A stretch of 64,000 nt of DNA, from assembly GCA_019057815.1 (NCBI GenBank), contig JAHLWR010000004.1:64001-128000 (forward strand), in the 5' to 3' direction. The stretch comes from Candidatus Heimdallarchaeota archaeon (GTDB lineage Archaea > Asgardarchaeota > Heimdallarchaeia > Heimdallarchaeales > Heimdallarchaeaceae). This document shows positions 1-64,000 of this stretch, one piece after another. The translations under genes were made by a program, and so were the position numbers. The notes under the pieces were generated by a model. The model was not told the DNA's origin, ran no database searches, and saw only the letters and a list, made by a program, of their open reading frames with translations. Every line of letters starts with the position of its first letter. The first letter of the stretch is position 1.

Positions 1-908
1 TTAACAATAGTGGAATTACCAGAAGACTCAAGATGGATGCTATAGTGGTTATTACTGCATGTATTGTTAATAATAACTGAATATGTACAGTAGTAGAGAA
101 ATAAACCAGTTGTAGCGTGATTTAATATTTGGTCACGTACTGTCACACTAGTACAGTTGACTAACATCAGCTGCCCATAGACTGGTTCAGCAATTATTGT
201 AGAGTCAAGGTTTATGTAAAAACCTATTTTTTTCCCATTCACCCAATTATTCTCGACAGTATACGATAAGTAAGCATCAACTGTACTTTCGCTTATATAT
301 AAACCACAATTAGAAAAAGTGTTGTTTACCACCGTCGAACTCCCAGAATACCTAAGCCAGATGCCATGTCTGTTATTATTGCTACATGTGTTGTTGGTCA
401 CTGTCGAACTCCCAGAATCCTCAAGCACGATGCCATAATCGCCATTATTGTTGCACGTGTTGTTGGTAACAGTAGAATAATTAGAATCGCGAAACTTGAT
501 GCCTTCATAGATATTGTTGTTGCACGTGTTGTTAATGATAGTTGCTGTCTTATCAGCTACATTTCTGATACAAATACCATAATATGCGTCAACATAGCAA
601 TTACGAACAATGAAATATTTAGTTGTAGCTCTAATATAAATACCATAGCGACTAGTTGTTGTGATCTTGTAACCATCAATAAGATAAGGGTTCTCAACTG
701 TTCCTGTTCCGGGAAAAACCAAAAAATCACTATCAGAAGTAATGGATATAGGATCATGTGGTGTTAATGAGGAGTAAGTTGGTGGGTTGTAAGAAACAGT
801 TGTAGAACTTACTCTTATACCAGAGAATATACTTATTCCAACAATTAATAGTGAAACACATAAAACTCCTCTAATTGAGACTTTAGATTGTTTTGATGAC
901 CTTTTCAT
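1..908 (-). CDS. Right-handed parallel beta-helix (NosD/CASH-like) surface protein, partial (runs off the window start)
   Basis: Not in the ORF track. Manual translation from ATG at 908 gives MKRSSKQSKVSIRGVLCVSLLIVGISIFSG...HDPISITSDSDF..FPGTGTVENPYLIDGY, clearly paralogous to 16459-18318, with NNTCxNN repeats downstream. Confidence 0.9.
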   Translation of the reverse strand, partial: MKRSSKQSKVSIRGVLCVSLLIVGISIFSGIRVSSTTVSYNPPTYSSLTPHDPISITSDSDFLVFPGTGTVENPYLIDGYKITTTSRYGIYIRATTKYFIVRNCYVDAYYGICIRNVADKTATIINNTCNNNIYEGIKFRDSNYSTVTNNTCNNNGDYGIVLEDSGSSTVTNNTCSNNNRHGIWLRYSGSSTVVNNTFSNCGLYISESTVDAYLSYTVENNWVNGKKIGFYINLDSTIIAEPVYGQLMLVNCTSVTVRDQILNHATTGLFLYYCTYSVIINNTCSNNHYSIHLESSGNSTIV

Positions 909-1236
909 AGTTTCACCTATCAAGATAATAAAATCATGTTATATTATATTTTATGAATTTTAACTCTTTCGCTCTGGAAATGACACTTCCTTTTCTCTCA
1001 ACTTACTAAAATAAAGTCGAAGTTTTAAAACTATAAAATTGTATTTAAAGAAAGTATAATTTTCATACTGAATCTCAGCTACTAGAGAATTGGTTTCTGT
1101 AAATCAGATTTTTTCTTATTTGCGTTCGAATTTTTCGTAAGTAGCTTTAAATATGATAAGCCATTCTTGTTTTTTTGGGAAAAGACTTAGATAAGTATCA
1201 AAATGTATTTGTCTATAGTAAAAAGAGTCGCGAGAA

Positions 1237-4200
1237 GTGAATAGAATGATATGTAAAAAGAAAATTATGGCAGTTTTAGCTGTTTTTTTGTTAATGTTGA
1301 ATATTTCGACAGTTTATACTAGTGCGCACGCAGTAAGCAATCAAACTGAATTTTTGTTATATGCTAATCCTGGAGATATGTTGACTAAAAAAATTGGGAT
1401 AATATATGATCCTTTTAACCAAATAACAGAAGAAGTTGCAAAATCGATTTATGAAACTATAGATGTATTCTACTCTAAAGTAGAGCTAGTTCAAGTTTTC
1501 AATCATAATTCATTTGTAGAAGCGTTTTACACAGATTATTGGATTATGATTTATGTCTTTCACTCATCTCTAGAAGGAATAGAATATGGAGGTTGGACTC
1601 TATCATGGAAAGATTTGTCATGGTATTATGATGCTTATTCTGAACGCAAGCACATAGGAGTTTTTGGTAACGCATACCAATTACCAAATTATGAAATTGC
1701 TGAAAACTGCTATTTTGAGAAAGTAGAAGTATTAGAAGCACGTTTAGGATATTTACATGCAGTATGGTCACTTTCAGAGATTTTTTCACAAGAAGCTGAT
1801 CCACTTTATAGAGAGATAGGAGACAGATTCAAGCTTGTAGCGGTGAAATACTTTGGTGATGAAATGGAATCTTTAATTCAATCAGAAATTGATCCAAAAT
1901 ATGGTTTAGGAGAAGTTGACCCTGCAAAAGCAAAAGCAAGGCTTGAAGACAGTCTGAAAGACCATCCTACAAGGCTAAACAAAGTTCACCCAATTACTGG
2001 AGAATTATTAGATCCAACCAAAAAGATTGATGGTTTTAATCCTGTTATAGATATTACACCTGAGCTTCAAGTAGATCCTGGAGATGTAGTTCTTGGTGAC
2101 TTTCCAGACTTATCTTCTATTACTGGAGCAGCAGGTGATGTAATAAATATCATTTTAGGTATCATAGGTGTTGAAATCCCTGATGGCGTTATCACAATGG
2201 CAGGAAGCTACGCTAGTGAAATATCAAATATAATCAAACAAATTCCTAAAGTTATAGGGCTTATTAGGGATCCTAGTGCAAGCACAGCTATTGAAATATT
2301 TCTGGACATATTGGAATCAGCTTTTCCCTCTTTAATTCAATATAAACCATTCTTTGAGATCGCGGCTCAAGCAATTTTTGCAGTTAGAGAAGGTCCAACA
2401 GCTTTACTAGGATTAGTAGATGATTTGTTACTATTCATTGTTCCTGAAAGCGCAAGGGATTTCGTTGAAACAGCAACAGATGCACTAAACCTTACTCAAG
2501 ACTTCTTTGATGAATTAGTGAACCATGAAAACAAAGGTTCTTTCATCATGAGTTATCTGAATAAGCAACTTATGTATACTCTCATAGAAACAGCTATTGA
2601 GACGCTGGGAATTGGAGACGTTCAAGAAACAACCTCTATGATAACCCAGATGATTCAAGTAGGAATCGACCTGATATCTAATAAGAACATAACTCATATC
2701 GTTACAGATGTTCTTCCTACTTTAGTAAAAAGTCTTCTAGGTGGGTCACTTGATTCAACAGGTGAGAAGATACTTGATATAATCACATCAGCATTAGGAA
2801 TGGGACTAGGAGCAGCTGGTGTCATTGATTTAGATTTTAAGGATGGCTTTATTAACATTCTAAAGGCTATATGGCCAGATATCAATGAAAAAGCTCCTGA
2901 AATTAAGGGAAAAATTGATGAAGTTATTGATATAGTAAAGCAAATAGTAGAAGGAGAAACATCATTACCCAGTTTTACTACGGTTAAAAATCAAATAGTT
3001 GGAATCTTAACAAATGTAGATTCATATTCATCCCTATTTGATTTAAATGAGAATCAAAAACAAGTTGTTGGAGAAGCTATAACTCTTGTCTTAGGACTTC
3101 TCAACGGAAACTTCGACACATCAGGTTCTAATTTTATCTCAGTAGTGGATGGTATTTTGGATCATTTCACTGGTTTTGATACAGGAGTAAAAGAAATCAT
3201 AACTAAGACTCTTGAACTAACGTCATCATTAATCGCTTTTATTTCCGATATTGATGGATTTAAAACATATGTTAAAGGATCAGTCACTAATTTCCTATCA
3301 GATTATGACAATGTAGGTAAATTAATATCAACTGTTGTTGGAGCAGTTCTAGATGATCATGGACCTGATCCTCAAGTTTTACAACAGATTGGAAATGTCG
3401 TAGGATTAATTATTAATCTAATAAAAGACGGAGCAGACTTTTCTGTACAAAACATTATACAAGCAATCGTTGGTGTAGCGAGTGCAGCATTAACTAAACT
3501 TGATGTCAATATACCTTTTTCAGTCATTGAAAATATTTTCAACTTAATGTTTTCTGGTTTACCGGAATTTGACAATGTGCAAGATGTTGTTAACACCATT
3601 ATGGATGTAATAGAACCGTTAGTTCCAAGTGAAATTAAAGATATTATTGATACTGTTCTAACGTTTTTAGGTTCATCTAGGCAGTTATATACAGATAGTT
3701 TGAAATGGATCATTAACCAGTTAGTAGGCTTTGTAGCAGGGAAGATAGCAGATTTGCTGAATACACTTACAAACAAACTGAACGAATTCGTTGAATCAAT
3801 TGGAGATTTAGTGAGCTATGATGCAGATTTCAATGTGGAATTTGGAGGTTTCTCAGCCTTTACAATGAATGTATTTTTCTCCTTATCTCCAGGATTTTCG
3901 ATAAATAGTGATGCAATACAAGAACTAATAACAGATTTAGTTTTCCAGGGATCAGATGCTTTAAGTGGAGATAACCTAGGTAAACTTTTCAAAACAATAT
4001 TAAAATCGGTTTCAATTATACCGTTGTTCAAAGCAGGAGTAACAGTAAGCTCTGGAAATTCTGGAAAGAATGATTTAATGAAGACGCTGCTGGATATGCT
4101 AGGTCTTGAACTATCGTTTTCTGGGTCAGCAGGACTAACTTTACAATTGCTGAAAATAGAGAGTGGTAGAATAAGTACGAGTGATTTCTTCAAAGTTATA

Positions 4201-7200
4201 GAGTTCTTCTTCAGATTTGAAATAACTGTGTCAAAGAAAATTCCACTATTAGAGTTCTTAGGGCCTGGAGGATCTGCTCTAGCGAAAGTAGCAGAATTCT
4301 TAGGTTTAGGAGGAATATATCTTGTTATATCATTCTTCCTGAGTGTAGAAATCGTAAGAAGAGTAGAGACTACGTTTCAAGAAGCTGCGGATATTCTAAC
4401 TGTTATTATAGGTTTGAGTGTCATGATAGTAATAGATATCAATCTAGTGATAGTAGGAATTAAGATTACTTTAGGTTTTGTAGTAACGTTATCATTTATT
4501 CAAGATTTCGCGGCAGGGGCGCCGTTACAAGTGATTCTTGAAATCTCTTTCATAGTGACAGTGAAACTAACGTTCTTATTCTTAAGTTGGGGTAAGACTG
4601 TAGAATGGGGACCAAACCCAATTTATCTAGCAGGAGGACAAGATGATCCGGAAACGAAGGATGAGATGATGGGAGTCGACTCGGACGGGGACGGGCTTCC
4701 TGATTCATATGAAATAATGGTACCAGGTTTAAGACCAGATTTAGCTGATTCAGACGGTGATGGACTAACTGATAAATTTGAAATCAAGCATACAGGTACA
4801 AATCCAATACTTGCAGATACGGATGGAGATGGCTTAGATGACGGTTTTGAGCATTCTGTCTGTAAAACTAATCCTCTAGCACCTGATTCAGATTATGATG
4901 GATTGGATGATTATCAAGAAGTAGTTATTATAGGAACAGACCCTAATAATATCGATACAGACGGAGATGGTCTAGATGACTATTATGAAGTAAATACCAA
5001 GTGGAATATGACTGGAATAACAAGGAGTGTACATTCTGTTACTATTGGAGGAGTGGAATATTTCGATCATACAGATCCTCTAGTCGCTGATACAGATCAA
5101 GATGGGCTGTTAGACGGTCAAGAAGGACCATTTGGAGGATATTATGGTCCTGAACTTTATAGTGATGATTTCCCAGACCAACCTCCAATATTCTTCAACG
5201 AAGGATATACTCATCCACTAGACAATGATACAGATGATGATAGTTACCAGCAACTATGCAATGGAACAATTTCACCTTTACGCATGTATTTGATAGATAT
5301 GACAGATAGAGTTGAAATCGAAGGACAATGGGTAATATTCTTGGAAGATGATGAACTAATCCCAAGATTAGTAAGAACCAACCCCACTAACCCAGATTCT
5401 GATGGTGATACGGGAATACAAAGTCCAGATTGGAGAGGAGATGCATGTCCACCGCACTGGTTCCTGAGGTCAGATGGTTACGAATTGTGGCTAGACCCCC
5501 CAACAGACCCGAATGATGGAGATTCAGACGATGATGGTCTTATTGATGGATTGGAAGGATACGGTAACCCCGAAACTAATCATACTGATCCAAACAACCC
5601 AGATACAGACGGAGATGGTCTAGGGGACCTTCAAGAAATAATTCTAGGAACTGATCCACTAAATCCAGATTCTGACGGAGATGGGGTACTTGATGGAGAT
5701 GAATTCTTCAAGTATGGAACTAATCCTGCTTGGGAAGACACTGATTTTGATGGATTATTAGACGGAGAAGAACTCTTTCTCTATCACACAAACCCTCTAG
5801 ACCCGGACTCCGACGGGGACGGGTTGACAGACGGTTTAGAAGTGCTGTATTATGACACCGACCCTATGGATGAAGATCAAGATAATGACGGTCTGACAGA
5901 TTGGGAGGAGTTATTTGTCTTCTATACGTCACCGCGTATGTATGATACAGATGGAGACGGTCTTTCCGATTATGAGGAAGTCGCTATTTATTTGACCGAT
6001 CCCCTAAAATGGGATAGTGATAATGACACTATTTGGTATCTAAACGAATTTGGTGAATATACTTTTGAAATGTCAGATGGTCAAGAAGTGAAACTTTATG
6101 GTACTAACCCCCTATCCTCTGATACTGATGGTGATGGTATTTATGATAGTTATGAACTCTATTTAGGTTCAGGGTTAATTCCTGATTTTGAACCTGTACT
6201 TCTTGATCCGAATTCAAACGATACGGACTCAGATGGAATTATTGACTTCCACGAATACCAAATTACAAATGTGTCAAACATAATCCATCCTTACATTAGT
6301 TTCGTTATCATTACACCTTTTAACACCTCAGTTGTAAATCCTGATACGGACGGAGACGGGTTACTGGACGGTGAAGAGCTTTATGGTTACGAAGTTGGAT
6401 ATTCTAGACCTTGGGTTTCAAGCAATTTAGTACGTAGCCTTCCTAATAATAACGATTCAGATGGAGATGGTTTGACTGATTATGAGGAGATAGTGGTGTT
6501 TGAAACAGATCCGAATACAGATGACACAGATGGCGATTTTCTTTCTGATTATGATGAAGTTAAGACATTTGTTTATCCTCAACATCATGATTACAATGGT
6601 GATCCAGGTGTTGCTTTAGATCCATTTAATCCCGATGTAGATGGTGATATGTTACCGGATGGATCAGAAATCTTACTTTACGGATCAGATCCGACGATTG
6701 CTGATGAAGATGATAATGGTGTTTTAGATGGTTACGAAAAAGACTTTGATTTTGATGGTTTAGAAGATGGTTACGAGTTCTTCAAATATAAGACTTGGGC
6801 TATTGCTGGTGGAGGAGTTACTCAAGCAGATTCTGATCGAGATGGTCTTTCAGATGGTCAAGAAGTCTATATGTTTGGAACCAATTGTACTTATTGGGAT
6901 ACAGACAATGACACCTATTCTGACGGGCTTGAAGTGATGTTGGGACTTGATCCATTAACATTTACAACCTTTGAGGAATTTCAAGCAGCAATGGATGTTA
7001 TAGAACGTGGTATTGTGGTTATCTCACCAATACAAGGCGGAGTTTATGCTGAAGGTAATCATACTTTCATTGTCTACAATGGTTCTGAAGTCTTAGATAT
7101 CACTTATCAATTAAACAAAGATGATGAGGGATTTGAAGAAAACTATACAATGTCTTTCACTACCGAAACAGGAACTTGGATGAGTGGAACCTACTATACT

Positions 7201-7443
7201 ACAGGAATATCTCTGAAAAAAGGGGAGTATGAAGTTATGTTCTATGTCCATCATTGGGATGACAGCTATACAACCGTCAATCGCTCATTCTCTGTTGCAG
7301 TAGTAGAAGGTTTGACGAACTTCGAGCTTGTTATGATTGGAGTAGGTGGAGGAGCAGCAGCGGGAGCAGCAGGTACATTGGTGTACTATATGGCTCGAGC
7401 TGGTAAATTTAGCTGGCTTAAGGGCTTGTTTGGAGGTGCATGA
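1237..7443 (+). CDS. Giant membrane-anchored surface protein (2068 aa) with many Ca-binding DxDxDGLxDxxE..GTxP repeats (bacterial TSP3-like)
   Basis: N-terminal signal peptide, long amphipathic helical region, hydrophobic beta-strand block, >20 D(S/T)DGDGL repeats, Gly/Ala-rich C-terminal TM helix. The start may be ATG 1246. Confidence 0.85.
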   Translation: MNRMICKKKIMAVLAVFLLMLNISTVYTSAHAVSNQTEFLLYANPGDMLTKKIGIIYDPFNQITEEVAKSIYETIDVFYSKVELVQVFNHNSFVEAFYTDYWIMIYVFHSSLEGIEYGGWTLSWKDLSWYYDAYSERKHIGVFGNAYQLPNYEIAENCYFEKVEVLEARLGYLHAVWSLSEIFSQEADPLYREIGDRFKLVAVKYFGDEMESLIQSEIDPKYGLGEVDPAKAKARLEDSLKDHPTRLNKVHPITGELLDPTKKIDGFNPVIDITPELQVDPGDVVLGDFPDLSSITGAAGDVINIILGIIGVEIPDGVITMAGSYASEISNIIKQIPKVIGLIRDPSASTAIEIFLDILESAFPSLIQYKPFFEIAAQAIFAVREGPTALLGLVDDLLLFIVPESARDFVETATDALNLTQDFFDELVNHENKGSFIMSYLNKQLMYTLIETAIETLGIGDVQETTSMITQMIQVGIDLISNKNITHIVTDVLPTLVKSLLGGSLDSTGEKILDIITSALGMGLGAAGVIDLDFKDGFINILKAIWPDINEKAPEIKGKIDEVIDIVKQIVEGETSLPSFTTVKNQIVGILTNVDSYSSLFDLNENQKQVVGEAITLVLGLLNGNFDTSGSNFISVVDGILDHFTGFDTGVKEIITKTLELTSSLIAFISDIDGFKTYVKGSVTNFLSDYDNVGKLISTVVGAVLDDHGPDPQVLQQIGNVVGLIINLIKDGADFSVQNIIQAIVGVASAALTKLDVNIPFSVIENIFNLMFSGLPEFDNVQDVVNTIMDVIEPLVPSEIKDIIDTVLTFLGSSRQLYTDSLKWIINQLVGFVAGKIADLLNTLTNKLNEFVESIGDLVSYDADFNVEFGGFSAFTMNVFFSLSPGFSINSDAIQELITDLVFQGSDALSGDNLGKLFKTILKSVSIIPLFKAGVTVSSGNSGKNDLMKTLLDMLGLELSFSGSAGLTLQLLKIESGRISTSDFFKVIEFFFRFEITVSKKIPLLEFLGPGGSALAKVAEFLGLGGIYLVISFFLSVEIVRRVETTFQEAADILTVIIGLSVMIVIDINLVIVGIKITLGFVVTLSFIQDFAAGAPLQVILEISFIVTVKLTFLFLSWGKTVEWGPNPIYLAGGQDDPETKDEMMGVDSDGDGLPDSYEIMVPGLRPDLADSDGDGLTDKFEIKHTGTNPILADTDGDGLDDGFEHSVCKTNPLAPDSDYDGLDDYQEVVIIGTDPNNIDTDGDGLDDYYEVNTKWNMTGITRSVHSVTIGGVEYFDHTDPLVADTDQDGLLDGQEGPFGGYYGPELYSDDFPDQPPIFFNEGYTHPLDNDTDDDSYQQLCNGTISPLRMYLIDMTDRVEIEGQWVIFLEDDELIPRLVRTNPTNPDSDGDTGIQSPDWRGDACPPHWFLRSDGYELWLDPPTDPNDGDSDDDGLIDGLEGYGNPETNHTDPNNPDTDGDGLGDLQEIILGTDPLNPDSDGDGVLDGDEFFKYGTNPAWEDTDFDGLLDGEELFLYHTNPLDPDSDGDGLTDGLEVLYYDTDPMDEDQDNDGLTDWEELFVFYTSPRMYDTDGDGLSDYEEVAIYLTDPLKWDSDNDTIWYLNEFGEYTFEMSDGQEVKLYGTNPLSSDTDGDGIYDSYELYLGSGLIPDFEPVLLDPNSNDTDSDGIIDFHEYQITNVSNIIHPYISFVIITPFNTSVVNPDTDGDGLLDGEELYGYEVGYSRPWVSSNLVRSLPNNNDSDGDGLTDYEEIVVFETDPNTDDTDGDFLSDYDEVKTFVYPQHHDYNGDPGVALDPFNPDVDGDMLPDGSEILLYGSDPTIADEDDNGVLDGYEKDFDFDGLEDGYEFFKYKTWAIAGGGVTQADSDRDGLSDGQEVYMFGTNCTYWDTDNDTYSDGLEVMLGLDPLTFTTFEEFQAAMDVIERGIVVISPIQGGVYAEGNHTFIVYNGSEVLDITYQLNKDDEGFEENYTMSFTTETGTWMSGTYYTTGISLKKGEYEVMFYVHHWDDSYTTVNRSFSVAVVEGLTNFELVMIGVGGGAAAGAAGTLVYYMARAGKFSWLKGLFGGA

Positions 7444-10400
7444 AGATGAAAAGTAAAATGAGTAACATGCAGAAAAGAGCAATTTCGATATTTGTTCTAA
7501 TATTAATGACATTTTCGTTGTTTGGCACAATACCTGCGTTCTCTGCAGCTAATGGACAATATGACTCCACACTAGAGAATTTGTCAATTGATGAAATTAG
7601 AAAGATGTTAGGTATTCCCTATGATGAAGAGGATATGGAATTTCAAGCTGGTGATGATTATTATCCAGAAGATATTGATTTAGGACTATTCTTAACAGAC
7701 TATTCTAATGAATATTACCAGACTTATCAACCATGGAAGACTAAAGCAGCTGTCCGTTGTATTGAATTATCTGATGATTTCAAATATATGGTTGTTGGTG
7801 GTGGATATCTTTATGATAATGAAATACACATTTACCGATGGAACACTAATATTAACCAGTATTCTAAAGTTTGGAACAGTGGTGATGGTGTAATTAAAGC
7901 GGATGTTACAGACGTTGATATTGCAGATACGGATCATAATGATTTCTTAGAAATAGTAGCTTCTTCAGTTGACGGGCATTGGTATGCTTTTGAACAACAA
8001 CACATCTATGACCCTAACACTAACACTGAGAATATGTTCCAACATGTTTACACTTCACCTTATTTAGGTCAAGTTTGGTCAATAGAAATCAATGACACAG
8101 ACTTAGATTATGATCCTGACGTTATTTGTGTATCATGGGATTACAAGGTTCATGTCTTTGAATATACACTCCATTCTGGTTATCCCTTCAGCCCTGAACA
8201 CTGGATTGAATACACAGAAAAATGGACATCACATAATTTAAGAGCCCATCCTACAAGTTTAGCGGTAGGAGATACAAATTACAATGGTCTTCCTGATTTT
8301 GTTGTAGGGACAAGAGAAGGAGAAATTTTCGTCTTTGAGAATAATGGAACAGTGCTAGATATTCATGGTCAACCATGGCCTTTATGTCAAGATAACAGTT
8401 ACAAGCTGATATATCAGAACAATAATACAATCTGGAAACCGATTTATTCGATGGAAATAGGTAATCTTGACAACAACCCCGGAGATGAAGTAGTCATTGC
8501 ATCTTTTGCTTTTAACGGTTATATTCTTCGATATGATATGCAAGAGGCAGATTATTATCTACAGAAACTAATCAAATATTTCGAACCATGGACACAAAAG
8601 GATTACTATCCAACTGATGACTACATTGATTGGGGTATTTCTGCACAGAATGCTTATCTTAGCTTAGATTCTGAAGCTTTAGGAACAACAGTTCAAGAAC
8701 CACTTAATTTCAGCACAGAATGGTATTATAAAGGTCCTTACCCCTATGATACCGGTGCAGCTCAACTAAATTATACTACTCACACATATTTTGTAGCTAA
8801 TGACACACATTCCTCTTGGGAAGTATATGATTATGGTGCTGATGAAGGCGGTACAGGAAATGGTAATGAAAAAGAAGATGTGGTCTTAGATTTTAGAACT
8901 GGTTTGTTTGATCCACAAATCAATTTTGCTAATTTTGAAATTCAGATAAGTTATGATTTGGAGCATTGGTTAACCATTCCTGAAACATCAATGAGTCATG
9001 GGTCCTCTGGTCTTAATTCTAGAACTATAGAATTTGATGTGGATGAAGTGATGAATGAGTATCAGTGGAAAGACTTTAGGTATATTAATGTCACAGTTCT
9101 TGCAGGAGTAGGGACAACGTACAAGTTAACCTATAGTAAGCTTAACTACGTAGATATGAGAGTATCTACCGCTTTATGTGCATCTGTAGGCACATTAGCT
9201 AGTTCAGTAACAGGAGAACACGATTTACAAGCACTACTAGGAACAGTAGATGGGCGAATTGTAGCTTTCATATATGATGAAACTGTTGACGAATTCATTC
9301 TTTCATGGGATTCTTGGGTAGATGATAGATTTACTCTTGGGACAAACATTTGGGATCTAGAGCAAGTAAAAACTCTAGGGACTATGCCCATGATTTATGG
9401 TTGGACATTTTTAGATACAACAGAATATGTTTTGAAACCTGATACTCAACCTTACCCTCAGATTAGAGATATGATGGGTGATGATTCATGGATTTATGAT
9501 TATGATATAGGTTACATTGACGCAGATCCCAGTGGTCATGGAGATTTTGTTGTAAGCACCCAATCAGGAAATGTTTATTTCTTTGATAGAACTTTTGATA
9601 TCGATATTCCAAACTCGTTCAATTACTTCAACCTAATCAATAGTTATGTTAATTATGATGGTTTCAATCTAACTGTTTCTTTAATTGATTATACAACAGC
9701 ATTTGGTGGTCCTGAACTCTTTATTGGTACTTATGATCCTTCAATTTCTAATGTTTATGATGACTGGTATGATGACACTGACACTGACTCACCAGCGAAT
9801 CTACATATATGGAATCAAGTTGGAATGGCTTATAATGGTCCTGTGAATCTGTATAGCATTGAAAGCACTGGACAACTAGAGGAACTACTGAAGAATGCAC
9901 AATCCATACCTTCAGCTGATGGAGTAGACATGGATGGAGATGGAGATATGGACATTGTGGTCTGTATAGATGGATTATATTTACTATGGAATATAGGTAG
10001 TCATGCGAGTCCTGAATATGTTCTTGATGCGGACTATTTTACAGATGTAAATGCTGTACAAGGTAGAAGAAAATTCATGAAGCCAAAATTTGTTGAGTTC
10101 GATCATGATGGTGATTATGACCTCACTTTAGGTTACTCAAATCGTGTAGGTGCAACATATTTTGATAATTTTGGAACAGCAACTAATCCAAAGTGGGAAG
10201 AAAAGAAGGAACTGCTCAATAATTTAGACTACGAAGCAACAATTAATGTTTATAATTTAACTAGACCTCTTTTCGTCTCATATCTAGATCATAGTATATG
10301 GTCTACATTACAGATGAATTTACTATATGGAGAAGATTTTACGGACAAATACGCACTTTTCTATATGTTTGATGTGTTTACAAACGATGTTCATTTCTTT

Positions 10401-13400
10401 TATATTAATTATGATACACAAACATCTTACATGGTCGCGACCTACCCACTTATTTCTCGTCTAGAAATAAATTCTTTCAGATCAGAAACTGTATTTGAAA
10501 TCTATACTTCTCGTAATTTCGGTTTTAGAGCAATAGAAAGCTGGTCTACAGCATTAGAACTACTAGAGTGGACTATGACTGTTGAAACTGCAGATTTGGA
10601 TGAAGATGGTTCAGGAGAAATTATTGTAGGAGACTATGATAATAATATCTACATCTTTGAACATATGCTCAATAATACTTACAAACGGGCGTTTCGCTCT
10701 CCAGATGTTGTTCAATATTATGCAACAGATGAAACACCATACGCTTGGGATCAATTCGGAGGTTATACAGGCGAATTTAATCAAACAATCTGGAATCATG
10801 TTTCTCATATTCTTGTTGATGTTGACCTTGATGGTGATGGCTACTTAGAGCTAGTAGCATTGGCAGGTACAGTATTTTATATCTTTGAAGTTGTATATGA
10901 CGATTTCAGTGGTAAAATTATTGATGATACCTATCAGCTAGTTCATCGTTTTGATTGTTTAAGAAGTGATGAAGGACCTTATATGATTGAAGCAGGATTA
11001 ATCGATCCTGTAGGATTAACTTGGGCTAAAGATCTCGATCATGATGGCTACAGCGAGATACTTGTGGCTTTTGAATCACAATTATTCGTTTATGAACCTT
11101 ATAGTGGTGAGTTTTACGAAGTTTTTGGACAAGTTGATACACCAACGGGACATTACAACTTAGCAGGTAACAGTAGAGCATATCCTGATATGACAATCGC
11201 AGGTATCTTAGTTGCAGATACAAACCAAAATGGTTGGGAAGAAATAATCATTTATGGAGAAGTTGATGATGCAACTGTACCTTATGATATGGGTTATGTA
11301 GCAATTATAGAAACTAATATTCATGGATACCAGATAATCTGGCAAGCTCCAGTGGATGTCGTTGCTAGTAACAAAATCTATACTGTAGAAATTGCAGATC
11401 AAGATTATGACGGTCAACTAGAGGTTATCATAGGTGGAGAGAAAGGTATATCTATTTGGGAATATCAAGGAGATGCTGATGGGGATTTATATGTGCAGAT
11501 TAATGTTATAACAGGACACATGAATTACCCAATAATGCCATCGAATTCTCTTTTCGGAGAGAACAGTTTTTACGGAATTGATAATCAAATTAGGCAACGT
11601 TCTCATGATGTTATTCAATATGTTTATGGAACCAGTAATCATTCATATATAGCAGTATGGACTGAATGGTACAACCCATGGAGTATATATGTCATTTACC
11701 AAGCTATGAGCCCTGATGGACAAAATTGGTTATATAAAACTATGCTCCCAATAGCTTCTGTTAATGACCAATTACTTCCTTCATTAACACAAACTACAAA
11801 TGGTGATCTTTACCTTATATGGACTGTTTTCAGGTTTTCTGGTGCTTCTGGTAATCGCTATGGGATTCCATGTCTTAAATCTACAGATTTTGGTGATACA
11901 TGGACATCAGAAGGATTTCTAAATGAAACAGAATTATTAGGACCTAATCCTTATCGTTCACCTACAGTTTTTGCACATGATAACGATGGAATTGGCTATT
12001 CCTTTGTTTTTAAGAATAGTACTCATTCTATTCCTTATTATGGTTGGCATTTCAGTAATGGTACAAACATTGTTCCCCAGCCGATTGAAGGGCTTAAAGA
12101 ATTCAATGTTAATGGAATTGATATAGTTGGACATCCTAATAACAGTCCTTCACAAGGTTTCACTTTTGCAGGAGCAATGAGCGCAAATCGTCCAGGAGAA
12201 AACAAAGACGATTACGATATTTGGTTCTTTGAAACAGATATCAGTTTCAATTTGACTATTGAGTCAAGGAAATTAGTAGAAAGTCCTGCAGTTGAACATA
12301 CACCTAGTATTGCTTATATACTTACAGGGACGAATCCACTGCTAATAAGTTATGATGCAGCTGGATATAAACAGGCCATGCCAACAGCTTATGGTTTAGT
12401 TTCTTCTGATTATTTTGAATGGTCAGAGCCAGATATTCTAAATGTATACCCTGATTATCTTGAAAGAAACCCAATAACTGGGGCAATGTATTTCAAGTAT
12501 CAACCATCATGGAGTCTCAATAGTCATGGTTTTAGAGCTCCTAAAGTTACAGCAACATATGATGGAAAATTTGTTGTATTAACAAAACTTGATATTAAAG
12601 GAGTAACTATAGTAGGAGCAGCATATTGGGAAGATTTCCTTTTCCAAGAATATAGTCTAACAATAACTGATTTCACTGCTTTTGGTAAAGCTACTGACAT
12701 TGCTGTAGGCGACACTGACGGTGATGGTTTGAATGAGATTTTAGCTGCAGATGGACCATATGCTAGACTCTTTGAAATCTTTGAAACGACTATAATGAAT
12801 ACTAGATATCAATTTAAGTGGAAGAGCCAAGAATACCAGAACCCAGTATCAGATGTGTCGATATATGATACTAATGGAAATGGTTTTCCTGAAATAATCT
12901 TTAGTGTCCAAGGAGAAGATGTCTATGTCTTTGAGGTTTTGGATCTTTCGAAACCTATTGTAGATTTACAAGTTCCCATACAAATCTATAAAACCCTTGA
13001 ATCCAATACTGCTGTTTATCTGACAACTACTCCAATAGATCTCAATGATGATGGTATTACAGATTATGTTTGTGGAATGGATGATAATATGCTTCATGGA
13101 ATTCTGGGAAACAATGGTACCGTTTTATGGAGTACAGATATTGGATCTACTACAAGATTTACGTTTGAAGGACTCTATAACTATAATAGTCAGATAATTG
13201 TTCTGGACGATAATAACGATATCTTATGGATTAACAAAAGAACTGGTATTATTATTGATACTATTACAACAGGAGATAGCTATGTTGGTGAGGCTACAAT
13301 CTATGATATAAATGGAGATGGATACGGGGATATAATAAGCAAAGATTCTTCTTCCAACGAAATCCGTATATATAGTGGAGTTGATGGAGACATTTTAGAA

Positions 13401-15386
13401 TTAGGTGCTGATGTTGCTGGAGCAGGAGTATTAGGAATTGATGTTGCCTTTAATAGTTCTATACCACTCATAGTTGCGTCGCTAACCAACGATACAATAG
13501 TAGCTCTTGATATTAGCTTAAACGTTCTATGGACATTTGCAATGGATACTGTTACATATTCACAAGTTTATGTCAAAGATTTAGACGCAGATAGCTATTC
13601 TGAAATATTCATTCCAGCTTCTGAATGTGTTTTACTACAAATCAATGGTTCTATTCTCTGGAACATTAGTACTCCAATTGTACCAAATCAAGTTGTTTTC
13701 TATGATATAAATGAAGATGGGATACTTGATCTTATAACAACAGGAGGAGAATCATTCACAGGTTCTGCTTACGATGGTGAAACAGGGTTACTTCTGTGGT
13801 CAAGAGGACTCTGGAAATATGTCGGTTTGGAGGTTGCACTAGGCACCGTAGGAGATGATCCTGTATTATACTATCCATATTATGACATAAATGAAGAAGT
13901 AGGTGTATTATGTGTTAATATAGATGGATCATTAAAGTGGGTTTTTGAAACAGGTATTTTTCCAGTTGGGTATGCAGTTGGGGTAGTTGCTACTGAGATC
14001 AATGGACAAAACGGAGTGATTTTCAGCACTTATGGAGATAAAGTGATTGGAGTAACATCAACAGAGTTTATACCTGTAAAACCATCATATGTAAAAATGG
14101 CACCTGTAGAATTTCCAAGCGAGATGGAATATGAGAGAATGTTTTCAGGAATAGGGGAAATAAATCCAGATACAGTTGTTGTAGCTAACTTTAATGGTTT
14201 AGATTATCCAACTCTATTCTATATAGAAAATAACACCCATGCAGTCTGGTGCGATATTCAGACAGGAGAAATATACAGTAAAGAAACGATAATGGACATA
14301 GGAAACATAGTAAAATGTGTCGCAGCTGATCCTGAAGGAAAAGGTTACCCAACATCAGTATACTTCTATACAGATTTATTCTACCTCGGAGTTATACATG
14401 TTACTACAATGGAAGTAGAGACGAACGCTGACTTAGTAGGTAAAACTAATTCAATTCATGAGCTTCTAGCTTATAGTCTAAGTGGTGTTGGTGGAGATAA
14501 TCTAATTATTACAACAATATCAACCACAAACGTGAATTACATCCGTGTCTATAAACCAAATGCTGGAGACCAAGCATGGTTCGACAGTATTGGAGAGGAT
14601 GTAGGAAAGCAGCTGTTAGCAGGCAACTTAAAGGCTACAGAAAATATTCTTGTTGTAGTTTCTGATTCTACCATAATTTTCTACTTAAAAGACGGAACTG
14701 CGGATTATTCGCTATATAGTAATTACTTTGGAAGAGTTGCAATAGGATATACTAAAACTACTGATACTTATAAAACAGTCTTCATACATGAGGGTTTCGA
14801 TATCCAGAATTATAATGTGGAAATCAATACATTCACCAGTTGGGAAGCTAATTTGGAAACTGACGCAGAAATTTTTGATATGGTGATAGGTGAAATGCAA
14901 GGAGATGCATACTATGAAGTCTATGTTACACAATCAGGTACAGGTATAATGGCTTTTGATGTAGATGCCAAATTATTGTGGTCACATACTCATAGTTCAT
15001 TCTTATCAAACAAACTAATCCTTTACAAAGATCCAAATTATGGAGACGCAGTCTTATTAGCCACAGATTATCACAGAGTGTTTATGTACGATTCCCGAGC
15101 TGATATTATAAGGGAAGCAACTGTCGATTTATTCGATCAGATATTGTTTATTGGAACTTCATGTAATGAAACTCTAAAAGATGAAGGTATTTTCGTCTTC
15201 TTAGCAGGCAATACGTTCTATGGTCACAATCTTGAATCTGTACATGGTATCCTAGCTGAATCGATAGATGAATCAACTATAGATTGGGTATCTCTCCGAA
15301 GAATTGGTGTGCCTGCTTTAGTGATGCTTTCAATAACAATTGCAGCAATAGTACTCATTTCAAGAAAGAGTAAAGTCAAAGTATAA
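7440..15386 (+). CDS. Giant membrane-anchored FG-GAP/VCBS beta-propeller repeat protein (2648 aa)
   Basis: Signal peptide; repeated DxDxDGxxE(I/L)(I/V)xG motifs; Asp-box STDFGDTW; PQQ-like 'G.LLW' repeats; C-terminal TM + RKSKVKV. ATGA overlap with the upstream gene. Confidence 0.85.
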   Translation: MKMKSKMSNMQKRAISIFVLILMTFSLFGTIPAFSAANGQYDSTLENLSIDEIRKMLGIPYDEEDMEFQAGDDYYPEDIDLGLFLTDYSNEYYQTYQPWKTKAAVRCIELSDDFKYMVVGGGYLYDNEIHIYRWNTNINQYSKVWNSGDGVIKADVTDVDIADTDHNDFLEIVASSVDGHWYAFEQQHIYDPNTNTENMFQHVYTSPYLGQVWSIEINDTDLDYDPDVICVSWDYKVHVFEYTLHSGYPFSPEHWIEYTEKWTSHNLRAHPTSLAVGDTNYNGLPDFVVGTREGEIFVFENNGTVLDIHGQPWPLCQDNSYKLIYQNNNTIWKPIYSMEIGNLDNNPGDEVVIASFAFNGYILRYDMQEADYYLQKLIKYFEPWTQKDYYPTDDYIDWGISAQNAYLSLDSEALGTTVQEPLNFSTEWYYKGPYPYDTGAAQLNYTTHTYFVANDTHSSWEVYDYGADEGGTGNGNEKEDVVLDFRTGLFDPQINFANFEIQISYDLEHWLTIPETSMSHGSSGLNSRTIEFDVDEVMNEYQWKDFRYINVTVLAGVGTTYKLTYSKLNYVDMRVSTALCASVGTLASSVTGEHDLQALLGTVDGRIVAFIYDETVDEFILSWDSWVDDRFTLGTNIWDLEQVKTLGTMPMIYGWTFLDTTEYVLKPDTQPYPQIRDMMGDDSWIYDYDIGYIDADPSGHGDFVVSTQSGNVYFFDRTFDIDIPNSFNYFNLINSYVNYDGFNLTVSLIDYTTAFGGPELFIGTYDPSISNVYDDWYDDTDTDSPANLHIWNQVGMAYNGPVNLYSIESTGQLEELLKNAQSIPSADGVDMDGDGDMDIVVCIDGLYLLWNIGSHASPEYVLDADYFTDVNAVQGRRKFMKPKFVEFDHDGDYDLTLGYSNRVGATYFDNFGTATNPKWEEKKELLNNLDYEATINVYNLTRPLFVSYLDHSIWSTLQMNLLYGEDFTDKYALFYMFDVFTNDVHFFYINYDTQTSYMVATYPLISRLEINSFRSETVFEIYTSRNFGFRAIESWSTALELLEWTMTVETADLDEDGSGEIIVGDYDNNIYIFEHMLNNTYKRAFRSPDVVQYYATDETPYAWDQFGGYTGEFNQTIWNHVSHILVDVDLDGDGYLELVALAGTVFYIFEVVYDDFSGKIIDDTYQLVHRFDCLRSDEGPYMIEAGLIDPVGLTWAKDLDHDGYSEILVAFESQLFVYEPYSGEFYEVFGQVDTPTGHYNLAGNSRAYPDMTIAGILVADTNQNGWEEIIIYGEVDDATVPYDMGYVAIIETNIHGYQIIWQAPVDVVASNKIYTVEIADQDYDGQLEVIIGGEKGISIWEYQGDADGDLYVQINVITGHMNYPIMPSNSLFGENSFYGIDNQIRQRSHDVIQYVYGTSNHSYIAVWTEWYNPWSIYVIYQAMSPDGQNWLYKTMLPIASVNDQLLPSLTQTTNGDLYLIWTVFRFSGASGNRYGIPCLKSTDFGDTWTSEGFLNETELLGPNPYRSPTVFAHDNDGIGYSFVFKNSTHSIPYYGWHFSNGTNIVPQPIEGLKEFNVNGIDIVGHPNNSPSQGFTFAGAMSANRPGENKDDYDIWFFETDISFNLTIESRKLVESPAVEHTPSIAYILTGTNPLLISYDAAGYKQAMPTAYGLVSSDYFEWSEPDILNVYPDYLERNPITGAMYFKYQPSWSLNSHGFRAPKVTATYDGKFVVLTKLDIKGVTIVGAAYWEDFLFQEYSLTITDFTAFGKATDIAVGDTDGDGLNEILAADGPYARLFEIFETTIMNTRYQFKWKSQEYQNPVSDVSIYDTNGNGFPEIIFSVQGEDVYVFEVLDLSKPIVDLQVPIQIYKTLESNTAVYLTTTPIDLNDDGITDYVCGMDDNMLHGILGNNGTVLWSTDIGSTTRFTFEGLYNYNSQIIVLDDNNDILWINKRTGIIIDTITTGDSYVGEATIYDINGDGYGDIISKDSSSNEIRIYSGVDGDILELGADVAGAGVLGIDVAFNSSIPLIVASLTNDTIVALDISLNVLWTFAMDTVTYSQVYVKDLDADSYSEIFIPASECVLLQINGSILWNISTPIVPNQVVFYDINEDGILDLITTGGESFTGSAYDGETGLLLWSRGLWKYVGLEVALGTVGDDPVLYYPYYDINEEVGVLCVNIDGSLKWVFETGIFPVGYAVGVVATEINGQNGVIFSTYGDKVIGVTSTEFIPVKPSYVKMAPVEFPSEMEYERMFSGIGEINPDTVVVANFNGLDYPTLFYIENNTHAVWCDIQTGEIYSKETIMDIGNIVKCVAADPEGKGYPTSVYFYTDLFYLGVIHVTTMEVETNADLVGKTNSIHELLAYSLSGVGGDNLIITTISTTNVNYIRVYKPNAGDQAWFDSIGEDVGKQLLAGNLKATENILVVVSDSTIIFYLKDGTADYSLYSNYFGRVAIGYTKTTDTYKTVFIHEGFDIQNYNVEINTFTSWEANLETDAEIFDMVIGEMQGDAYYEVYVTQSGTGIMAFDVDAKLLWSHTHSSFLSNKLILYKDPNYGDAVLLATDYHRVFMYDSRADIIREATVDLFDQILFIGTSCNETLKDEGIFVFLAGNTFYGHNLESVHGILAESIDESTIDWVSLRRIGVPALVMLSITIAAIVLISRKSKVKV

Positions 15387-15558
15387 TCTTCTCTTTCTAC
15401 CTATTTTTCTTTTTTATTAGCTTAAACTACAACCAACCTTTGAATATCATTTTCAATTATTTGAATATTCAAGACTTTTATTGAAAGTTCTTTCTCAATG
15501 TTTGTTTAAAACTTTCATAATCTTTATCAATTTCAAAAAACATTTCATCCAGAAACAT

Positions 15559-15924
15559 ATGAAAACAATTAAACAACTGGTTTTCGATATTACGCAAAGC
15601 CGTAGAATAAAAAACTATGCTGAAAGACTGAAAATCGAACCGACTTCAGTTCTACCTCAAATTCAATCAGTAATGGAAATTATATATCAAGCTTGGTTCA
15701 AAAATTATGGCAAAAACAGAGAAATAAGTTTTAATGATTACTTTATATCAATGATGAAATATGCAGAATATTCCCATAGACTAACGCAAAGGCATGAGGA
15801 GATGAAGAAAGTTGCTAATCATGTTGAAATACTAAGACTAGCAATCGTTGAATATGATATTGATTATAACGACATTATAACAATAGAAAATATAGCTAAA
15901 TCAAATCAGGAGGGAAGTGAATGA
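15559..15924 (+). CDS. Hypothetical helical protein
   Basis: ORF track 15481-15924; ATG 15559 (MKTIKQ) is the more plausible start. ATGA overlap with the next ORF. Confidence 0.65.
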   Translation: MKTIKQLVFDITQSRRIKNYAERLKIEPTSVLPQIQSVMEIIYQAWFKNYGKNREISFNDYFISMMKYAEYSHRLTQRHEEMKKVANHVEILRLAIVEYDIDYNDIITIENIAKSNQEGSE

Positions 15925-16370
15925 AAATAAAAACAACTATGTTTAAAGTAAAATTCAAAAATAAAATCCCTTGTGACGATGAGTTTAAACTGGGGAGTGA
16001 TCTTGCTTATTATCTCCCTTTCTTAGCTGAATTAACAGAGGAAGTTATGAATTGGGATCTGAGCGATATAAAAGAACATACAAGGCAAAGTAAAGAAGAA
16101 TTTGATCCTTTAAGTAAGGAGTATTCTAATTTATTCAAAGAATATGCACAAATCAAGCTTAGAGCTAACGAGCTGTATTATAGAAACCGCGTAGTAGCAC
16201 TGACAATGGGACTTTTAAGGCAAAAATTAATGCAACTAAAGAGTTCAAATGTAGTTTTACCTCTAGACTATGATAAAGCAATAGAGAAAGTTGAATATTT
16301 CATTTATCGTTATATTACAAAGAAACAAGATGATAGGCTCGTAGAACAGGTTGTTTTTGATGAACGATGA
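15921..16370 (+). CDS. Hypothetical coiled-coil protein
   Basis: 149-aa ORF preceded by a GGAGG SD-like sequence and translationally coupled to the upstream ORF. Confidence 0.7.
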   Translation: MKIKTTMFKVKFKNKIPCDDEFKLGSDLAYYLPFLAELTEEVMNWDLSDIKEHTRQSKEEFDPLSKEYSNLFKEYAQIKLRANELYYRNRVVALTMGLLRQKLMQLKSSNVVLPLDYDKAIEKVEYFIYRYITKKQDDRLVEQVVFDER

Positions 16371-16458
16371 TATTATCGCAAATGATTATAAGTGTTCTAA
16401 AAACTGTTGTTTATAAAGCATAATATAACATGATTTTATCATCTTGGTAGGTCAAATT

Positions 16459-18318
16459 ATGAAAAGGCAAGCAAAACGATCTAAAATTTCAATTAGAAGA
16501 GTTTTATGTGTTTTAATGTTAATTGTTGGAATAAGTACGTTCTCTAGTATGAGAGCAAATGCTACAACTGTCTCTTATGACCTACCATCTTACTCCTCAC
16601 TTACCCCACATGATTCTATATCCATTACTTCTGATATTGATTTTGGGGTTTTTCCTGGTTTAGGAACGGAAGAAGATCCTTATGTTATTGAGGGATATAA
16701 CATTACAACAACGAGTACAAACGGCATTATAACAGCGAGTACAAAGGGTATTTATATTACTGATACAACAAAATATTTCATTATTCGTAATTGCCTAGTA
16801 GATGCAGACTATGGCATTTATATTGATGATGTAGCTGATGGTACAACAACTGTCATCAACAACACGTGCAGCAATAACAACTATGGTATCTCTCTTTTCT
16901 ATTCTGGTAATTCTACTGTTGCCAACAACACTTGTAGCAACAATAACAACTTAGGCATCTGGCTTTGGTATTCTGGCAGTTCTACTGTTGCCAACAACAT
17001 GTGCAACAACAATGGCCATGGCATCTATCTTTTGGATTCTGGCTGTTCTACTGTTACCAATAACACCTGCAGCAACAACGGCTGGGGTATCTCTTTTAGG
17101 TTTTCTAATAGTTCTACTGTTGCTAACAACATGTGCAACAACAATGACTATGACGGCATCGAGCTTGAGGATTCTAGCAGTTCGACAGTGGCAAACAACA
17201 CATGTAACAACAACTACTGGGGCATCTCCCTTTCCTCTTCTGGGAGTTCTACTGTTGCCAACAACACTTTTACTGATTGTGGTTTATGTATAAATGAAAA
17301 TACCCTTGATGCTTACCTCTCATATACTTTGGAGAATAATTGGGTGAATGGGAAAAAACTAGGTTTTTACACTAACCTTGACTCTACGATAATTGATGAA
17401 CCAGTTTATGGTCAATTAATCTTAGTCAATTGTACTAATGTGATAGTACGTGACCAAATATTAAATAGCGCTACAGCTGGTCTATCTCTCTACTCCTGTA
17501 CATATTCAGTTGTTATTAACAACACATGCAGTAACAATGACGATGATGGCATCAATCTTCGATATTCTGGCAGTTCGACTATTGTTAACAACACGTGCAA
17601 CAGCAACTGGGTAGGCATCGCGCTTGAGTATTCTGGCAGTTCTGCTGTTGAAAACAACACATGCACAAGCAACAAAATGGGTATCTCACTTTACCATTCT
17701 TGGAGTTCTACTGCTACTAAAAACACATGCAACAATAACTGGGAAGGCATCTCACTTTCCTCTTCTAGTAGTGCTACAGTGACCAACAACACATGCAACA
17801 ACAATATTAAATGTGGCATCCATCTTTCCTCTTCTGATAGTTCTACTATTGCCAACAACACGTGTAGCAATAACAACTATGGCATCATACTTTATGGTTC
17901 TGGTTTTTGTGTCGTTACTTACAATCTTCTACAAGGAAATGAAGTATATGGAATATACTTACATGATATCTATTTAGGGTACTACTATGTAGGATACCAT
18001 TATATTTATTCTGATAATAATCTTATTCACCATAATAACTTTGTAGACAACAATCTAGGAGGAACTTCCCAAGCTTATGATTCTGGATCTAACAACTTCT
18101 GGTATGATACTGTAACACAAGAGGGCAACTACTGGTCCGATTGGTCAGGAACTGGTAATTATTCTATTGATGGTGATGAAAGTTCAATCGATCTTTACCC
18201 TCTTGATGAACCTGTTGAATATTCTACAGATGAAACTCAAATATTATTCACGCTTACTCTGCTAATAGTAGTAGTTCCTTTGATACTCATAAAATTATTC
18301 TCTCGAAAAAGACGATAA
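16459..18318 (+). CDS. Right-handed parallel beta-helix (NosD/CASH-like) surface protein
   Basis: Signal peptide, GxGTxEDPYVIEG motif, tandem 22-23 aa STVANNTCxNN repeats, GNYWSDW motif, C-terminal TM + RKRR. Start moved to ATG 16459 by paralog comparison. Confidence 0.9.
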   Translation: MKRQAKRSKISIRRVLCVLMLIVGISTFSSMRANATTVSYDLPSYSSLTPHDSISITSDIDFGVFPGLGTEEDPYVIEGYNITTTSTNGIITASTKGIYITDTTKYFIIRNCLVDADYGIYIDDVADGTTTVINNTCSNNNYGISLFYSGNSTVANNTCSNNNNLGIWLWYSGSSTVANNMCNNNGHGIYLLDSGCSTVTNNTCSNNGWGISFRFSNSSTVANNMCNNNDYDGIELEDSSSSTVANNTCNNNYWGISLSSSGSSTVANNTFTDCGLCINENTLDAYLSYTLENNWVNGKKLGFYTNLDSTIIDEPVYGQLILVNCTNVIVRDQILNSATAGLSLYSCTYSVVINNTCSNNDDDGINLRYSGSSTIVNNTCNSNWVGIALEYSGSSAVENNTCTSNKMGISLYHSWSSTATKNTCNNNWEGISLSSSSSATVTNNTCNNNIKCGIHLSSSDSSTIANNTCSNNNYGIILYGSGFCVVTYNLLQGNEVYGIYLHDIYLGYYYVGYHYIYSDNNLIHHNNFVDNNLGGTSQAYDSGSNNFWYDTVTQEGNYWSDWSGTGNYSIDGDESSIDLYPLDEPVEYSTDETQILFTLTLLIVVVPLILIKLFSRKRR

Positions 18319-18549
18319 GAAGATTAAACGATAGTTCTTTCTTCTTTTTTTTCGCTTATATATTTTTAACCACAATGGTTTTGTTTTCAAAATCAATTCT
18401 ATCTTTTTGAATGCAGAAAAATTTTCGTAATAATCAAATAACGATTTATCTAAGAATAAATTTATCAAAGAAGATCTGAAGGGCTCTTGAAGCGAAAGAT
18501 TGCTGTATAATAAAAGTGTAAAAAAAATAAGACTATAGGAGTATTACGT

Positions 18550-18585
18550 ACCTTTTAGTAAAGGTCACCACCTTCTTAACAAGGT
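18550..18585. promoter_or_regulatory. Two tandem ACCTT-N6-AAGGT palindromes; putative recombinase binding/res-like site
   Basis: ACCTTTTAGTAAAGGT (18550-18565) and ACCTTCTTAACAAGGT (18570-18585), 20 bp apart, directly before the recombinase ATG. Confidence 0.5.
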
Positions 18586-18592
18586 AACTTAA

Positions 18593-19315
18593 ATGAAACG
18601 TTGTATTATTTATGCACGAACCTCTACTGCTGATCAAGAATCAGGTTTGGAAACTCAAATCGATGATGTAACGTCAAAAATATATCAAGCAGGCGAAAGG
18701 GAGATTGTTAAAATCATAAAAGATGAAGATTGCCCAGGAGACAGTGATCCTGAATATAGAGCGGGTTTTAAGGAAATTCTTATTATGGCCTCAGAAGGAC
18801 AATTTGAAGAGATATGGAGTCAATCTAGAGATAGATTATCTAGAGATGTAGACATTCTTGGATATATTCGAGTTATATTAAAGAAAAAAGATATTTCAAT
18901 AGTTTGTTTAGATGATGAAGATAATAAAACCATAACTCGTATTAAAGACCTTTTTGGAGAGATGGAGCTAGAGAAGTATAGAGAAAAAAGATACAAGGGA
19001 ATGATGAGACGAATAAACGAGAAAAAAGTTATGTCAAGACCTCCTTTCGGCTATGCAGTGGGAGATAGTGGTTCACTATTAGTTGACGAAAGTAAAAGAG
19101 GGATAATTAGACGTCTTTTTAGTGAATTTGATAACCCTTTTGCTTCACTGAAAACCCTCAGTATCAAATATAACATTCCTGTTTCAACTTTAAGGAATAT
19201 TCGTTCAAATGAAGTCTACAGAACTGGAGCTGTTCGATGGGCTGGAAAGATAGCATATTACATCGAGCCAATTGTCCCAGAAAATACAGATCAGATGTTG
19301 TATGTAAAAGATTAG
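18593..19315 (+). CDS. Serine recombinase (resolvase catalytic domain plus short recombinase/HTH domain)
   Basis: YARTSTADQ catalytic Ser motif, RAGF, DRLSRD, PPFGY. Confidence 0.92.
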   Translation: MKRCIIYARTSTADQESGLETQIDDVTSKIYQAGEREIVKIIKDEDCPGDSDPEYRAGFKEILIMASEGQFEEIWSQSRDRLSRDVDILGYIRVILKKKDISIVCLDDEDNKTITRIKDLFGEMELEKYREKRYKGMMRRINEKKVMSRPPFGYAVGDSGSLLVDESKRGIIRRLFSEFDNPFASLKTLSIKYNIPVSTLRNIRSNEVYRTGAVRWAGKIAYYIEPIVPENTDQMLYVKD

Positions 19316-19364
19316 TTCTGTTGTACATTCTCTTTCTTTTTCTTTATTCATGCAGCTTAAGGAT

Positions 19365-20246
19365 TTAATCTTTTTTAATCTGTAATTTAACATTAGGAAT
19401 GCTGGTACTATATCCAAATTCTGTTAAATATCCAGTTATCAAACTTCCAGGAATCATCTCGAAATATGGATTAAGTATATCTAAATTATCTGGTATTTCG
19501 TGTTTCCAAATCTCTTTTTGGGGATAATCTATAGTATTGAACTTTGAGGTTTGTTGAAGTAGTTTTAGTGTTGAACTGACTACAACAACAGGAATTTTAA
19601 ATTTTCTAGCTAGCAGAGCAAGTGCATATGATCCTACTTTGTTGACAATATTACCATTAGGAAACAAAGTATCTGCACCAATCAATATGTAATCTGGTTT
19701 GAATTTCTTGATTGCAACGGTCATTGCTGCGTCGATAAGGTAATGCACCTTATATCCACTCTTACTTGTTTCTAGAGCTAGTTTTTCTCCTTCTTTGGTT
19801 GGTCGAGATTCAAAAATAACCAACTCAGGTAAGTTATTGTACCCCTTTCTGAGTAATTCTCTCAAACCTTTTCGGATTGTGCTAGATCTGGAAAATGTCA
19901 TAATCATTTTCACTTTTTGTAGGTACAAAACTAGTTCTCTAGTAAGATTTTCAGATTCTTGATCTATTCTAGATAAAACTTTATCAGATAATTCTTTTAT
20001 TGGAACTCCTTTTTGATAGAAATCAACAAAATAGATCCAAATATTTCTTAAAGGAGCCATTTCAGACTTCAATGAAGAAACTAGCTTGAAGAGTTCAAAC
20101 AAGTCATTTATATTTTTATAATATTCCGTATTCTCTTCTAATTCCTCTTTTATTAGAAATATAGCTTTCTTGAGAATCTCCGCTGCACCACTAATATTAT
20201 CTCTTTTAAGCTCAGCGATTCTTGTTCTGAATTTTGAGGAACTCAC
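19365..20246 (-). CDS. eIF-2B alpha/beta/delta family protein (R15P isomerase/MtnA-like)
   Basis: SGAAE, T(F)SRSST, ESRP..EG, GAD, NKVGS and NPYFE motifs. Confidence 0.88.
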   Translation of the reverse strand: MSSSKFRTRIAELKRDNISGAAEILKKAIFLIKEELEENTEYYKNINDLFELFKLVSSLKSEMAPLRNIWIYFVDFYQKGVPIKELSDKVLSRIDQESENLTRELVLYLQKVKMIMTFSRSSTIRKGLRELLRKGYNNLPELVIFESRPTKEGEKLALETSKSGYKVHYLIDAAMTVAIKKFKPDYILIGADTLFPNGNIVNKVGSYALALLARKFKIPVVVVSSTLKLLQQTSKFNTIDYPQKEIWKHEIPDNLDILNPYFEMIPGSLITGYLTEFGYSTSIPNVKLQIKKD

Positions 20247-20371
20247 TATTTAGATATATAATTTTGTACTTATAAAGTTGTTTTTCAGAACTTGGGAATA
20301 ATATCTTGAAATAAAACCAATATCTATCCAATAGAAAAAAATCTAAAAAGACATTCTTTATTCTCATTCTA

Positions 20372-21280
20372 ATGGGTAGCATTTGGTTTACTTTTTCAAT
20401 ATTATCTGGGTTGTTGTCTTTTGCATCTTATAATATAGGCTTTGCTTTGGAGAAAAAAGCTGTAAAAAACCTTTCAGAAGAAATTAAATCTAATACACTA
20501 CTCATGTACAGAACATTAATCACTAACCATTTATGGTTAACTGGGTTGTTGCTTACTATAGTCAGCATTTTCTTATACTTTATCGCATTACTTTGGGCAC
20601 CTTTAAGCGCTATTGCTCCTCTTTCAGGATTTGGTCTCATAGTTTTGGTAATATACGCCCATTTAGACCTTAAGGAATCACTGAAGAAATTGGAAATTGT
20701 AGCAATATTTCTGATAGTAATTGGAATAAGTGTATCTTCATATCTTATAAGCAAAGATACAGCTGGTGTTAATTGGGAAGAATGGAAAGTGATTATTATA
20801 TCCATTCCTAGTCTAATCGTTTTGGTTGCAAGTGTTTTTGTAAGTTTGGTTTTTGCAATACATACATTTCTAAAAAAGAAGTATTATGCGTCACTTTCTT
20901 TTGCACTATTTGCAGGAGTAGCTTCAGGATTACAATCAGTATTTATCAAAGGAACTTCCATCTGGTTCTCTGAAGATGATTGGAAATTGAACGGTGGTAA
21001 TGTTACATTGCACTTCTTTCTTATTCTTCTGACAGCTTTAATATCAACAGGAGTCTTACAAATAGCTTTTAGAAAAGGAAAAATATCAAACATTATGGCA
21101 CTCTATAATGGTGTTATGACGATTCTCCCAATCACTTTCGGTGGATTGGTTTTGAAGGAGTGGCTACATTTGGATGGTGTAGGACAGTTTTTTCTGTTTT
21201 TTGCAATCTTCTTAACAATTATAGGCATTATAATATTAAGTTTCAAACATCATCAATATCATTCTGATAATAATCGGTAA
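20372..21280 (+). CDS. DMT-superfamily (NIPA/EamA-like) membrane transporter
   Basis: About 9 TM helices; ALLWAPLSAIAPL motif typical of NIPA-like DMT proteins. Confidence 0.75.
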   Translation: MGSIWFTFSILSGLLSFASYNIGFALEKKAVKNLSEEIKSNTLLMYRTLITNHLWLTGLLLTIVSIFLYFIALLWAPLSAIAPLSGFGLIVLVIYAHLDLKESLKKLEIVAIFLIVIGISVSSYLISKDTAGVNWEEWKVIIISIPSLIVLVASVFVSLVFAIHTFLKKKYYASLSFALFAGVASGLQSVFIKGTSIWFSEDDWKLNGGNVTLHFFLILLTALISTGVLQIAFRKGKISNIMALYNGVMTILPITFGGLVLKEWLHLDGVGQFFLFFAIFLTIIGIIILSFKHHQYHSDNNR

Positions 21281-22608
21281 ATCCTTTTTTCTACTTCTTC
21301 CATAACCCTTTCTTCATCATGTGATTCAAATTTTCTGTTTTCAGTAATTACTTTTCCATTAACTATTACATTCTCAACATCATTACCTTTCATTGAATAC
21401 GCAAAATGACTGATAATTGAATTATCAGAACTAATAGGCGTCAAATGAGGTTTCTTCAAGTTTATTGTTATAATATCAGCTAAAGTATTCTTTTCAAGAG
21501 TACCTATACCTGGCCAATGTAGTGTTTCCATCCCTCCAAGAGTTGCCATCTTGAATATCTGTGATGCTTTGATTACTGTAGAATCCTGAAGATATCCTTT
21601 GTAATATAATCCCAAATATCTTATAGTATCAAAAAGATCCAAAGTGTTATTGCTAGCTGGACCATCAGTACCTAGACCTAGAATACACTTCTTATCGATC
21701 ATTTCTTTAACTCTTGGCATTTTATTTCCAAGTTTTGAATTCGATACGGGATTTAGAGCTATTCCTACCTTATTCTGAGAGAGTAAGTCAATGTCTTTTT
21801 CTGTTAAATGAATGCAATGAGCTGCTAAAAGATGATCATCTAGTATACCAATTTCTTGGAAATATTCTACAATTGTTTTAACATTTGGAAAGTTTTCTCC
21901 ATGTTTTATATTAAAAGCGCGACATTGTTCCAATTCGTCTTTAGCTTCAGCCAAATGAGTATGCATAAGAACAAGCGGTTTATCTGGGTTTTTCTCATTA
22001 TATTCTTTTATTTTCAAGAAAGATTGTCTGTAATCCAAAGCTGTGGCAGTGTAGGGTGCATGAGGTGTTATATTTACTCGAATTAGTGAATCAGCTGTAT
22101 CATGATGCTCTTCAACCAATTTAAATGAATCAGAAAGATTTACTTTTTCAGTGAGTACAGGTGCTCCTATCATCCCTCTTAAACCCATATCTGCCATAGC
22201 AAGAGCTTCTTGTTCTGGATACCAATACATAGAAGAGGTGGTTGTAACGCCAGATAGGAGCGATTCTATAGCTCCAAGTTTTGCACCATAATACACATCA
22301 GTATCTGATAATTTTTCTTCAAGGGACCAAATATGATCTTTCAACCAAACTTCTAAAGGTAAATCGTCAGCAACTCCTCTAAATAATGTCATGGAAAGAT
22401 GAGTATGACAATTAACCAATCCTGGAAGAAGTAATTGATTATCATCACCGATAACATCATGTCCAGAAATATTCTGTTTGATTTTTTTAAAAGAATCGAT
22501 ATCTATTATTTGATTATCTTCAACTATAATTAAAGGGTCTTTTGTAAAAATTAGTTTCCCAGTTTGATCATAGTAAATTGCTAGTCTACCTCGGATAGCT
22601 AAATCCAT
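21259..22608 (-). CDS. Amidohydrolase, MTA/SAH deaminase-like
   Basis: PGLVNCHTH, PHAPYT, HTHLAE, AHC, LGTDGPASNN, ADII motifs. Confidence 0.9.
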   Translation of the reverse strand: MDLAIRGRLAIYYDQTGKLIFTKDPLIIVEDNQIIDIDSFKKIKQNISGHDVIGDDNQLLLPGLVNCHTHLSMTLFRGVADDLPLEVWLKDHIWSLEEKLSDTDVYYGAKLGAIESLLSGVTTTSSMYWYPEQEALAMADMGLRGMIGAPVLTEKVNLSDSFKLVEEHHDTADSLIRVNITPHAPYTATALDYRQSFLKIKEYNEKNPDKPLVLMHTHLAEAKDELEQCRAFNIKHGENFPNVKTIVEYFQEIGILDDHLLAAHCIHLTEKDIDLLSQNKVGIALNPVSNSKLGNKMPRVKEMIDKKCILGLGTDGPASNNTLDLFDTIRYLGLYYKGYLQDSTVIKASQIFKMATLGGMETLHWPGIGTLEKNTLADIITINLKKPHLTPISSDNSIISHFAYSMKGNDVENVIVNGKVITENRKFESHDEERVMEEVEKRIYRLLSE

Positions 22609-22638
22609 AAGAAAAAGAAAAAGTAATGATTTAAGAGT

Positions 22639-23730
22639 TTAATCCTCTGGAACTTCGTCAAATTCCATTATTCTTGGCTTACCATATGGGAAGTATTTTT
22701 CCACCAGTTCTGTTATCTCCTCTTGTCCCATTTGTGGTTCGAAATCATCCATTACATTACACAGAGCTTGACGAACTTGTACTGTTGGAAATTCACAATT
22801 CACAAAACCTACATAATCACCTTTTTTTTCCAGCATAAGAGAGTAATTTTCTAAATCTATTTCTCTAGGAAATACATCTTTGCCAATCAGGTGTCCTGCG
22901 AAGTTAGCAATAGCTGTAGCAACACCTGAAATCAAATGTTCATCAACATCATACTCAGCAATAAATAACCCTGCGTAAACACTCAATCCATTTGTGTCAA
23001 AAACGTGCACTGATAAAACTCTAGATGATCCATACATTGTTCTTTTACCCCCCCAGATCATCCCTATTCCTACCATTGAAGTTCCTATAGCTACGGTTAC
23101 AAGCTCTAAGTGTAAAATTGCTGGTACTTGCGCAACTGCATAAATCGCGTAAAAAATTCCACTAAGGAAGAAAGCTATAAATGCACCAATTATCATGAAG
23201 TTGATCACTTTTTTTTGTTGTTCCTCAACAAATTTCCTTTGACGCCCAAAGTAGTAAACCATTATTGTACCGGCGAATAGAACCAATCCCGCATCAAATA
23301 TTACCCAAACAATATGCGCTTCAGTAACTATGAAATCTAATTCTGTATTATAAGAAACATCATAAACAGCTTTTGCAAAAGTCATAGCTATTGTTCCACC
23401 GAAGAGCGTGAAAGCGAAAGCTACAGATTTAGAGTTTAAGGTTCTTCTTGCGCTCAAAACCCTAGCGAAAAGCACAGCAGCAATCATGGCAATCATACTA
23501 CACACAGTAGCGATTCGAGAGAAAATGAGAGCGGTACTTTCGTTACCTGGTTTACTAATCACTATTTGTACCAAATTAGAAGCTATCCATCCAATAAGTC
23601 CAAATAGAAGAATAAGAAAATAATAAACAGCGGAAGAAGCAAGTTCAAATTGCTTGATGACTACAATTACTATTACGCTGATAATAACAGCAAGGGAAAC
23701 AATACAGTAAACTAATGACAGAATATTCAT
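22639..23730 (-). CDS. 7TM membrane protein with a C-terminal longin/roadblock-like cytoplasmic domain
   Basis: Seven hydrophobic segments, then VHVFDTNGLSVY...DEHLISGVATAIANFA...REIDLENYSLMLEK, the pattern of Asgard longin-like domains. Confidence 0.65.
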   Translation of the reverse strand: MNILSLVYCIVSLAVIISVIVIVVIKQFELASSAVYYFLILLFGLIGWIASNLVQIVISKPGNESTALIFSRIATVCSMIAMIAAVLFARVLSARRTLNSKSVAFAFTLFGGTIAMTFAKAVYDVSYNTELDFIVTEAHIVWVIFDAGLVLFAGTIMVYYFGRQRKFVEEQQKKVINFMIIGAFIAFFLSGIFYAIYAVAQVPAILHLELVTVAIGTSMVGIGMIWGGKRTMYGSSRVLSVHVFDTNGLSVYAGLFIAEYDVDEHLISGVATAIANFAGHLIGKDVFPREIDLENYSLMLEKKGDYVGFVNCEFPTVQVRQALCNVMDDFEPQMGQEEITELVEKYFPYGKPRIMEFDEVPED

Positions 23731-23840
23731 CTTGTAATGTATTTTCTTAGTTTAATTTAAACTTAATGCAGAAATTAGAAAAGTTGGTTTTAATGGTAAT
23801 ATCTAGACATTCTAAATCCTCTTTATTGAACAAAACATTG

Positions 23841-24911
23841 TTATTCCTCTTTGTAATATTTTTGAGGTCGATAAGGGTATATATAGATTTCTAGATTGCA
23901 GTTAGGGCATTTGAAATCTTTTGTGATATTCGTGTAAGTTATAGTAAACTGATCTCTTCTGTATATAAGTTCAGAGCATTTCGAACAATATGTGTTTTGT
24001 AGAGGATGTCCAGGTATATTGCCTATGTAAACATATTCTAAACCTAGCTTCTTGGCTAATGAATGCACTTCCTGCAAAGTAGAAGTGGGTGTTTTTGGAA
24101 TAGAGTATAGATATGAAGGTGAATATCCCGTAAAGTGAACAGGTATAGTAGGGGAAAGTTCATTCTTTATTCTATTAACAAATTCTTCAATTTGCTCAAC
24201 TTCATCATTTAGTGTGGGGATAACTAGATAAACAAGTTCAATGTGAACTTCTTTTTCAGATGCATATTTGATATTTTCCCAGATGTAATCGCTATTTATC
24301 TGCAAGTGTTGATTCATAACGTCTTTTGAACCTTTAAAACTAACAGTCATAGAGTTTAATCCTGAATCTATAAGCATTGTTAAAGCATCTTTAGTCATAT
24401 ATCCATTAGTAACATATTGCTTGAAATAACTAGAATCTAGCTGCTGCATAACATCAATAGAAAATTCTAAAGATAAGGTGGGCTCATTGAAAGAGAAAGA
24501 TATTCCTTCGATTATAGAGTTACTTTTCATGCTCTCAATAACCTTTTCAGGATCTAAAATACTCGAAAATTTGTAGTTCTCCGGAGGTGGTCTTTTTGAA
24601 ATATCGAAGTTCTGGCACCAATCACAAGGAAAATTACACCCCCAAGAACCTATAGTAAAAGCCATTTGGCTAGGGAAAAAGTGGTATGCTGGTTTCTTCT
24701 CTACTGGGTTTACAGAGTAACTTGATACATCTCCATATGATAAAGTGTAAAGTTTACCATCTATATTTTTTCTTGTTTTACAAAAACCCTCCTGATCTTT
24801 CTTAAGAACACATTGTCTTCTACAAGTATTACATTGAACATCATCATTATCTAAGCACTCGTAGAGATAGGCTTCTTTTATCCGAGGATCATCTGAAATC
24901 AAGTGTTTCAA
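23841..24911 (-). CDS. amrS: AmmeMemoRadiSam system radical SAM enzyme
   Basis: N-terminal CxxCxxxC..GFC, PVEKKP.YHF.P, GCNFPCDWCQN, YVYIGN..G...NTYCxxC. Confidence 0.9.
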   Translation of the reverse strand: MKHLISDDPRIKEAYLYECLDNDDVQCNTCRRQCVLKKDQEGFCKTRKNIDGKLYTLSYGDVSSYSVNPVEKKPAYHFFPSQMAFTIGSWGCNFPCDWCQNFDISKRPPPENYKFSSILDPEKVIESMKSNSIIEGISFSFNEPTLSLEFSIDVMQQLDSSYFKQYVTNGYMTKDALTMLIDSGLNSMTVSFKGSKDVMNQHLQINSDYIWENIKYASEKEVHIELVYLVIPTLNDEVEQIEEFVNRIKNELSPTIPVHFTGYSPSYLYSIPKTPTSTLQEVHSLAKKLGLEYVYIGNIPGHPLQNTYCSKCSELIYRRDQFTITYTNITKDFKCPNCNLEIYIYPYRPQKYYKEE

Positions 24912-24992
24912 GTAATTAAATCAGCTACTTTTATTTTATACTTTTTGCAAAGAATTTGAAGCAATATACGAAATCAAAGGAGAAGAAAGAGA

Positions 24993-26471
24993 TTAGAGTT
25001 CTAAAAGGGCTCTTAATATAGGTAAGAATATACCTAAAGATGCGAGAATTTTTGGTCCCCAAGATTGAAGGTAGAATTTGATACCTTTCACAACTCTAAG
25101 ATTGAAAATCTGTGTTTCTATTGGGGCATCAGCTGTAGAGAAATCAATAGCTATTAAATTCGTTCCTATGTTCTCTGAATGGACAGAAATCCAAATTCCA
25201 GTTCCTTGATATAAGATTCCTGTAACCAACTTTACAAAAAGTCTTTTTTGTTGTGTCAATAAGCTATCTGTTTCTTTAGGTATGGTTACAAAATCGTCAT
25301 AAGGGATTAATTCGAAATCTATTTCAAAATCATGTGGTGATAGTTCATCTGCACCATTGAATCTCATAGTTATTTTCTGAGGGTTAGGGTCACCTCTTTT
25401 ACGGTTAAATAGAAGGAAGACTATATCTTGAGTCTCATCTTTCTTCTGAGTTGGAGGAACAGCTGAAGTGATCCAGAAGTCTTTTGAATCTATTATTTCT
25501 GGAGTTTCTCTTAATGTAAGAACAATTCGGTCTACTATTAAGAATACTTCTTTAGTTTCTTTTGTTAAATGTTCAAAGATATCCATCCATCGTTCAATGT
25601 TCAGTTGTTCTCCTCCCATGATGTAATCAACTTTATTTTCAGGGACTATTCTTAGCAACTCGTTCCTCAAAGTATCTATATCCATTACATCGGGGAGTCG
25701 AAAATGTAAATAAAGTAAGACAAGGATATTTTGAACAGCAATCCTTTGTCGTTTTACAGGAGGTTGTATTACTGGAGCAAAATCGATTTCTAAAGAGTCA
25801 GAGATTCTTTCGCACTATTTTATGAAATAAACTCTTGTGATAGGATCCAAAAGAGTATAAATTGAATCTGAAAAAAGAGATTCCAAAACATAAGGATGCC
25901 TTGATACAACATAATATCTAACCATAGTTCCCACTTTTAAACCTGAGATAGAGGGAATCCTGATAGCTATAGCAGCTGCAATTGTAAAAATCATACTACT
26001 TACAGAAAGATAAAGAGAGATCATTGAAACTGAATCAGCAGCTGAATCAGACAAGTTAAGGAACTTTGCTACGCTTTCCACTCCCCAGATTGAAAGAGTG
26101 AATATAGCCCATGAAAGAAGCGCGAAAAAAGAGATTATAAAAAGATAAAAATTACTTGCTTTATATTTTCGTTCAAGGTTCCTGAAACCCGCAGCAGAAT
26201 TGATTGGTGTGCCTTCTTTAGTTAATTTGTTAACTTCAGCATCAAAAGAAAGAGTTACTAGAATTGCGTTGAAGGCTAATATGAAACTGTTAAATACAAA
26301 ACCTACAAAAACTAAATTAACCCAATTGAAGAAAGTTTCACCTTCAAAATTAGCTGGATTAAAGGTGGATAAAGCTAATCCTACAACAATTACAACTGGT
26401 AAGATAAAAGTCAAACTAAAACCTATGAATCTTGAGTAGAAATTAATGATTCTTGCAAATGTTCTAGACAT
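24993..26471 (-). pseudogene. Membrane protein gene split by a single in-frame TAG (25815-25817)
   Basis: ORFs 25815-26471 and 24993-25685 are in the same frame and the 43 codons between them are open (..YFIK*CERISDSL..). Confidence 0.75.
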
Positions 26472-26635
26472 TGAAAAATGATTAGAGTTAACAAATATAT
26501 ATTTTGCCTAAAATAAATGAATCTACCAAAGAGATGTCAATAAATCTATTTTACTATTTTTCTATCTTTTTCTCATTTTTATAATTTTAAATAGAAAAAA
26601 TTATAACGACACATATTTAATCACAAAAGAGCAAT

Positions 26636-27442
26636 ATGGACGAGTATATGGAGAAAAATCTCAAACGATGGAATGAAACATCTCAAATGCACGCAAAGTC
26701 CAAAGAGTATGATCTTGTAGGTTTCATAAAAGGTAGGAATAGTCTCTCTTCAATAGAGCTTAAAGCCTTGGGTAATGTTTCAGGAAAAACTCTTCTCCAC
26801 TTACAATGCCAATTCGGGATGGACACCTTATCTTGGGCTAGATTAGGTGCACAAGTAACAGGGGTGGATTTTTCAGATGTGGCAATAGATTTAGCAAATT
26901 CTATCAATGAAAAGTTAAAACTTCCAGCTAAATTTATCTGTACAAACATATATGATCTTCCTAAAGTTCTAGATGAACAGTTTGATGTCGTTTTCACTTC
27001 TTATGGTGTTCTTACTTGGTTACCTAACATCAAAAAATGGGCAGAAATTGTTTCCAAGTACCTCAAACCAAGTGGAATGTTCCTTATTGCAGAAATTCAT
27101 CCATTTACAGGAGTATTTGATGATGAACATCCATCAGAGTTAGTTTACAAATATCCTTATTTTCATAAAAAAACTCCAATGCATTTCAAATCTGAGTATA
27201 CTTATACTGACTCAGAGAAATTAGTAGAAAATGTAGATATGTACGAATGGCAACATAGTTTTTCAGATATTTTAGATTCTTTAATAAACGCTGGTCTTAC
27301 AATTCTACAAGTAAAAGAATATCCTTATACTTGCTTCCAACAATTCCCTTTTTCGAAGAAATGCGAAGATGGATTCTGGCGAATAGAGGATAATAAGTAT
27401 GAGATTCCACTAATGTTTTCAATAAAAGCTACTAAAAAGTAA
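26636..27442 (+). CDS. Class I SAM-dependent methyltransferase
   Basis: LLHLQCQFGMD, VTGVDFS, FDVVFTSYGVL.W motifs. Confidence 0.9.
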   Translation: MDEYMEKNLKRWNETSQMHAKSKEYDLVGFIKGRNSLSSIELKALGNVSGKTLLHLQCQFGMDTLSWARLGAQVTGVDFSDVAIDLANSINEKLKLPAKFICTNIYDLPKVLDEQFDVVFTSYGVLTWLPNIKKWAEIVSKYLKPSGMFLIAEIHPFTGVFDDEHPSELVYKYPYFHKKTPMHFKSEYTYTDSEKLVENVDMYEWQHSFSDILDSLINAGLTILQVKEYPYTCFQQFPFSKKCEDGFWRIEDNKYEIPLMFSIKATKK

Positions 27443-27526
27443 AGTGTTACTTTCATTAATATCTTACTAGATTTAAATGAGATAAAGTTTTAAGTGTAGT
27501 TTTTTGTTTTGTATTGGTCTTATGCG

Positions 27527-28192
27527 ATGTCGTATATCTTAATGAGAATATTTGAATCCTCCCCTAATAGATATGATAAGGGAATAGATATTCTTACATT
27601 AGGTAAAATGAGTAGAGTTTACAATAGAGTTATTGAACATATCAAAAAAGATCATAAAGTCCTTGATATAGGGTGTGGAACTGGAAGATTAGCACTACAA
27701 GCAGCTCTAAAAGGTGCAAAGGTTAAAGGTATAGACATCAATTCCCAGATGTTAGAAATAGCTAGAAAGCGTTGTAAAGAATTAAATTTAGTAGAAAAAG
27801 TCGATTTTGTTGAAATGGGAGTTGCAGAGTTAAATTCAGAATCGGATAATAGTTTTGATGTTGTGATGAGCACGTTATGTTTTTCAGAATTAAGCAATTT
27901 TGAGATCGATTACGCACTAATAGAAATCAGAAGGATTCTAAAACAAGATGGACTTCTACTGATTGCTGATGAAAATAAATCCAATAAAACTATCAAGAAA
28001 ATTATAAATTTCTCTTTAAAATTACCTTTGATTATTATTACTTATTTATTATCACAAACTACAACTAAGGCTGTAAAACAGCTTGAAAAAAGAGTAGAAG
28101 AGAAAGGTTTGAAATTGATATCAATTAAAAAAACATTCTTGGAGAATTTTATTGAAATAATAGCTCAAAAAGAAGGAAGCACTAATGAGTAG
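27527..28192 (+). CDS. cpaM: Corrinoid protein-associated methyltransferase CpaM-like
   Basis: MSYILMRIFES.P.RYD.GI N-terminus, VLDIGCGTG, STLCFSEL; directly upstream of and overlapping an HgcAB-like fusion. Confidence 0.75.
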   Translation: MSYILMRIFESSPNRYDKGIDILTLGKMSRVYNRVIEHIKKDHKVLDIGCGTGRLALQAALKGAKVKGIDINSQMLEIARKRCKELNLVEKVDFVEMGVAELNSESDNSFDVVMSTLCFSELSNFEIDYALIEIRRILKQDGLLLIADENKSNKTIKKIINFSLKLPLIIITYLLSQTTTKAVKQLEKRVEEKGLKLISIKKTFLENFIEIIAQKEGSTNE

Positions 28193-29396
28193 AAAATATA
28201 TCAGTTGGGTAAATTACGTCATAATTAATGTTCTAGAAACTTTTATTCGATTCTTTCCATTTCCAACAAAAGTTGGAATAAATGAAATAGGGAAACCGAA
28301 TGAAGACTCACCTGTTTTTCTAACCGTGAATTATCATCTAACAGTTTTTAGAGTAAAAAGAGCTTTGAGGGGAGTTGATTGCTACTTACTAGTAGCAAAT
28401 AGTAAAGGCGTAAATGTTTGGTGTGCAGCAGCTGGAGGTCTTTTTACAGATCATGATGTTATTTCTATAATTAAAACTAGTGGGATAGAAGAAAAAGTTA
28501 AGCATAAAAAAGTGATACTTCCACAATTTGCAGCTGTTGGAGTGGAATCAAAAATAATTAGTAAAAAAACTGGTTGGAAAGTAATCTGGGGACCTGTTTA
28601 CGCTACTGATATTCCAAAATTCCTCGAAAAGAATTTCAAAAAAGAATCTTCTATGAAAAAAGTGAATTTCAATATAATACAGAGGGTTGAGATGGCTGTA
28701 GCTTGGGCTTTTCCAATATCTTTAATCATGGCAATTCCGTTTTTCATTTTTTGGTTAAAAGAAACACCTTATTTATTTGCAGAAGTATGGATTATGGCTT
28801 TGATTATATTTATTACATTTCCGATTTATGGTGATTGGTTATCAAACTATAAGAAAGGACGAGTTTCAAGAAACATTAGTAAAAAATTAATCTTAATCTG
28901 CATTTTCTGGGTGATTGGAGTACTACAATTTGTTGTAATTCTCACTCTATTAGAAAATAGGGATTGGATACAGTATGTTAAATGGGCTGCAGTGGTATTA
29001 ATCACAGTATTAGTTCTAGTTCTTGATTTGATGGGAAGCACTCCTATTTTCAAAAGTGATACTCATGAGGATAGGTTGTTGAAAGTTGTACTCGATAAGG
29101 AAAAATGCAAAGGAACCAATATCTGTGTAGATGTTTGTCCAAGAAATTGTTACGAACTTGATAAAGAAAGAAAAGTAATGACAATGCCACATCCTGAACG
29201 CTGTGTTCAATGTGGAGCATGTATTGTTCAATGTCCATATGATGCACTCTACTTCGAAAATACGAAAAAAGAAATAATAACTCCTGATATAGTAAGAAAA
29301 TATAAGCTTAATCTAATGGGAAAGCGTGAATATTGCTGTTTACCCTGTGCAATAAGTGATAATATAATAAATAGTAAGCATGAAAAAGATACATAA
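28185..29396 (+). CDS. hgcAB: HgcAB-like fusion: corrinoid-binding domain + TM region + ferredoxin domain
   Basis: G.P...SPVFLT.NY.LT, cap helix GVNVWCAAAGG, LPQ.AA.GV, WGPV.A.DIP, TM helices, CKGTNICVDVCP and CVQCGACIVQCP. Confidence 0.88.
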   Translation: MSRKYISWVNYVIINVLETFIRFFPFPTKVGINEIGKPNEDSPVFLTVNYHLTVFRVKRALRGVDCYLLVANSKGVNVWCAAAGGLFTDHDVISIIKTSGIEEKVKHKKVILPQFAAVGVESKIISKKTGWKVIWGPVYATDIPKFLEKNFKKESSMKKVNFNIIQRVEMAVAWAFPISLIMAIPFFIFWLKETPYLFAEVWIMALIIFITFPIYGDWLSNYKKGRVSRNISKKLILICIFWVIGVLQFVVILTLLENRDWIQYVKWAAVVLITVLVLVLDLMGSTPIFKSDTHEDRLLKVVLDKEKCKGTNICVDVCPRNCYELDKERKVMTMPHPERCVQCGACIVQCPYDALYFENTKKEIITPDIVRKYKLNLMGKREYCCLPCAISDNIINSKHEKDT

Positions 29397-29418
29397 GTGT
29401 TTTAATATTTGTAACCTC

Positions 29419-30306
29419 ATGTCAGATTATATTATTAAAAGTTATCAAGAAGATTTTATAGAAGAACAAGTAGCAGTAGGAACAGAGGTTCTAAAAGATT
29501 GGAGATTTTTCGGTCAAACATCAGCTGAAAGATTGAAAGAAACCTATTCAGCTGAGGACTTTGATCCAGAAACTAGGATTTACTGCTTCAAAGATGAAAA
29601 GATGGTAGGTTTTCTTACTGCTGCAGTAAGAGAAGTTGATGGAAAAAAACTTGGCTTCTTAAGATTTCCATACGTACTTCCAGAACATGAAAAAGTTGCA
29701 GATTTACTTTTTGAGAGAATTGAACAAGTTTTCAAGAAAAAAGGTATTAGCAAACTTCAAGGAGTAGCGGGAGAAATATGGGGAAGCACAATTGAACAAT
29801 CAAAGAAATGGGGTTTTAAAGAAATGGGAAATAGTTTCTCAGTATATACTCTAGATGTAAGTTCTGCTTCAGTCGACGCTAAGAATCAAGAAGATATTGT
29901 TGAATTTGAACATACTAGAGATGTTGAAAAGATGATTGAAATTTTCATGAATGAGTATGGACAATCAAGAGAAGCAGCTGAGTTAAATTTCAAAACTATA
30001 AAAGAATATGAAGGACCATTTATAGCTCACTATGTTGTTCATAAGGATGATACAATTGTTGCTAGAGCTTTTGCTCACGTAGCTGACCCAGAAGATCCAA
30101 CAATTGCGAATCAGGGAAACATGTATATAACTGACGAATCTTATCGCCAACCATTACAAGCTAAACTCATTAACAGCTGCAAAGAAGCTAAAATTAAAAC
30201 CCTACAAACGTATTTCAACCCACAGACCCAACATCTTATTGAGGCATCCGAGAAATTAGGTTTCAAATGCTCTGTAGAAACAAAACTCTTTGAAAAAGAA
30301 ATATAA
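29419..30306 (+). CDS. Tandem GNAT-fold acetyltransferase-like protein
   Basis: Two GNAT-like halves ending in KWGFK and KLGFK. Start moved to MSDYII. Confidence 0.65.
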   Translation: MSDYIIKSYQEDFIEEQVAVGTEVLKDWRFFGQTSAERLKETYSAEDFDPETRIYCFKDEKMVGFLTAAVREVDGKKLGFLRFPYVLPEHEKVADLLFERIEQVFKKKGISKLQGVAGEIWGSTIEQSKKWGFKEMGNSFSVYTLDVSSASVDAKNQEDIVEFEHTRDVEKMIEIFMNEYGQSREAAELNFKTIKEYEGPFIAHYVVHKDDTIVARAFAHVADPEDPTIANQGNMYITDESYRQPLQAKLINSCKEAKIKTLQTYFNPQTQHLIEASEKLGFKCSVETKLFEKEI

Positions 30307-30320
30307 GAATCTTTTTCATT

Positions 30321-32201
30321 TTACTCCTTTTTTGCATATGTCATAATAAATTCTTTTAATATTTCACTACTGGAATTCTCTTCTGGATCTGTTATATTCA
30401 CAGTTTTCAGACTAGTTTTCTTTAGTTGGAAAGTGTTAAAAGAGAAAGGAATAAGATCATTGTAATTATATGAAGGAACGGTAATTGAAGAGTTATAGAT
30501 GCTGTTTGTATAAACAGTGTTGTTAGCAACATAAAATGTTTCATTGTTCCATAAAGAATCCCCAGTATTTGGATTTGCTTCAAATCTAGGGAAGTTCGAG
30601 CTGGAGATGTCAATGCCAATCTTGTGATTTTCATTAAACAAGTATGCTGTGCTTTCTAGAGGGATTGAGAGAGTATATACTGTATCATTAGTTAGGAAAT
30701 CCCATTCTGATAAACTATTTCTGTTTCTAGCCCTTAAGACTGTGTCTGTAATAAGCATTGATGTTCCATCTGGGTAAACATCTGTTAGTTTCACAGTAAA
30801 ATCTGTATCAGTGCAATTTGAGCTTATGAAGAGTTGCACTTCTATTTTTCCTAGAACTACTAAAGGATTTTTAAGAACAGGAGAAGTAAAGACTAAGACA
30901 TCGTCTCTAAGTTCAACTTCTTGTTGATCGTAAGCTCCTCGATCAAGGTTTAGATTACCCCCACCGTTAGTTGGTACAGGATTAGAAGGATCATATAAAT
31001 ATGATATAAAACCTTCTGATTCACTAGGAGGAGTAGAGAGTAAACTTTGGTTAGGGTAGAAATAGTAATTGATATTTTCAGTTTCTAATGGCCAATCATT
31101 TGCTTGAAACCAATTATTACCAAGAGAACTTGGGTTATAGTCAATAGAGCTCATCAAATAGAAAGAAACAGTAGGTAACATATCCCAAAGGGTAGAGTTG
31201 CTGTTCAACCATTTATCGAATAAAGCATCTGTAAGACTGAAAATTGTGCTGAAATCTTGATTGGGATAGTCTAGTAAACCAGTTCTTTCTCCAAACATCC
31301 CTCCATGAACCCACGGTCCCATTACTAGTTTAGAATTACCTGCTGCTCCTACACCACCTTGATACTGATACCCTTGAAATGCTTCTATTGGACCATCAAC
31401 GAAAATATCATACCACCCACCAACATGAAGAGCTGGAGAATGTATGTCAGAGAAAATGTCCACAATACTTCCATCATTCCAGATTCCATTAGGCTTCTCA
31501 TTCTGCTTAATTATTTCAAGACTGTCTTCTGAGAAACCTTGCTGATCTAACCATGGTAAAATAAGCTCTCTCCTTAATTGTCCTCCTGTAAAAACTGCAT
31601 CATAACTATTAGGAGTGGCAACTATGGGAAGTTGGCATTTCAGAACTTCTGGTGCGTCGGGAGCTAATAAATATTGAGCGATACCTAAAGCTGAAGGTCC
31701 CCATGTACCAACACGACCGTTACACCATGCTTGTTCAGCAATCCAAAGTAAAATGTCATGCCCATCAGCTTTTTCTGTTAGAAAAGGTAAATCTACATAC
31801 CCTTCTGATTCTCCAAAACCTCTCATGTCTTGAATTATAATAATATGGCCTTTGAAAATAAAGCTAGCAAGAAATGAAAATATGTTTTTATCATATGGAG
31901 TTCGGATAAGTATAACAGAAGCAGGTTCAGAAAGATCCAATGGAACGAGAACATCTGTTGCTAGCTTAATTCCATCCCTCATTGGAACCATAAATGGAAC
32001 CTTAGAGTAGTAGGTGAATGATGTACTATTTGAGGGGAAGTCACCATTAAAAAAGGTATAATCTTCATGTTTGTCTGAGACAAAGACAACTATAAGAGTA
32101 ATAGTTGCACCGATAACTATCAAGCCTATTAATGTTAAAGCTAAGAACTTTTTCACATATAAATTGAAAAATGATGGTTTATATAACTTCTCAAAAGTCA
32201 A
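30321..32201 (-). CDS. CocE/NonD family serine hydrolase, N-terminally anchored
   Basis: VPMRDGIKLATD, RTPY, QDMRG, GPSALG nucleophile elbow, GGWYD, GPWVH, SSSNFPRF. Confidence 0.92.
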   Translation of the reverse strand: MTFEKLYKPSFFNLYVKKFLALTLIGLIVIGATITLIVVFVSDKHEDYTFFNGDFPSNSTSFTYYSKVPFMVPMRDGIKLATDVLVPLDLSEPASVILIRTPYDKNIFSFLASFIFKGHIIIIQDMRGFGESEGYVDLPFLTEKADGHDILLWIAEQAWCNGRVGTWGPSALGIAQYLLAPDAPEVLKCQLPIVATPNSYDAVFTGGQLRRELILPWLDQQGFSEDSLEIIKQNEKPNGIWNDGSIVDIFSDIHSPALHVGGWYDIFVDGPIEAFQGYQYQGGVGAAGNSKLVMGPWVHGGMFGERTGLLDYPNQDFSTIFSLTDALFDKWLNSNSTLWDMLPTVSFYLMSSIDYNPSSLGNNWFQANDWPLETENINYYFYPNQSLLSTPPSESEGFISYLYDPSNPVPTNGGGNLNLDRGAYDQQEVELRDDVLVFTSPVLKNPLVVLGKIEVQLFISSNCTDTDFTVKLTDVYPDGTSMLITDTVLRARNRNSLSEWDFLTNDTVYTLSIPLESTAYLFNENHKIGIDISSSNFPRFEANPNTGDSLWNNETFYVANNTVYTNSIYNSSITVPSYNYNDLIPFSFNTFQLKKTSLKTVNITDPEENSSSEILKEFIMTYAKKE

Positions 32202-32482
32202 AATTATCCTTCTTCTTCATCTTCGGAACAAGAATTGATTTTTTCAAACCAAGATGGTTTTTAACTGAAAACTATCTAAATAATTGAAAAGGTATATTTG
32301 TCAATCTAAACTGAAATTACAAACATTCGAAAGTCTTTTTATATCAAAATGCTTTGAAATTACAGAGAAGAATGACGACTATTAAGCTTGAAAAATCAGA
32401 AGTTGAAGAACTGATCAATTATAAATTAAGGAATCTACATAAAGAAATTCAGAATATCCTAGACAGATGGAATGAAACTTCT

Positions 32483-33873
32483 ATGAGCTAAGTTCTTTGT
32501 ACAAGGACTTATTTTGGTTTAAACGGAACTATGTTGAGGAACAACAGAGCGACGTGAAGGTCGACTCAGACAACCACTACCACCTATCTTCTCAAGTGAA
32601 GACTCAGGGGCTACTTTTTTGAGGATGTTTAATGCACCATTAATATCAGCATTCAAAACTAATCCACAGTTAGAGCAAACGTATAATCCTCGATATTTGC
32701 GATTGGCTTTTCTTCGCTGACCACATTGAGAACAGGTCTGAGAGGTGTAGGCTTCATCAACTTCCTTATAATCAATTCCATGAAATTCACTCTTCGTTCG
32801 CAATTTATGCTTGAATAAACTGTAAGTAATGTAGTGAAAATTCTGTGTAGTTCTCTTACCCAACCTACAATTCTTTTTAATGTTTTTCATTTCCCCAATG
32901 ACTATGGTGCCAATATTGTTTATTTTACAATGTTTGATTATCTCGTTTACTGCTTGAGACATGAAGTTACGCAAATAATACTTTCTTTTTCTGTCTAATT
33001 GCATCATTTTGGTGCCAGTTTTGATCTCTTTCTTATCATATTTTTTTTGTAATTCTGCTTTCTTCTTATTCCACCAACGATTAAAAGATTTTATTCCACG
33101 TCCTTCGATTATGAAGGCTGTCCCGTCAGTGTCAACTATTGTTGCGAAATTATCTAACCCTAGGTCAATTCCCAGATATTTAGTTTCGTCAATATTGATA
33201 CTTTCTTTCTCCTTATAATAAACAAACACTATTTCGAAATACATCCCATAACTGCGAGGAAGAATTCTAACTTCTTTCACTTTTTCCGCTCTAAGATGAC
33301 TAGGGAAGCTAAATCTCAAGAACCGTTTATTAAGATTTTTTGTTATCCACTTTCCAAGTGAGAGTCTGATTGTTTTCCCTTGCACTTTAAAATAATCAGG
33401 AGTAAAGGAAAGGTGAAAGAATCCTTCTTTTGGTAAGTACCATGGTTCTCTAACCATTTCGGTGTATTTTCCTTGTTTTTTAGCTTTCATTAAGCTAAAA
33501 AAGGATTTGTAAGCTTGTTCGGCTCTTCTAGCGGTTTGTTGTGCTATTTGCGCTGGTAGACGCTGATAATACTCATTTATTTTTATCTTTGGATAGGCTT
33601 TTTTATATGATAGAAATCTTTTCTTCTTCATCCATTCCTCTTTCATTAACCACAGCGTGTGATTATAGACATTCTTTGACCATCGGGAAAGTTTCTTCAG
33701 TATCCAGTACTCTTCTTTCGATAAAGCTCTAAGATGGTTTTGTTGTACCCGATACATCATTATTCTATTCTTATTTTCCTATTTAAACCCCCGTAAGACT
33801 CTTGACTGAAAGTATTCTCTTCTCCCTTTTTTCTTAGAAAGATTTTTCTATCCTTGTACAAAAAAGAGAACCT
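32483..33873 (-). mobile_element. IS200/IS605-family (IS1341-type, tnpB-only) element, 1391 bp
   Basis: Boundaries come from restoring the host ORF. On the minus strand TCTAT precedes the left end and TCAT ends the right end. Subterminal hairpins with GTACA loops occur at both ends. Confidence 0.88.
32519..33760 (-). CDS. tnpB: TnpB RNA-guided endonuclease
   Basis: LGIDLG (RuvC-I), EAYTSQTCSQC...CSNC zinc finger, NADINGALNI (RuvC-III). Confidence 0.95.
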   Translation of the reverse strand: MMYRVQQNHLRALSKEEYWILKKLSRWSKNVYNHTLWLMKEEWMKKKRFLSYKKAYPKIKINEYYQRLPAQIAQQTARRAEQAYKSFFSLMKAKKQGKYTEMVREPWYLPKEGFFHLSFTPDYFKVQGKTIRLSLGKWITKNLNKRFLRFSFPSHLRAEKVKEVRILPRSYGMYFEIVFVYYKEKESINIDETKYLGIDLGLDNFATIVDTDGTAFIIEGRGIKSFNRWWNKKKAELQKKYDKKEIKTGTKMMQLDRKRKYYLRNFMSQAVNEIIKHCKINNIGTIVIGEMKNIKKNCRLGKRTTQNFHYITYSLFKHKLRTKSEFHGIDYKEVDEAYTSQTCSQCGQRRKANRKYRGLYVCSNCGLVLNADINGALNILKKVAPESSLEKIGGSGCLSRPSRRSVVPQHSSV

Positions 33874-33996
33874 ATAGATAATTTTGTAGAAAAAGCTCGT
33901 AATGGCACCTATGAGGAAGCTGAGAATGATGCAATTGATATTCGACAACTAGTTTTAGAACAGAAAAAACTACAAGAATTGCAAGAAAAATTGTAG

Positions 33997-34188
33997 TTGA
34001 TTAAAATGAATGCAGATGCAAAGATATTCACTGCTCTGAAGTTTATACAGAATACATTTACAAGAAATATAACTAGTTTTAAAAAAGATGAGGATAGACC
34101 AGTAATAAGCAACTATTTCGATATTGGGATTAATCTTAACAATTTCATAACTCAGAGAAAAATTTTAAAAAGAGAACTAATATGTTAA
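33997..34188 (+). pseudogene. Short ORF abutting the interrupted gene; possibly a truncated partner (toxin) gene
   Basis: Starts immediately after the stop at 33996 and runs into the convergent ABC permease. No motif recognised. Confidence 0.3.
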
Positions 34189-34983
34189 CTCCCTTTTTTG
34201 AAAAATCCACAGTGATGCAACAAGTGCAACAATCCCCACACCTAGAAGCACAAAGAAATCAACTACTGGAAATACTCCTGATTCTAGAATATTACCTGCT
34301 GCCATATAGTTGAAAATTGAAAAATATTTCAGTATTTTAAGGGATTCAACTATACCTCCAATTCTCACAATTATATACATAGCTAATATCACAAATGCTG
34401 ATACTCCTAAAGCTTTACGTGACTCTAAAAACAATGCACCACAAAGCAAAGAAATAGCCCCAAGAGCAAAGAAAAGCATCCAAATACCAATCAGAGAGTA
34501 AGTGAGAATGGTATAATCCATTTGCTCTCCCATTAAAGAGGTACTTAAATAGGAAACGAACAAAATTATGATTGGATACAACAAGTTGTATGTTAAATAA
34601 ACTAAGAATTTTTCCAACAAAAACCTCCATCGAGGGATAGGTAGGCTAAGCATCATATCAAGAGTTTTTTTGTCAACCTCTGTAGTAATTATTCTTGATG
34701 GAAAGAAGATAACAAGAAACACCAAAATCATTTCTAACCAGAGGAAGATATACATATAGTACATTCCCATCCAAGTGGAAAAGTCACTGATTCCTAAATG
34801 TCCGAGAAAACCAGCATAAATTGGACTCTCCAGAATCTCTTTAAACATTGCTGAAGCTTTCTGTAATTCAGGCCAGATAGCAGAAATCATCGGGACCATC
34901 ATAACAATAAATAGAGGAGGAAATATCCCGCTCTTCCAGTTCTTTAACAGATTTTTTAGATATACTTGTACCATTGCCTTCAA
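34177..34983 (-). CDS. ABC-2 type transporter permease
   Basis: Six TM helices; E.DKKTLD..LSLPI.R motif; ends FQKREL. Confidence 0.9.
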   Translation of the reverse strand: MKAMVQVYLKNLLKNWKSGIFPPLFIVMMVPMISAIWPELQKASAMFKEILESPIYAGFLGHLGISDFSTWMGMYYMYIFLWLEMILVFLVIFFPSRIITTEVDKKTLDMMLSLPIPRWRFLLEKFLVYLTYNLLYPIIILFVSYLSTSLMGEQMDYTILTYSLIGIWMLFFALGAISLLCGALFLESRKALGVSAFVILAMYIIVRIGGIVESLKILKYFSIFNYMAAGNILESGVFPVVDFFVLLGVGIVALVASLWIFQKRELTY

Positions 34984-35913
34984 CTACTCGTAATAATGCA
35001 AGAAAATCTCTTCGAGAGATGCATCTTCAATTGTTATTCTTTCAACATCATAATCGGTGAGCCATGAAAGGAGTTCATCAATATTTCCTTTAATTTTCAA
35101 TCTATATGCATTTTTATTTGATTTTTCAAATGATACAATTGATTGAACAGATTTGAAATCCTTCTCATTAGGGCTATTATTAGACGAAAAAACAATCTTA
35201 ATATTTTGAAGGAATTTATTTTTCAAATCTTCAATCTTCTCTACAAGGATTATTTTACCATCCTTGATAATAGCTACTCTATCACATACAGCTTGAACTT
35301 CGGAAAGATCATGCGAACTGAGAAAGATGGTTATACCTTCAGATTTGAGTTGTTTTATTATTCTATGAAATCTGGAGGTAATTAAAGGGTCTAAACCTGA
35401 CGTAGGTTCGTCTAGAAGGAGAAATGTAGGTTTTGATGCTAGAGCTAATATGATTCCCACTTGTTTTTTATTTCCGGATGAGAGAGTTCTGATTTTTTTA
35501 GTTAAATCAACTGTAAAATTATCTTTAAGTTCTTTTAGAAATTCTTCCTTATGAGGTTTAAATTTGTTGAAATATTTGATTAATTCAGCACCAGTGAAAT
35601 TATCGTATAAAGCTAATTCTCCAGGTATGTATCCTATCTTTTTTCTAATCTCGATATAATCTTTTTTGTGATCAAAACCAAGAACAGTTATTTCACCTGT
35701 TTGAATATGAAGATAGTTTAGAATTGCTCTCATAGTTGTTGTTTTACCTGCACCATTAGGTCCCAGAAAACCAAAAATTTCACCTTTATAGACAGTAAAA
35801 CTAACTTCTTGGGCTCCAATGACTTCCCTTCCAAATTTCTTAAACCTAAGATTAATTTCACGTCCGTAGATTTTTGTTAAATTATCAACTCTAAGTATGA
35901 CTTCACTGGACAT
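34984..35913 (-). CDS. ABC transporter ATP-binding protein
   Basis: GPNGAGKTT, LSSGN, LLLDEPTSGLD, SSH. Confidence 0.95.
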   Translation of the reverse strand: MSSEVILRVDNLTKIYGREINLRFKKFGREVIGAQEVSFTVYKGEIFGFLGPNGAGKTTTMRAILNYLHIQTGEITVLGFDHKKDYIEIRKKIGYIPGELALYDNFTGAELIKYFNKFKPHKEEFLKELKDNFTVDLTKKIRTLSSGNKKQVGIILALASKPTFLLLDEPTSGLDPLITSRFHRIIKQLKSEGITIFLSSHDLSEVQAVCDRVAIIKDGKIILVEKIEDLKNKFLQNIKIVFSSNNSPNEKDFKSVQSIVSFEKSNKNAYRLKIKGNIDELLSWLTDYDVERITIEDASLEEIFLHYYE

Positions 35914-36036
35914 TTCTTTCGACTGTCGAATAAAAGGTTAATTTATAAACTTATCACTTTTTTCAGCAAATTCCTTCGGTTAGCAACAGTTTCAGTAGAT
36001 TTAACATCTTATTTTCCTTTTTTTATATCTTTTTTT

Positions 36037-37068
36037 TCATCCAGCTTTAAGTAACAAAGCCCAGATCCAATCAATAAGTGTGTGCAGTAACATAGCAGAA
36101 AACAATCCACCAAATATCCAGCAAACACCATAAATAACTCCTGCAATTGCTGCTAGAAGTATATATACCCAGATAAATTCAGGGGAAGTGTTATTCCAAT
36201 GCGTTACTGCAAAAGCAATGGATGCTATAACAACTGCTACCCATCTCCAATAAGGATATATTCTACTCTTTTTTTTCACAATTTTTTCAGTCAATTGATG
36301 TTGTATAATGCCTCTCGCAATTGTTTCCTCGGGTAAAGCTATCGTAAGCCATATTCCTATAAAACTTACAACAAACATCCCAAAACCTGACCATTCAGGA
36401 GACCAAACTAAGAAATCAGTTATTAAACCGATAGGGATAGCTATTACACAAAGAATTAACAATCCTATGAATGGAATGAAGAGTTTCTTCAGAGTGATTT
36501 TCCAGTTGAATTTTTCAGTAAACTCTTCTAATTGAATGGAAAAGAGAAGAAGAATCAAAGCAGACATCCATAAAGCATTAAATTCATACTTCATCTCATC
36601 GAAACCATTAATCACGTCGTAAGTGTATCTATTATCAAACCCTATAGCAAAAATTACTACAGCTGAGATGTGGAAGATAAAATCTATCCTTTTTATGTGA
36701 CGATGCTTAATTATTACAGGAAGAATCATAAGAGCTGTGGGAAGGATATACCAAAGAAGATAGGAATATAGAGCTGAAACAATATCTTGTGAAAATATCC
36801 ATGAAAGTAGAGGAAGAAATAATACTAGGGATATTACTCCCCAATAGAACCATTTCTTTGAATTCAGTAACTCGATAATCTTAACATTCGTTAATGGAAT
36901 AAGAAGGAAAAAAATAACACTTGCTAGAATAAACATGAGAATTGCAAAAAAAACCGATTGAACTGGTGTTCCTTGTGGTTCGACTAGTACAACTGTTACA
37001 GTAAGTATCAAAGATATTATTGCATTAAAGATTGAACAAAATATGAACTTCTTGTTTTCTGGTTCCAT
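36037..37068 (-). CDS. CPBP (Rce1/Abi) intramembrane glutamic protease
   Basis: PEETIARG, FAVTH, H..ID motifs in a multi-TM protein. Confidence 0.88.
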   Translation of the reverse strand: MEPENKKFIFCSIFNAIISLILTVTVVLVEPQGTPVQSVFFAILMFILASVIFFLLIPLTNVKIIELLNSKKWFYWGVISLVLFLPLLSWIFSQDIVSALYSYLLWYILPTALMILPVIIKHRHIKRIDFIFHISAVVIFAIGFDNRYTYDVINGFDEMKYEFNALWMSALILLLFSIQLEEFTEKFNWKITLKKLFIPFIGLLILCVIAIPIGLITDFLVWSPEWSGFGMFVVSFIGIWLTIALPEETIARGIIQHQLTEKIVKKKSRIYPYWRWVAVVIASIAFAVTHWNNTSPEFIWVYILLAAIAGVIYGVCWIFGGLFSAMLLHTLIDWIWALLLKAG

Positions 37069-37159
37069 ATATTTACTAAAATTATGTACTTTTAAATTAC
37101 ACTCTCACTTTTTATTGGTTATTTTTACCTTGAAATTCAAGGAGAAATAGAGATGTCAA

Positions 37160-37618
37160 GTGACAAATACTTTTATTTCAAGAATTATAGTTGAAACCAT
37201 GGCTCGAAAGGTTATGATTTTGATTTTAGGATGTTTTGTTGCAGCTGCAGGTATGTTCTTTGTACTTTCAGCTACTGCTTTTCCAAAACTAGCAGAAGTT
37301 AGCATTTTTCTATCACCCAAATACTCTGTAGCAGACTTAGGTGAAACAGGAATGATTTTTGTTCGTAGTCTATCAGCAGTGTTAGGAGGACTAATGATTG
37401 GATGGGGGATAACAATAATGTATTTTGCTTATCATTTCACTAGAAAAGCAAGGTTATTTCTGTTAATAGCTATTGTAACATGGTTTACAACGGATAGTAT
37501 TGGATCATTATTAAATGACCTCCATTACAATGTTATATTAAATGCTGTTTTTCTTATCTTTGGTTTGACAGTTCTCTTCTTATCAAAAACGGAAGAACAG
37601 TTAGAAGAAAAGGTTTAA
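37160..37618 (+). CDS. Small 4-TM membrane protein
   Basis: GGLMIGWG and WF..DS..S motifs. The start may be ATG 37199. Confidence 0.7.
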   Translation: MTNTFISRIIVETMARKVMILILGCFVAAAGMFFVLSATAFPKLAEVSIFLSPKYSVADLGETGMIFVRSLSAVLGGLMIGWGITIMYFAYHFTRKARLFLLIAIVTWFTTDSIGSLLNDLHYNVILNAVFLIFGLTVLFLSKTEEQLEEKV

Positions 37619-37880
37619 AACCATTTTTACTCTTTCTGATAAGGTTTGTCTCGCAATTTTTCTTTAGTATCTATCTGTTCTGTCCATTGAATCCTGCTAT
37701 TATTAGCGAAGGGGACATATTCATGTAAATCGAATGGGTTTCAAAAGATATCTTACTGAAAAATGTTAACAATAAACGAAAGAGAAATGCAACTTAGTTT
37801 TGATAATGAAATGAAAGAAGGGGATTTGATGCGAAATTGGAAAGGGTTAGAAATAGAAAAAGAATTAAGTTGAGAAAATC

Positions 37881-37984
37881 CTCTCCTCCCTACGATAACT
37901 TTTCTATTCTTAGGCTTTGGAATAGTGGCGCAACAACGAAGAAAGAGTGAATAGGTACCTTTTCTTCTTTCTTTATTTCTTCTT
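37881..37984 (+). repeat. ~105-bp direct repeat, copy 1 (orphan 3' end of a beta-helix surface gene)
   Basis: Matches 40301-40402 (CGATAACTT.TCTATTCTT.GGCTTTGGAATAGTGG.GCAACAACGAAGAAAGA...TTTCTTCTTTCTTTATTTCTTC). Confidence 0.85.
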
Positions 37985-38124
37985 ACATTTTTTTAGTATA
38001 TCATAGAACTGTCTAATCACTTTGAAGATAGGTCACTCTTTATAGGTTTCCTTCTACCTCTAACAGAAGTATTATATTTCCTAAAGTAGATTGTTATAAG
38101 AATTTAAATCTTTGTTGATGAAAT

Positions 38125-40371
38125 ATGAAAAGACAATCAAAACAGTCTAAAATTACAATTACAAGCGTTCTATGTGTTTTATTGATAATTGGTGGAATAA
38201 GTACGTTCTCAAGTATGAGCGTAAATGCTACAACTGTATCCTATGAACCCCCCTCTCACTTCTCACTGATTCCACATGATTCTATTGAAGTTGCTTCTGA
38301 TAGTGACTTTGAGGTTTTTCCAGGCTCTGGAACAGCTGAAGATCCTTATGTTATTGAAGGGTATAATATTACAACATCAAGTTCAAGTGGAATTTATATT
38401 TATGGTACAACCAAATTTTTCATTGTTCGAAACTGTTATGTTGACGCAGAAAACTATGGAATTTTAATCTGGAATGTAACTTATGGAACTGTAACTATTG
38501 AGAATAACACGTTCAGCAACAACGGATGGGGTATCTATCTAGAAAATGATGGTTCTACCGTTTCCGACAACACTTGCAGCTACAACAACCACTATGGCAT
38601 CTATCTTTGGTATTCTTCTGGTTCTACTGTTGCCAACAACACTTGCAGCTACAACAACTGGAGAGGCATCATGTTTGAGACTTCTGGTAGTTCTACAGTG
38701 GTAAACAACACATGCAATAACAATGGTGGTGAAGGCATCACTCTTTCCTCTTCTGGTAGTTCGACGGTGGCAAACAACACATGCAATAACAATGGCGGGA
38801 AAAGCGTCTATCTTTACTATTCTGATAGTTCAACTGTTGCTAACAACACGTGTAGCTACAACGACTATGGTATCTGGCTTGAGGATTCTAATTCTTCAAC
38901 CGTTGCCAACAACACGTGTAATAACAACTACTACCATGGTATCTATCTAGACTCTGCTGATTCTTCTACTGTTGCCAACAACACGTGTAATAACAACTAC
39001 TACTATGGTATCTGGCTTGAGGGTTCTAGTTTTTGTGTTGTTACTTACAACCTTCTACAAGAAAATGGAGAATATGGAATATATTTACACTCTTATTCTG
39101 ATAACACTCTTATTCACCATAATAACCTTGTAGACAATAATCTAGGAGGAACATCACAAGCGTATGACGATGGAAATAGTAATACTTGGCATGATATTGA
39201 AACACTTGAAGGTAACTATTGGTCTGACTGGTCTGGAACAGATTCTTATGCTATTGATGGTGCTGGTGGTGCAAACGATCTTTATCCTCTTGATGAACCA
39301 ACTTTTTACCTTGGTTCTCCTGTTATTACAGAAATTATCCACTCTCCCTCTTCTCCGACAGAACTCGATACTGTTATTATTAATGCTATTGTAACTAACC
39401 CTCATGGTGTTCAAAGTGTTACTCTACACTACAGAGTCATTAGTGAAATATGGATAGAAGTTAGTATGACTCTTGTGAGTGGTGATCTCTATAATGTAGC
39501 TATAGGTCCTTTTGCAGTTAGCGACACAGTTGAATATTATATCACTGCAGTAGACAACTCTATTCACCACAATGAAGCTACAGGGGATAACTCAGGCTTA
39601 TATTATTCTTTTACAATCGATTCTTCTGACAATACTGGTCCTGCAATTAACGATATCGTACACTCTCCCTCTTCTCCGACAGAACTCAATACTATTAGTA
39701 TAAATGCTACAGTTACAGACGCTTCTAGTGTTCAAAGTGTTACTCTTCATTACAGAGTCAATAGTGGGACTTGGATAGAAGCTAGTATGACTATTAAAAG
39801 TGGTGATATTTATTCTGTGACTATTGGTTCCTTTGCAGTGAGTGATACTATCGAATATTACATTAGTGCCATAGATAACTCTGTTAATCATAATGAAGCT
39901 CTAGAAAATAATAACAGGCAATACTATAACCTATTCGTAGGTTCTTCTGATGTTATTGGTCCAAATATTACTAGTATTATTCATTCTCCCTCTTCTCCGA
40001 CAGAACTCGATACTGTCAATATCAATGCTACTGTTATTAGCCCTTATGGTGTGCATTCAGTTACTCTCCGCTATAGAATCAATAGTGGAACCTGGCAGAC
40101 AATCAGTATGGCGCGTATAAGTGGTGATTTTTACAGCGTAACTATCGGTTCCTTTGCAGTGAGTGATACTATCGAATATTACATTAGTGCACTAGATAAC
40201 TCTATCAGTCATAATTTGGCAATCAACGATAATTCTGGAGAGTATTACTCATTTACTATACTTTCTTATGAGGATGAAACAAGGACTGTAATGTTCCCTC
40301 TTCTCCTACCCGCGATAACTTCTCTATTCTTGGGCTTTGGAATAGTGGTGCAACAACGAAGAAAGAAATAA
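38125..40371 (+). CDS. Parallel beta-helix surface protein with three C-terminal Ig-like repeats and a TM anchor
   Basis: Third paralog of 16459-18318; three HSPSSPTEL..YR...W...M...G.F..SDT(I/V)EYYI.A.DNS repeats; ends QQRRKK. Confidence 0.92.
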   Translation: MKRQSKQSKITITSVLCVLLIIGGISTFSSMSVNATTVSYEPPSHFSLIPHDSIEVASDSDFEVFPGSGTAEDPYVIEGYNITTSSSSGIYIYGTTKFFIVRNCYVDAENYGILIWNVTYGTVTIENNTFSNNGWGIYLENDGSTVSDNTCSYNNHYGIYLWYSSGSTVANNTCSYNNWRGIMFETSGSSTVVNNTCNNNGGEGITLSSSGSSTVANNTCNNNGGKSVYLYYSDSSTVANNTCSYNDYGIWLEDSNSSTVANNTCNNNYYHGIYLDSADSSTVANNTCNNNYYYGIWLEGSSFCVVTYNLLQENGEYGIYLHSYSDNTLIHHNNLVDNNLGGTSQAYDDGNSNTWHDIETLEGNYWSDWSGTDSYAIDGAGGANDLYPLDEPTFYLGSPVITEIIHSPSSPTELDTVIINAIVTNPHGVQSVTLHYRVISEIWIEVSMTLVSGDLYNVAIGPFAVSDTVEYYITAVDNSIHHNEATGDNSGLYYSFTIDSSDNTGPAINDIVHSPSSPTELNTISINATVTDASSVQSVTLHYRVNSGTWIEASMTIKSGDIYSVTIGSFAVSDTIEYYISAIDNSVNHNEALENNNRQYYNLFVGSSDVIGPNITSIIHSPSSPTELDTVNINATVISPYGVHSVTLRYRINSGTWQTISMARISGDFYSVTIGSFAVSDTIEYYISALDNSISHNLAINDNSGEYYSFTILSYEDETRTVMFPLLLPAITSLFLGFGIVVQQRRKK

Positions 40372-40402
40372 TTTCTTCCTTTCTTCTTTCTTTATTTCTT
40401 CC
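40301..40402 (+). repeat. ~105-bp direct repeat, copy 2
   Basis: Matches 37881-37984. Confidence 0.85.
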
Positions 40403-40571
40403 TTCTCAATGCTAAGAATGTAAAGATAGCTAATATTATCTGGAATCCTTCAACAATACCAGCAAGGATAATTATTTCTCCAAACTCAATGTTCTGGAAT
40501 ATACCTGTATTATTTTCATCTCCGTTTCTTACAATTATGATTATTTGAAAGATTTTTGAAGGGATGAACAT
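40392..40571 (-). pseudogene. Orphan C-terminal TM anchor remnant of a surface protein
   Basis: Manual translation: ..NGDENNTGIFQNIEFGEIIILAGIVEGFQIILAIFTFLALRRKK*. Confidence 0.55.
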
Positions 40572-40770
40572 TTTAGGGGTCTATTTAGGTCGTTCTAGAA
40601 CAAGAATTTGAACTGGTGATAGCACTTATACTGTGGCATTAGTAGCAGTATTAAGCAACAAAGCCAAGCTGCAACGGTAGTAAAGAAAAAGGAAACAATG
40701 GAATAAAGAAAACAAAGCTAAAACACTTTTTTTCTATTCTATTTCAAGAATAATAATCAATAATTCTTAT

Positions 40771-41250
40771 ATGACCACAAGAAAGATAAGATATATGATA
40801 AGAAAAGCTGTTGGAGCTATTGTAAAATATAATGATAAATTTCTTTTAATTCACAAGGTCAAAATAATGGATGCAGGAGACGCACCAATAGAAATTGAAG
40901 GAGAGTGGGATTTTCCTAAGGGAGGAATAAAATTAGATGATCTTGACTTAAAGAAAGCGATTTTGCGTGAACTAAAGGAAGAAACAGGTTCAAATCAATA
41001 CTTAATCATCAAAGAATTCAAAGAAAAAATCACTTTTACGTTTCCACCAGCTATAAGGGACAAATCAGGTTATCAAAGCCAAGAAACAACAATGTTCTTG
41101 GTTGAGTATGTAGGGGACATAAATGATTTAAACCCACAAGATGAAGAAATAGATGAAATCTATTTTATCTCAAAAGAGGAAGTTATGAAGAAATTACATC
41201 ATCAAGAAATGAAAGACTTCTTTTTAAAAATCAGTTCGTTTCTAGACTGA
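40771..41250 (+). CDS. NUDIX hydrolase
   Basis: WDFPKGG..AILRELKEETG Nudix box. Confidence 0.92.
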   Translation: MTTRKIRYMIRKAVGAIVKYNDKFLLIHKVKIMDAGDAPIEIEGEWDFPKGGIKLDDLDLKKAILRELKEETGSNQYLIIKEFKEKITFTFPPAIRDKSGYQSQETTMFLVEYVGDINDLNPQDEEIDEIYFISKEEVMKKLHHQEMKDFFLKISSFLD

Positions 41251-41423
41251 TTTTAAAAAGCTTGGTAGAAACTCGTCTAATAGTGCATTCTTATGTTGTA
41301 TACTCAAAGAAGTATGGTTCCAGTGATTACAGAATGAAAATAACTTTTCTAGATTTCATCTTGATAACACTATTTGGTGGAATAAGTCTAACTTGAAAAA
41401 GAGAAAAATTATATTGTAATCCT

Positions 41424-41622
41424 ATGACTTTATTTTTTTACAAATTCTTTAGAAGTGCTTGGGCACATCATGGGGACGTTACATCCCCTCTTACACCACC
41501 CACACCCTCTTACAAGGATGCTTACGGTTCGCTTTTGGTTTTTTATTAGATGCAGACCTGAGGATTATAATGAAGTTAATGCATAGCTACAACCCTTTGA
41601 AGGATAATCTATATGACACTAT
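41424..41622 (-). mobile_element. Non-autonomous IS200/IS605 mini-element A (199 bp) carrying an omega/reRNA-like scaffold
   Basis: Full-length inverted homolog of 44357-44557; preceded by TCTAT and ending in TCAT on the minus strand. Confidence 0.82.
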
Positions 41623-41714
41623 ATAGAATTCATTGATTAATACCATAATTTAAAATATATAAAAATTCCATCTATTGGTAGAAACAACCAATCAAATAGT
41701 AAGGAGAAAAAACT

Positions 41715-42008
41715 ATGATAAGCAAATCTACAATAATTAATACCTTAAAACAAGAATTTTCATATCTTAAATCAAAGTATTATGTAAAAAAAATAGGTAT
41801 TTTTGGTTCATTTGCAAGGGATGAACAAAGAGAAACAAGTGATGTTGATATTATTGTAGATTTTAACCGACCAATTGGATTTTTCATATTTCTACAGTTG
41901 GAAGATTATATTAGTGAAAAACTTGGTATAAAAGTAGATTTAGTTACACCTGAAGCCTTGAAACCATTACTCAAGGAAGAAATATTAGAGGAGACAATCT
42001 ATGTCTAA
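41715..42008 (+). CDS. mntA: Minimal nucleotidyltransferase antitoxin (MNT)
   Basis: GIFGSFAR.E...SDVDI, KVDLV. Confidence 0.93.
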   Translation: MISKSTIINTLKQEFSYLKSKYYVKKIGIFGSFARDEQRETSDVDIIVDFNRPIGFFIFLQLEDYISEKLGIKVDLVTPEALKPLLKEEILEETIYV

Positions 42009-42345
42009 CAAAAGAGTAAGACTCTATCTACAAGATATAGAAGAATCAATTAACAAAATCCAATCATTCATTGAAGGAATGGGATATGATGATTTTTATT
42101 ATGACGAAAAGACAAAAGCAGCTGTAATTAGAATGCTCGAGATTATCGGTGAAGCTGTAAAAAATATTCCTAATGAAATTAGAATAAAATATGATAATGT
42201 CCCCTGGAAACCAATAGCAAGAATGAGAGATAAGCTAATTCACGCATATTTTGGAGTAAGTTATAAAATTGTGTGGGAAACAATTCAAAATGATCTTCCA
42301 CGTCTATCACAAACAATAAAAGCTATTCTAGAAGATGGAGTTTAA
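42001..42345 (+). CDS. hepT: HEPN RNase toxin (DUF86/HepT)
   Basis: LEIIGEA, RDKLIHAY (Rx4HxY), VWET; overlaps the MNT gene. Confidence 0.93.
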   Translation: MSNKRVRLYLQDIEESINKIQSFIEGMGYDDFYYDEKTKAAVIRMLEIIGEAVKNIPNEIRIKYDNVPWKPIARMRDKLIHAYFGVSYKIVWETIQNDLPRLSQTIKAILEDGV

Positions 42346-42505
42346 AAATCATCCACGTACTAGGAAGTGTATTATTTCCAAGTAATTGAAAATAACTTCT
42401 CTTATACATCACTTGTTTTTCAAGTTTTGGTTAAACCAATCTAATGTCTCTTTAACAATTTCTAGGACATTCTTTAACACAGATTTTGCATGTAATACAA
42501 TCTTC

Positions 42506-43969
42506 ATGATGAGTTTTTGTCCTGTTGTCTTATACGACAGACAGAGGTGAGTGTATTTATTAGAGGTCAAGATATAGCGCACAGGAGATACTCTATACTC
42601 ACTCTAAGCGGATACATCACGTATCCTCCTACCCCGTTCACCTTACATTTAGGTAAAGCTTTCGGATCGCTTTTTTTCAAGATATTGTAGGCAGCATTGA
42701 CATCAGCGTTGATCAGATGACCATGAGAGGATCTAAACAAGCCTCGAGTTATCCGTTTTCCAGCATAGTGCTTCCTAGCTTCTGGGAATTCGTTATCAAG
42801 GAAACTACATTTAGAGGTATACTTTTCGGGGATGGTCTCCACGTTTATCCCTCTCTCTGCTGCTTTGTAGCGTAAGATGTCGATGATTCGCATGAAGGGG
42901 ATGGTGACAAACATTTGGGTTATCTTCTTCCAGAAATGCATCCCTTGTTTCCATTTCTTGTTGTAGCCGATAATCACCTCATGTAGCCCTCGTTCTACCC
43001 ACAAGTCTACCAAGTAACAAGTGAGCTGGTGGATAGCTTCTTTAAGTTTCCTTCGCCACTTCTCCTTAAGCTTGTAGTAGGCTTGCCCATAACTGAGCCT
43101 AGTGTTTCCTTTCAGTAGCTGCCTTTGCTGTTGAGCATATTGGATCTGTAATTGTTTCTGTTTTTTCAAATAGAATTGTGTTATACTCTTTATTCCTTTC
43201 CCTGCATCCTTGATAACAATCGGTTGGTTCCCGAGGTTATCCACAAAGGTGGCAAGGTTGACCATCCCTAAATCTACCGCTCCCTTCCGTATCATCCGTT
43301 TCTGAACTTTAGGTAAGGTTTTCTGATACACAAGTTCAAGAGTATAGCCTACTCTTCGGGGGATGATTCGCACTTCTCTTAGCTTTGTAACGGAGGTCAA
43401 TCGTGTCTTGTAATTGTATCCCACTTTCTTTGGAAGCACTAACCACTCGTTGACGATTCTTGCTTGCTGATTGGTGAAAATCGCTACCACTTCCCCGTTC
43501 TTAGGTTTGTAATTCGGTGGCTTGGGCATAGCGAAGAACTGCTCAGGATTGCTTTTCCACTCCTTTAACGCTTGAAAAAATCCTTTCCAGTTTCTGCACA
43601 GGAGTTTGAGTGTGTGTTGTGCGGTGTGCGCAGGAAGCACGCGGTAACACTCTTCATGCTTAAGTAGCTTATTCAAGTCGTTATAGAATAGAAGTTTCTT
43701 CTCTTTGTTTAATGATCTTTTTATCAGAAAGTTTGCTCGATTATAGAGATTCTTTACTTGATGACACAGTGTGCTTAACGCTGGATGATAGTTCACTTCT
43801 ATACATTCCACTCTCAGCACTGTTGTCATCGCTTCTTTATCTAGATATTCTTATAAAAACTCTCTCAATATCTGCGCTAAACTATCCATTTAAACTGATT
43901 CATCTGTAGTTAATAGTACACCAAGACAAAAACCCATCATAAAACCAACTAATAACATCTTCAGTACCT
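42506..43969 (-). mobile_element. Second tnpB-only IS200/IS605 element (ends approximate)
   Basis: Right end: TGTC-GTATAA-GACA hairpin followed by TCATCAT (end at 42506 or 42509). Candidate left end TTTAT|AGGTAC resembles TCTAT|AGGTTC of the first element. Confidence 0.6.
42567..43829 (-). CDS. tnpB: TnpB RNA-guided endonuclease (zinc-finger-less subtype)
   Basis: AVDLG, IIGYNKKWKQ, EKYTSKCSFLD, RITRGLF, NADVNAAYNI. Confidence 0.95.
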   Translation of the reverse strand: MTTVLRVECIEVNYHPALSTLCHQVKNLYNRANFLIKRSLNKEKKLLFYNDLNKLLKHEECYRVLPAHTAQHTLKLLCRNWKGFFQALKEWKSNPEQFFAMPKPPNYKPKNGEVVAIFTNQQARIVNEWLVLPKKVGYNYKTRLTSVTKLREVRIIPRRVGYTLELVYQKTLPKVQKRMIRKGAVDLGMVNLATFVDNLGNQPIVIKDAGKGIKSITQFYLKKQKQLQIQYAQQQRQLLKGNTRLSYGQAYYKLKEKWRRKLKEAIHQLTCYLVDLWVERGLHEVIIGYNKKWKQGMHFWKKITQMFVTIPFMRIIDILRYKAAERGINVETIPEKYTSKCSFLDNEFPEARKHYAGKRITRGLFRSSHGHLINADVNAAYNILKKSDPKALPKCKVNGVGGYVMYPLRVSIEYLLCAIS

Positions 43970-44162
43970 ATAAAAGCTTTTTCTAAGTCTGGATTTTGGA
44001 CTACTAGTATATCTAAACATAGGACTATCCAAAAGTACTTACTAAATAAAGTGGTCAAAGAAAAACATGAAGAGTTTTTGTCTTCTTATCTCATAAAACG
44101 AGGTGAAAAAAACTCATTATGATTTCAACAATTAGCCAAAGTATTTTTAAAACAAAATCACT

Positions 44163-44591
44163 ATGTTAGTTTTAGTATTCAATCAGATAGATAACGGTGA
44201 TGGTTATACTGACGGAGAAAAAGTAGATCGTGAGATAGATCCAACAGATCCTATTGATTATCCTATGGTACCAGAATTCTCGAGTTTATCTCTACTCATG
44301 TTATTACCTCTCCTAACAGTTATAAGCAGTTTTTTGTACATTTTTGTGGTGTTTATATAAGGTAGTATAAATTATCCTTTGAAGGATTGTAGATATGCAT
44401 CAACTTCATGGTGATCCTCAGGTCTACATCCAACAAAAACCCAAAAGCGAAACCGTAAGCATATTCGTGAGAAGATGTGGGCGGTGTAGGAGGGTATGTG
44501 GCGTACCCATGATGTGCTGAAGGCACTTCTAAAGGATTTGTACAAAATTCATGTCATAACTCTAGTTTTACGTAAAAGAAAGGAAGATTAA
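44163..44591 (+). pseudogene. Remnant 3' end of a surface protein (DGDG repeat + PEF-CTERM-like anchor), interrupted by mini-element B
   Basis: Removing 44357-44557 restores ..VPEFSSLSLLMLLPLLTVISSFLYIFVVFI|TLVLRKRKED*. Confidence 0.8.
44357..44557 (+). mobile_element. Non-autonomous IS200/IS605 mini-element B (201 bp) carrying an omega/reRNA-like scaffold
   Basis: Exact ends from ORF restoration: TTTAT|ATAAGG...GGATTT-GTACA-AAATTC-ATG-TCAT|. The internal segment is homologous to the 3' end of tnpB 42567-43829. Confidence 0.88.
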
Positions 44592-44815
44592 CTTCTTCCT
44601 CTTTTATTTCTTTTTTTCAAATACTAATTTGACCATTCCGTTTTTAAGTGGAAAGCAATTTTAGTTGATTTATAAAGAATGTCTATGACAAAAAAATCAT
44701 ATTCGTTCTTCAGAATTTGTTTTAACCTCCGAATACTATTTTCATCAACTTTAAGAAACGTACTTTAGAAAGATATTTATTACAGAATGATATTATTCCA
44801 CAAAGCTGTATTAAG

Positions 44816-45586
44816 ATGTATTATGATATAAATGGTATTAAAATGAACATAGTTTCTTTTGGTGATGGAGAAGAAACATTCCTTGGAGTTTCAGGTTTTA
44901 TTGCTAACTGGACCGTGTGGGGTTTTATTTTTGAGATAATGAGTAAAAAATGGAAATGTGTATCTTATAGTCCTCGTGGAAGTGGAGAGAGTCCTGCTCC
45001 AATTGAAACATTTTCACTACAAGCAGTAATTGATGATTTATTTGGTGTGATGGATGCTTTGGAGATTGAGAAGTGTTATCTCGGAGGAGAATCTCTGGGT
45101 GGCTCTATTGCTCTTTTAGCTGCTATGCAACAACCTGAGCGATTTAAAGGTCTTATAATTGTTAATACTTCGGGTCCAAATGTGAGACCACTTAGTGAAG
45201 AAATGAAACAGTTTATGGATTTAATAAGTACAGATCAAAAAGCAGCAATAAGTACATGTGTCGAATCAATTTTCCCAGAACCTGATATTGAACACATTAA
45301 AAACAATGCGCTTCATTCCATGCTCCATGCTGATCCAGAAACAACCATCCGTGTACTTAAATTACTTAATGAAGGAGAAACAAATGTTCCTGTTCAGAAT
45401 ATCAATATACCAACTCTAATTATCTATGGAGATTTAGATGGGCCATATACAATAGAAAATTGTAAATATCTGGCAAGAACAATACCAAATGCAGAACTGG
45501 AAGTGATTAAAGGAGCGGGGCATGTGCCATTAATCACCTATCCTAAAGAAGTCGTTGAAGCAATAGAAAGAAGATTTTCAATCTAA
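44816..45586 (+). CDS. Alpha/beta hydrolase
   Basis: GESLGG nucleophile elbow, PTLIIYG.D, GAGH. Confidence 0.92.
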   Translation: MYYDINGIKMNIVSFGDGEETFLGVSGFIANWTVWGFIFEIMSKKWKCVSYSPRGSGESPAPIETFSLQAVIDDLFGVMDALEIEKCYLGGESLGGSIALLAAMQQPERFKGLIIVNTSGPNVRPLSEEMKQFMDLISTDQKAAISTCVESIFPEPDIEHIKNNALHSMLHADPETTIRVLKLLNEGETNVPVQNINIPTLIIYGDLDGPYTIENCKYLARTIPNAELEVIKGAGHVPLITYPKEVVEAIERRFSI

Positions 45587-45704
45587 AAAATTTATTCTTT
45601 CTTTCCTTGATTTGTAGTTAAGAATAACATCTTCATTAACATTAAGAAACATGCATGAGAAAGATTTTTATGTAGAATATTGCTTTTCTACAAGGTGTAC
45701 TAGG

Positions 45705-46481
45705 ATGTTTTACGATATAAATGGAATTAAGATAAACACTGTTTCTTTTGGTTCAGGAGAAGAAACCTTTCTAGGTATAAGTGGTTTTGTTGCAGATTGG
45801 CATGTTTGGATGCATGTTTTCGAGCTTTTAAGCACTAAAATGCGCTGTATTGGTTATGATCATCGTGGTGCAGGAGAAAGTACAGCACATCCTGAATCAA
45901 TTACAAAACAATCATATGTTGATGATTTGATAGGAGTAATGGATCAATTAGGTGTTGACCAATGTATTCTAGGAGGAGAGTCTTTTGGTGGTACCGTTGC
46001 TATTCTAGCAGCTTTACAACATCCTGAACGTTTCAAAGGTTTAGTAATCGTTAATACTTCTAGCTCAAGCGCAACACCACTTAATGAAGGAGAAAAACAA
46101 TTCATAAATCTAATAAGAACAAATCACTTATTAGCCATGGAACAGTTCATTGAAAATGTCTTCCCAGAACCAAATATTGAACACCTTAAACGCTGGGGAG
46201 TTCACATCTGTATGAAACCTAAACCTGAAGTTGCTGTTCGTTGTATTGAATTAGGAGCTGAAGGTGACACTAATGTACCAGTTCAAGATATTAAGATTCC
46301 AACACTTGTTGTTTATGGAGATAAAGATTCTGAAGCAGCAATAAAACATTGTACTTATCTGGCTAAGACTATCCCTAATGCAACGCTAAAAGTAGTTGGA
46401 GGAGCAGGACATGTTCCAATACTTACTCGACCATATGAGGTTGTAGAAACAATAGAAAAACTATTTCCTGAAATAAAATAA
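45705..46481 (+). CDS. Alpha/beta hydrolase, tandem paralog of the upstream gene
   Basis: MFYDINGIK start matches the paralog; YDHRGAG, GESFGG, GAGH. Confidence 0.92.
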   Translation: MFYDINGIKINTVSFGSGEETFLGISGFVADWHVWMHVFELLSTKMRCIGYDHRGAGESTAHPESITKQSYVDDLIGVMDQLGVDQCILGGESFGGTVAILAALQHPERFKGLVIVNTSSSSATPLNEGEKQFINLIRTNHLLAMEQFIENVFPEPNIEHLKRWGVHICMKPKPEVAVRCIELGAEGDTNVPVQDIKIPTLVVYGDKDSEAAIKHCTYLAKTIPNATLKVVGGAGHVPILTRPYEVVETIEKLFPEIK

Positions 46482-46932
46482 GTTCCCTTAAATCATTTTT
46501 TCATAACTAATTTAACTAAACCTTTTATCTTCTTTTTTAAGTAAATTACCTAGTTTCATTTTGACATGTTTATTTGTCTGAATATTATCTGTAGTCACAT
46601 TATTGGAGCGTTTTAGTAATTTATAAATTATTGTAATTAAATATTATCTTCATAGAAGAAGTGAGAAAAAATGGAATGAGAATTATATACTCTATATATC
46701 ATATTCTGCTGAAGAGAGTTAATAATATGAAAAAAATAAACACTTTGTTTACAAGAATATCAACATTCTGAAAGAATTTAAAGAAAGTGAAGATGTAAAA
46801 AAATTACTTGTAACAGCTTTTGAGGAAGTAAAACAGAATAAATTGATTACTATTCTTGAAACTTGTTCTACATTCCAAAGAGATTGGGAATTCTGGGGGA
46901 ATAGGAGCTGAGATTTCATATGAAGAAGAAGT

Positions 46933-48732
46933 TTAGTCTTCTAGAAATTTCCTTTTAAAGAAATCTAAAGTAAGTGTATATTCACGGATTAGTGAATCTT
47001 GACCAATCAAGAGATGTCCTTTTCCTGAATCTTCTAGATATTCAAAATCTTCACCTTCATTCTTACCAATTTTAAGCAGTTTTTCTTTGAAATTTCTAGC
47101 TTCTTCTACAGGGCATCTCATATCATTTATTGCTTGAATAATTAGGATTGGAGCTCTAATATTTTCAACAAAATTAAGTGGACTTCTATCTTCATACAAT
47201 TCTTTATTTTCTTCGTAGGTACCAAATAAATATTCTATGAACATTTTGAATCCTGGAACACTTTTATCATACATGTTTTTCCAATGGGTTATTCCAACTG
47301 AGGAAGCACCAGCATTCCACCCAGCCTCTGCATATTTAGTTAGCTGCAAATTAGTCATATACCCACCATATGATCCACCGAAAATCCCTATTTTATTTGA
47401 ATCGACAAAATCTAATGATTCCAAATATTTCTTTGCATAGACGTAGTCTTTCCCATCTATTCCTCCAATATCTTTGATAATTGTTTCTCTGAATTCTCGA
47501 CCATATCCATAAGAACCTCGAATGTGTGGTGACATCACTACAAATCCTTCAGAGACCAAGACTTGTCCAAAACCGTAGAAACTCAATGTAAGTCTTCCTC
47601 CTGGACCTCCTGGTGCAAGAATTACTGCAGGATATTTCTTTCCTGATTCTATCTCTGGTTTGTATAGAACTGCATTTAATTTCTCACCATCAAATGTTTT
47701 ATACTGTACCTTTTCAGCCTTAACAAAATCTTCTTCTGTAAAACCTGCAAATTCTTTGATTATAGGTATCTCTTTTTTGTTTTCTAAATCATATAATGCT
47801 AGAATCCCTGGTGATGTTGGATCTGATCGGCTATAGATTAGATATTTATCATTATAGCAGAATTTTGTCGAGTAAATTTCTCCTTCTAATTCAGGAATTT
47901 CTTCATCTCCTGTTTCAATATCATATATCACAATATATCGTCTAAAAGGTGAATCTCTTAGAGCTAATATTTTCCTTTTATCTAAACTAATATTTACGGG
48001 AATCTCATCATATTCTGTTTTGCTAAGCCAAGTCAATTCTTCTTTTGTTGTATTATATAGACCTATCTTGGTTGTTCCTTCAACATCTGAAGATAATAAT
48101 AGCAATTCTCCATCTCGAGATGTTTCATATAACAGATCTGCTGAATCTGAAGATAACGAGATTATTTTTCTTTGTTCAGTTCCATCACTTTTTATCTCAT
48201 AAATATCTCTATTCTTTCTGTTCTCAGTATCATTTGAATGATAATAAACTAGCCCATTTTCACACCAAAAACCCTCACCACAAGGATATTTGTGGAAAGT
48301 TATCTGTTTCTTTTCTTTTGTTTCAACATTGAGAGTATAGAGATCACTAGGACCATTCTGATCTGATAATATTAGTAATGATTCTTTATTTGGACTAATA
48401 TCGCTAATAAAATCTATTGATTTTTCATTTTCAATCAGAGTTGTTTCTGTTTGTTCTTTTGTGTTATAGAGATATACATTGAAACGTTCATCCCCATCTT
48501 TATCTTTGTTAACAATCATTTCTTCCCCTTTCTTCCACCATCTAAAACTTGTACTAGTTGTTAGATTAGGAACAGTTGTGTATTCTTGATATTCCAAAGT
48601 TTCAAGATTAATTTGATAAACTTTTGAGGGTCCATCCTTATCGCTTGCAAAAAAAATCTCTTCTCTACCTAAATAGCAATAAAAAGTGTATGAAGGAATT
48701 TTAGCTATCTGTTCGATAGGTATTTTTTTCAT
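46933..48732 (-). CDS. S9 family peptidase (acylaminoacyl/dipeptidyl peptidase-like)
   Basis: Propeller N-terminus; GGP, RGS.GYG, GGSYGG, ND.RC, GH catalytic motifs. Confidence 0.92.
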   Translation of the reverse strand: MKKIPIEQIAKIPSYTFYCYLGREEIFFASDKDGPSKVYQINLETLEYQEYTTVPNLTTSTSFRWWKKGEEMIVNKDKDGDERFNVYLYNTKEQTETTLIENEKSIDFISDISPNKESLLILSDQNGPSDLYTLNVETKEKKQITFHKYPCGEGFWCENGLVYYHSNDTENRKNRDIYEIKSDGTEQRKIISLSSDSADLLYETSRDGELLLLSSDVEGTTKIGLYNTTKEELTWLSKTEYDEIPVNISLDKRKILALRDSPFRRYIVIYDIETGDEEIPELEGEIYSTKFCYNDKYLIYSRSDPTSPGILALYDLENKKEIPIIKEFAGFTEEDFVKAEKVQYKTFDGEKLNAVLYKPEIESGKKYPAVILAPGGPGGRLTLSFYGFGQVLVSEGFVVMSPHIRGSYGYGREFRETIIKDIGGIDGKDYVYAKKYLESLDFVDSNKIGIFGGSYGGYMTNLQLTKYAEAGWNAGASSVGITHWKNMYDKSVPGFKMFIEYLFGTYEENKELYEDRSPLNFVENIRAPILIIQAINDMRCPVEEARNFKEKLLKIGKNEGEDFEYLEDSGKGHLLIGQDSLIREYTLTLDFFKRKFLED

Positions 48733-48879
48733 ACAGCGTATTTCGTCTATCAATATTTAAATCTAGAACATATATCTCTAATGTGAATCACAAAATTGAA
48801 GATTCCCAAACATACTAAACACACCCACTTTCGACTTATCTTACAAAAGAACTCTATAGATATTTTGACAACATTTAAT

Positions 48880-48897
48880 TATAAGTAATCACTTATA
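48880..48897. promoter_or_regulatory. Putative ArsR operator 1
   Basis: TATAAGTAATCACTTATA, a near-perfect palindrome 6 nt before the arsR ATG; one mismatch to the core of operator 2. Confidence 0.75.
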
Positions 48898-48903
48898 CTC
48901 TTA

Positions 48904-49275
48904 ATGTCAATGAAGAAGGAGATACTTGAGGTTTCAGAGATTTTCAAAGCGTTATCGGATCCTACAAGGTTAAGATTGATCAGATTACTTGCGTCCAATA
49001 TGGAAGAAAAATTGTGCGTTGTGGATTTAGCAGTCAAACTTGGTGTATCACAACCCGCTACATCACAACACCTAAAAGTTCTAAAGACTGTTAAAATCCT
49101 CTATTCAGAAAAAGAAAGACCCAAGATATACTATTTCCTGAATCTTGTTGAGTTCAGAAGACAGAAGAAACTTGTTGATAAAATGTATGATTTTGCGTTC
49201 ACTAGATGTTCTCAAGGAGGACTGTGTGAAGATTGTCCATTTAGAGATGACTGTGAGGACGTCTCTATTGAATAA
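48904..49275 (+). CDS. ArsR/SmtB transcriptional regulator with a C-terminal 4-Cys cluster
   Basis: FKALSDPTRL, SQPATSQHLKVL HTH; tail CSQGGLCEDCPFRDDC. Confidence 0.92.
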   Translation: MSMKKEILEVSEIFKALSDPTRLRLIRLLASNMEEKLCVVDLAVKLGVSQPATSQHLKVLKTVKILYSEKERPKIYYFLNLVEFRRQKKLVDKMYDFAFTRCSQGGLCEDCPFRDDCEDVSIE

Positions 49276-49331
49276 ATCAATTTAATGTTAGCTTCGAAAA
49301 ACCTGAATCGAAGCGAGATGCAGATTAGGAA

Positions 49332-49363
49332 ATAAGTATATAAGTAATTACTTATATACTTAT
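49332..49363. promoter_or_regulatory. 32-bp perfect palindrome, putative ArsR operator 2
   Basis: ATAAGTATATAAGTAA|TTACTTATATACTTAT, upstream of the membrane protein gene. Confidence 0.8.
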
Positions 49364-49385
49364 AGCGCCTAATGAATTTAAGAAA

Positions 49386-50153
49386 GTGGATAATATGAAC
49401 AAGGCTGTAGATATGAAAAATGAAACAGAAATGAAGTATAATTGGAGAAGTATAATTACTTGGAGTTTTTTGGGGTTGGTTTTTGTGTTAATAGTAATTA
49501 TGACTTTTATGAGAACCCCTGAACAAATAACGAACAAACTTACAATAATCAGTAGTCAATTGAAGTACTATTTCCTTGCAATGCATATTGTAATTTTTCT
49601 TTTACTGGGAACTGGAATGGTATGGAAAAGATATAGGAATCAGATCTTCTTTACAATAATACTTATTCTTTCGCTATCTAGCACTATTGTTTCAAGTATC
49701 TATGTAGTTATACCAAATATCATCTTCTTTGGGGTCATAACAGTCATAATCCTTATTTCGTTTATATCAAAGAAATTAAAATTTGATTTAGAGAATGCTA
49801 AGATTATTGATTGGATATTTTCTAGTATTGGATTAATTATTGGTTTTTGGTATCTACATTGGGTTGAGGGTCCAATAGCTTTGAATGCTCTTCTTTATTC
49901 GCCCTTAGGTGGAGTAAATTGCCCTACTTTAGTCATGATAACAGCTGTATTGATACTTGCAAAGAAACCAAGGCCTATCATGTTGACAACATTTGTTGGA
50001 GCATTAACAATTTATTTTGGGTTTTTCGGTATGATACTGCTTGGTGCTTATGTAGACATAGCTTTAATTTTGTGTGGGGCGTATCTGATAATCAAAGTTA
50101 TGATCAGCAGAGTTTATACAAGAAGAGACAATGGAAAGATTAGTACTAGTTAG
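49386..50153 (+). CDS. Multi-pass membrane protein with a CPT motif
   Basis: About 7 TM helices; SPLGGVNCPT. Confidence 0.75.
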   Translation: MDNMNKAVDMKNETEMKYNWRSIITWSFLGLVFVLIVIMTFMRTPEQITNKLTIISSQLKYYFLAMHIVIFLLLGTGMVWKRYRNQIFFTIILILSLSSTIVSSIYVVIPNIIFFGVITVIILISFISKKLKFDLENAKIIDWIFSSIGLIIGFWYLHWVEGPIALNALLYSPLGGVNCPTLVMITAVLILAKKPRPIMLTTFVGALTIYFGFFGMILLGAYVDIALILCGAYLIIKVMISRVYTRRDNGKISTS

Positions 50154-50253
50154 TGCAAAAATTTCAACTTAACATTATTAGAAAAGTATTATTTCAAAGG
50201 ATTTGGAATCAGCTTCCCTAACATTTTTATTTGTTTTGATTGAATTCTGGTTT

Positions 50254-50850
50254 ATGAACATCTTCCTTGTCAGACATGGTGAAACAGATTACGGAAAAAA
50301 ACATTTCACAACAGGGCACATTGATATTCCTTTAAATGAGACTGGAAAAAAAGAAGCGCAAGCTACAGCTAAATTTCTAAAAGGAAGAAATATAGTAAAA
50401 ATACTCTCTTCAAGTTTGAGTAGAGCAAGTGAAACAGCTGAAATTATAGCATCAGAACTTAATCTGCCAATTGTAGAATATGATGAGCTCATAGAACATA
50501 CTTCAGGGAAACTTGACGGTGTATCACTCAAAGTATTCTTAGATAAGTTGAAGAGCGTCGGGGATTTTAATAAGATGGTTCTACAGTCAGGAGGGGAACG
50601 TTGGAGTGTATTCACAGAACGAGTATGGAATAAGTTTCTTGATATTGTGAAAGAAAATAAAGATGATGGTAACATCTTAATTGTAACTCATGGAGGAGTT
50701 ACTCGTACAATTATTTCTGAAATATTTGGATCTCCTTACCTTAAAGCACTTTCGCAGGGAAGTTGCTGTATAAACGTCATTAGTTACGATAAAGAAAAAG
50801 AAAATAAGTTCCGTGTGGAACTTGTTAACTACACATACCATATGATATGA
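50254..50850 (+). CDS. Histidine phosphatase family protein
   Basis: LVRHGET, SS.L.RA.ETA, VTHGG. The last two codons and the stop lie inside mini-element C. Confidence 0.92.
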   Translation: MNIFLVRHGETDYGKKHFTTGHIDIPLNETGKKEAQATAKFLKGRNIVKILSSSLSRASETAEIIASELNLPIVEYDELIEHTSGKLDGVSLKVFLDKLKSVGDFNKMVLQSGGERWSVFTERVWNKFLDIVKENKDDGNILIVTHGGVTRTIISEIFGSPYLKALSQGSCCINVISYDKEKENKFRVELVNYTYHMI

Positions 50851-51038
50851 ATTTTGTATAGATTCTTTAGAAGTGCCTACAGCACATCATGGGAACGCCA
50901 CATACCCTCTTACACTTTCTCATTTCTCTAAAATTCATGTTTCTTGGCTTCTAAAACCGCATGTAACATAGTAGTATACAATAAGGTATCTTATAGTAAT
51001 GCTCGTCTTTCTTGGAAGATGAGTGTCTTTGCAGTAAA
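50842..51038 (-). mobile_element. Mini-element C: right ~75 bp homologous to A/B, left part different (left boundary uncertain)
   Basis: 50842-50915 matches the 3' part of A/B through the terminal TCAT. 51001-51044 resembles the repeats at 56719 and 60285. Confidence 0.6.
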
Positions 51039-51051
51039 ATGAAAATTATAT

Positions 51052-52854
51052 TTAATCCACTATTAGATTGCAGATTTTATCAGCTTCTGATTCTTTTCCT
51101 ATCCATCTTAGAATCTCTTCTAATCCTCTCAAGCTTAGTGTATTTGTTCGAACATCACTTGGTGATTCTTTAGTCAATCTTATAATCTTCTCAACATCAA
51201 GATCCTCTTTTACCCAAATTGAGCTGGACATTAACATTCTATCTTTTTCAAAGACAACGTCTTGCCCATCAGCTGTAAAGAAAATATTATCTCGAAATTC
51301 ATTTAATCTGAAATCTTTAGATCCCATTGAGGTTAATAGATGTAAATATCCCTTCTTGATTATTGCATATGAATAGAAACAGAAAGAACTAAAATCGAAT
51401 CTATAAAGGTTAGAAAACTTCTTCCATTCTTCCTTATTAGGTCCTTTTTCATCTAAGGGACCACCATCATAATCTAATATTACAATCCTTCCAGTTGAAT
51501 CAATTGCCTTTAGCTTTATTGGTCTTCCATCTTCATCTTTGAAAAATTCGATAATTGGAAAAACTTTAGTGGAGAAAATGCTTTCTGAGTGAGATTCTAG
51601 ATTGATTTCTTCTCCTTTATAGTTGAATATAAGGTTTTGATCTTTTAATTCAATATTAATGTCCATCATCATTCTAGATATGTATTTTCCCTGTAATCGT
51701 TCTAGCTTTTCAATATCCAATTTTATTGTAGGTGGTAATTGAACTTTATCATTGATTGTTACATCTTCAGGTACTTCTCCTAGTTTTTCTTTCACTAGTC
51801 CTGACATGATTTTTTCTGCCATTTCTGCAATGAAAGGCATAGTATCTACAATCTGATTACATTCTAACAAAAGACCGATTCCTAGCTCTGGAATAAAACG
51901 ATGTCCACAGAAACAACCATCTCCATCCCCAAAAAATGATAACATTAGTTTTCCATCATATTTGTTTTTTACAACTCCAAGCCCCATACCTATTGTAGAG
52001 AGTTCATATTCTTCTGCAAAAGGGATAGTATATACTTCTTCCAGTAATTCCTGTTTCAGAAATACTTTTCCATCAACAATTCCATTATTAAGATGCATTT
52101 TAATAAATTTGGACATATCATTCACAGACGAATAATGACCTGCTGCACCAATAAAGGGACTGATAAATTTTGCAGAATCAAATTCACTATCATTTTCATG
52201 CCCTTTTGCCCAATTTGCATTTCCTAGTACGTTAGCTGTTCCTATTATACTTCTAGACATCCCCAAAGGCTCGTAAATTTTCTTCTTAACATAGTCGCTA
52301 AATTTCATACATGTTATTCTTTGTAAAACAAAAGGAATCAGGTCATATCCTGCATTAGAATAGGAATAAGAATGTCTCTCTCCTACTAGAAATTTCTGCC
52401 AACTATCATTTATCTTGCTAATGTATTTTTCAAAGGAAAAAAGTCCTTCTGCTCCTGGTTCTGTTGTTTGAGTAAAATGCTGTAATCCTGATCTGTGAGT
52501 CAATAAATGTCGAAGAGTAATTTTCTCCCTTTCCTTAACTCCAAATCGAGTGTTCCAATTAAATTCAGGATAATGCTTTACGAGAGGATCATCTAGATTG
52601 ACTAAACCATCTTGAACTGCTAGAAGGAAAGCTGTAGTCGTATAAGCTTTTGCTAAAGAACCAATCCAAAATAAAGTGTCAGAATTAACTTCTCTAGTTT
52701 TGTTTCTGTCAATGAAACCAAAACCTTCAGTCCAAACAATTCCATCCTTTGAAACTAGAGCCACTGACATTCCCGGTATATTGTATTTCTTCATACCAGC
52801 AACAATGTCATCTTTAATTTCGTTAATGAGAGTAGAAAGATTTTCTTTTTGCAT
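51052..52854 (-). CDS. Serine hydrolase, beta-lactamase class C-like family
   Basis: F.IGSLAK (SxxK), LLTHRSG, YSN, PLGM. Confidence 0.9.
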   Translation of the reverse strand: MQKENLSTLINEIKDDIVAGMKKYNIPGMSVALVSKDGIVWTEGFGFIDRNKTREVNSDTLFWIGSLAKAYTTTAFLLAVQDGLVNLDDPLVKHYPEFNWNTRFGVKEREKITLRHLLTHRSGLQHFTQTTEPGAEGLFSFEKYISKINDSWQKFLVGERHSYSYSNAGYDLIPFVLQRITCMKFSDYVKKKIYEPLGMSRSIIGTANVLGNANWAKGHENDSEFDSAKFISPFIGAAGHYSSVNDMSKFIKMHLNNGIVDGKVFLKQELLEEVYTIPFAEEYELSTIGMGLGVVKNKYDGKLMLSFFGDGDGCFCGHRFIPELGIGLLLECNQIVDTMPFIAEMAEKIMSGLVKEKLGEVPEDVTINDKVQLPPTIKLDIEKLERLQGKYISRMMMDINIELKDQNLIFNYKGEEINLESHSESIFSTKVFPIIEFFKDEDGRPIKLKAIDSTGRIVILDYDGGPLDEKGPNKEEWKKFSNLYRFDFSSFCFYSYAIIKKGYLHLLTSMGSKDFRLNEFRDNIFFTADGQDVVFEKDRMLMSSSIWVKEDLDVEKIIRLTKESPSDVRTNTLSLRGLEEILRWIGKESEADKICNLIVD

Positions 52855-53016
52855 AAATTTCAGCTGAAGAGATTAGTTATTTTATATATATCTATCTCAA
52901 ACAATAATGTAAAATCTTGTTGTACTTCTTGTGTTGATAATATTGGGACTAAATCAACTTAGATAGTTTCCACAAATTTAGAAAAAGGTTATAACGTAAT
53001 AACGGAAAGTTTAACC

Positions 53017-54681
53017 ATGGCTAATTGGGATTATACAACAGATGTATTAGTAGTAGGATCGGGAGGAGGGGGTATGACAGCAGCTCTTGTGGCAAAGAAA
53101 GCTGGTTTGGATGTTATTGTTATTGAAAAAACACAATATTATGGAGGTTCCACTGCTCTCTCTGGAGGAGGTGTATGGATACCAAATAACTATCTTCTAG
53201 AAAAGAATGGAATTAATGATTCAATGGAAAAAGCTAGAACTTACATGGATAATACTGTTGGAGATCGTGTTCCTTCAGAATTCAAAGAAGCTTATTTGGT
53301 TAATGCTCCTAAAATGATTGATTGGTTGAGAGAAAATACTAAACTTAAATTTCTTTATATTCCAAATTACTCGGATTATCATCCAGAAAGACCTGGTGGA
53401 ATTCCTCAAGGTCGAGCTTTAGAAGCTAAACCGTTCAATGGTAGTAAACTAAAGAAAGATTTGAAACATCTTAATGCATTACCATATGATGTTCCACTTG
53501 GAATTAGTTTTACAATCACTGAGTATCATAATTTAGGAATGATAATGTCAACTTGGATTGGAAAATGGACTGCTCTTAAAGCTGGGATACGTGCTATCAT
53601 TGGTTTATTGATCCGCTATAGACACCTCACTTTAGGGAATGCACTAATTGGTAGGTTGAGAAAATCTATGCAAGATATTAACATTCCTCTTTGGCTTAAC
53701 ACCCCCTTTGAAGATCTAATATTGGAAGAAGAAAAAGTAGTTGGTGTCATTGCTAAGAAAGAAGGTTCTGAAATAAGAATAAAAGCTGAACATAGTGTAA
53801 TTCTCGCAGCTGGAGGTTTTCCACATAACCTGGAAATGAGAGAAAAATATCATCCAAAGCCTATAACAACTGAATGGACATCAGCACATTTTGGGAATAC
53901 TGGAGACGCGATTTTATCAGGAATGAAACATGGTGCTGCTGTTGATCTTATGGATGATGCTTGGTGGGGACCTTCATCTACTCCACCTGAAGATCCACCT
54001 TTCTTCCATGTTGGAGAACGAGGTTACCCTGGAGGAATTATGGTTAACAAAGCAGGTAAGCGTTTTACCAATGAATCTGCTAGTTATGTAGTGGTTGTAC
54101 ATGATATGTATGAAAAACATTCAGAAGAAATACCTCATGTCCCATGTTATTTTATTTTTGATCAACGTTTCAAATCGAAATATATGTTTGGATTGGTTTT
54201 CCCAGGGATGAAGTTTCCTGAGAAATATATTGAGAGTGGGTATATCAAAACTGCAGAAACACTGGAAGAGCTAGCTAAGAAAATTGATGTTAATGCACAA
54301 AATCTTAGTGATACAGTTAAAAGCTTTAACGACTTTGCTAGAAAAGGAAAGGATCAAGATTATGGTAGGGGAGATAGTGCATATGACCATTATTTTGGAG
54401 ATCCAAAAGTTAAACCCAATCCAAATCTGTTTCCTTTAGAAAAACCAACATTTTATGCCGTAAATTTTGTTCCTGGAGATTTGGGAACTAAAGGAGGTCT
54501 TGTTACTAACGAACATGCTCAAGTTTTGCGAAAAGATGGAACAATAATTGAGGGATTATATGCTGTTGGTAACAGCTCTTCCTCTGTTATGGGAAATAGT
54601 TATCCTGGACCTGGTGCGACTGTAGGACCTACAATGACTTTTGGCTATGTTGCAGCAAAACACATATCGAAGAAGAAATGA
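53017..54681 (+). CDS. FAD-dependent oxidoreductase, 3-ketosteroid delta-1-dehydrogenase (KstD)-like
   Basis: VVGSGGGG, GGSTALSGGGVWIP, YSDYHPE.PGG, GKRFTNES..Y, GDLGTKGG, YPGPGAT.G. Confidence 0.8.
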   Translation: MANWDYTTDVLVVGSGGGGMTAALVAKKAGLDVIVIEKTQYYGGSTALSGGGVWIPNNYLLEKNGINDSMEKARTYMDNTVGDRVPSEFKEAYLVNAPKMIDWLRENTKLKFLYIPNYSDYHPERPGGIPQGRALEAKPFNGSKLKKDLKHLNALPYDVPLGISFTITEYHNLGMIMSTWIGKWTALKAGIRAIIGLLIRYRHLTLGNALIGRLRKSMQDINIPLWLNTPFEDLILEEEKVVGVIAKKEGSEIRIKAEHSVILAAGGFPHNLEMREKYHPKPITTEWTSAHFGNTGDAILSGMKHGAAVDLMDDAWWGPSSTPPEDPPFFHVGERGYPGGIMVNKAGKRFTNESASYVVVVHDMYEKHSEEIPHVPCYFIFDQRFKSKYMFGLVFPGMKFPEKYIESGYIKTAETLEELAKKIDVNAQNLSDTVKSFNDFARKGKDQDYGRGDSAYDHYFGDPKVKPNPNLFPLEKPTFYAVNFVPGDLGTKGGLVTNEHAQVLRKDGTIIEGLYAVGNSSSSVMGNSYPGPGATVGPTMTFGYVAAKHISKKK

Positions 54682-54839
54682 CAGTGTAAGATTCAGAAAC
54701 TTACTCTCTCATATTCTTTTCCCTCTTCTTCTACCCATTTCATATAATTAAAACTCAACATAGACTGATTGGAAAAATGATCTTGAATCTGGCAATATTT
54801 AACAGCTTATTTATATCTAGACATATTCATTGTGTACCA

Positions 54840-55736
54840 ATGAAGTCTTCAAGAGGAGTTAAAATCAATTACAGTTTTGTAAATCTTGTATTAGAGTATT
54901 TCACAAATCCATCAGAGGATAAATTATTCCAAATTAGTGAACACGCTGCAGCAAGAAAAGTCCTCTTAAATGCTCAGATTTCTAATCCTAGTCTCAAAGA
55001 TATTGTGGAATTTTGGGAGAAAATATTAGAAAAGGAGAGAAATAAAGAAAAAGAATATATTTCTGGAATTAAATCTTGCATTGCATACATTGAGGATAAC
55101 ATTGAAGATTTATTTGAATATTCTAAAGAGCTTTACAGTTATCTTCCTGATGGTTTTGTATTTGACTGTACTCTCTATCTTCACATAGGATATGATATTG
55201 GAATTGTAGCTGAAGGTGATGCATTATTGAATGTTGGTCATAAAATCTTCCATCAGAACAAAAGAGAATTAATCTATTTTGCACTTCATGAATTACATCA
55301 TGTAGGATTTACTCGTTATTATAATCCAATGAGATCTTTGTCAAAAATACATACAAAATCTGATTTAATCAAATTAATTGAAGGACTCACACATCTCGAG
55401 GGTACAGCAACCTATGCAATTAAAGAGTTAAGAGAAAGGGAGAATCAACTTGCGTTTTTTGATTATAAAGTATTAAACGATAAAACAAGAAGGAAAGAAA
55501 CAGTGGATGAGTATTTCGACATATACGACAAATACAAATATGCGCAAAGTATTCCAATTGAAGATGGAGTTGTTGATATACTTGAGGTAATGTCTGGGAA
55601 GAACAAACGTTTATGGTATGTAACAGGAGCCCATATAGCTGAAGAAATAGACAAAAATTTTGGCAGAGAGGAGCTCAATCAGACTATTGTTAATGGTTCA
55701 GAAGCATTCTTTGAGAAATATAATAGTCTATTCTAA
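54840..55736 (+). CDS. Putative Zn-dependent protease (HExxH)
   Basis: LHELHH followed by EGTATY. Likely start MKSSRG. Confidence 0.75.
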   Translation: MKSSRGVKINYSFVNLVLEYFTNPSEDKLFQISEHAAARKVLLNAQISNPSLKDIVEFWEKILEKERNKEKEYISGIKSCIAYIEDNIEDLFEYSKELYSYLPDGFVFDCTLYLHIGYDIGIVAEGDALLNVGHKIFHQNKRELIYFALHELHHVGFTRYYNPMRSLSKIHTKSDLIKLIEGLTHLEGTATYAIKELRERENQLAFFDYKVLNDKTRRKETVDEYFDIYDKYKYAQSIPIEDGVVDILEVMSGKNKRLWYVTGAHIAEEIDKNFGREELNQTIVNGSEAFFEKYNSLF

Positions 55737-55958
55737 TCTTGACTGGATTTTAAGATTTGAACATAATCTTGGTAAACCTTGCTATTCAAGAAATTCCGAT
55801 GAAATTGGTGAAATAGCTCAACTCTTTCCAAATCGGTAGTTGTAGATTTTACTATTTTGGCTAATATTGAATCAATCTCTGGATCTCTTTTGCTTAAGTC
55901 TTCCATCAAACCTTCTTGCGTGAATCCATTAAACTATTATGTTTGTAGATTATACAAT

Positions 55959-56550
55959 TTAAACAATTACTCTTTTAATCTGTTGCACTATCTTTTGAAC
56001 AACAGTAGATTCAAATTCGTCTGCAAGAATGTCCATAAAAATAACGTCATATTTTTCGTTACCTAAGATTCTTGCTTGTCTTCTGCTGCCTATTATCTTG
56101 AATCCAACCTTTTCATAACAGTTAATAGCTCGCTCATTAAATGAAAAAGTTCCTAACATGATACTGTTTAGATTAAGTAGGTTAAAACCATAATCTAAGG
56201 TTAATATTGTTGCTTCGTACCCATACCTTATCCCAGAACTCCTTTCTTCCTATAGCTATTCCAAATCTAGCAGTTCTATTAACAAGGTCAACAGCTAAAA
56301 GCATTGAACGTCCAATAACAGCATCAGTTTCCTTATCACATATGCTAAAAACATGAACATCGTTTTTTATCATACTACTAATAAGTTCTTTTTGATTTTC
56401 AAGAGTAATGATAGTATAAGCTTCATCACCAAGAGGGATAGTTACTTCTAAATCATTCATCCATTCTGCCCACAATTTAGCATGGTCTAAACTAATTGGT
56501 GATAGATAACATTTTTCTCCTATTAGTTTTTTAGCTAACATAAATTTCAT
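55959..56550 (-). pseudogene. RimJ/RimL-type GNAT acetyltransferase, frameshifted near 56225
   Basis: The expected WDKGYG motif is broken (TGGGATAAGGTATGGG); the C-terminal half N.RAI.CYEKVGF is in another frame. Confidence 0.82.
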
Positions 56551-56718
56551 GGTTTTGATAGTTGTTAGGTTTATATCTTTTACTTTGTAGCCTTTCTCTG
56601 TCTGTTGTTAATTACTTTGTCAGTCAAAAATAAGGGAAGGATTCTTGAAAGTCTCATTTTTCTTATTTTACTTCTTTTACTTAAATCCAAAATATAACAC
56701 TAGTTAGTTTTTCTGATA

Positions 56719-56775
56719 GTTCCCACTGTTCTTTCTAGAAGAGTATTTACTCGTGTTGTCTGCAACAAAATGAAA
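56719..56775. repeat. ~57-bp dispersed repeat D
   Basis: GTTCCCACTGTTCTTT...GAGTA.TTA...TTGTCT...AAAATGAAA shared with 60285-60342; partial similarity to 51001-51044. Confidence 0.7.
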
Positions 56776-56811
56776 ATATAGTTTTATAGGTCTCAGAGTT
56801 TCTTTGAAGAA

Positions 56812-57096
56812 TTAATAGAAACCTTTCCTGTCTGAAATCTCCGTAAAATCTAATTTCCTCGCTTTTTTATTTATTTTATATTTGATTCTATACTTTCCAA
56901 AACGAATGCGATAACAATCTTTTTCTAATTTAATTGGTTTTATGTCATACCTTTCAATCAAAGGCAATAAAGAAGGAGACTCTTTAAGTTCTTTTACAAA
57001 TTCTTTTAGCTTGTCTTTAATGTGTTTAGGGATTTTATTCCGTTTATCTTTCATTTGTTTTTGAAAGGAGTCAGTAAAATTGATGTCGTAGGTGAT
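56812..57096 (-). CDS. relE: RelE/ParE family toxin
   Basis: YRIRFGKYRIKY and final R..FY. The RelE-like N-terminus ITYDINFTDSF extends upstream of the ATG at 57054. Confidence 0.85.
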   Translation of the reverse strand: MTYDINFTDSFQKQMKDKRNKIPKHIKDKLKEFVKELKESPSLLPLIERYDIKPIKLEKDCYRIRFGKYRIKYKINKKARKLDFTEISDRKGFY

Positions 57097-57111
57097 TTAG
57101 ACCCACTCCGC

Positions 57112-57630
57112 TTATTCCCACATTTCCCTGTCATCACTTAAGTCTTCCCAGCTTTTTACTTTACCTTTTTTACTCTCTTTGAGTCCCTTTTTGAATCTTT
57201 TCAGTTCCTCTTTGCTCATCTCCTCTTCTTCTGGAGGTAATAAATCCAGTGCCTGTATAAATTCTTCGAATTTGTTATATAGTTCAAATATTAATTTTCC
57301 TTTTTCTACCTTGATATTGATAATATCAAGGACATCCCACTCTAATTTGTTAATGATTTCAATGGGCAGTTTTACACTATTTTCATGAGAAATGAAGGTT
57401 TGATTCTTATTTAGAAGATTTAGAAGAATTTTCAATTTATCTTGTTTTTCAGTTCTTTGTACAGGTAGTATTTTATATTCAGGGAATTTCTCATAACCTA
57501 TATTTTCTTTATATGATTTATACTCACAATCTTTAGTATATAGAAACTTTTTTTCTTCTTTTTTTTCTTCAAATTTTTCTAGTTTCTCTGTTTCATATTT
57601 TTTCAGTATAGTATTACTCATCCCTATCAC
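57112..57630 (-). CDS. Probable antitoxin (AbrB/MazE-like domain + acidic/amphipathic tail)
   Basis: SVKLPIEIINKLEW..DIINIKVEKGKLIF is AbrB-like; tail EELKRFKKGLKESKKGKVKSWEDL; directly upstream of relE. Confidence 0.7.
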   Translation of the reverse strand: MIGMSNTILKKYETEKLEKFEEKKEEKKFLYTKDCEYKSYKENIGYEKFPEYKILPVQRTEKQDKLKILLNLLNKNQTFISHENSVKLPIEIINKLEWDVLDIINIKVEKGKLIFELYNKFEEFIQALDLLPPEEEEMSKEELKRFKKGLKESKKGKVKSWEDLSDDREMWE

Positions 57631-58231
57631 CTACTACCTCTCTTCTAATTTTTTTGAGTTTTTCTATTAGTTTCTCTATCTCTAATTTTGATAATACCAG
57701 ATTGCAGTTTTCATTTTTATAATTCGGTGTAGTATATTCAAAGTTTAGATTCACAAGCTGCACTTCAAAACTATCATCATGAGACTTAATTGCCTTTTTT
57801 AAAATTTCATGTTTGATTCTATATAATGAATTTAAGTTACTTTCTAGATATGATATTATGTACTGTTTAGTGTCCTTATCAATGAAATCAACTATTTTAT
57901 TAAGTTTCTCACTTGCTTCAGTATCAATATTATCAATTTCTTGTATTTTACCAGTTTTGAATATGTCATAGATGGATGGTAATAAGGTTGCTAATATAAG
58001 ATGGGCTTCATCATCGTTTAAGCCTAGATCTTTTTCAAGATCAGATATTTTACGTAATCTTACTCCAAAACCACTTTCAGATTTTTGAATTAAAATGTCT
58101 TCATCTATAATAGCTTCTCTAAATAAGCTTGCGATTATTTTTGAGGATTTTTCATCAATATTAGATAATGCTTTTACAAGTTTCTTTTCTTTTTCTAAAT
58201 CTGGTTCTATCTGATTTATATCATCTGACAT
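57614..58231 (-). CDS. Hypothetical protein with a COMMD-like pattern
   Basis: 205 aa; helical N-terminal part followed by a three-strand + helix C-terminal pattern (see findings). Confidence 0.5.
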   Translation of the reverse strand: MSDDINQIEPDLEKEKKLVKALSNIDEKSSKIIASLFREAIIDEDILIQKSESGFGVRLRKISDLEKDLGLNDDEAHLILATLLPSIYDIFKTGKIQEIDNIDTEASEKLNKIVDFIDKDTKQYIISYLESNLNSLYRIKHEILKKAIKSHDDSFEVQLVNLNFEYTTPNYKNENCNLVLSKLEIEKLIEKLKKIRREVVGDRDE

Positions 58232-58419
58232 TTATTCACTTATCCTAAAATCCTTAATAAGGATTTTTCATATACAATGATAAATATTCGTATATTTGTT
58301 TCTAAAAAACTATAAAAACATATATTGTTTAGATTTTTCAAGAAAAACAGAATTCCATGTTTGTTTCATATCTATCTTGTGTTTATCTTAATATGTTGAA
58401 ATTTCTTTGAATAGGAGAT

Positions 58420-58680
58420 AAAAGAAAGAGAGAATCAACTGTCATTCTTTGACTATGATGCTCTGAATAACAAAAAAAGCGTGCAGAATCAGTAGAAGAG
58501 TATTTTGAGATATATAATAAATATAAAACTGCTAAAAATCTTCCAGTAGAAGACAGTGATTTTGAAATACTTGAGGTAATATCCAGGAAGAACAAACGTT
58601 TATGGTATGTCACAGCTCATATGGCTGAAGAAATAGATGTGAAACTTGAAGAGATGAGCTTAACAAAACAATCATTAAAG
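58420..58680 (+). pseudogene. Degenerate duplicate of the 3' part of the HExxH gene 54840-55736
   Basis: Shares GAGAATCAACT..., ATACTTGAGGTAAT.TC..GGAAGAACAAACGTTTATGGTATGT.ACAG and GCTGAAGAAATAGA with ~55430-55700; contains stops and indels. Confidence 0.8.
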
Positions 58681-58694
58681 TTTGTTATTTGTAG

Positions 58695-60001
58695 CTAATC
58701 TAATTCAAAATATTTCAGAGTTTTTGCCTTTGATTCTGATATAATTTCTTCAGGAAGTTCATCAAAAGCAAAGTCAAAAATACTTATATTCCCTGAGTTT
58801 AGTTCGATAACTTGTTCATTGTCACTTGGTTGTGAAATTTGCAATTCTGTAGCATTATTTAATAGAATATATTGAATATTATCCACATATTCTAACAAAG
58901 AACTAACCTCTGTATAACTTTGCCTTTTAGATGGTTTAAGTCGGAATCCTACAATTGAATTCTTCAATTTTTCAGAATCATATTCATCAAATGAATGAAT
59001 TGGGAAATTATTGATCATTCCTCCGTTTACCATAAGATTTACGGAATTAAAATCCTTCGTAACAGATTGAATTTCTTTTTCAGTTTGTTTTAATAGAACT
59101 GGTTTGAATAAAAATGGAATACCAACCGACATTCTTACTGCATCTGCCACGCAAAGATCTTGCCACTTCTCATTATTCCTGAAATAGAACACTTTTTTTG
59201 TATTTATACAAACAGCAGTAATAACTAAATCTACATTAAACTCTTTAACAAACATCTCAAAAGTACAATTTTTTATTCCAGATTTTTTTTCTATCCAGTC
59301 ATCAAACATATTTCTTAATGTATCACCCAAGAATAGTCCATTTCATATTTTAAACTGTTAAAAGAATGTAAAGGTTCTTTTAAAACATGAGTTAGTGCAG
59401 GACTAATTGTTTCTGATTTTACTAATTCTTTGATAAGAGAATTAGCAGAATTATCAAAATGCTTTTTTTTTGTTTTTCTTGCTTCGTAACTTAAATACCC
59501 TCGTAATAGAAAAGAAAAAAATTGTAAACTACTTCGTTTGAAAACATTTTTTGGTAACCCTAATAAGTTTTTGATTTTTTTGTCTTCAGATTTCAGATAA
59601 TTTGACCATGAGGATTTAATATATTTATCAACATTCTTGAATCTTGGGTCTTGAATAATGATATCTGTATTTTTCTTTGTGTATATCGTAGGCATCTTCC
59701 CAAATTCTACATTATCAAGGACATTTTTACCTATATTTTGTGAAAAAATTTCTCGAAGTTCTTCAGGAGTATAACAACATGCTACAAGTAAAGCGGACAT
59801 AGAACCAGCTGAAGTCCCAGACACACCGAGAATTTTATTTGGGTTTAATCTTATTGAGGTTTGTCCATTAACTTCTTTTTTAATATATGATAAAATTCCT
59901 AACTCTTCTAAAGCTTGAAGAGCACCAATATATGCAATCCCTTTACCCCCTCCACCCTCAAAAGCCAAATATCTGACATCTTCTTTAGAAATTTTTACCA
60001 T
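58695..60001 (-). pseudogene. Patatin-like phospholipase, frameshifted
   Basis: FEGGGGKG and GTSAG in 59315-60001; AVRMS.GIPFLF.P in 58695-59330; 1-nt loss near 59340; the catalytic DGG reads NGG. Confidence 0.85.
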
Positions 60002-60284
60002 AAAAACACCAAATTCGATTCCAATCTAGATATAAAAATAGAATATTGTTTTTAGTGTTTTTGATAGATGATATCCAGTAGATGCTATGTTTTCAAAACT
60101 ATGAATATGATTTACAAAAAAAAGTACTGAATAAAAGATAAGCATCTTATATACAAATTACATGACCAAAAACATTAAAAGAAATCTTAATGTTAAATTA
60201 TCAAAACCAAACTTATATACTTGTCATTTTTTTCTTCAATAAAATGTAAGAAATGAATAATTGGGGGGATGGTTTTGCTTGGTG

Positions 60285-60342
60285 GTTCCCACTGTTCTTT
60301 TTAAAGAGTAGTTATTTTTTTTGTCTTTGAAATAAAATGAAA
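60285..60342. repeat. ~58-bp dispersed repeat E
   Basis: Direct repeat of 56719-56775. Confidence 0.7.
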
Positions 60343-60407
60343 TCCTAGAAAAATATTAGTAAATCAGTAAGGAAAACCTTTTTGTATATTTTTGAAACTA
60401 TTTTTCT

Positions 60408-61232
60408 ATGCATTGGGAAAAGGAGCGAGATATCGTGAAGAGAACAGATATTCCAATCACTCAAAAAAGTTTATCCAAGTATTTACGAGAAACTGGACTA
60501 GGTATAGGAGATACTGTCATAGTACATAGTTCTATGAGTAAGATTGGATGGGTTGTTGGAGGTCCTGTATCTGTTACTAATGCTCTAATGGATGTTCTTA
60601 CAACTAAAGGGACCTTAGTTATGCCTACTTTTTCAACAGATAATACTAACCCAAAAAATTGGGGGTCTCCTCCTGTTCCTGAAAGCTGGTGGCTCATAAT
60701 AAGAGAGAATATGCCAGCTTATAAAGAAGAAATTAGTCCAACTCGAGGAATGGGTAGAGTTCCTGAAACATTTCGAAACTATCCTACTGTTAAACGATCA
60801 CCTCATCCTCAGTGTTCTTTTACAGCTTGGGGGAAAGACAAAGAGCTTATATGTACAACTCATCCATTATTTCCAGTATTTGGGGATAACTCTCCTTTAG
60901 AACGATTATATCATCTAAACGCAAAAATTTTACTTCTAGGAGTAGATCATAGTAGTAACACTTCACTTCATTATTCTGAATGGAAAGCAAAACTACACAA
61001 CCACCCATTTGAAGATCAAGGAGCTTCAGTGATGAAGAATGGAAAACAGACTTGGGAAGCATGGAAAGATATTAAATATTCCGATGAAGATTTTTATAAA
61101 GTAGGAAAAGAGTTTGAAGAAACTTATGATATACCAACTTTCTTCGTTGGTCAAGCAAGAACCAAATTGCTTTCTATGCAAGAATTAGTCGATTTTACAA
61201 TCCCCTGGTTTCAGAAAAATCGTAAATATTGA
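60408..61232 (+). CDS. AAC(3)/YokD family N-acetyltransferase
   Basis: VHSSMS.IGWV.GG, GTLVMPT, RS.HP..SF.A.G, NTSLH..E. Confidence 0.92.
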   Translation: MHWEKERDIVKRTDIPITQKSLSKYLRETGLGIGDTVIVHSSMSKIGWVVGGPVSVTNALMDVLTTKGTLVMPTFSTDNTNPKNWGSPPVPESWWLIIRENMPAYKEEISPTRGMGRVPETFRNYPTVKRSPHPQCSFTAWGKDKELICTTHPLFPVFGDNSPLERLYHLNAKILLLGVDHSSNTSLHYSEWKAKLHNHPFEDQGASVMKNGKQTWEAWKDIKYSDEDFYKVGKEFEETYDIPTFFVGQARTKLLSMQELVDFTIPWFQKNRKY

Positions 61233-61408
61233 AAATAGTAATAAGTAATATTTGTTAATCCAAATCATTATTTCTCGTCTTGTGGTCAACCTCTAACCAC
61301 TCTTATATAGAGATAAAATTCGTTTTGAAGGACAAATCTTATACTTTAGAAGTTGTAAGATAATTGAAAAATAGGGAATAAGGGAAATATAAATTCCCAG
61401 AAAGACTG

Positions 61409-64000
61409 CTATATACTTTTTTTCTTAATAGAACCGATATAAGCGATTACAAGGATATATAATGGAACAAATAATAGCGAAATCGAAGACTGAGTCACTT
61501 CAGGAATGTTGAGCAAAACAGTTACAATAACAATATCAATAGCATAGTTATCTGCAAAATCATAGACAATTATTGTAATATTGTAAATACCAGCAGTTAA
61601 ATAGTCAATGTTCCATGAAATAGGAGATGAAGAATCCCACGAGTTACTAGTTTTTAAAGTTCCATTTTGATATATTTCATAGTATGATGGATTTGTATCA
61701 TCAGCTATCCAACTTAAAATATTTCCTGCAGTGTCTTCCACCATTTGAAAATCACTTAAAGGGGATAAGGAGGGGGATTCTTGATCAAGTATATGAATAA
61801 TGATAATGTCATAGAAGTTGTTCCTTGCTTTATCAAAAACAACTAAAGTGAAATTATATGTGCCATGATGTAGTTCTGATAAATCGATAACAATAGGTGA
61901 ACCAGAAATCCATTCATTTTGCATGTAAGAACTACCATTCTTTAAGACCTGATAATAATCAGTGTTTACATCCTCAGCAATCCATGTAATATTTATATCA
62001 ACTGCACCTTCAAGATAAGTTTCTTCATCAGGGTGATTATAAAACCTAAAAATCGTTGGTATTGTTGTATCAATAGTAAACAATGAATATGTTGTAAAAT
62101 TCTGTCCTTCAAAAGTCACTTGAACTGTTAAATTATAATCCCCATCTTCAAGATTTGCGATAGAAGATCCACTAGGTAAATTACCAAGTGAGATATTGTT
62201 TAAGAATACTGTTGCAATACCTATACTGGTTGAATAATCTAGTATTACAGTGTCACTTGCATAATATACATTATCTAAGGGAGAGTTTATCTGAATGATT
62301 GGAGGATAAAAATAGACAATGAAACTGTAGTGGTCGTAGTCACTAGAATCGCATCGTAGAGATAGGTAGTAAGTACCTGCTAAAGGAACAGAAACGTTCA
62401 ACCATCCAGAACTGTAAGAACTTCCGATGGCCTTGCTACCAAAACTCGAATCAACACTTAAAATGGAGGTACCAAGCCAGCTTGTACCACTATGTTCTAT
62501 ATAGACGCTAATGTTACCAGCATCAGGGACAGCGAAAGCATAACAATCATGGTAGTCAACTTCATTGTCATATGTAAAGTACCCTTGACCCATAGACCCA
62601 TAATACAAAACGTTCATGGATATTTCTAGAGCTGTCAAAGTTGTTTCCCCAGCATCAGTACCAGAACCAGCATCGTTTTGTCCATGTGAAAACCAATAAA
62701 CATATGAAATGGTGAAACTGTAATGATCGTAATCACTAGGATCGCAACGGAGAGATAGGTAGTAAGTACCTGCTAAAGGAACAGAAACGTTCAACCATCC
62801 AGAACTGTAAGAACTTCCGATGGCCTTGCTACCAAAACTCGAATCAACACTTAAAATGGAGGTACCAAGCCAGCTTGTACCACTATGTTCTATATAGACG
62901 CTAATGTTACCAGCATCAGTAACGGTGAAAGCATAGCAATCTTTAGCATCAACTTCATAGTTATCATTATAAAAACCCTGTCCCATGGTTCCAGAATATT
63001 GTGTATCATATTGCACAACAATGGCTGTTAAAGTTGTTTCCCCAGCATCAGTACCAGAACCAGCATCGTTTTGACTAGGAAAAGCCCAATAAACATATGA
63101 AATGGTGAAACTGTAATGATCGTAATCACTAGGATCGCAACGGAGAGATAGGTAGTAAGTACCTGCTAAAGGAACAGAAACGTTCAACCATCCAGAACTG
63201 TAAGAACTTCCGATGGCCTTGCTACCAAAACTCGAATCAACACTTAAAATGGAGGTACCAAGCCAGCTTGTACCACTATGTTCTATATAGACGCTAATGT
63301 TACCAGCATCAGGGACAGCGAAAGCATAACAATCATGATAGTCAACTTCATTGTCATACGTAAAGTATCCTTGACCCATAGACCCATAATACAAAGCGTT
63401 CATGGATATTTCTAGAGCTGTCAAAGTAGTTTCCCCAGTATCAGTACCAGAACCAGCATCGTTTTGACTAGGAAAAGCCCAATAAACATATGAAATGGTG
63501 AAACTGTAATGATCGTAATCACTAGGATCGCAACGGAGAGATAGGTAGTAAGTACCTGCTAAAGGAACAGAAACGTTCAACCATCCAGAACTGTAAGAAC
63601 TTCCGATGGCCTTGCTACCAAAACTCGAATCAACACTTAAAATGGAGGTACCAAGCCAGCTTGTACCACTATGTTCTATATAGACGCTAATGTTACCAGC
63701 ATCAGGGACAGCGAAAGCATAACAATCATGATAGTCAACTTCATTGTCATATGTAAAGTACCCTTGACCCATATCCCCGAAATAAAGGATGTCCAAATCC
63801 ACTATAACAGCTGTAGATGTAGTTTCCCCCGCATCACCACCAGAGTTAGCATCATTTTGAGTAGAATCAACAATCATTGATTGTGAAAAAGGATTATTGG
63901 AGGATTTTTGAAAGGAAATTTGTTTATCATCAAAAATTTGTCTTGGTTCTAGTACGCTAATAGAGGATAATAAAATCGTTAACAAAAATAACGATGACAC
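61409..64000 (-). CDS. Surface protein with four 131-aa PPC-like repeats, Ig-like domains and a C-terminal TM anchor (true start at or just beyond the window edge)
   Basis: QNDAGSGTDAG..D..DCYAF..GTYYL repeated four times; tail IPEV + TM + KKK. Confidence 0.88.
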   Translation of the reverse strand: MSSLFLLTILLSSISVLEPRQIFDDKQISFQKSSNNPFSQSMIVDSTQNDANSGGDAGETTSTAVIVDLDILYFGDMGQGYFTYDNEVDYHDCYAFAVPDAGNISVYIEHSGTSWLGTSILSVDSSFGSKAIGSSYSSGWLNVSVPLAGTYYLSLRCDPSDYDHYSFTISYVYWAFPSQNDAGSGTDTGETTLTALEISMNALYYGSMGQGYFTYDNEVDYHDCYAFAVPDAGNISVYIEHSGTSWLGTSILSVDSSFGSKAIGSSYSSGWLNVSVPLAGTYYLSLRCDPSDYDHYSFTISYVYWAFPSQNDAGSGTDAGETTLTAIVVQYDTQYSGTMGQGFYNDNYEVDAKDCYAFTVTDAGNISVYIEHSGTSWLGTSILSVDSSFGSKAIGSSYSSGWLNVSVPLAGTYYLSLRCDPSDYDHYSFTISYVYWFSHGQNDAGSGTDAGETTLTALEISMNVLYYGSMGQGYFTYDNEVDYHDCYAFAVPDAGNISVYIEHSGTSWLGTSILSVDSSFGSKAIGSSYSSGWLNVSVPLAGTYYLSLRCDSSDYDHYSFIVYFYPPIIQINSPLDNVYYASDTVILDYSTSIGIATVFLNNISLGNLPSGSSIANLEDGDYNLTVQVTFEGQNFTTYSLFTIDTTIPTIFRFYNHPDEETYLEGAVDINITWIAEDVNTDYYQVLKNGSSYMQNEWISGSPIVIDLSELHHGTYNFTLVVFDKARNNFYDIIIIHILDQESPSLSPLSDFQMVEDTAGNILSWIADDTNPSYYEIYQNGTLKTSNSWDSSSPISWNIDYLTAGIYNITIIVYDFADNYAIDIVIVTVLLNIPEVTQSSISLLFVPLYILVIAYIGSIKKKSI
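62320..63860 (-). repeat. Four tandem near-identical 393-bp units
   Basis: GATAGGTAGTAAGTACC recurs at 62361, 62754, 63147 and 63540 (period 393). Confidence 0.95.

Follow-up and report, generated by a model that had tools for sequence, protein, structure and literature searches.

The DNA stretch analysed here (the window) comprises 64,000 nucleotides of a Candidatus Heimdallarchaeota contig and carries two tnpB elements together with copies of a much shorter repeat, which we call the mini element. Both tnpB elements lie on the minus strand. The first, T1 (32483..33873, with an open reading frame at 32519-33760), encodes a canonical TnpB, and the TCTAT| and ..GCTCAT| ends and GTAC-loop hairpin that a sequence-only reading of this DNA had described for it were recovered; besides the hairpin, its TTTTTTGTACA and TTGTACAAA motifs resemble those of the mini. 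The second, T2a (42506..43938, reading frame 42567-43829), is preceded by TTAT at 43942-43939 and ends with ..CTCATCAT at 42506, its ends having been defined from three copies. Its product contains the Pfam domains OrfB_IS605 and Cas12f1-like_TNB.

Mini copy B (44324..44557, plus strand) is complete with 234 bp, is directly preceded by TTAT (44320-44323), terminates with TCAT and interrupts the tail of an open reading frame. Copy A (~41424..41658, minus strand) has an intact scaffold, a diverged left end and a diverged right-end hairpin, and its putative left boundary was placed by means of the TTAT at 41662-41659. TCAT| right ends are found at 41424 (A), 44557 (B) and 50842, the last belonging to a minus-strand fragment C (50842..50915). 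The repeats noticed in the sequence-only reading are real: about 192 nt of A and B can be aligned at 82% identity, and the final 74 nt are common to C at 90.5%. C had been taken for a further copy, and the shared 3' part is indeed there, but it is a solo right-end piece consisting of helices P3-P5 and the terminus only. It overlaps with the final codons of a histidine phosphatase gene (50203-50850), has sequence upstream that is unique in the genome, and lacks the putative promoter and half of the scaffold.

The extent of B is given by its absence elsewhere. A genome of the same genus, G001, has the corresponding empty site CAGTTAT|AACTCTAG (CAGTTAT|AACTC), and one metagenome contig jumps from 44321 to 44556 with exactly 234 bp missing, and B therefore spans 44324-44557. 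Among 54 aligned copies, conservation on the left side likewise extends 33 bp past the end proposed previously (TTAT|AAGCAGTTTTTTGTACATTTTT..GGTGTTTAWATAG). Of the ends assigned in the sequence-only reading, the right one was correct and the left one lay 33 bp too far right, and its element of about 200 bp has to be replaced by one of 234 bp. For A no orthologous empty site was found, as its flanks were not found in G001. In this copy the scaffold was kept although both transposition ends have decayed.

A second precise vacant site was found in genomes G003 and G010 at a position filled in G020 (CATTAT|AGTCC), again scarless and with a flank identity of 95-98%, and the check for empty sites proposed earlier was thus positive at two loci and in the metagenome contig. 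TTAT stands directly before 42 of the 54 copies, and target duplication is absent. Insertion on the 3' side of a short conserved oligonucleotide, together with scarless empty sites, is expected of palindrome-associated transposable elements (PATEs), which were defined in Haloquadratum and are IS200/IS605 derivatives without a protein of their own (Dyall-Smith et al. 2011, PMC3119063). A MITE with target-site duplication was considered and rejected, the two junctions sharing only a constant AT(A) and the next base differing between left and right; terminal inverted repeats with a duplication of the form ATNN were rejected as well, since the N positions of the two junctions do not agree. This genome contains 10 full-length mini copies; the family is present in 18/24 genomes of the same Heimdallarchaeota taxonomic family and in 0/16 genomes from the order's other families. 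Certain insertions occupy orthologous positions in G003, G010 and G020, three species that have both flanks in common. In agreement with the earlier claim that the element encodes no protein, no open reading frame is conserved across the 54 copies: the longest ones vary in strand and frame, and a frame of 41-45 codons is common to 9 closely related copies only. Minis are mobile elements that moved recently and have no conserved protein.

For the comparison with tnpB elements we used a covariance model (R2) which was built from minis alone on the structure with pair-count support. An earlier model, R1, was replaced by R2, since RNAalifold on a shortened alignment had exchanged P3 for a long-range helix at the terminus. 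R2 detected B (E 4e-36), A (E 4e-33) and C (E 4e-19), and it also matched the 3' ends of 11/11 T2 tnpB genes in this genome (E 3e-13 to 1e-7); within T2a the homologous region is 42533-42685 (E 3e-8). All other matches in the genome were mini copies or fragments and one at chance level (E 0.6), and T1 was not matched by the model. Searches with tblastn showed that TnpB residues ~366-407 survive as C-terminal remnants in the minis, and the left-end layout is common to minis and T2 elements. The reported similarity between the mini interior and the 3' end of the tnpB gene at 42567-43829 was found again, but the closest tnpB relatives of the minis belong to the T2c group, which lies outside the window in other parts of the genome. 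By these homologies, minis derive from a full-length T2-type element by internal deletion, and their scaffold, which stops at the transposon boundary, is homologous to the 3' end of tnpB together with the right end of the element. Genomes with minis contain T2 TnpBs in abundance, and family members without minis have only 0-4 of them.

Against compatibility of the minis with a resident TnpB, which is hence putative, counts the module from P3 to the terminal hairpin, which reads ATGAT-GTGC..GCAC-TTCTAAAG in minis versus TTAGAG..ATGAC-CTCTAA in all T2 elements of the genome. Neither 41 relatives nor a GTDB-wide exact-pattern scan revealed a tnpB that carries the right end of minis (CCCATGATGTGC..GCACTTCTAAAGAATTTGTACAAAATTCATGTCAT). 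Partial right-end matches in the relatives had no tnpB upstream, and among the 37 matches of the GTDB-wide scan, 27/27 that could be judged were a mini, a solo or an interrupted copy, with the remainder at contig ends. The T2 proteins themselves lack the canonical RuvC-II Glu, the catalytic glutamate being shifted, and have no CxxC zinc finger, for which reason their nuclease activity is to be regarded as putative. T2a TnpB had zero matches to PDB sequences at E<=0.001.

A TATA-like box, TTTATATA, is located inside B (44352..44359, plus strand), ~24 nt upstream of helix P1, and follows TTTAWATA family-wide. The BRE/TATA columns are 90% conserved versus 75% for the spacer, with 0.915 for the core, and in T2 elements the same box precedes the ATG of tnpB by ~22-25 nt. 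The box was inherited from the tnpB left end and may function as a promoter. It had been proposed that the junction of B generates this sequence, but the "TTTAT|" read as junction is the internal box 44352-44359, so that insertion does not create it. The TATA-like box could alternatively be a cis transposition signal, which counts against the promoter reading.

Downstream of the box, the putative RNA scaffold of B (44384..44557, plus strand) folds, according to RNAalifold and pair counts, into helices P1/P1b, P2, P3, P4 and the right-end hairpin P5. Over the family alignment 97.4% of scaffold cells are paired in the RNAalifold structure, and 14 pairs show compensatory changes, compared with 6.6±1.6 in shuffled alignments (0/500 as high) and 3-7 for slid partners; these counts have to be read with control trials in mind, in which related sequences may exceed shuffles without structure. 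The compensatory changes are spread over five helices. P2 and P3 are common to T2a/b/c and minis (52 double-change cells versus 16.6), and the fold is strand-specific owing to G·U pairs that are conserved. The right-end hairpin GAATTT-GTAC-AAAATTC is 97% paired, and in the candidate pseudoknot ATGAT/TCAT both strands are invariant. Covariation, suggested earlier as a check, was hence present, and of the individual hairpins pointed out beforehand, GGGTATG/GGGGATG/GGATACG does covary between B, A and the tnpB at 42567-43829, and minis retain the GTGC/GCAC hairpin. The left end yielded no significant hairpin; two candidates there were discarded as unsupported, among them one surrounding the TATA box, whose pairing of 81% does not exceed that of shuffles. 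Covariation of the target pentamer with an internal left-end sequence was rejected too, as this reading starts from the mistaken left boundary and its helix lacks family-wide support. Screening the window against Rfam with a gathering scan returned zero families. Alternatively, the covariation seen in the top strand could reflect a need of single-stranded DNA in transposition.

These observations bear on whether minis are simply inert deletion derivatives, plain PATEs or MITEs moved in trans, whose interior is kept for DNA-level transposition needs or through shared ancestry and whose RNA would have no role with TnpB. Haloarchaeal PATEs also contain C-terminal tnpB remnants with no assigned function (PMC3119063), and the same reading is favoured by the control trials just mentioned, by the P4 module that differs from resident T2 elements and the cognate tnpB not found in the 41 relatives or GTDB-wide, and by the fold of B, which in single-sequence folding was thermodynamically ordinary and not better than shuffles (z -0.8). 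The compensatory changes, however, also affect four internal helices situated 25-190 nt from the end, with far lower values for slid partners; the TATA box is more conserved than the spacer despite there being no open reading frame to express; and the scaffold of A outlasted its ends. We consider inert derivatives rather unlikely.

As stated in the sequence-only reading, each insertion puts fresh flanking DNA at the TnpB guide position. By analogy with TnpB omega-RNAs, the flank of each mini would act as a guide, which for B would be AACTCTAGTTTTACGT (44558..44573, plus strand). This sequence has no second match in the genome, and guides acting on targets in trans were rejected, the sole matches being the copies' own flanks. 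Minis might also have been recruited by the host as small-RNA genes with their own promoter, either with a regulatory function or to guide a nuclease-impaired, DNA-binding TnpB. Such a role would fit the insertions orthologous across three species, the scaffold of A that outlived its decayed ends, and the non-canonical active site and missing zinc finger of T2 TnpBs. Guides made of whatever DNA flanks the insertion, with no second genomic match, speak against it, as do the polymorphism of copies among close relatives, the open reading frame tail broken by B and the transposon ends retained by many T2 copies, unlike domesticated TldR-type genes. Recruitment by the host is very improbable in our view.

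The explanation that we favour, by a modest degree of confidence, is that minis are PATE-like non-autonomous derivatives of a T2-type tnpB-only transposon which keep its TATA box and a putative guide-RNA scaffold used by TnpB in trans. An internal deletion would have joined the parent's left end to the final ~125 nt of the tnpB frame and the right end. The left-end part would bring along the archaeal TATA box that is predicted to drive a leaderless tnpB mRNA in full-length elements, and the right part would correspond to the region for the TnpB guide RNA (omega-RNA/reRNA) scaffold. Transcription from the mini's own box might start 1-3 nt ahead of helix P1 and yield a scaffold of ~175 nt that extends into the neighbouring DNA. 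This RNA might then be loaded by a T2-type TnpB expressed from another locus, and the loaded TnpB might cut the vacant allele (TTAT plus flank), upon which the mini could be restored or retained through homologous recombination. Guides would in this way maintain each element itself and would not constitute a defence repertoire. TnpB-driven retention by recombination is experimentally established for full-length IS605 and IS607 elements. Meers et al. 2023 described that PATEs often encode omega-RNAs, with TnpB acting in trans (PMC10055086). Since this concept and omega-RNA-bearing PATEs have been published, minis would be a new example of a described kind, and they are chiefly of value as documentation and as a starting point for experiments.

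Which enzyme moves the minis is a separate question. It had been proposed that TnpA is borrowed in trans, and this is not supported by what we found. The genome carries 2 Y1 tnpA genes, within an IS608-like element whose ends (TTAC/TCAA, with GC-rich hairpins) are unrelated to those of the mini. In the sister genus g3, a search for the Y1 domain (PF01797) came back empty for 15 mini-rich genomes (MAGs 76-92% complete), which have up to 17 mini and 29 T2 matches. Autonomous IS605 elements in this genome (C8, C4) and in G007 were examined as a source and rejected, with ends unrelated to the mini. IS607-type TnpA genes occur in this genome and in 4/10 g3 genomes, none adjacent to a T1 or T2 tnpB. 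Movement might proceed not by Y1 peel-and-paste but by a serine recombinase (IS607-like, with a shared AT core) or an unrecognised enzyme, and a guide-RNA role would still be compatible with this. Such movement would account for insertion polymorphism at 95-98% flank identity in g3, with PF01797 not found in 15 genomes, and for the unrelated ends of the resident Y1 elements. It would also agree with the AT dinucleotide that is present at both junctions and once in empty sites, with ends that are partial inverted repeats (TTTTGTACA/TGTACAAAA; T2c has tandem 9-mers), with the lack of a convincing left-end hairpin, and with the C-terminally shifted glutamate of T2 proteins, as reported for IS607-linked and other clades. 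On the other hand, the IS200/IS605 pattern is matched by a strong 4-nt target (TTAT) confined to the left side, a TCAT that the element itself encodes and a hairpin lying 7 nt inside the right end, the IS607-type genes are patchy too, and in MAGs of this completeness transposase genes may be on unbinned contigs or viruses. We regard movement other than by Y1 as possible, though on balance unlikely. A further reading, which appears doubtful to us, is an RNA-only selfish lineage that would have persisted and stayed mobile in at least three Heimdallarchaeota genera with neither a nuclease nor a transposase of its own, in genomes for which a Y1 transposase was not found, with tnpB-only elements and minis spreading by an undescribed mechanism; candidates for this would be an unrecognised transposase and a route dependent on TnpB and omega-RNA. 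If true, it would be relevant to a long-standing puzzle, the mobility of IS1341-type elements and PATEs in archaea without functional TnpA.

Under the favoured explanation, the mini family would be a natural case of a transposon cut down to a promoter-like box, its ends and a guide-RNA scaffold. For Asgard archaea, in which mobile elements are little studied, it offers a resource of 54 aligned copies that show compensatory changes, together with precise empty sites, and a compact, putatively independently promoted scaffold for probing T2-type TnpBs. It also sharpens the question of recent movement in genomes without detectable Y1 transposase.

Among known systems, PATEs are similar in being gene-less and ~0.2 kb long, in having no target duplication and a short conserved oligonucleotide adjoining the insertion, and in showing a near-terminal palindrome at the right end and strain- or species-specific insertions. 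Like HqIRS71, minis carry a C-terminal tnpB remnant and would stem from a tnpB-only (IS1341-type) element. They differ from PATEs in their Asgard host and in the deletion that fuses the tnpB TATA box straight onto the scaffold, and further in that no full-length parent sharing their right end was found, a left-end palindrome is not evident and Y1 TnpA was not seen in most host genomes. With MITEs, which have terminal inverted repeats and target duplication and depend on DDE transposases, minis share that they are short, multi-copy and non-coding with partly inverted-repeat ends, but they have asymmetric ends, an oriented insertion after TTAT and no target-site duplication. Compared with the omega-RNAs/reRNAs of ISDra2, GstTnpB and CboIStron, the mini with its putative RNA has no protein in cis, an extra long helix P1 made of former coding sequence, a P4 module unlike that of resident T2 elements and no Rfam match. 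It resembles them in that the tnpB 3' end and right end encode the scaffold and the flank beyond the boundary occupies the guide position, in a multi-helix fold with covariation, and in a TAM that would equal the transposon target motif, for the mini TTAT.

The window holds two copies and one right-end fragment of the gene-less repeat of about 234 bp, here called the mini. Copies A, on the minus strand, and B, on the plus strand, were 82% identical across about 192 nt, and C shared their last 74 nt with 90.5% identity, so the repeats named by the sequence-only reading stood but its left boundary was 33 bp short. A BLAST search of the entire assembly (3.74 Mb, 48 contigs; the window spans C1:64001-128000) found 10 full-length copies with 77-92% identity and three pieces limited to the right end (C, C9:31915-31983 and C1:35298-35339), far more matches than expected by chance. 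Similarity between copies extended leftward by 33 bp beyond the start first proposed for B, adding the sequence TTAT/AAGCAGTTTTTTGTACATTTTT..GGTGTTTAWATAG.. (slashes mark junctions). The same-genus genome G001 carried the vacant B site ..CTCCTAACAGTTAT/AACTCTAGTTTTACG.., and a metagenome contig from a ~91%-identical organism joined 44321 to 44556, skipping 234 bp; this contig was seen in two sequencing runs of the study holding the window's own DNA. Because of the vacant site and the skip, B is placed at 44324-44557 on the plus strand. Its right end and guide had been given correctly, while the TTTAT taken as its target is an internal box at 44352-44359. Copy A lies at about 41424-41658 with diverged left end and right-end hairpin, and its empty site was not found in G001; C (50842-50915) consists of a solo right end, and the sequence upstream of it occurs nowhere else in the genome.

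Fixing the ends of B by restoration of the interrupted ORF was a sound idea applied to the wrong junction. When the true ends were joined they gave a PEF-CTERM-like tail (..PEFSSLSLLMLLPLLTVI-TLVLRKRKED, then stop) that is intact in G001. The insertion removes the final 11 codons of a short ORF at 44163-44360 (plus strand), and the restored tail (..PEFSSLSLLMLLPLLTVITLVLRKRKED, then stop) resembles a sorting signal of PEF-CTERM type. Since G001 keeps this tail but lacks a long upstream ORF, both genomes may carry no more than a remnant of the gene.

Minis turned up in 18 of 24 genomes from the taxonomic family of the source genome, in three genera, and in 0 of 16 genomes from the order's other families. 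When GTDB was scanned for the exact pattern of the right end, 37 matches came up, all of them in Candidatus Heimdallarchaeota MAGs. Among 54 aligned copies TTAT directly preceded 42, the remainder being mostly preceded by ATAT, and all but one (TTAT) ended in TCAT. The first flanking base was A in about 50 of the 54 and the following base was free; therefore there is no target duplication, and reading the junctions as an ATNN duplication fails. A second exact empty site (CATTAT/AGTCCC) was found in two genomes of the sister genus g3, G003 (L172, ~1906) and G010 (L173), and is filled in G020 (L025:1500-1736). Insertion or excision at this site is recent, because the flanks are 95-98% identical. 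Other insertions have the two flanks in common between two or three species (L042 in G003, L013 in G010 and L055 in G020; L060 in G017 and L063 in G014) and thus predate those species splits. The family mixes old fixed copies with recent polymorphic ones.

The source genome encodes two TnpB families, T1 (element at 32483-33873 in the window) and T2, with 11 copies in groups a, b and c (T2a element at 42506-43938). The closest relative of the mini interior was T2c, with 88% identity over 34 nt. A covariance model built from minis only, for which E-values are rough, recovered the 10 minis, the three fragments and the 3' ends of 11/11 T2 genes (E-values 3e-13 to 1e-10 for T2c, 3e-10 to 2e-8 for T2b and 3e-8 to 1e-7 for T2a) in a genome search that gave one further, chance-level match (E 0.6) and none to T1 tnpB. 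By tblastn, TnpB residues ~366-407 survive as remnants at mini positions ~63-190 (..NADVNAAYNIL..KSDPKALP..VGGVGGYV.YP). The left ends of T2 elements have the form TTAT/..TTTTTGTC..T-run..GAGTTTATATAGGGAAA with ATG 22-25 nt beyond, which we take, from established knowledge of archaeal promoters, to be the layout of a TATA promoter for a leaderless mRNA. By these matches, remnants and this layout the mini is a fusion: its left part is a T2-like left end running to about the start codon, and the remainder is the final ~125 nt of the ORF with the right end. The terminal motifs (TTTTTTGTACA on the left, GAATTT-GTAC-AAAATTC on the right) are nearer to T1 than to T2, and the module from helix P3 to the terminal hairpin is unlike every T2 copy of the source genome. 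The 41 relatives searched and the GTDB scan yielded no tnpB with a mini-type right end.

RNAalifold predicted six helices from the 54 copies: P1 with an inner P1b, P2 in outer and inner parts, P3, P4 and the right-end hairpin P5. Pair counting gave 97.4% standard pairs. In 14 pairs both partners had changed, where shuffles gave 6.6±1.6 (0/500) and a slid-partner control 3-7; at columns 80/111, for example, 28 copies have C-G and 24 have A-U. Conserved G·U pairs at several positions assign the fold to the tnpB-sense strand. When minis were aligned jointly with T2a, T2b and T2c, P2 and P3 were 95.6% paired with 52 double-change cells (16.6±4.5 in shuffles), which bears out the covarying hairpin proposed earlier. 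B folded singly did no better than shuffles (z -0.8), and the support is therefore comparative rather than thermodynamic. Column conservation was highest at the right end (0.96), followed by the core (0.915), the BRE/TATA box and P1 (0.90 each) and the spacer (0.75). No ORF is conserved in the minis. Nine copies of the genus g1 clade (e.g. 44395-44520, plus strand) share a Cys-rich sense ORF of 41-45 codons (MHQLHGDP..CGRCRRVCGVPMMC), which is not retained in the other 45 copies and is so probably a chance ORF of close relatives.

Besides the minis, another family of gene-less repeats, ~325-375 bp long, occurs in G022 (L038 on C81, 516-845) and in the source genome (C8:42394-42766, C20:11817-12190, C1:35383-35757, C27:57831-58110 and C12:160783-161062); its two ends match the flanks of an IS607-like element with a serine TnpA and a large TnpB (C27:145855-148593, source genome). 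One copy in G022 splits a mini within P2, and another adjoins the right-end fragment at C1:35298. Between mini A and the T2a element lies an overlapping pair of toxin-antitoxin type (41715-42345, plus strand), encoding an MNT nucleotidyltransferase (41715-42008) and a HepT-like RNase (42001-42345). A resolvase-type serine recombinase (18605-19021, plus strand; 240-aa ORF, MKRCIIYARTSTADQ..) has no neighbouring tnpB.

As to candidate partners, the T2 TnpBs (42567-43829, minus strand, and the 10 other genes) retain the Asp residues of RuvC-I (VDLG) and RuvC-III (NADVNA) and lack a CxxC..CxxC zinc finger. The canonical RuvC-II Glu position holds Tyr/Gly (VIIGYN), with a Glu instead just before YTSKC (..IPEKYTSKC..); T1 TnpB (32519-33760) is canonical. 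In this the T2 proteins are like a class reported by Yoon et al., with a "C-terminally shifted glutamate", and by their residues may belong to it. T2 searches gave up to 29 matches in mini-bearing genomes and 0-4 in mini-less family members, a trend among kin that are not independent, set against mini match counts that include short hits to T2c 3' ends.

The proposal that minis borrow TnpA in trans found no support. Both Y1 transposases (PF01797) of the source genome lie within an autonomous IS608-like element (tnpA and a 429-aa tnpB; C8:9805-11724 and C4:62367-64144, 96% identical), which follows TTAC, finishes in TCAA and carries subterminal hairpins rich in GC, all unrelated to the mini ends. 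PF01797 was not found in the 15 genus-g3 genomes searched (72-92% complete by listed figures). IS607-type serine TnpA homologues occur patchily and none adjoins T1 or T2; searches for either type of TnpA therefore assigned no mobilising enzyme to the minis. Genus g3 has minis that are polymorphic, filled in one genome and precisely empty in another, at 95-98% flank identity, yet PF01797 turned up in 0/15 genomes; of all these findings, recent movement of minis where no Y1 transposase can be detected most deserves further work.

Palindrome-associated transposable elements (PATEs), protein-less IS200/IS605 derivatives, were defined in archaea in 2011, one with a C-terminal tnpB remnant (PMC3119063). 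Meers et al. 2023 (PMC10055086) noted that PATEs frequently carry omega-RNAs on which TnpB acts in trans. Our literature search found no paper on PATE-like elements in Asgard archaea; the concept is already known from archaea and the present family is a further example. The best reading of the sequences is that of a PATE which has kept its own promoter and omega-RNA (TnpB guide-RNA) scaffold. The comparisons show the element's boundaries, its mobility, its descent from tnpB, the covariation of its structure and the lack of a conserved ORF. We infer that transcription would start from this promoter, that the transcript's 3' end would extend into the flank, and that a T2-type TnpB supplied in trans might load this RNA and cut the vacant TTAT-plus-flank allele, restoring the mini. 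A dispersed guide repertoire had been suggested earlier, and self-homing appears to fit better, because no guide had a second match in the genome searched. Maintenance by cutting of the vacant allele has been demonstrated for IS605 and IS607 elements (PMC10055086 among the sources), and the same logic is proposed by analogy for the mini.
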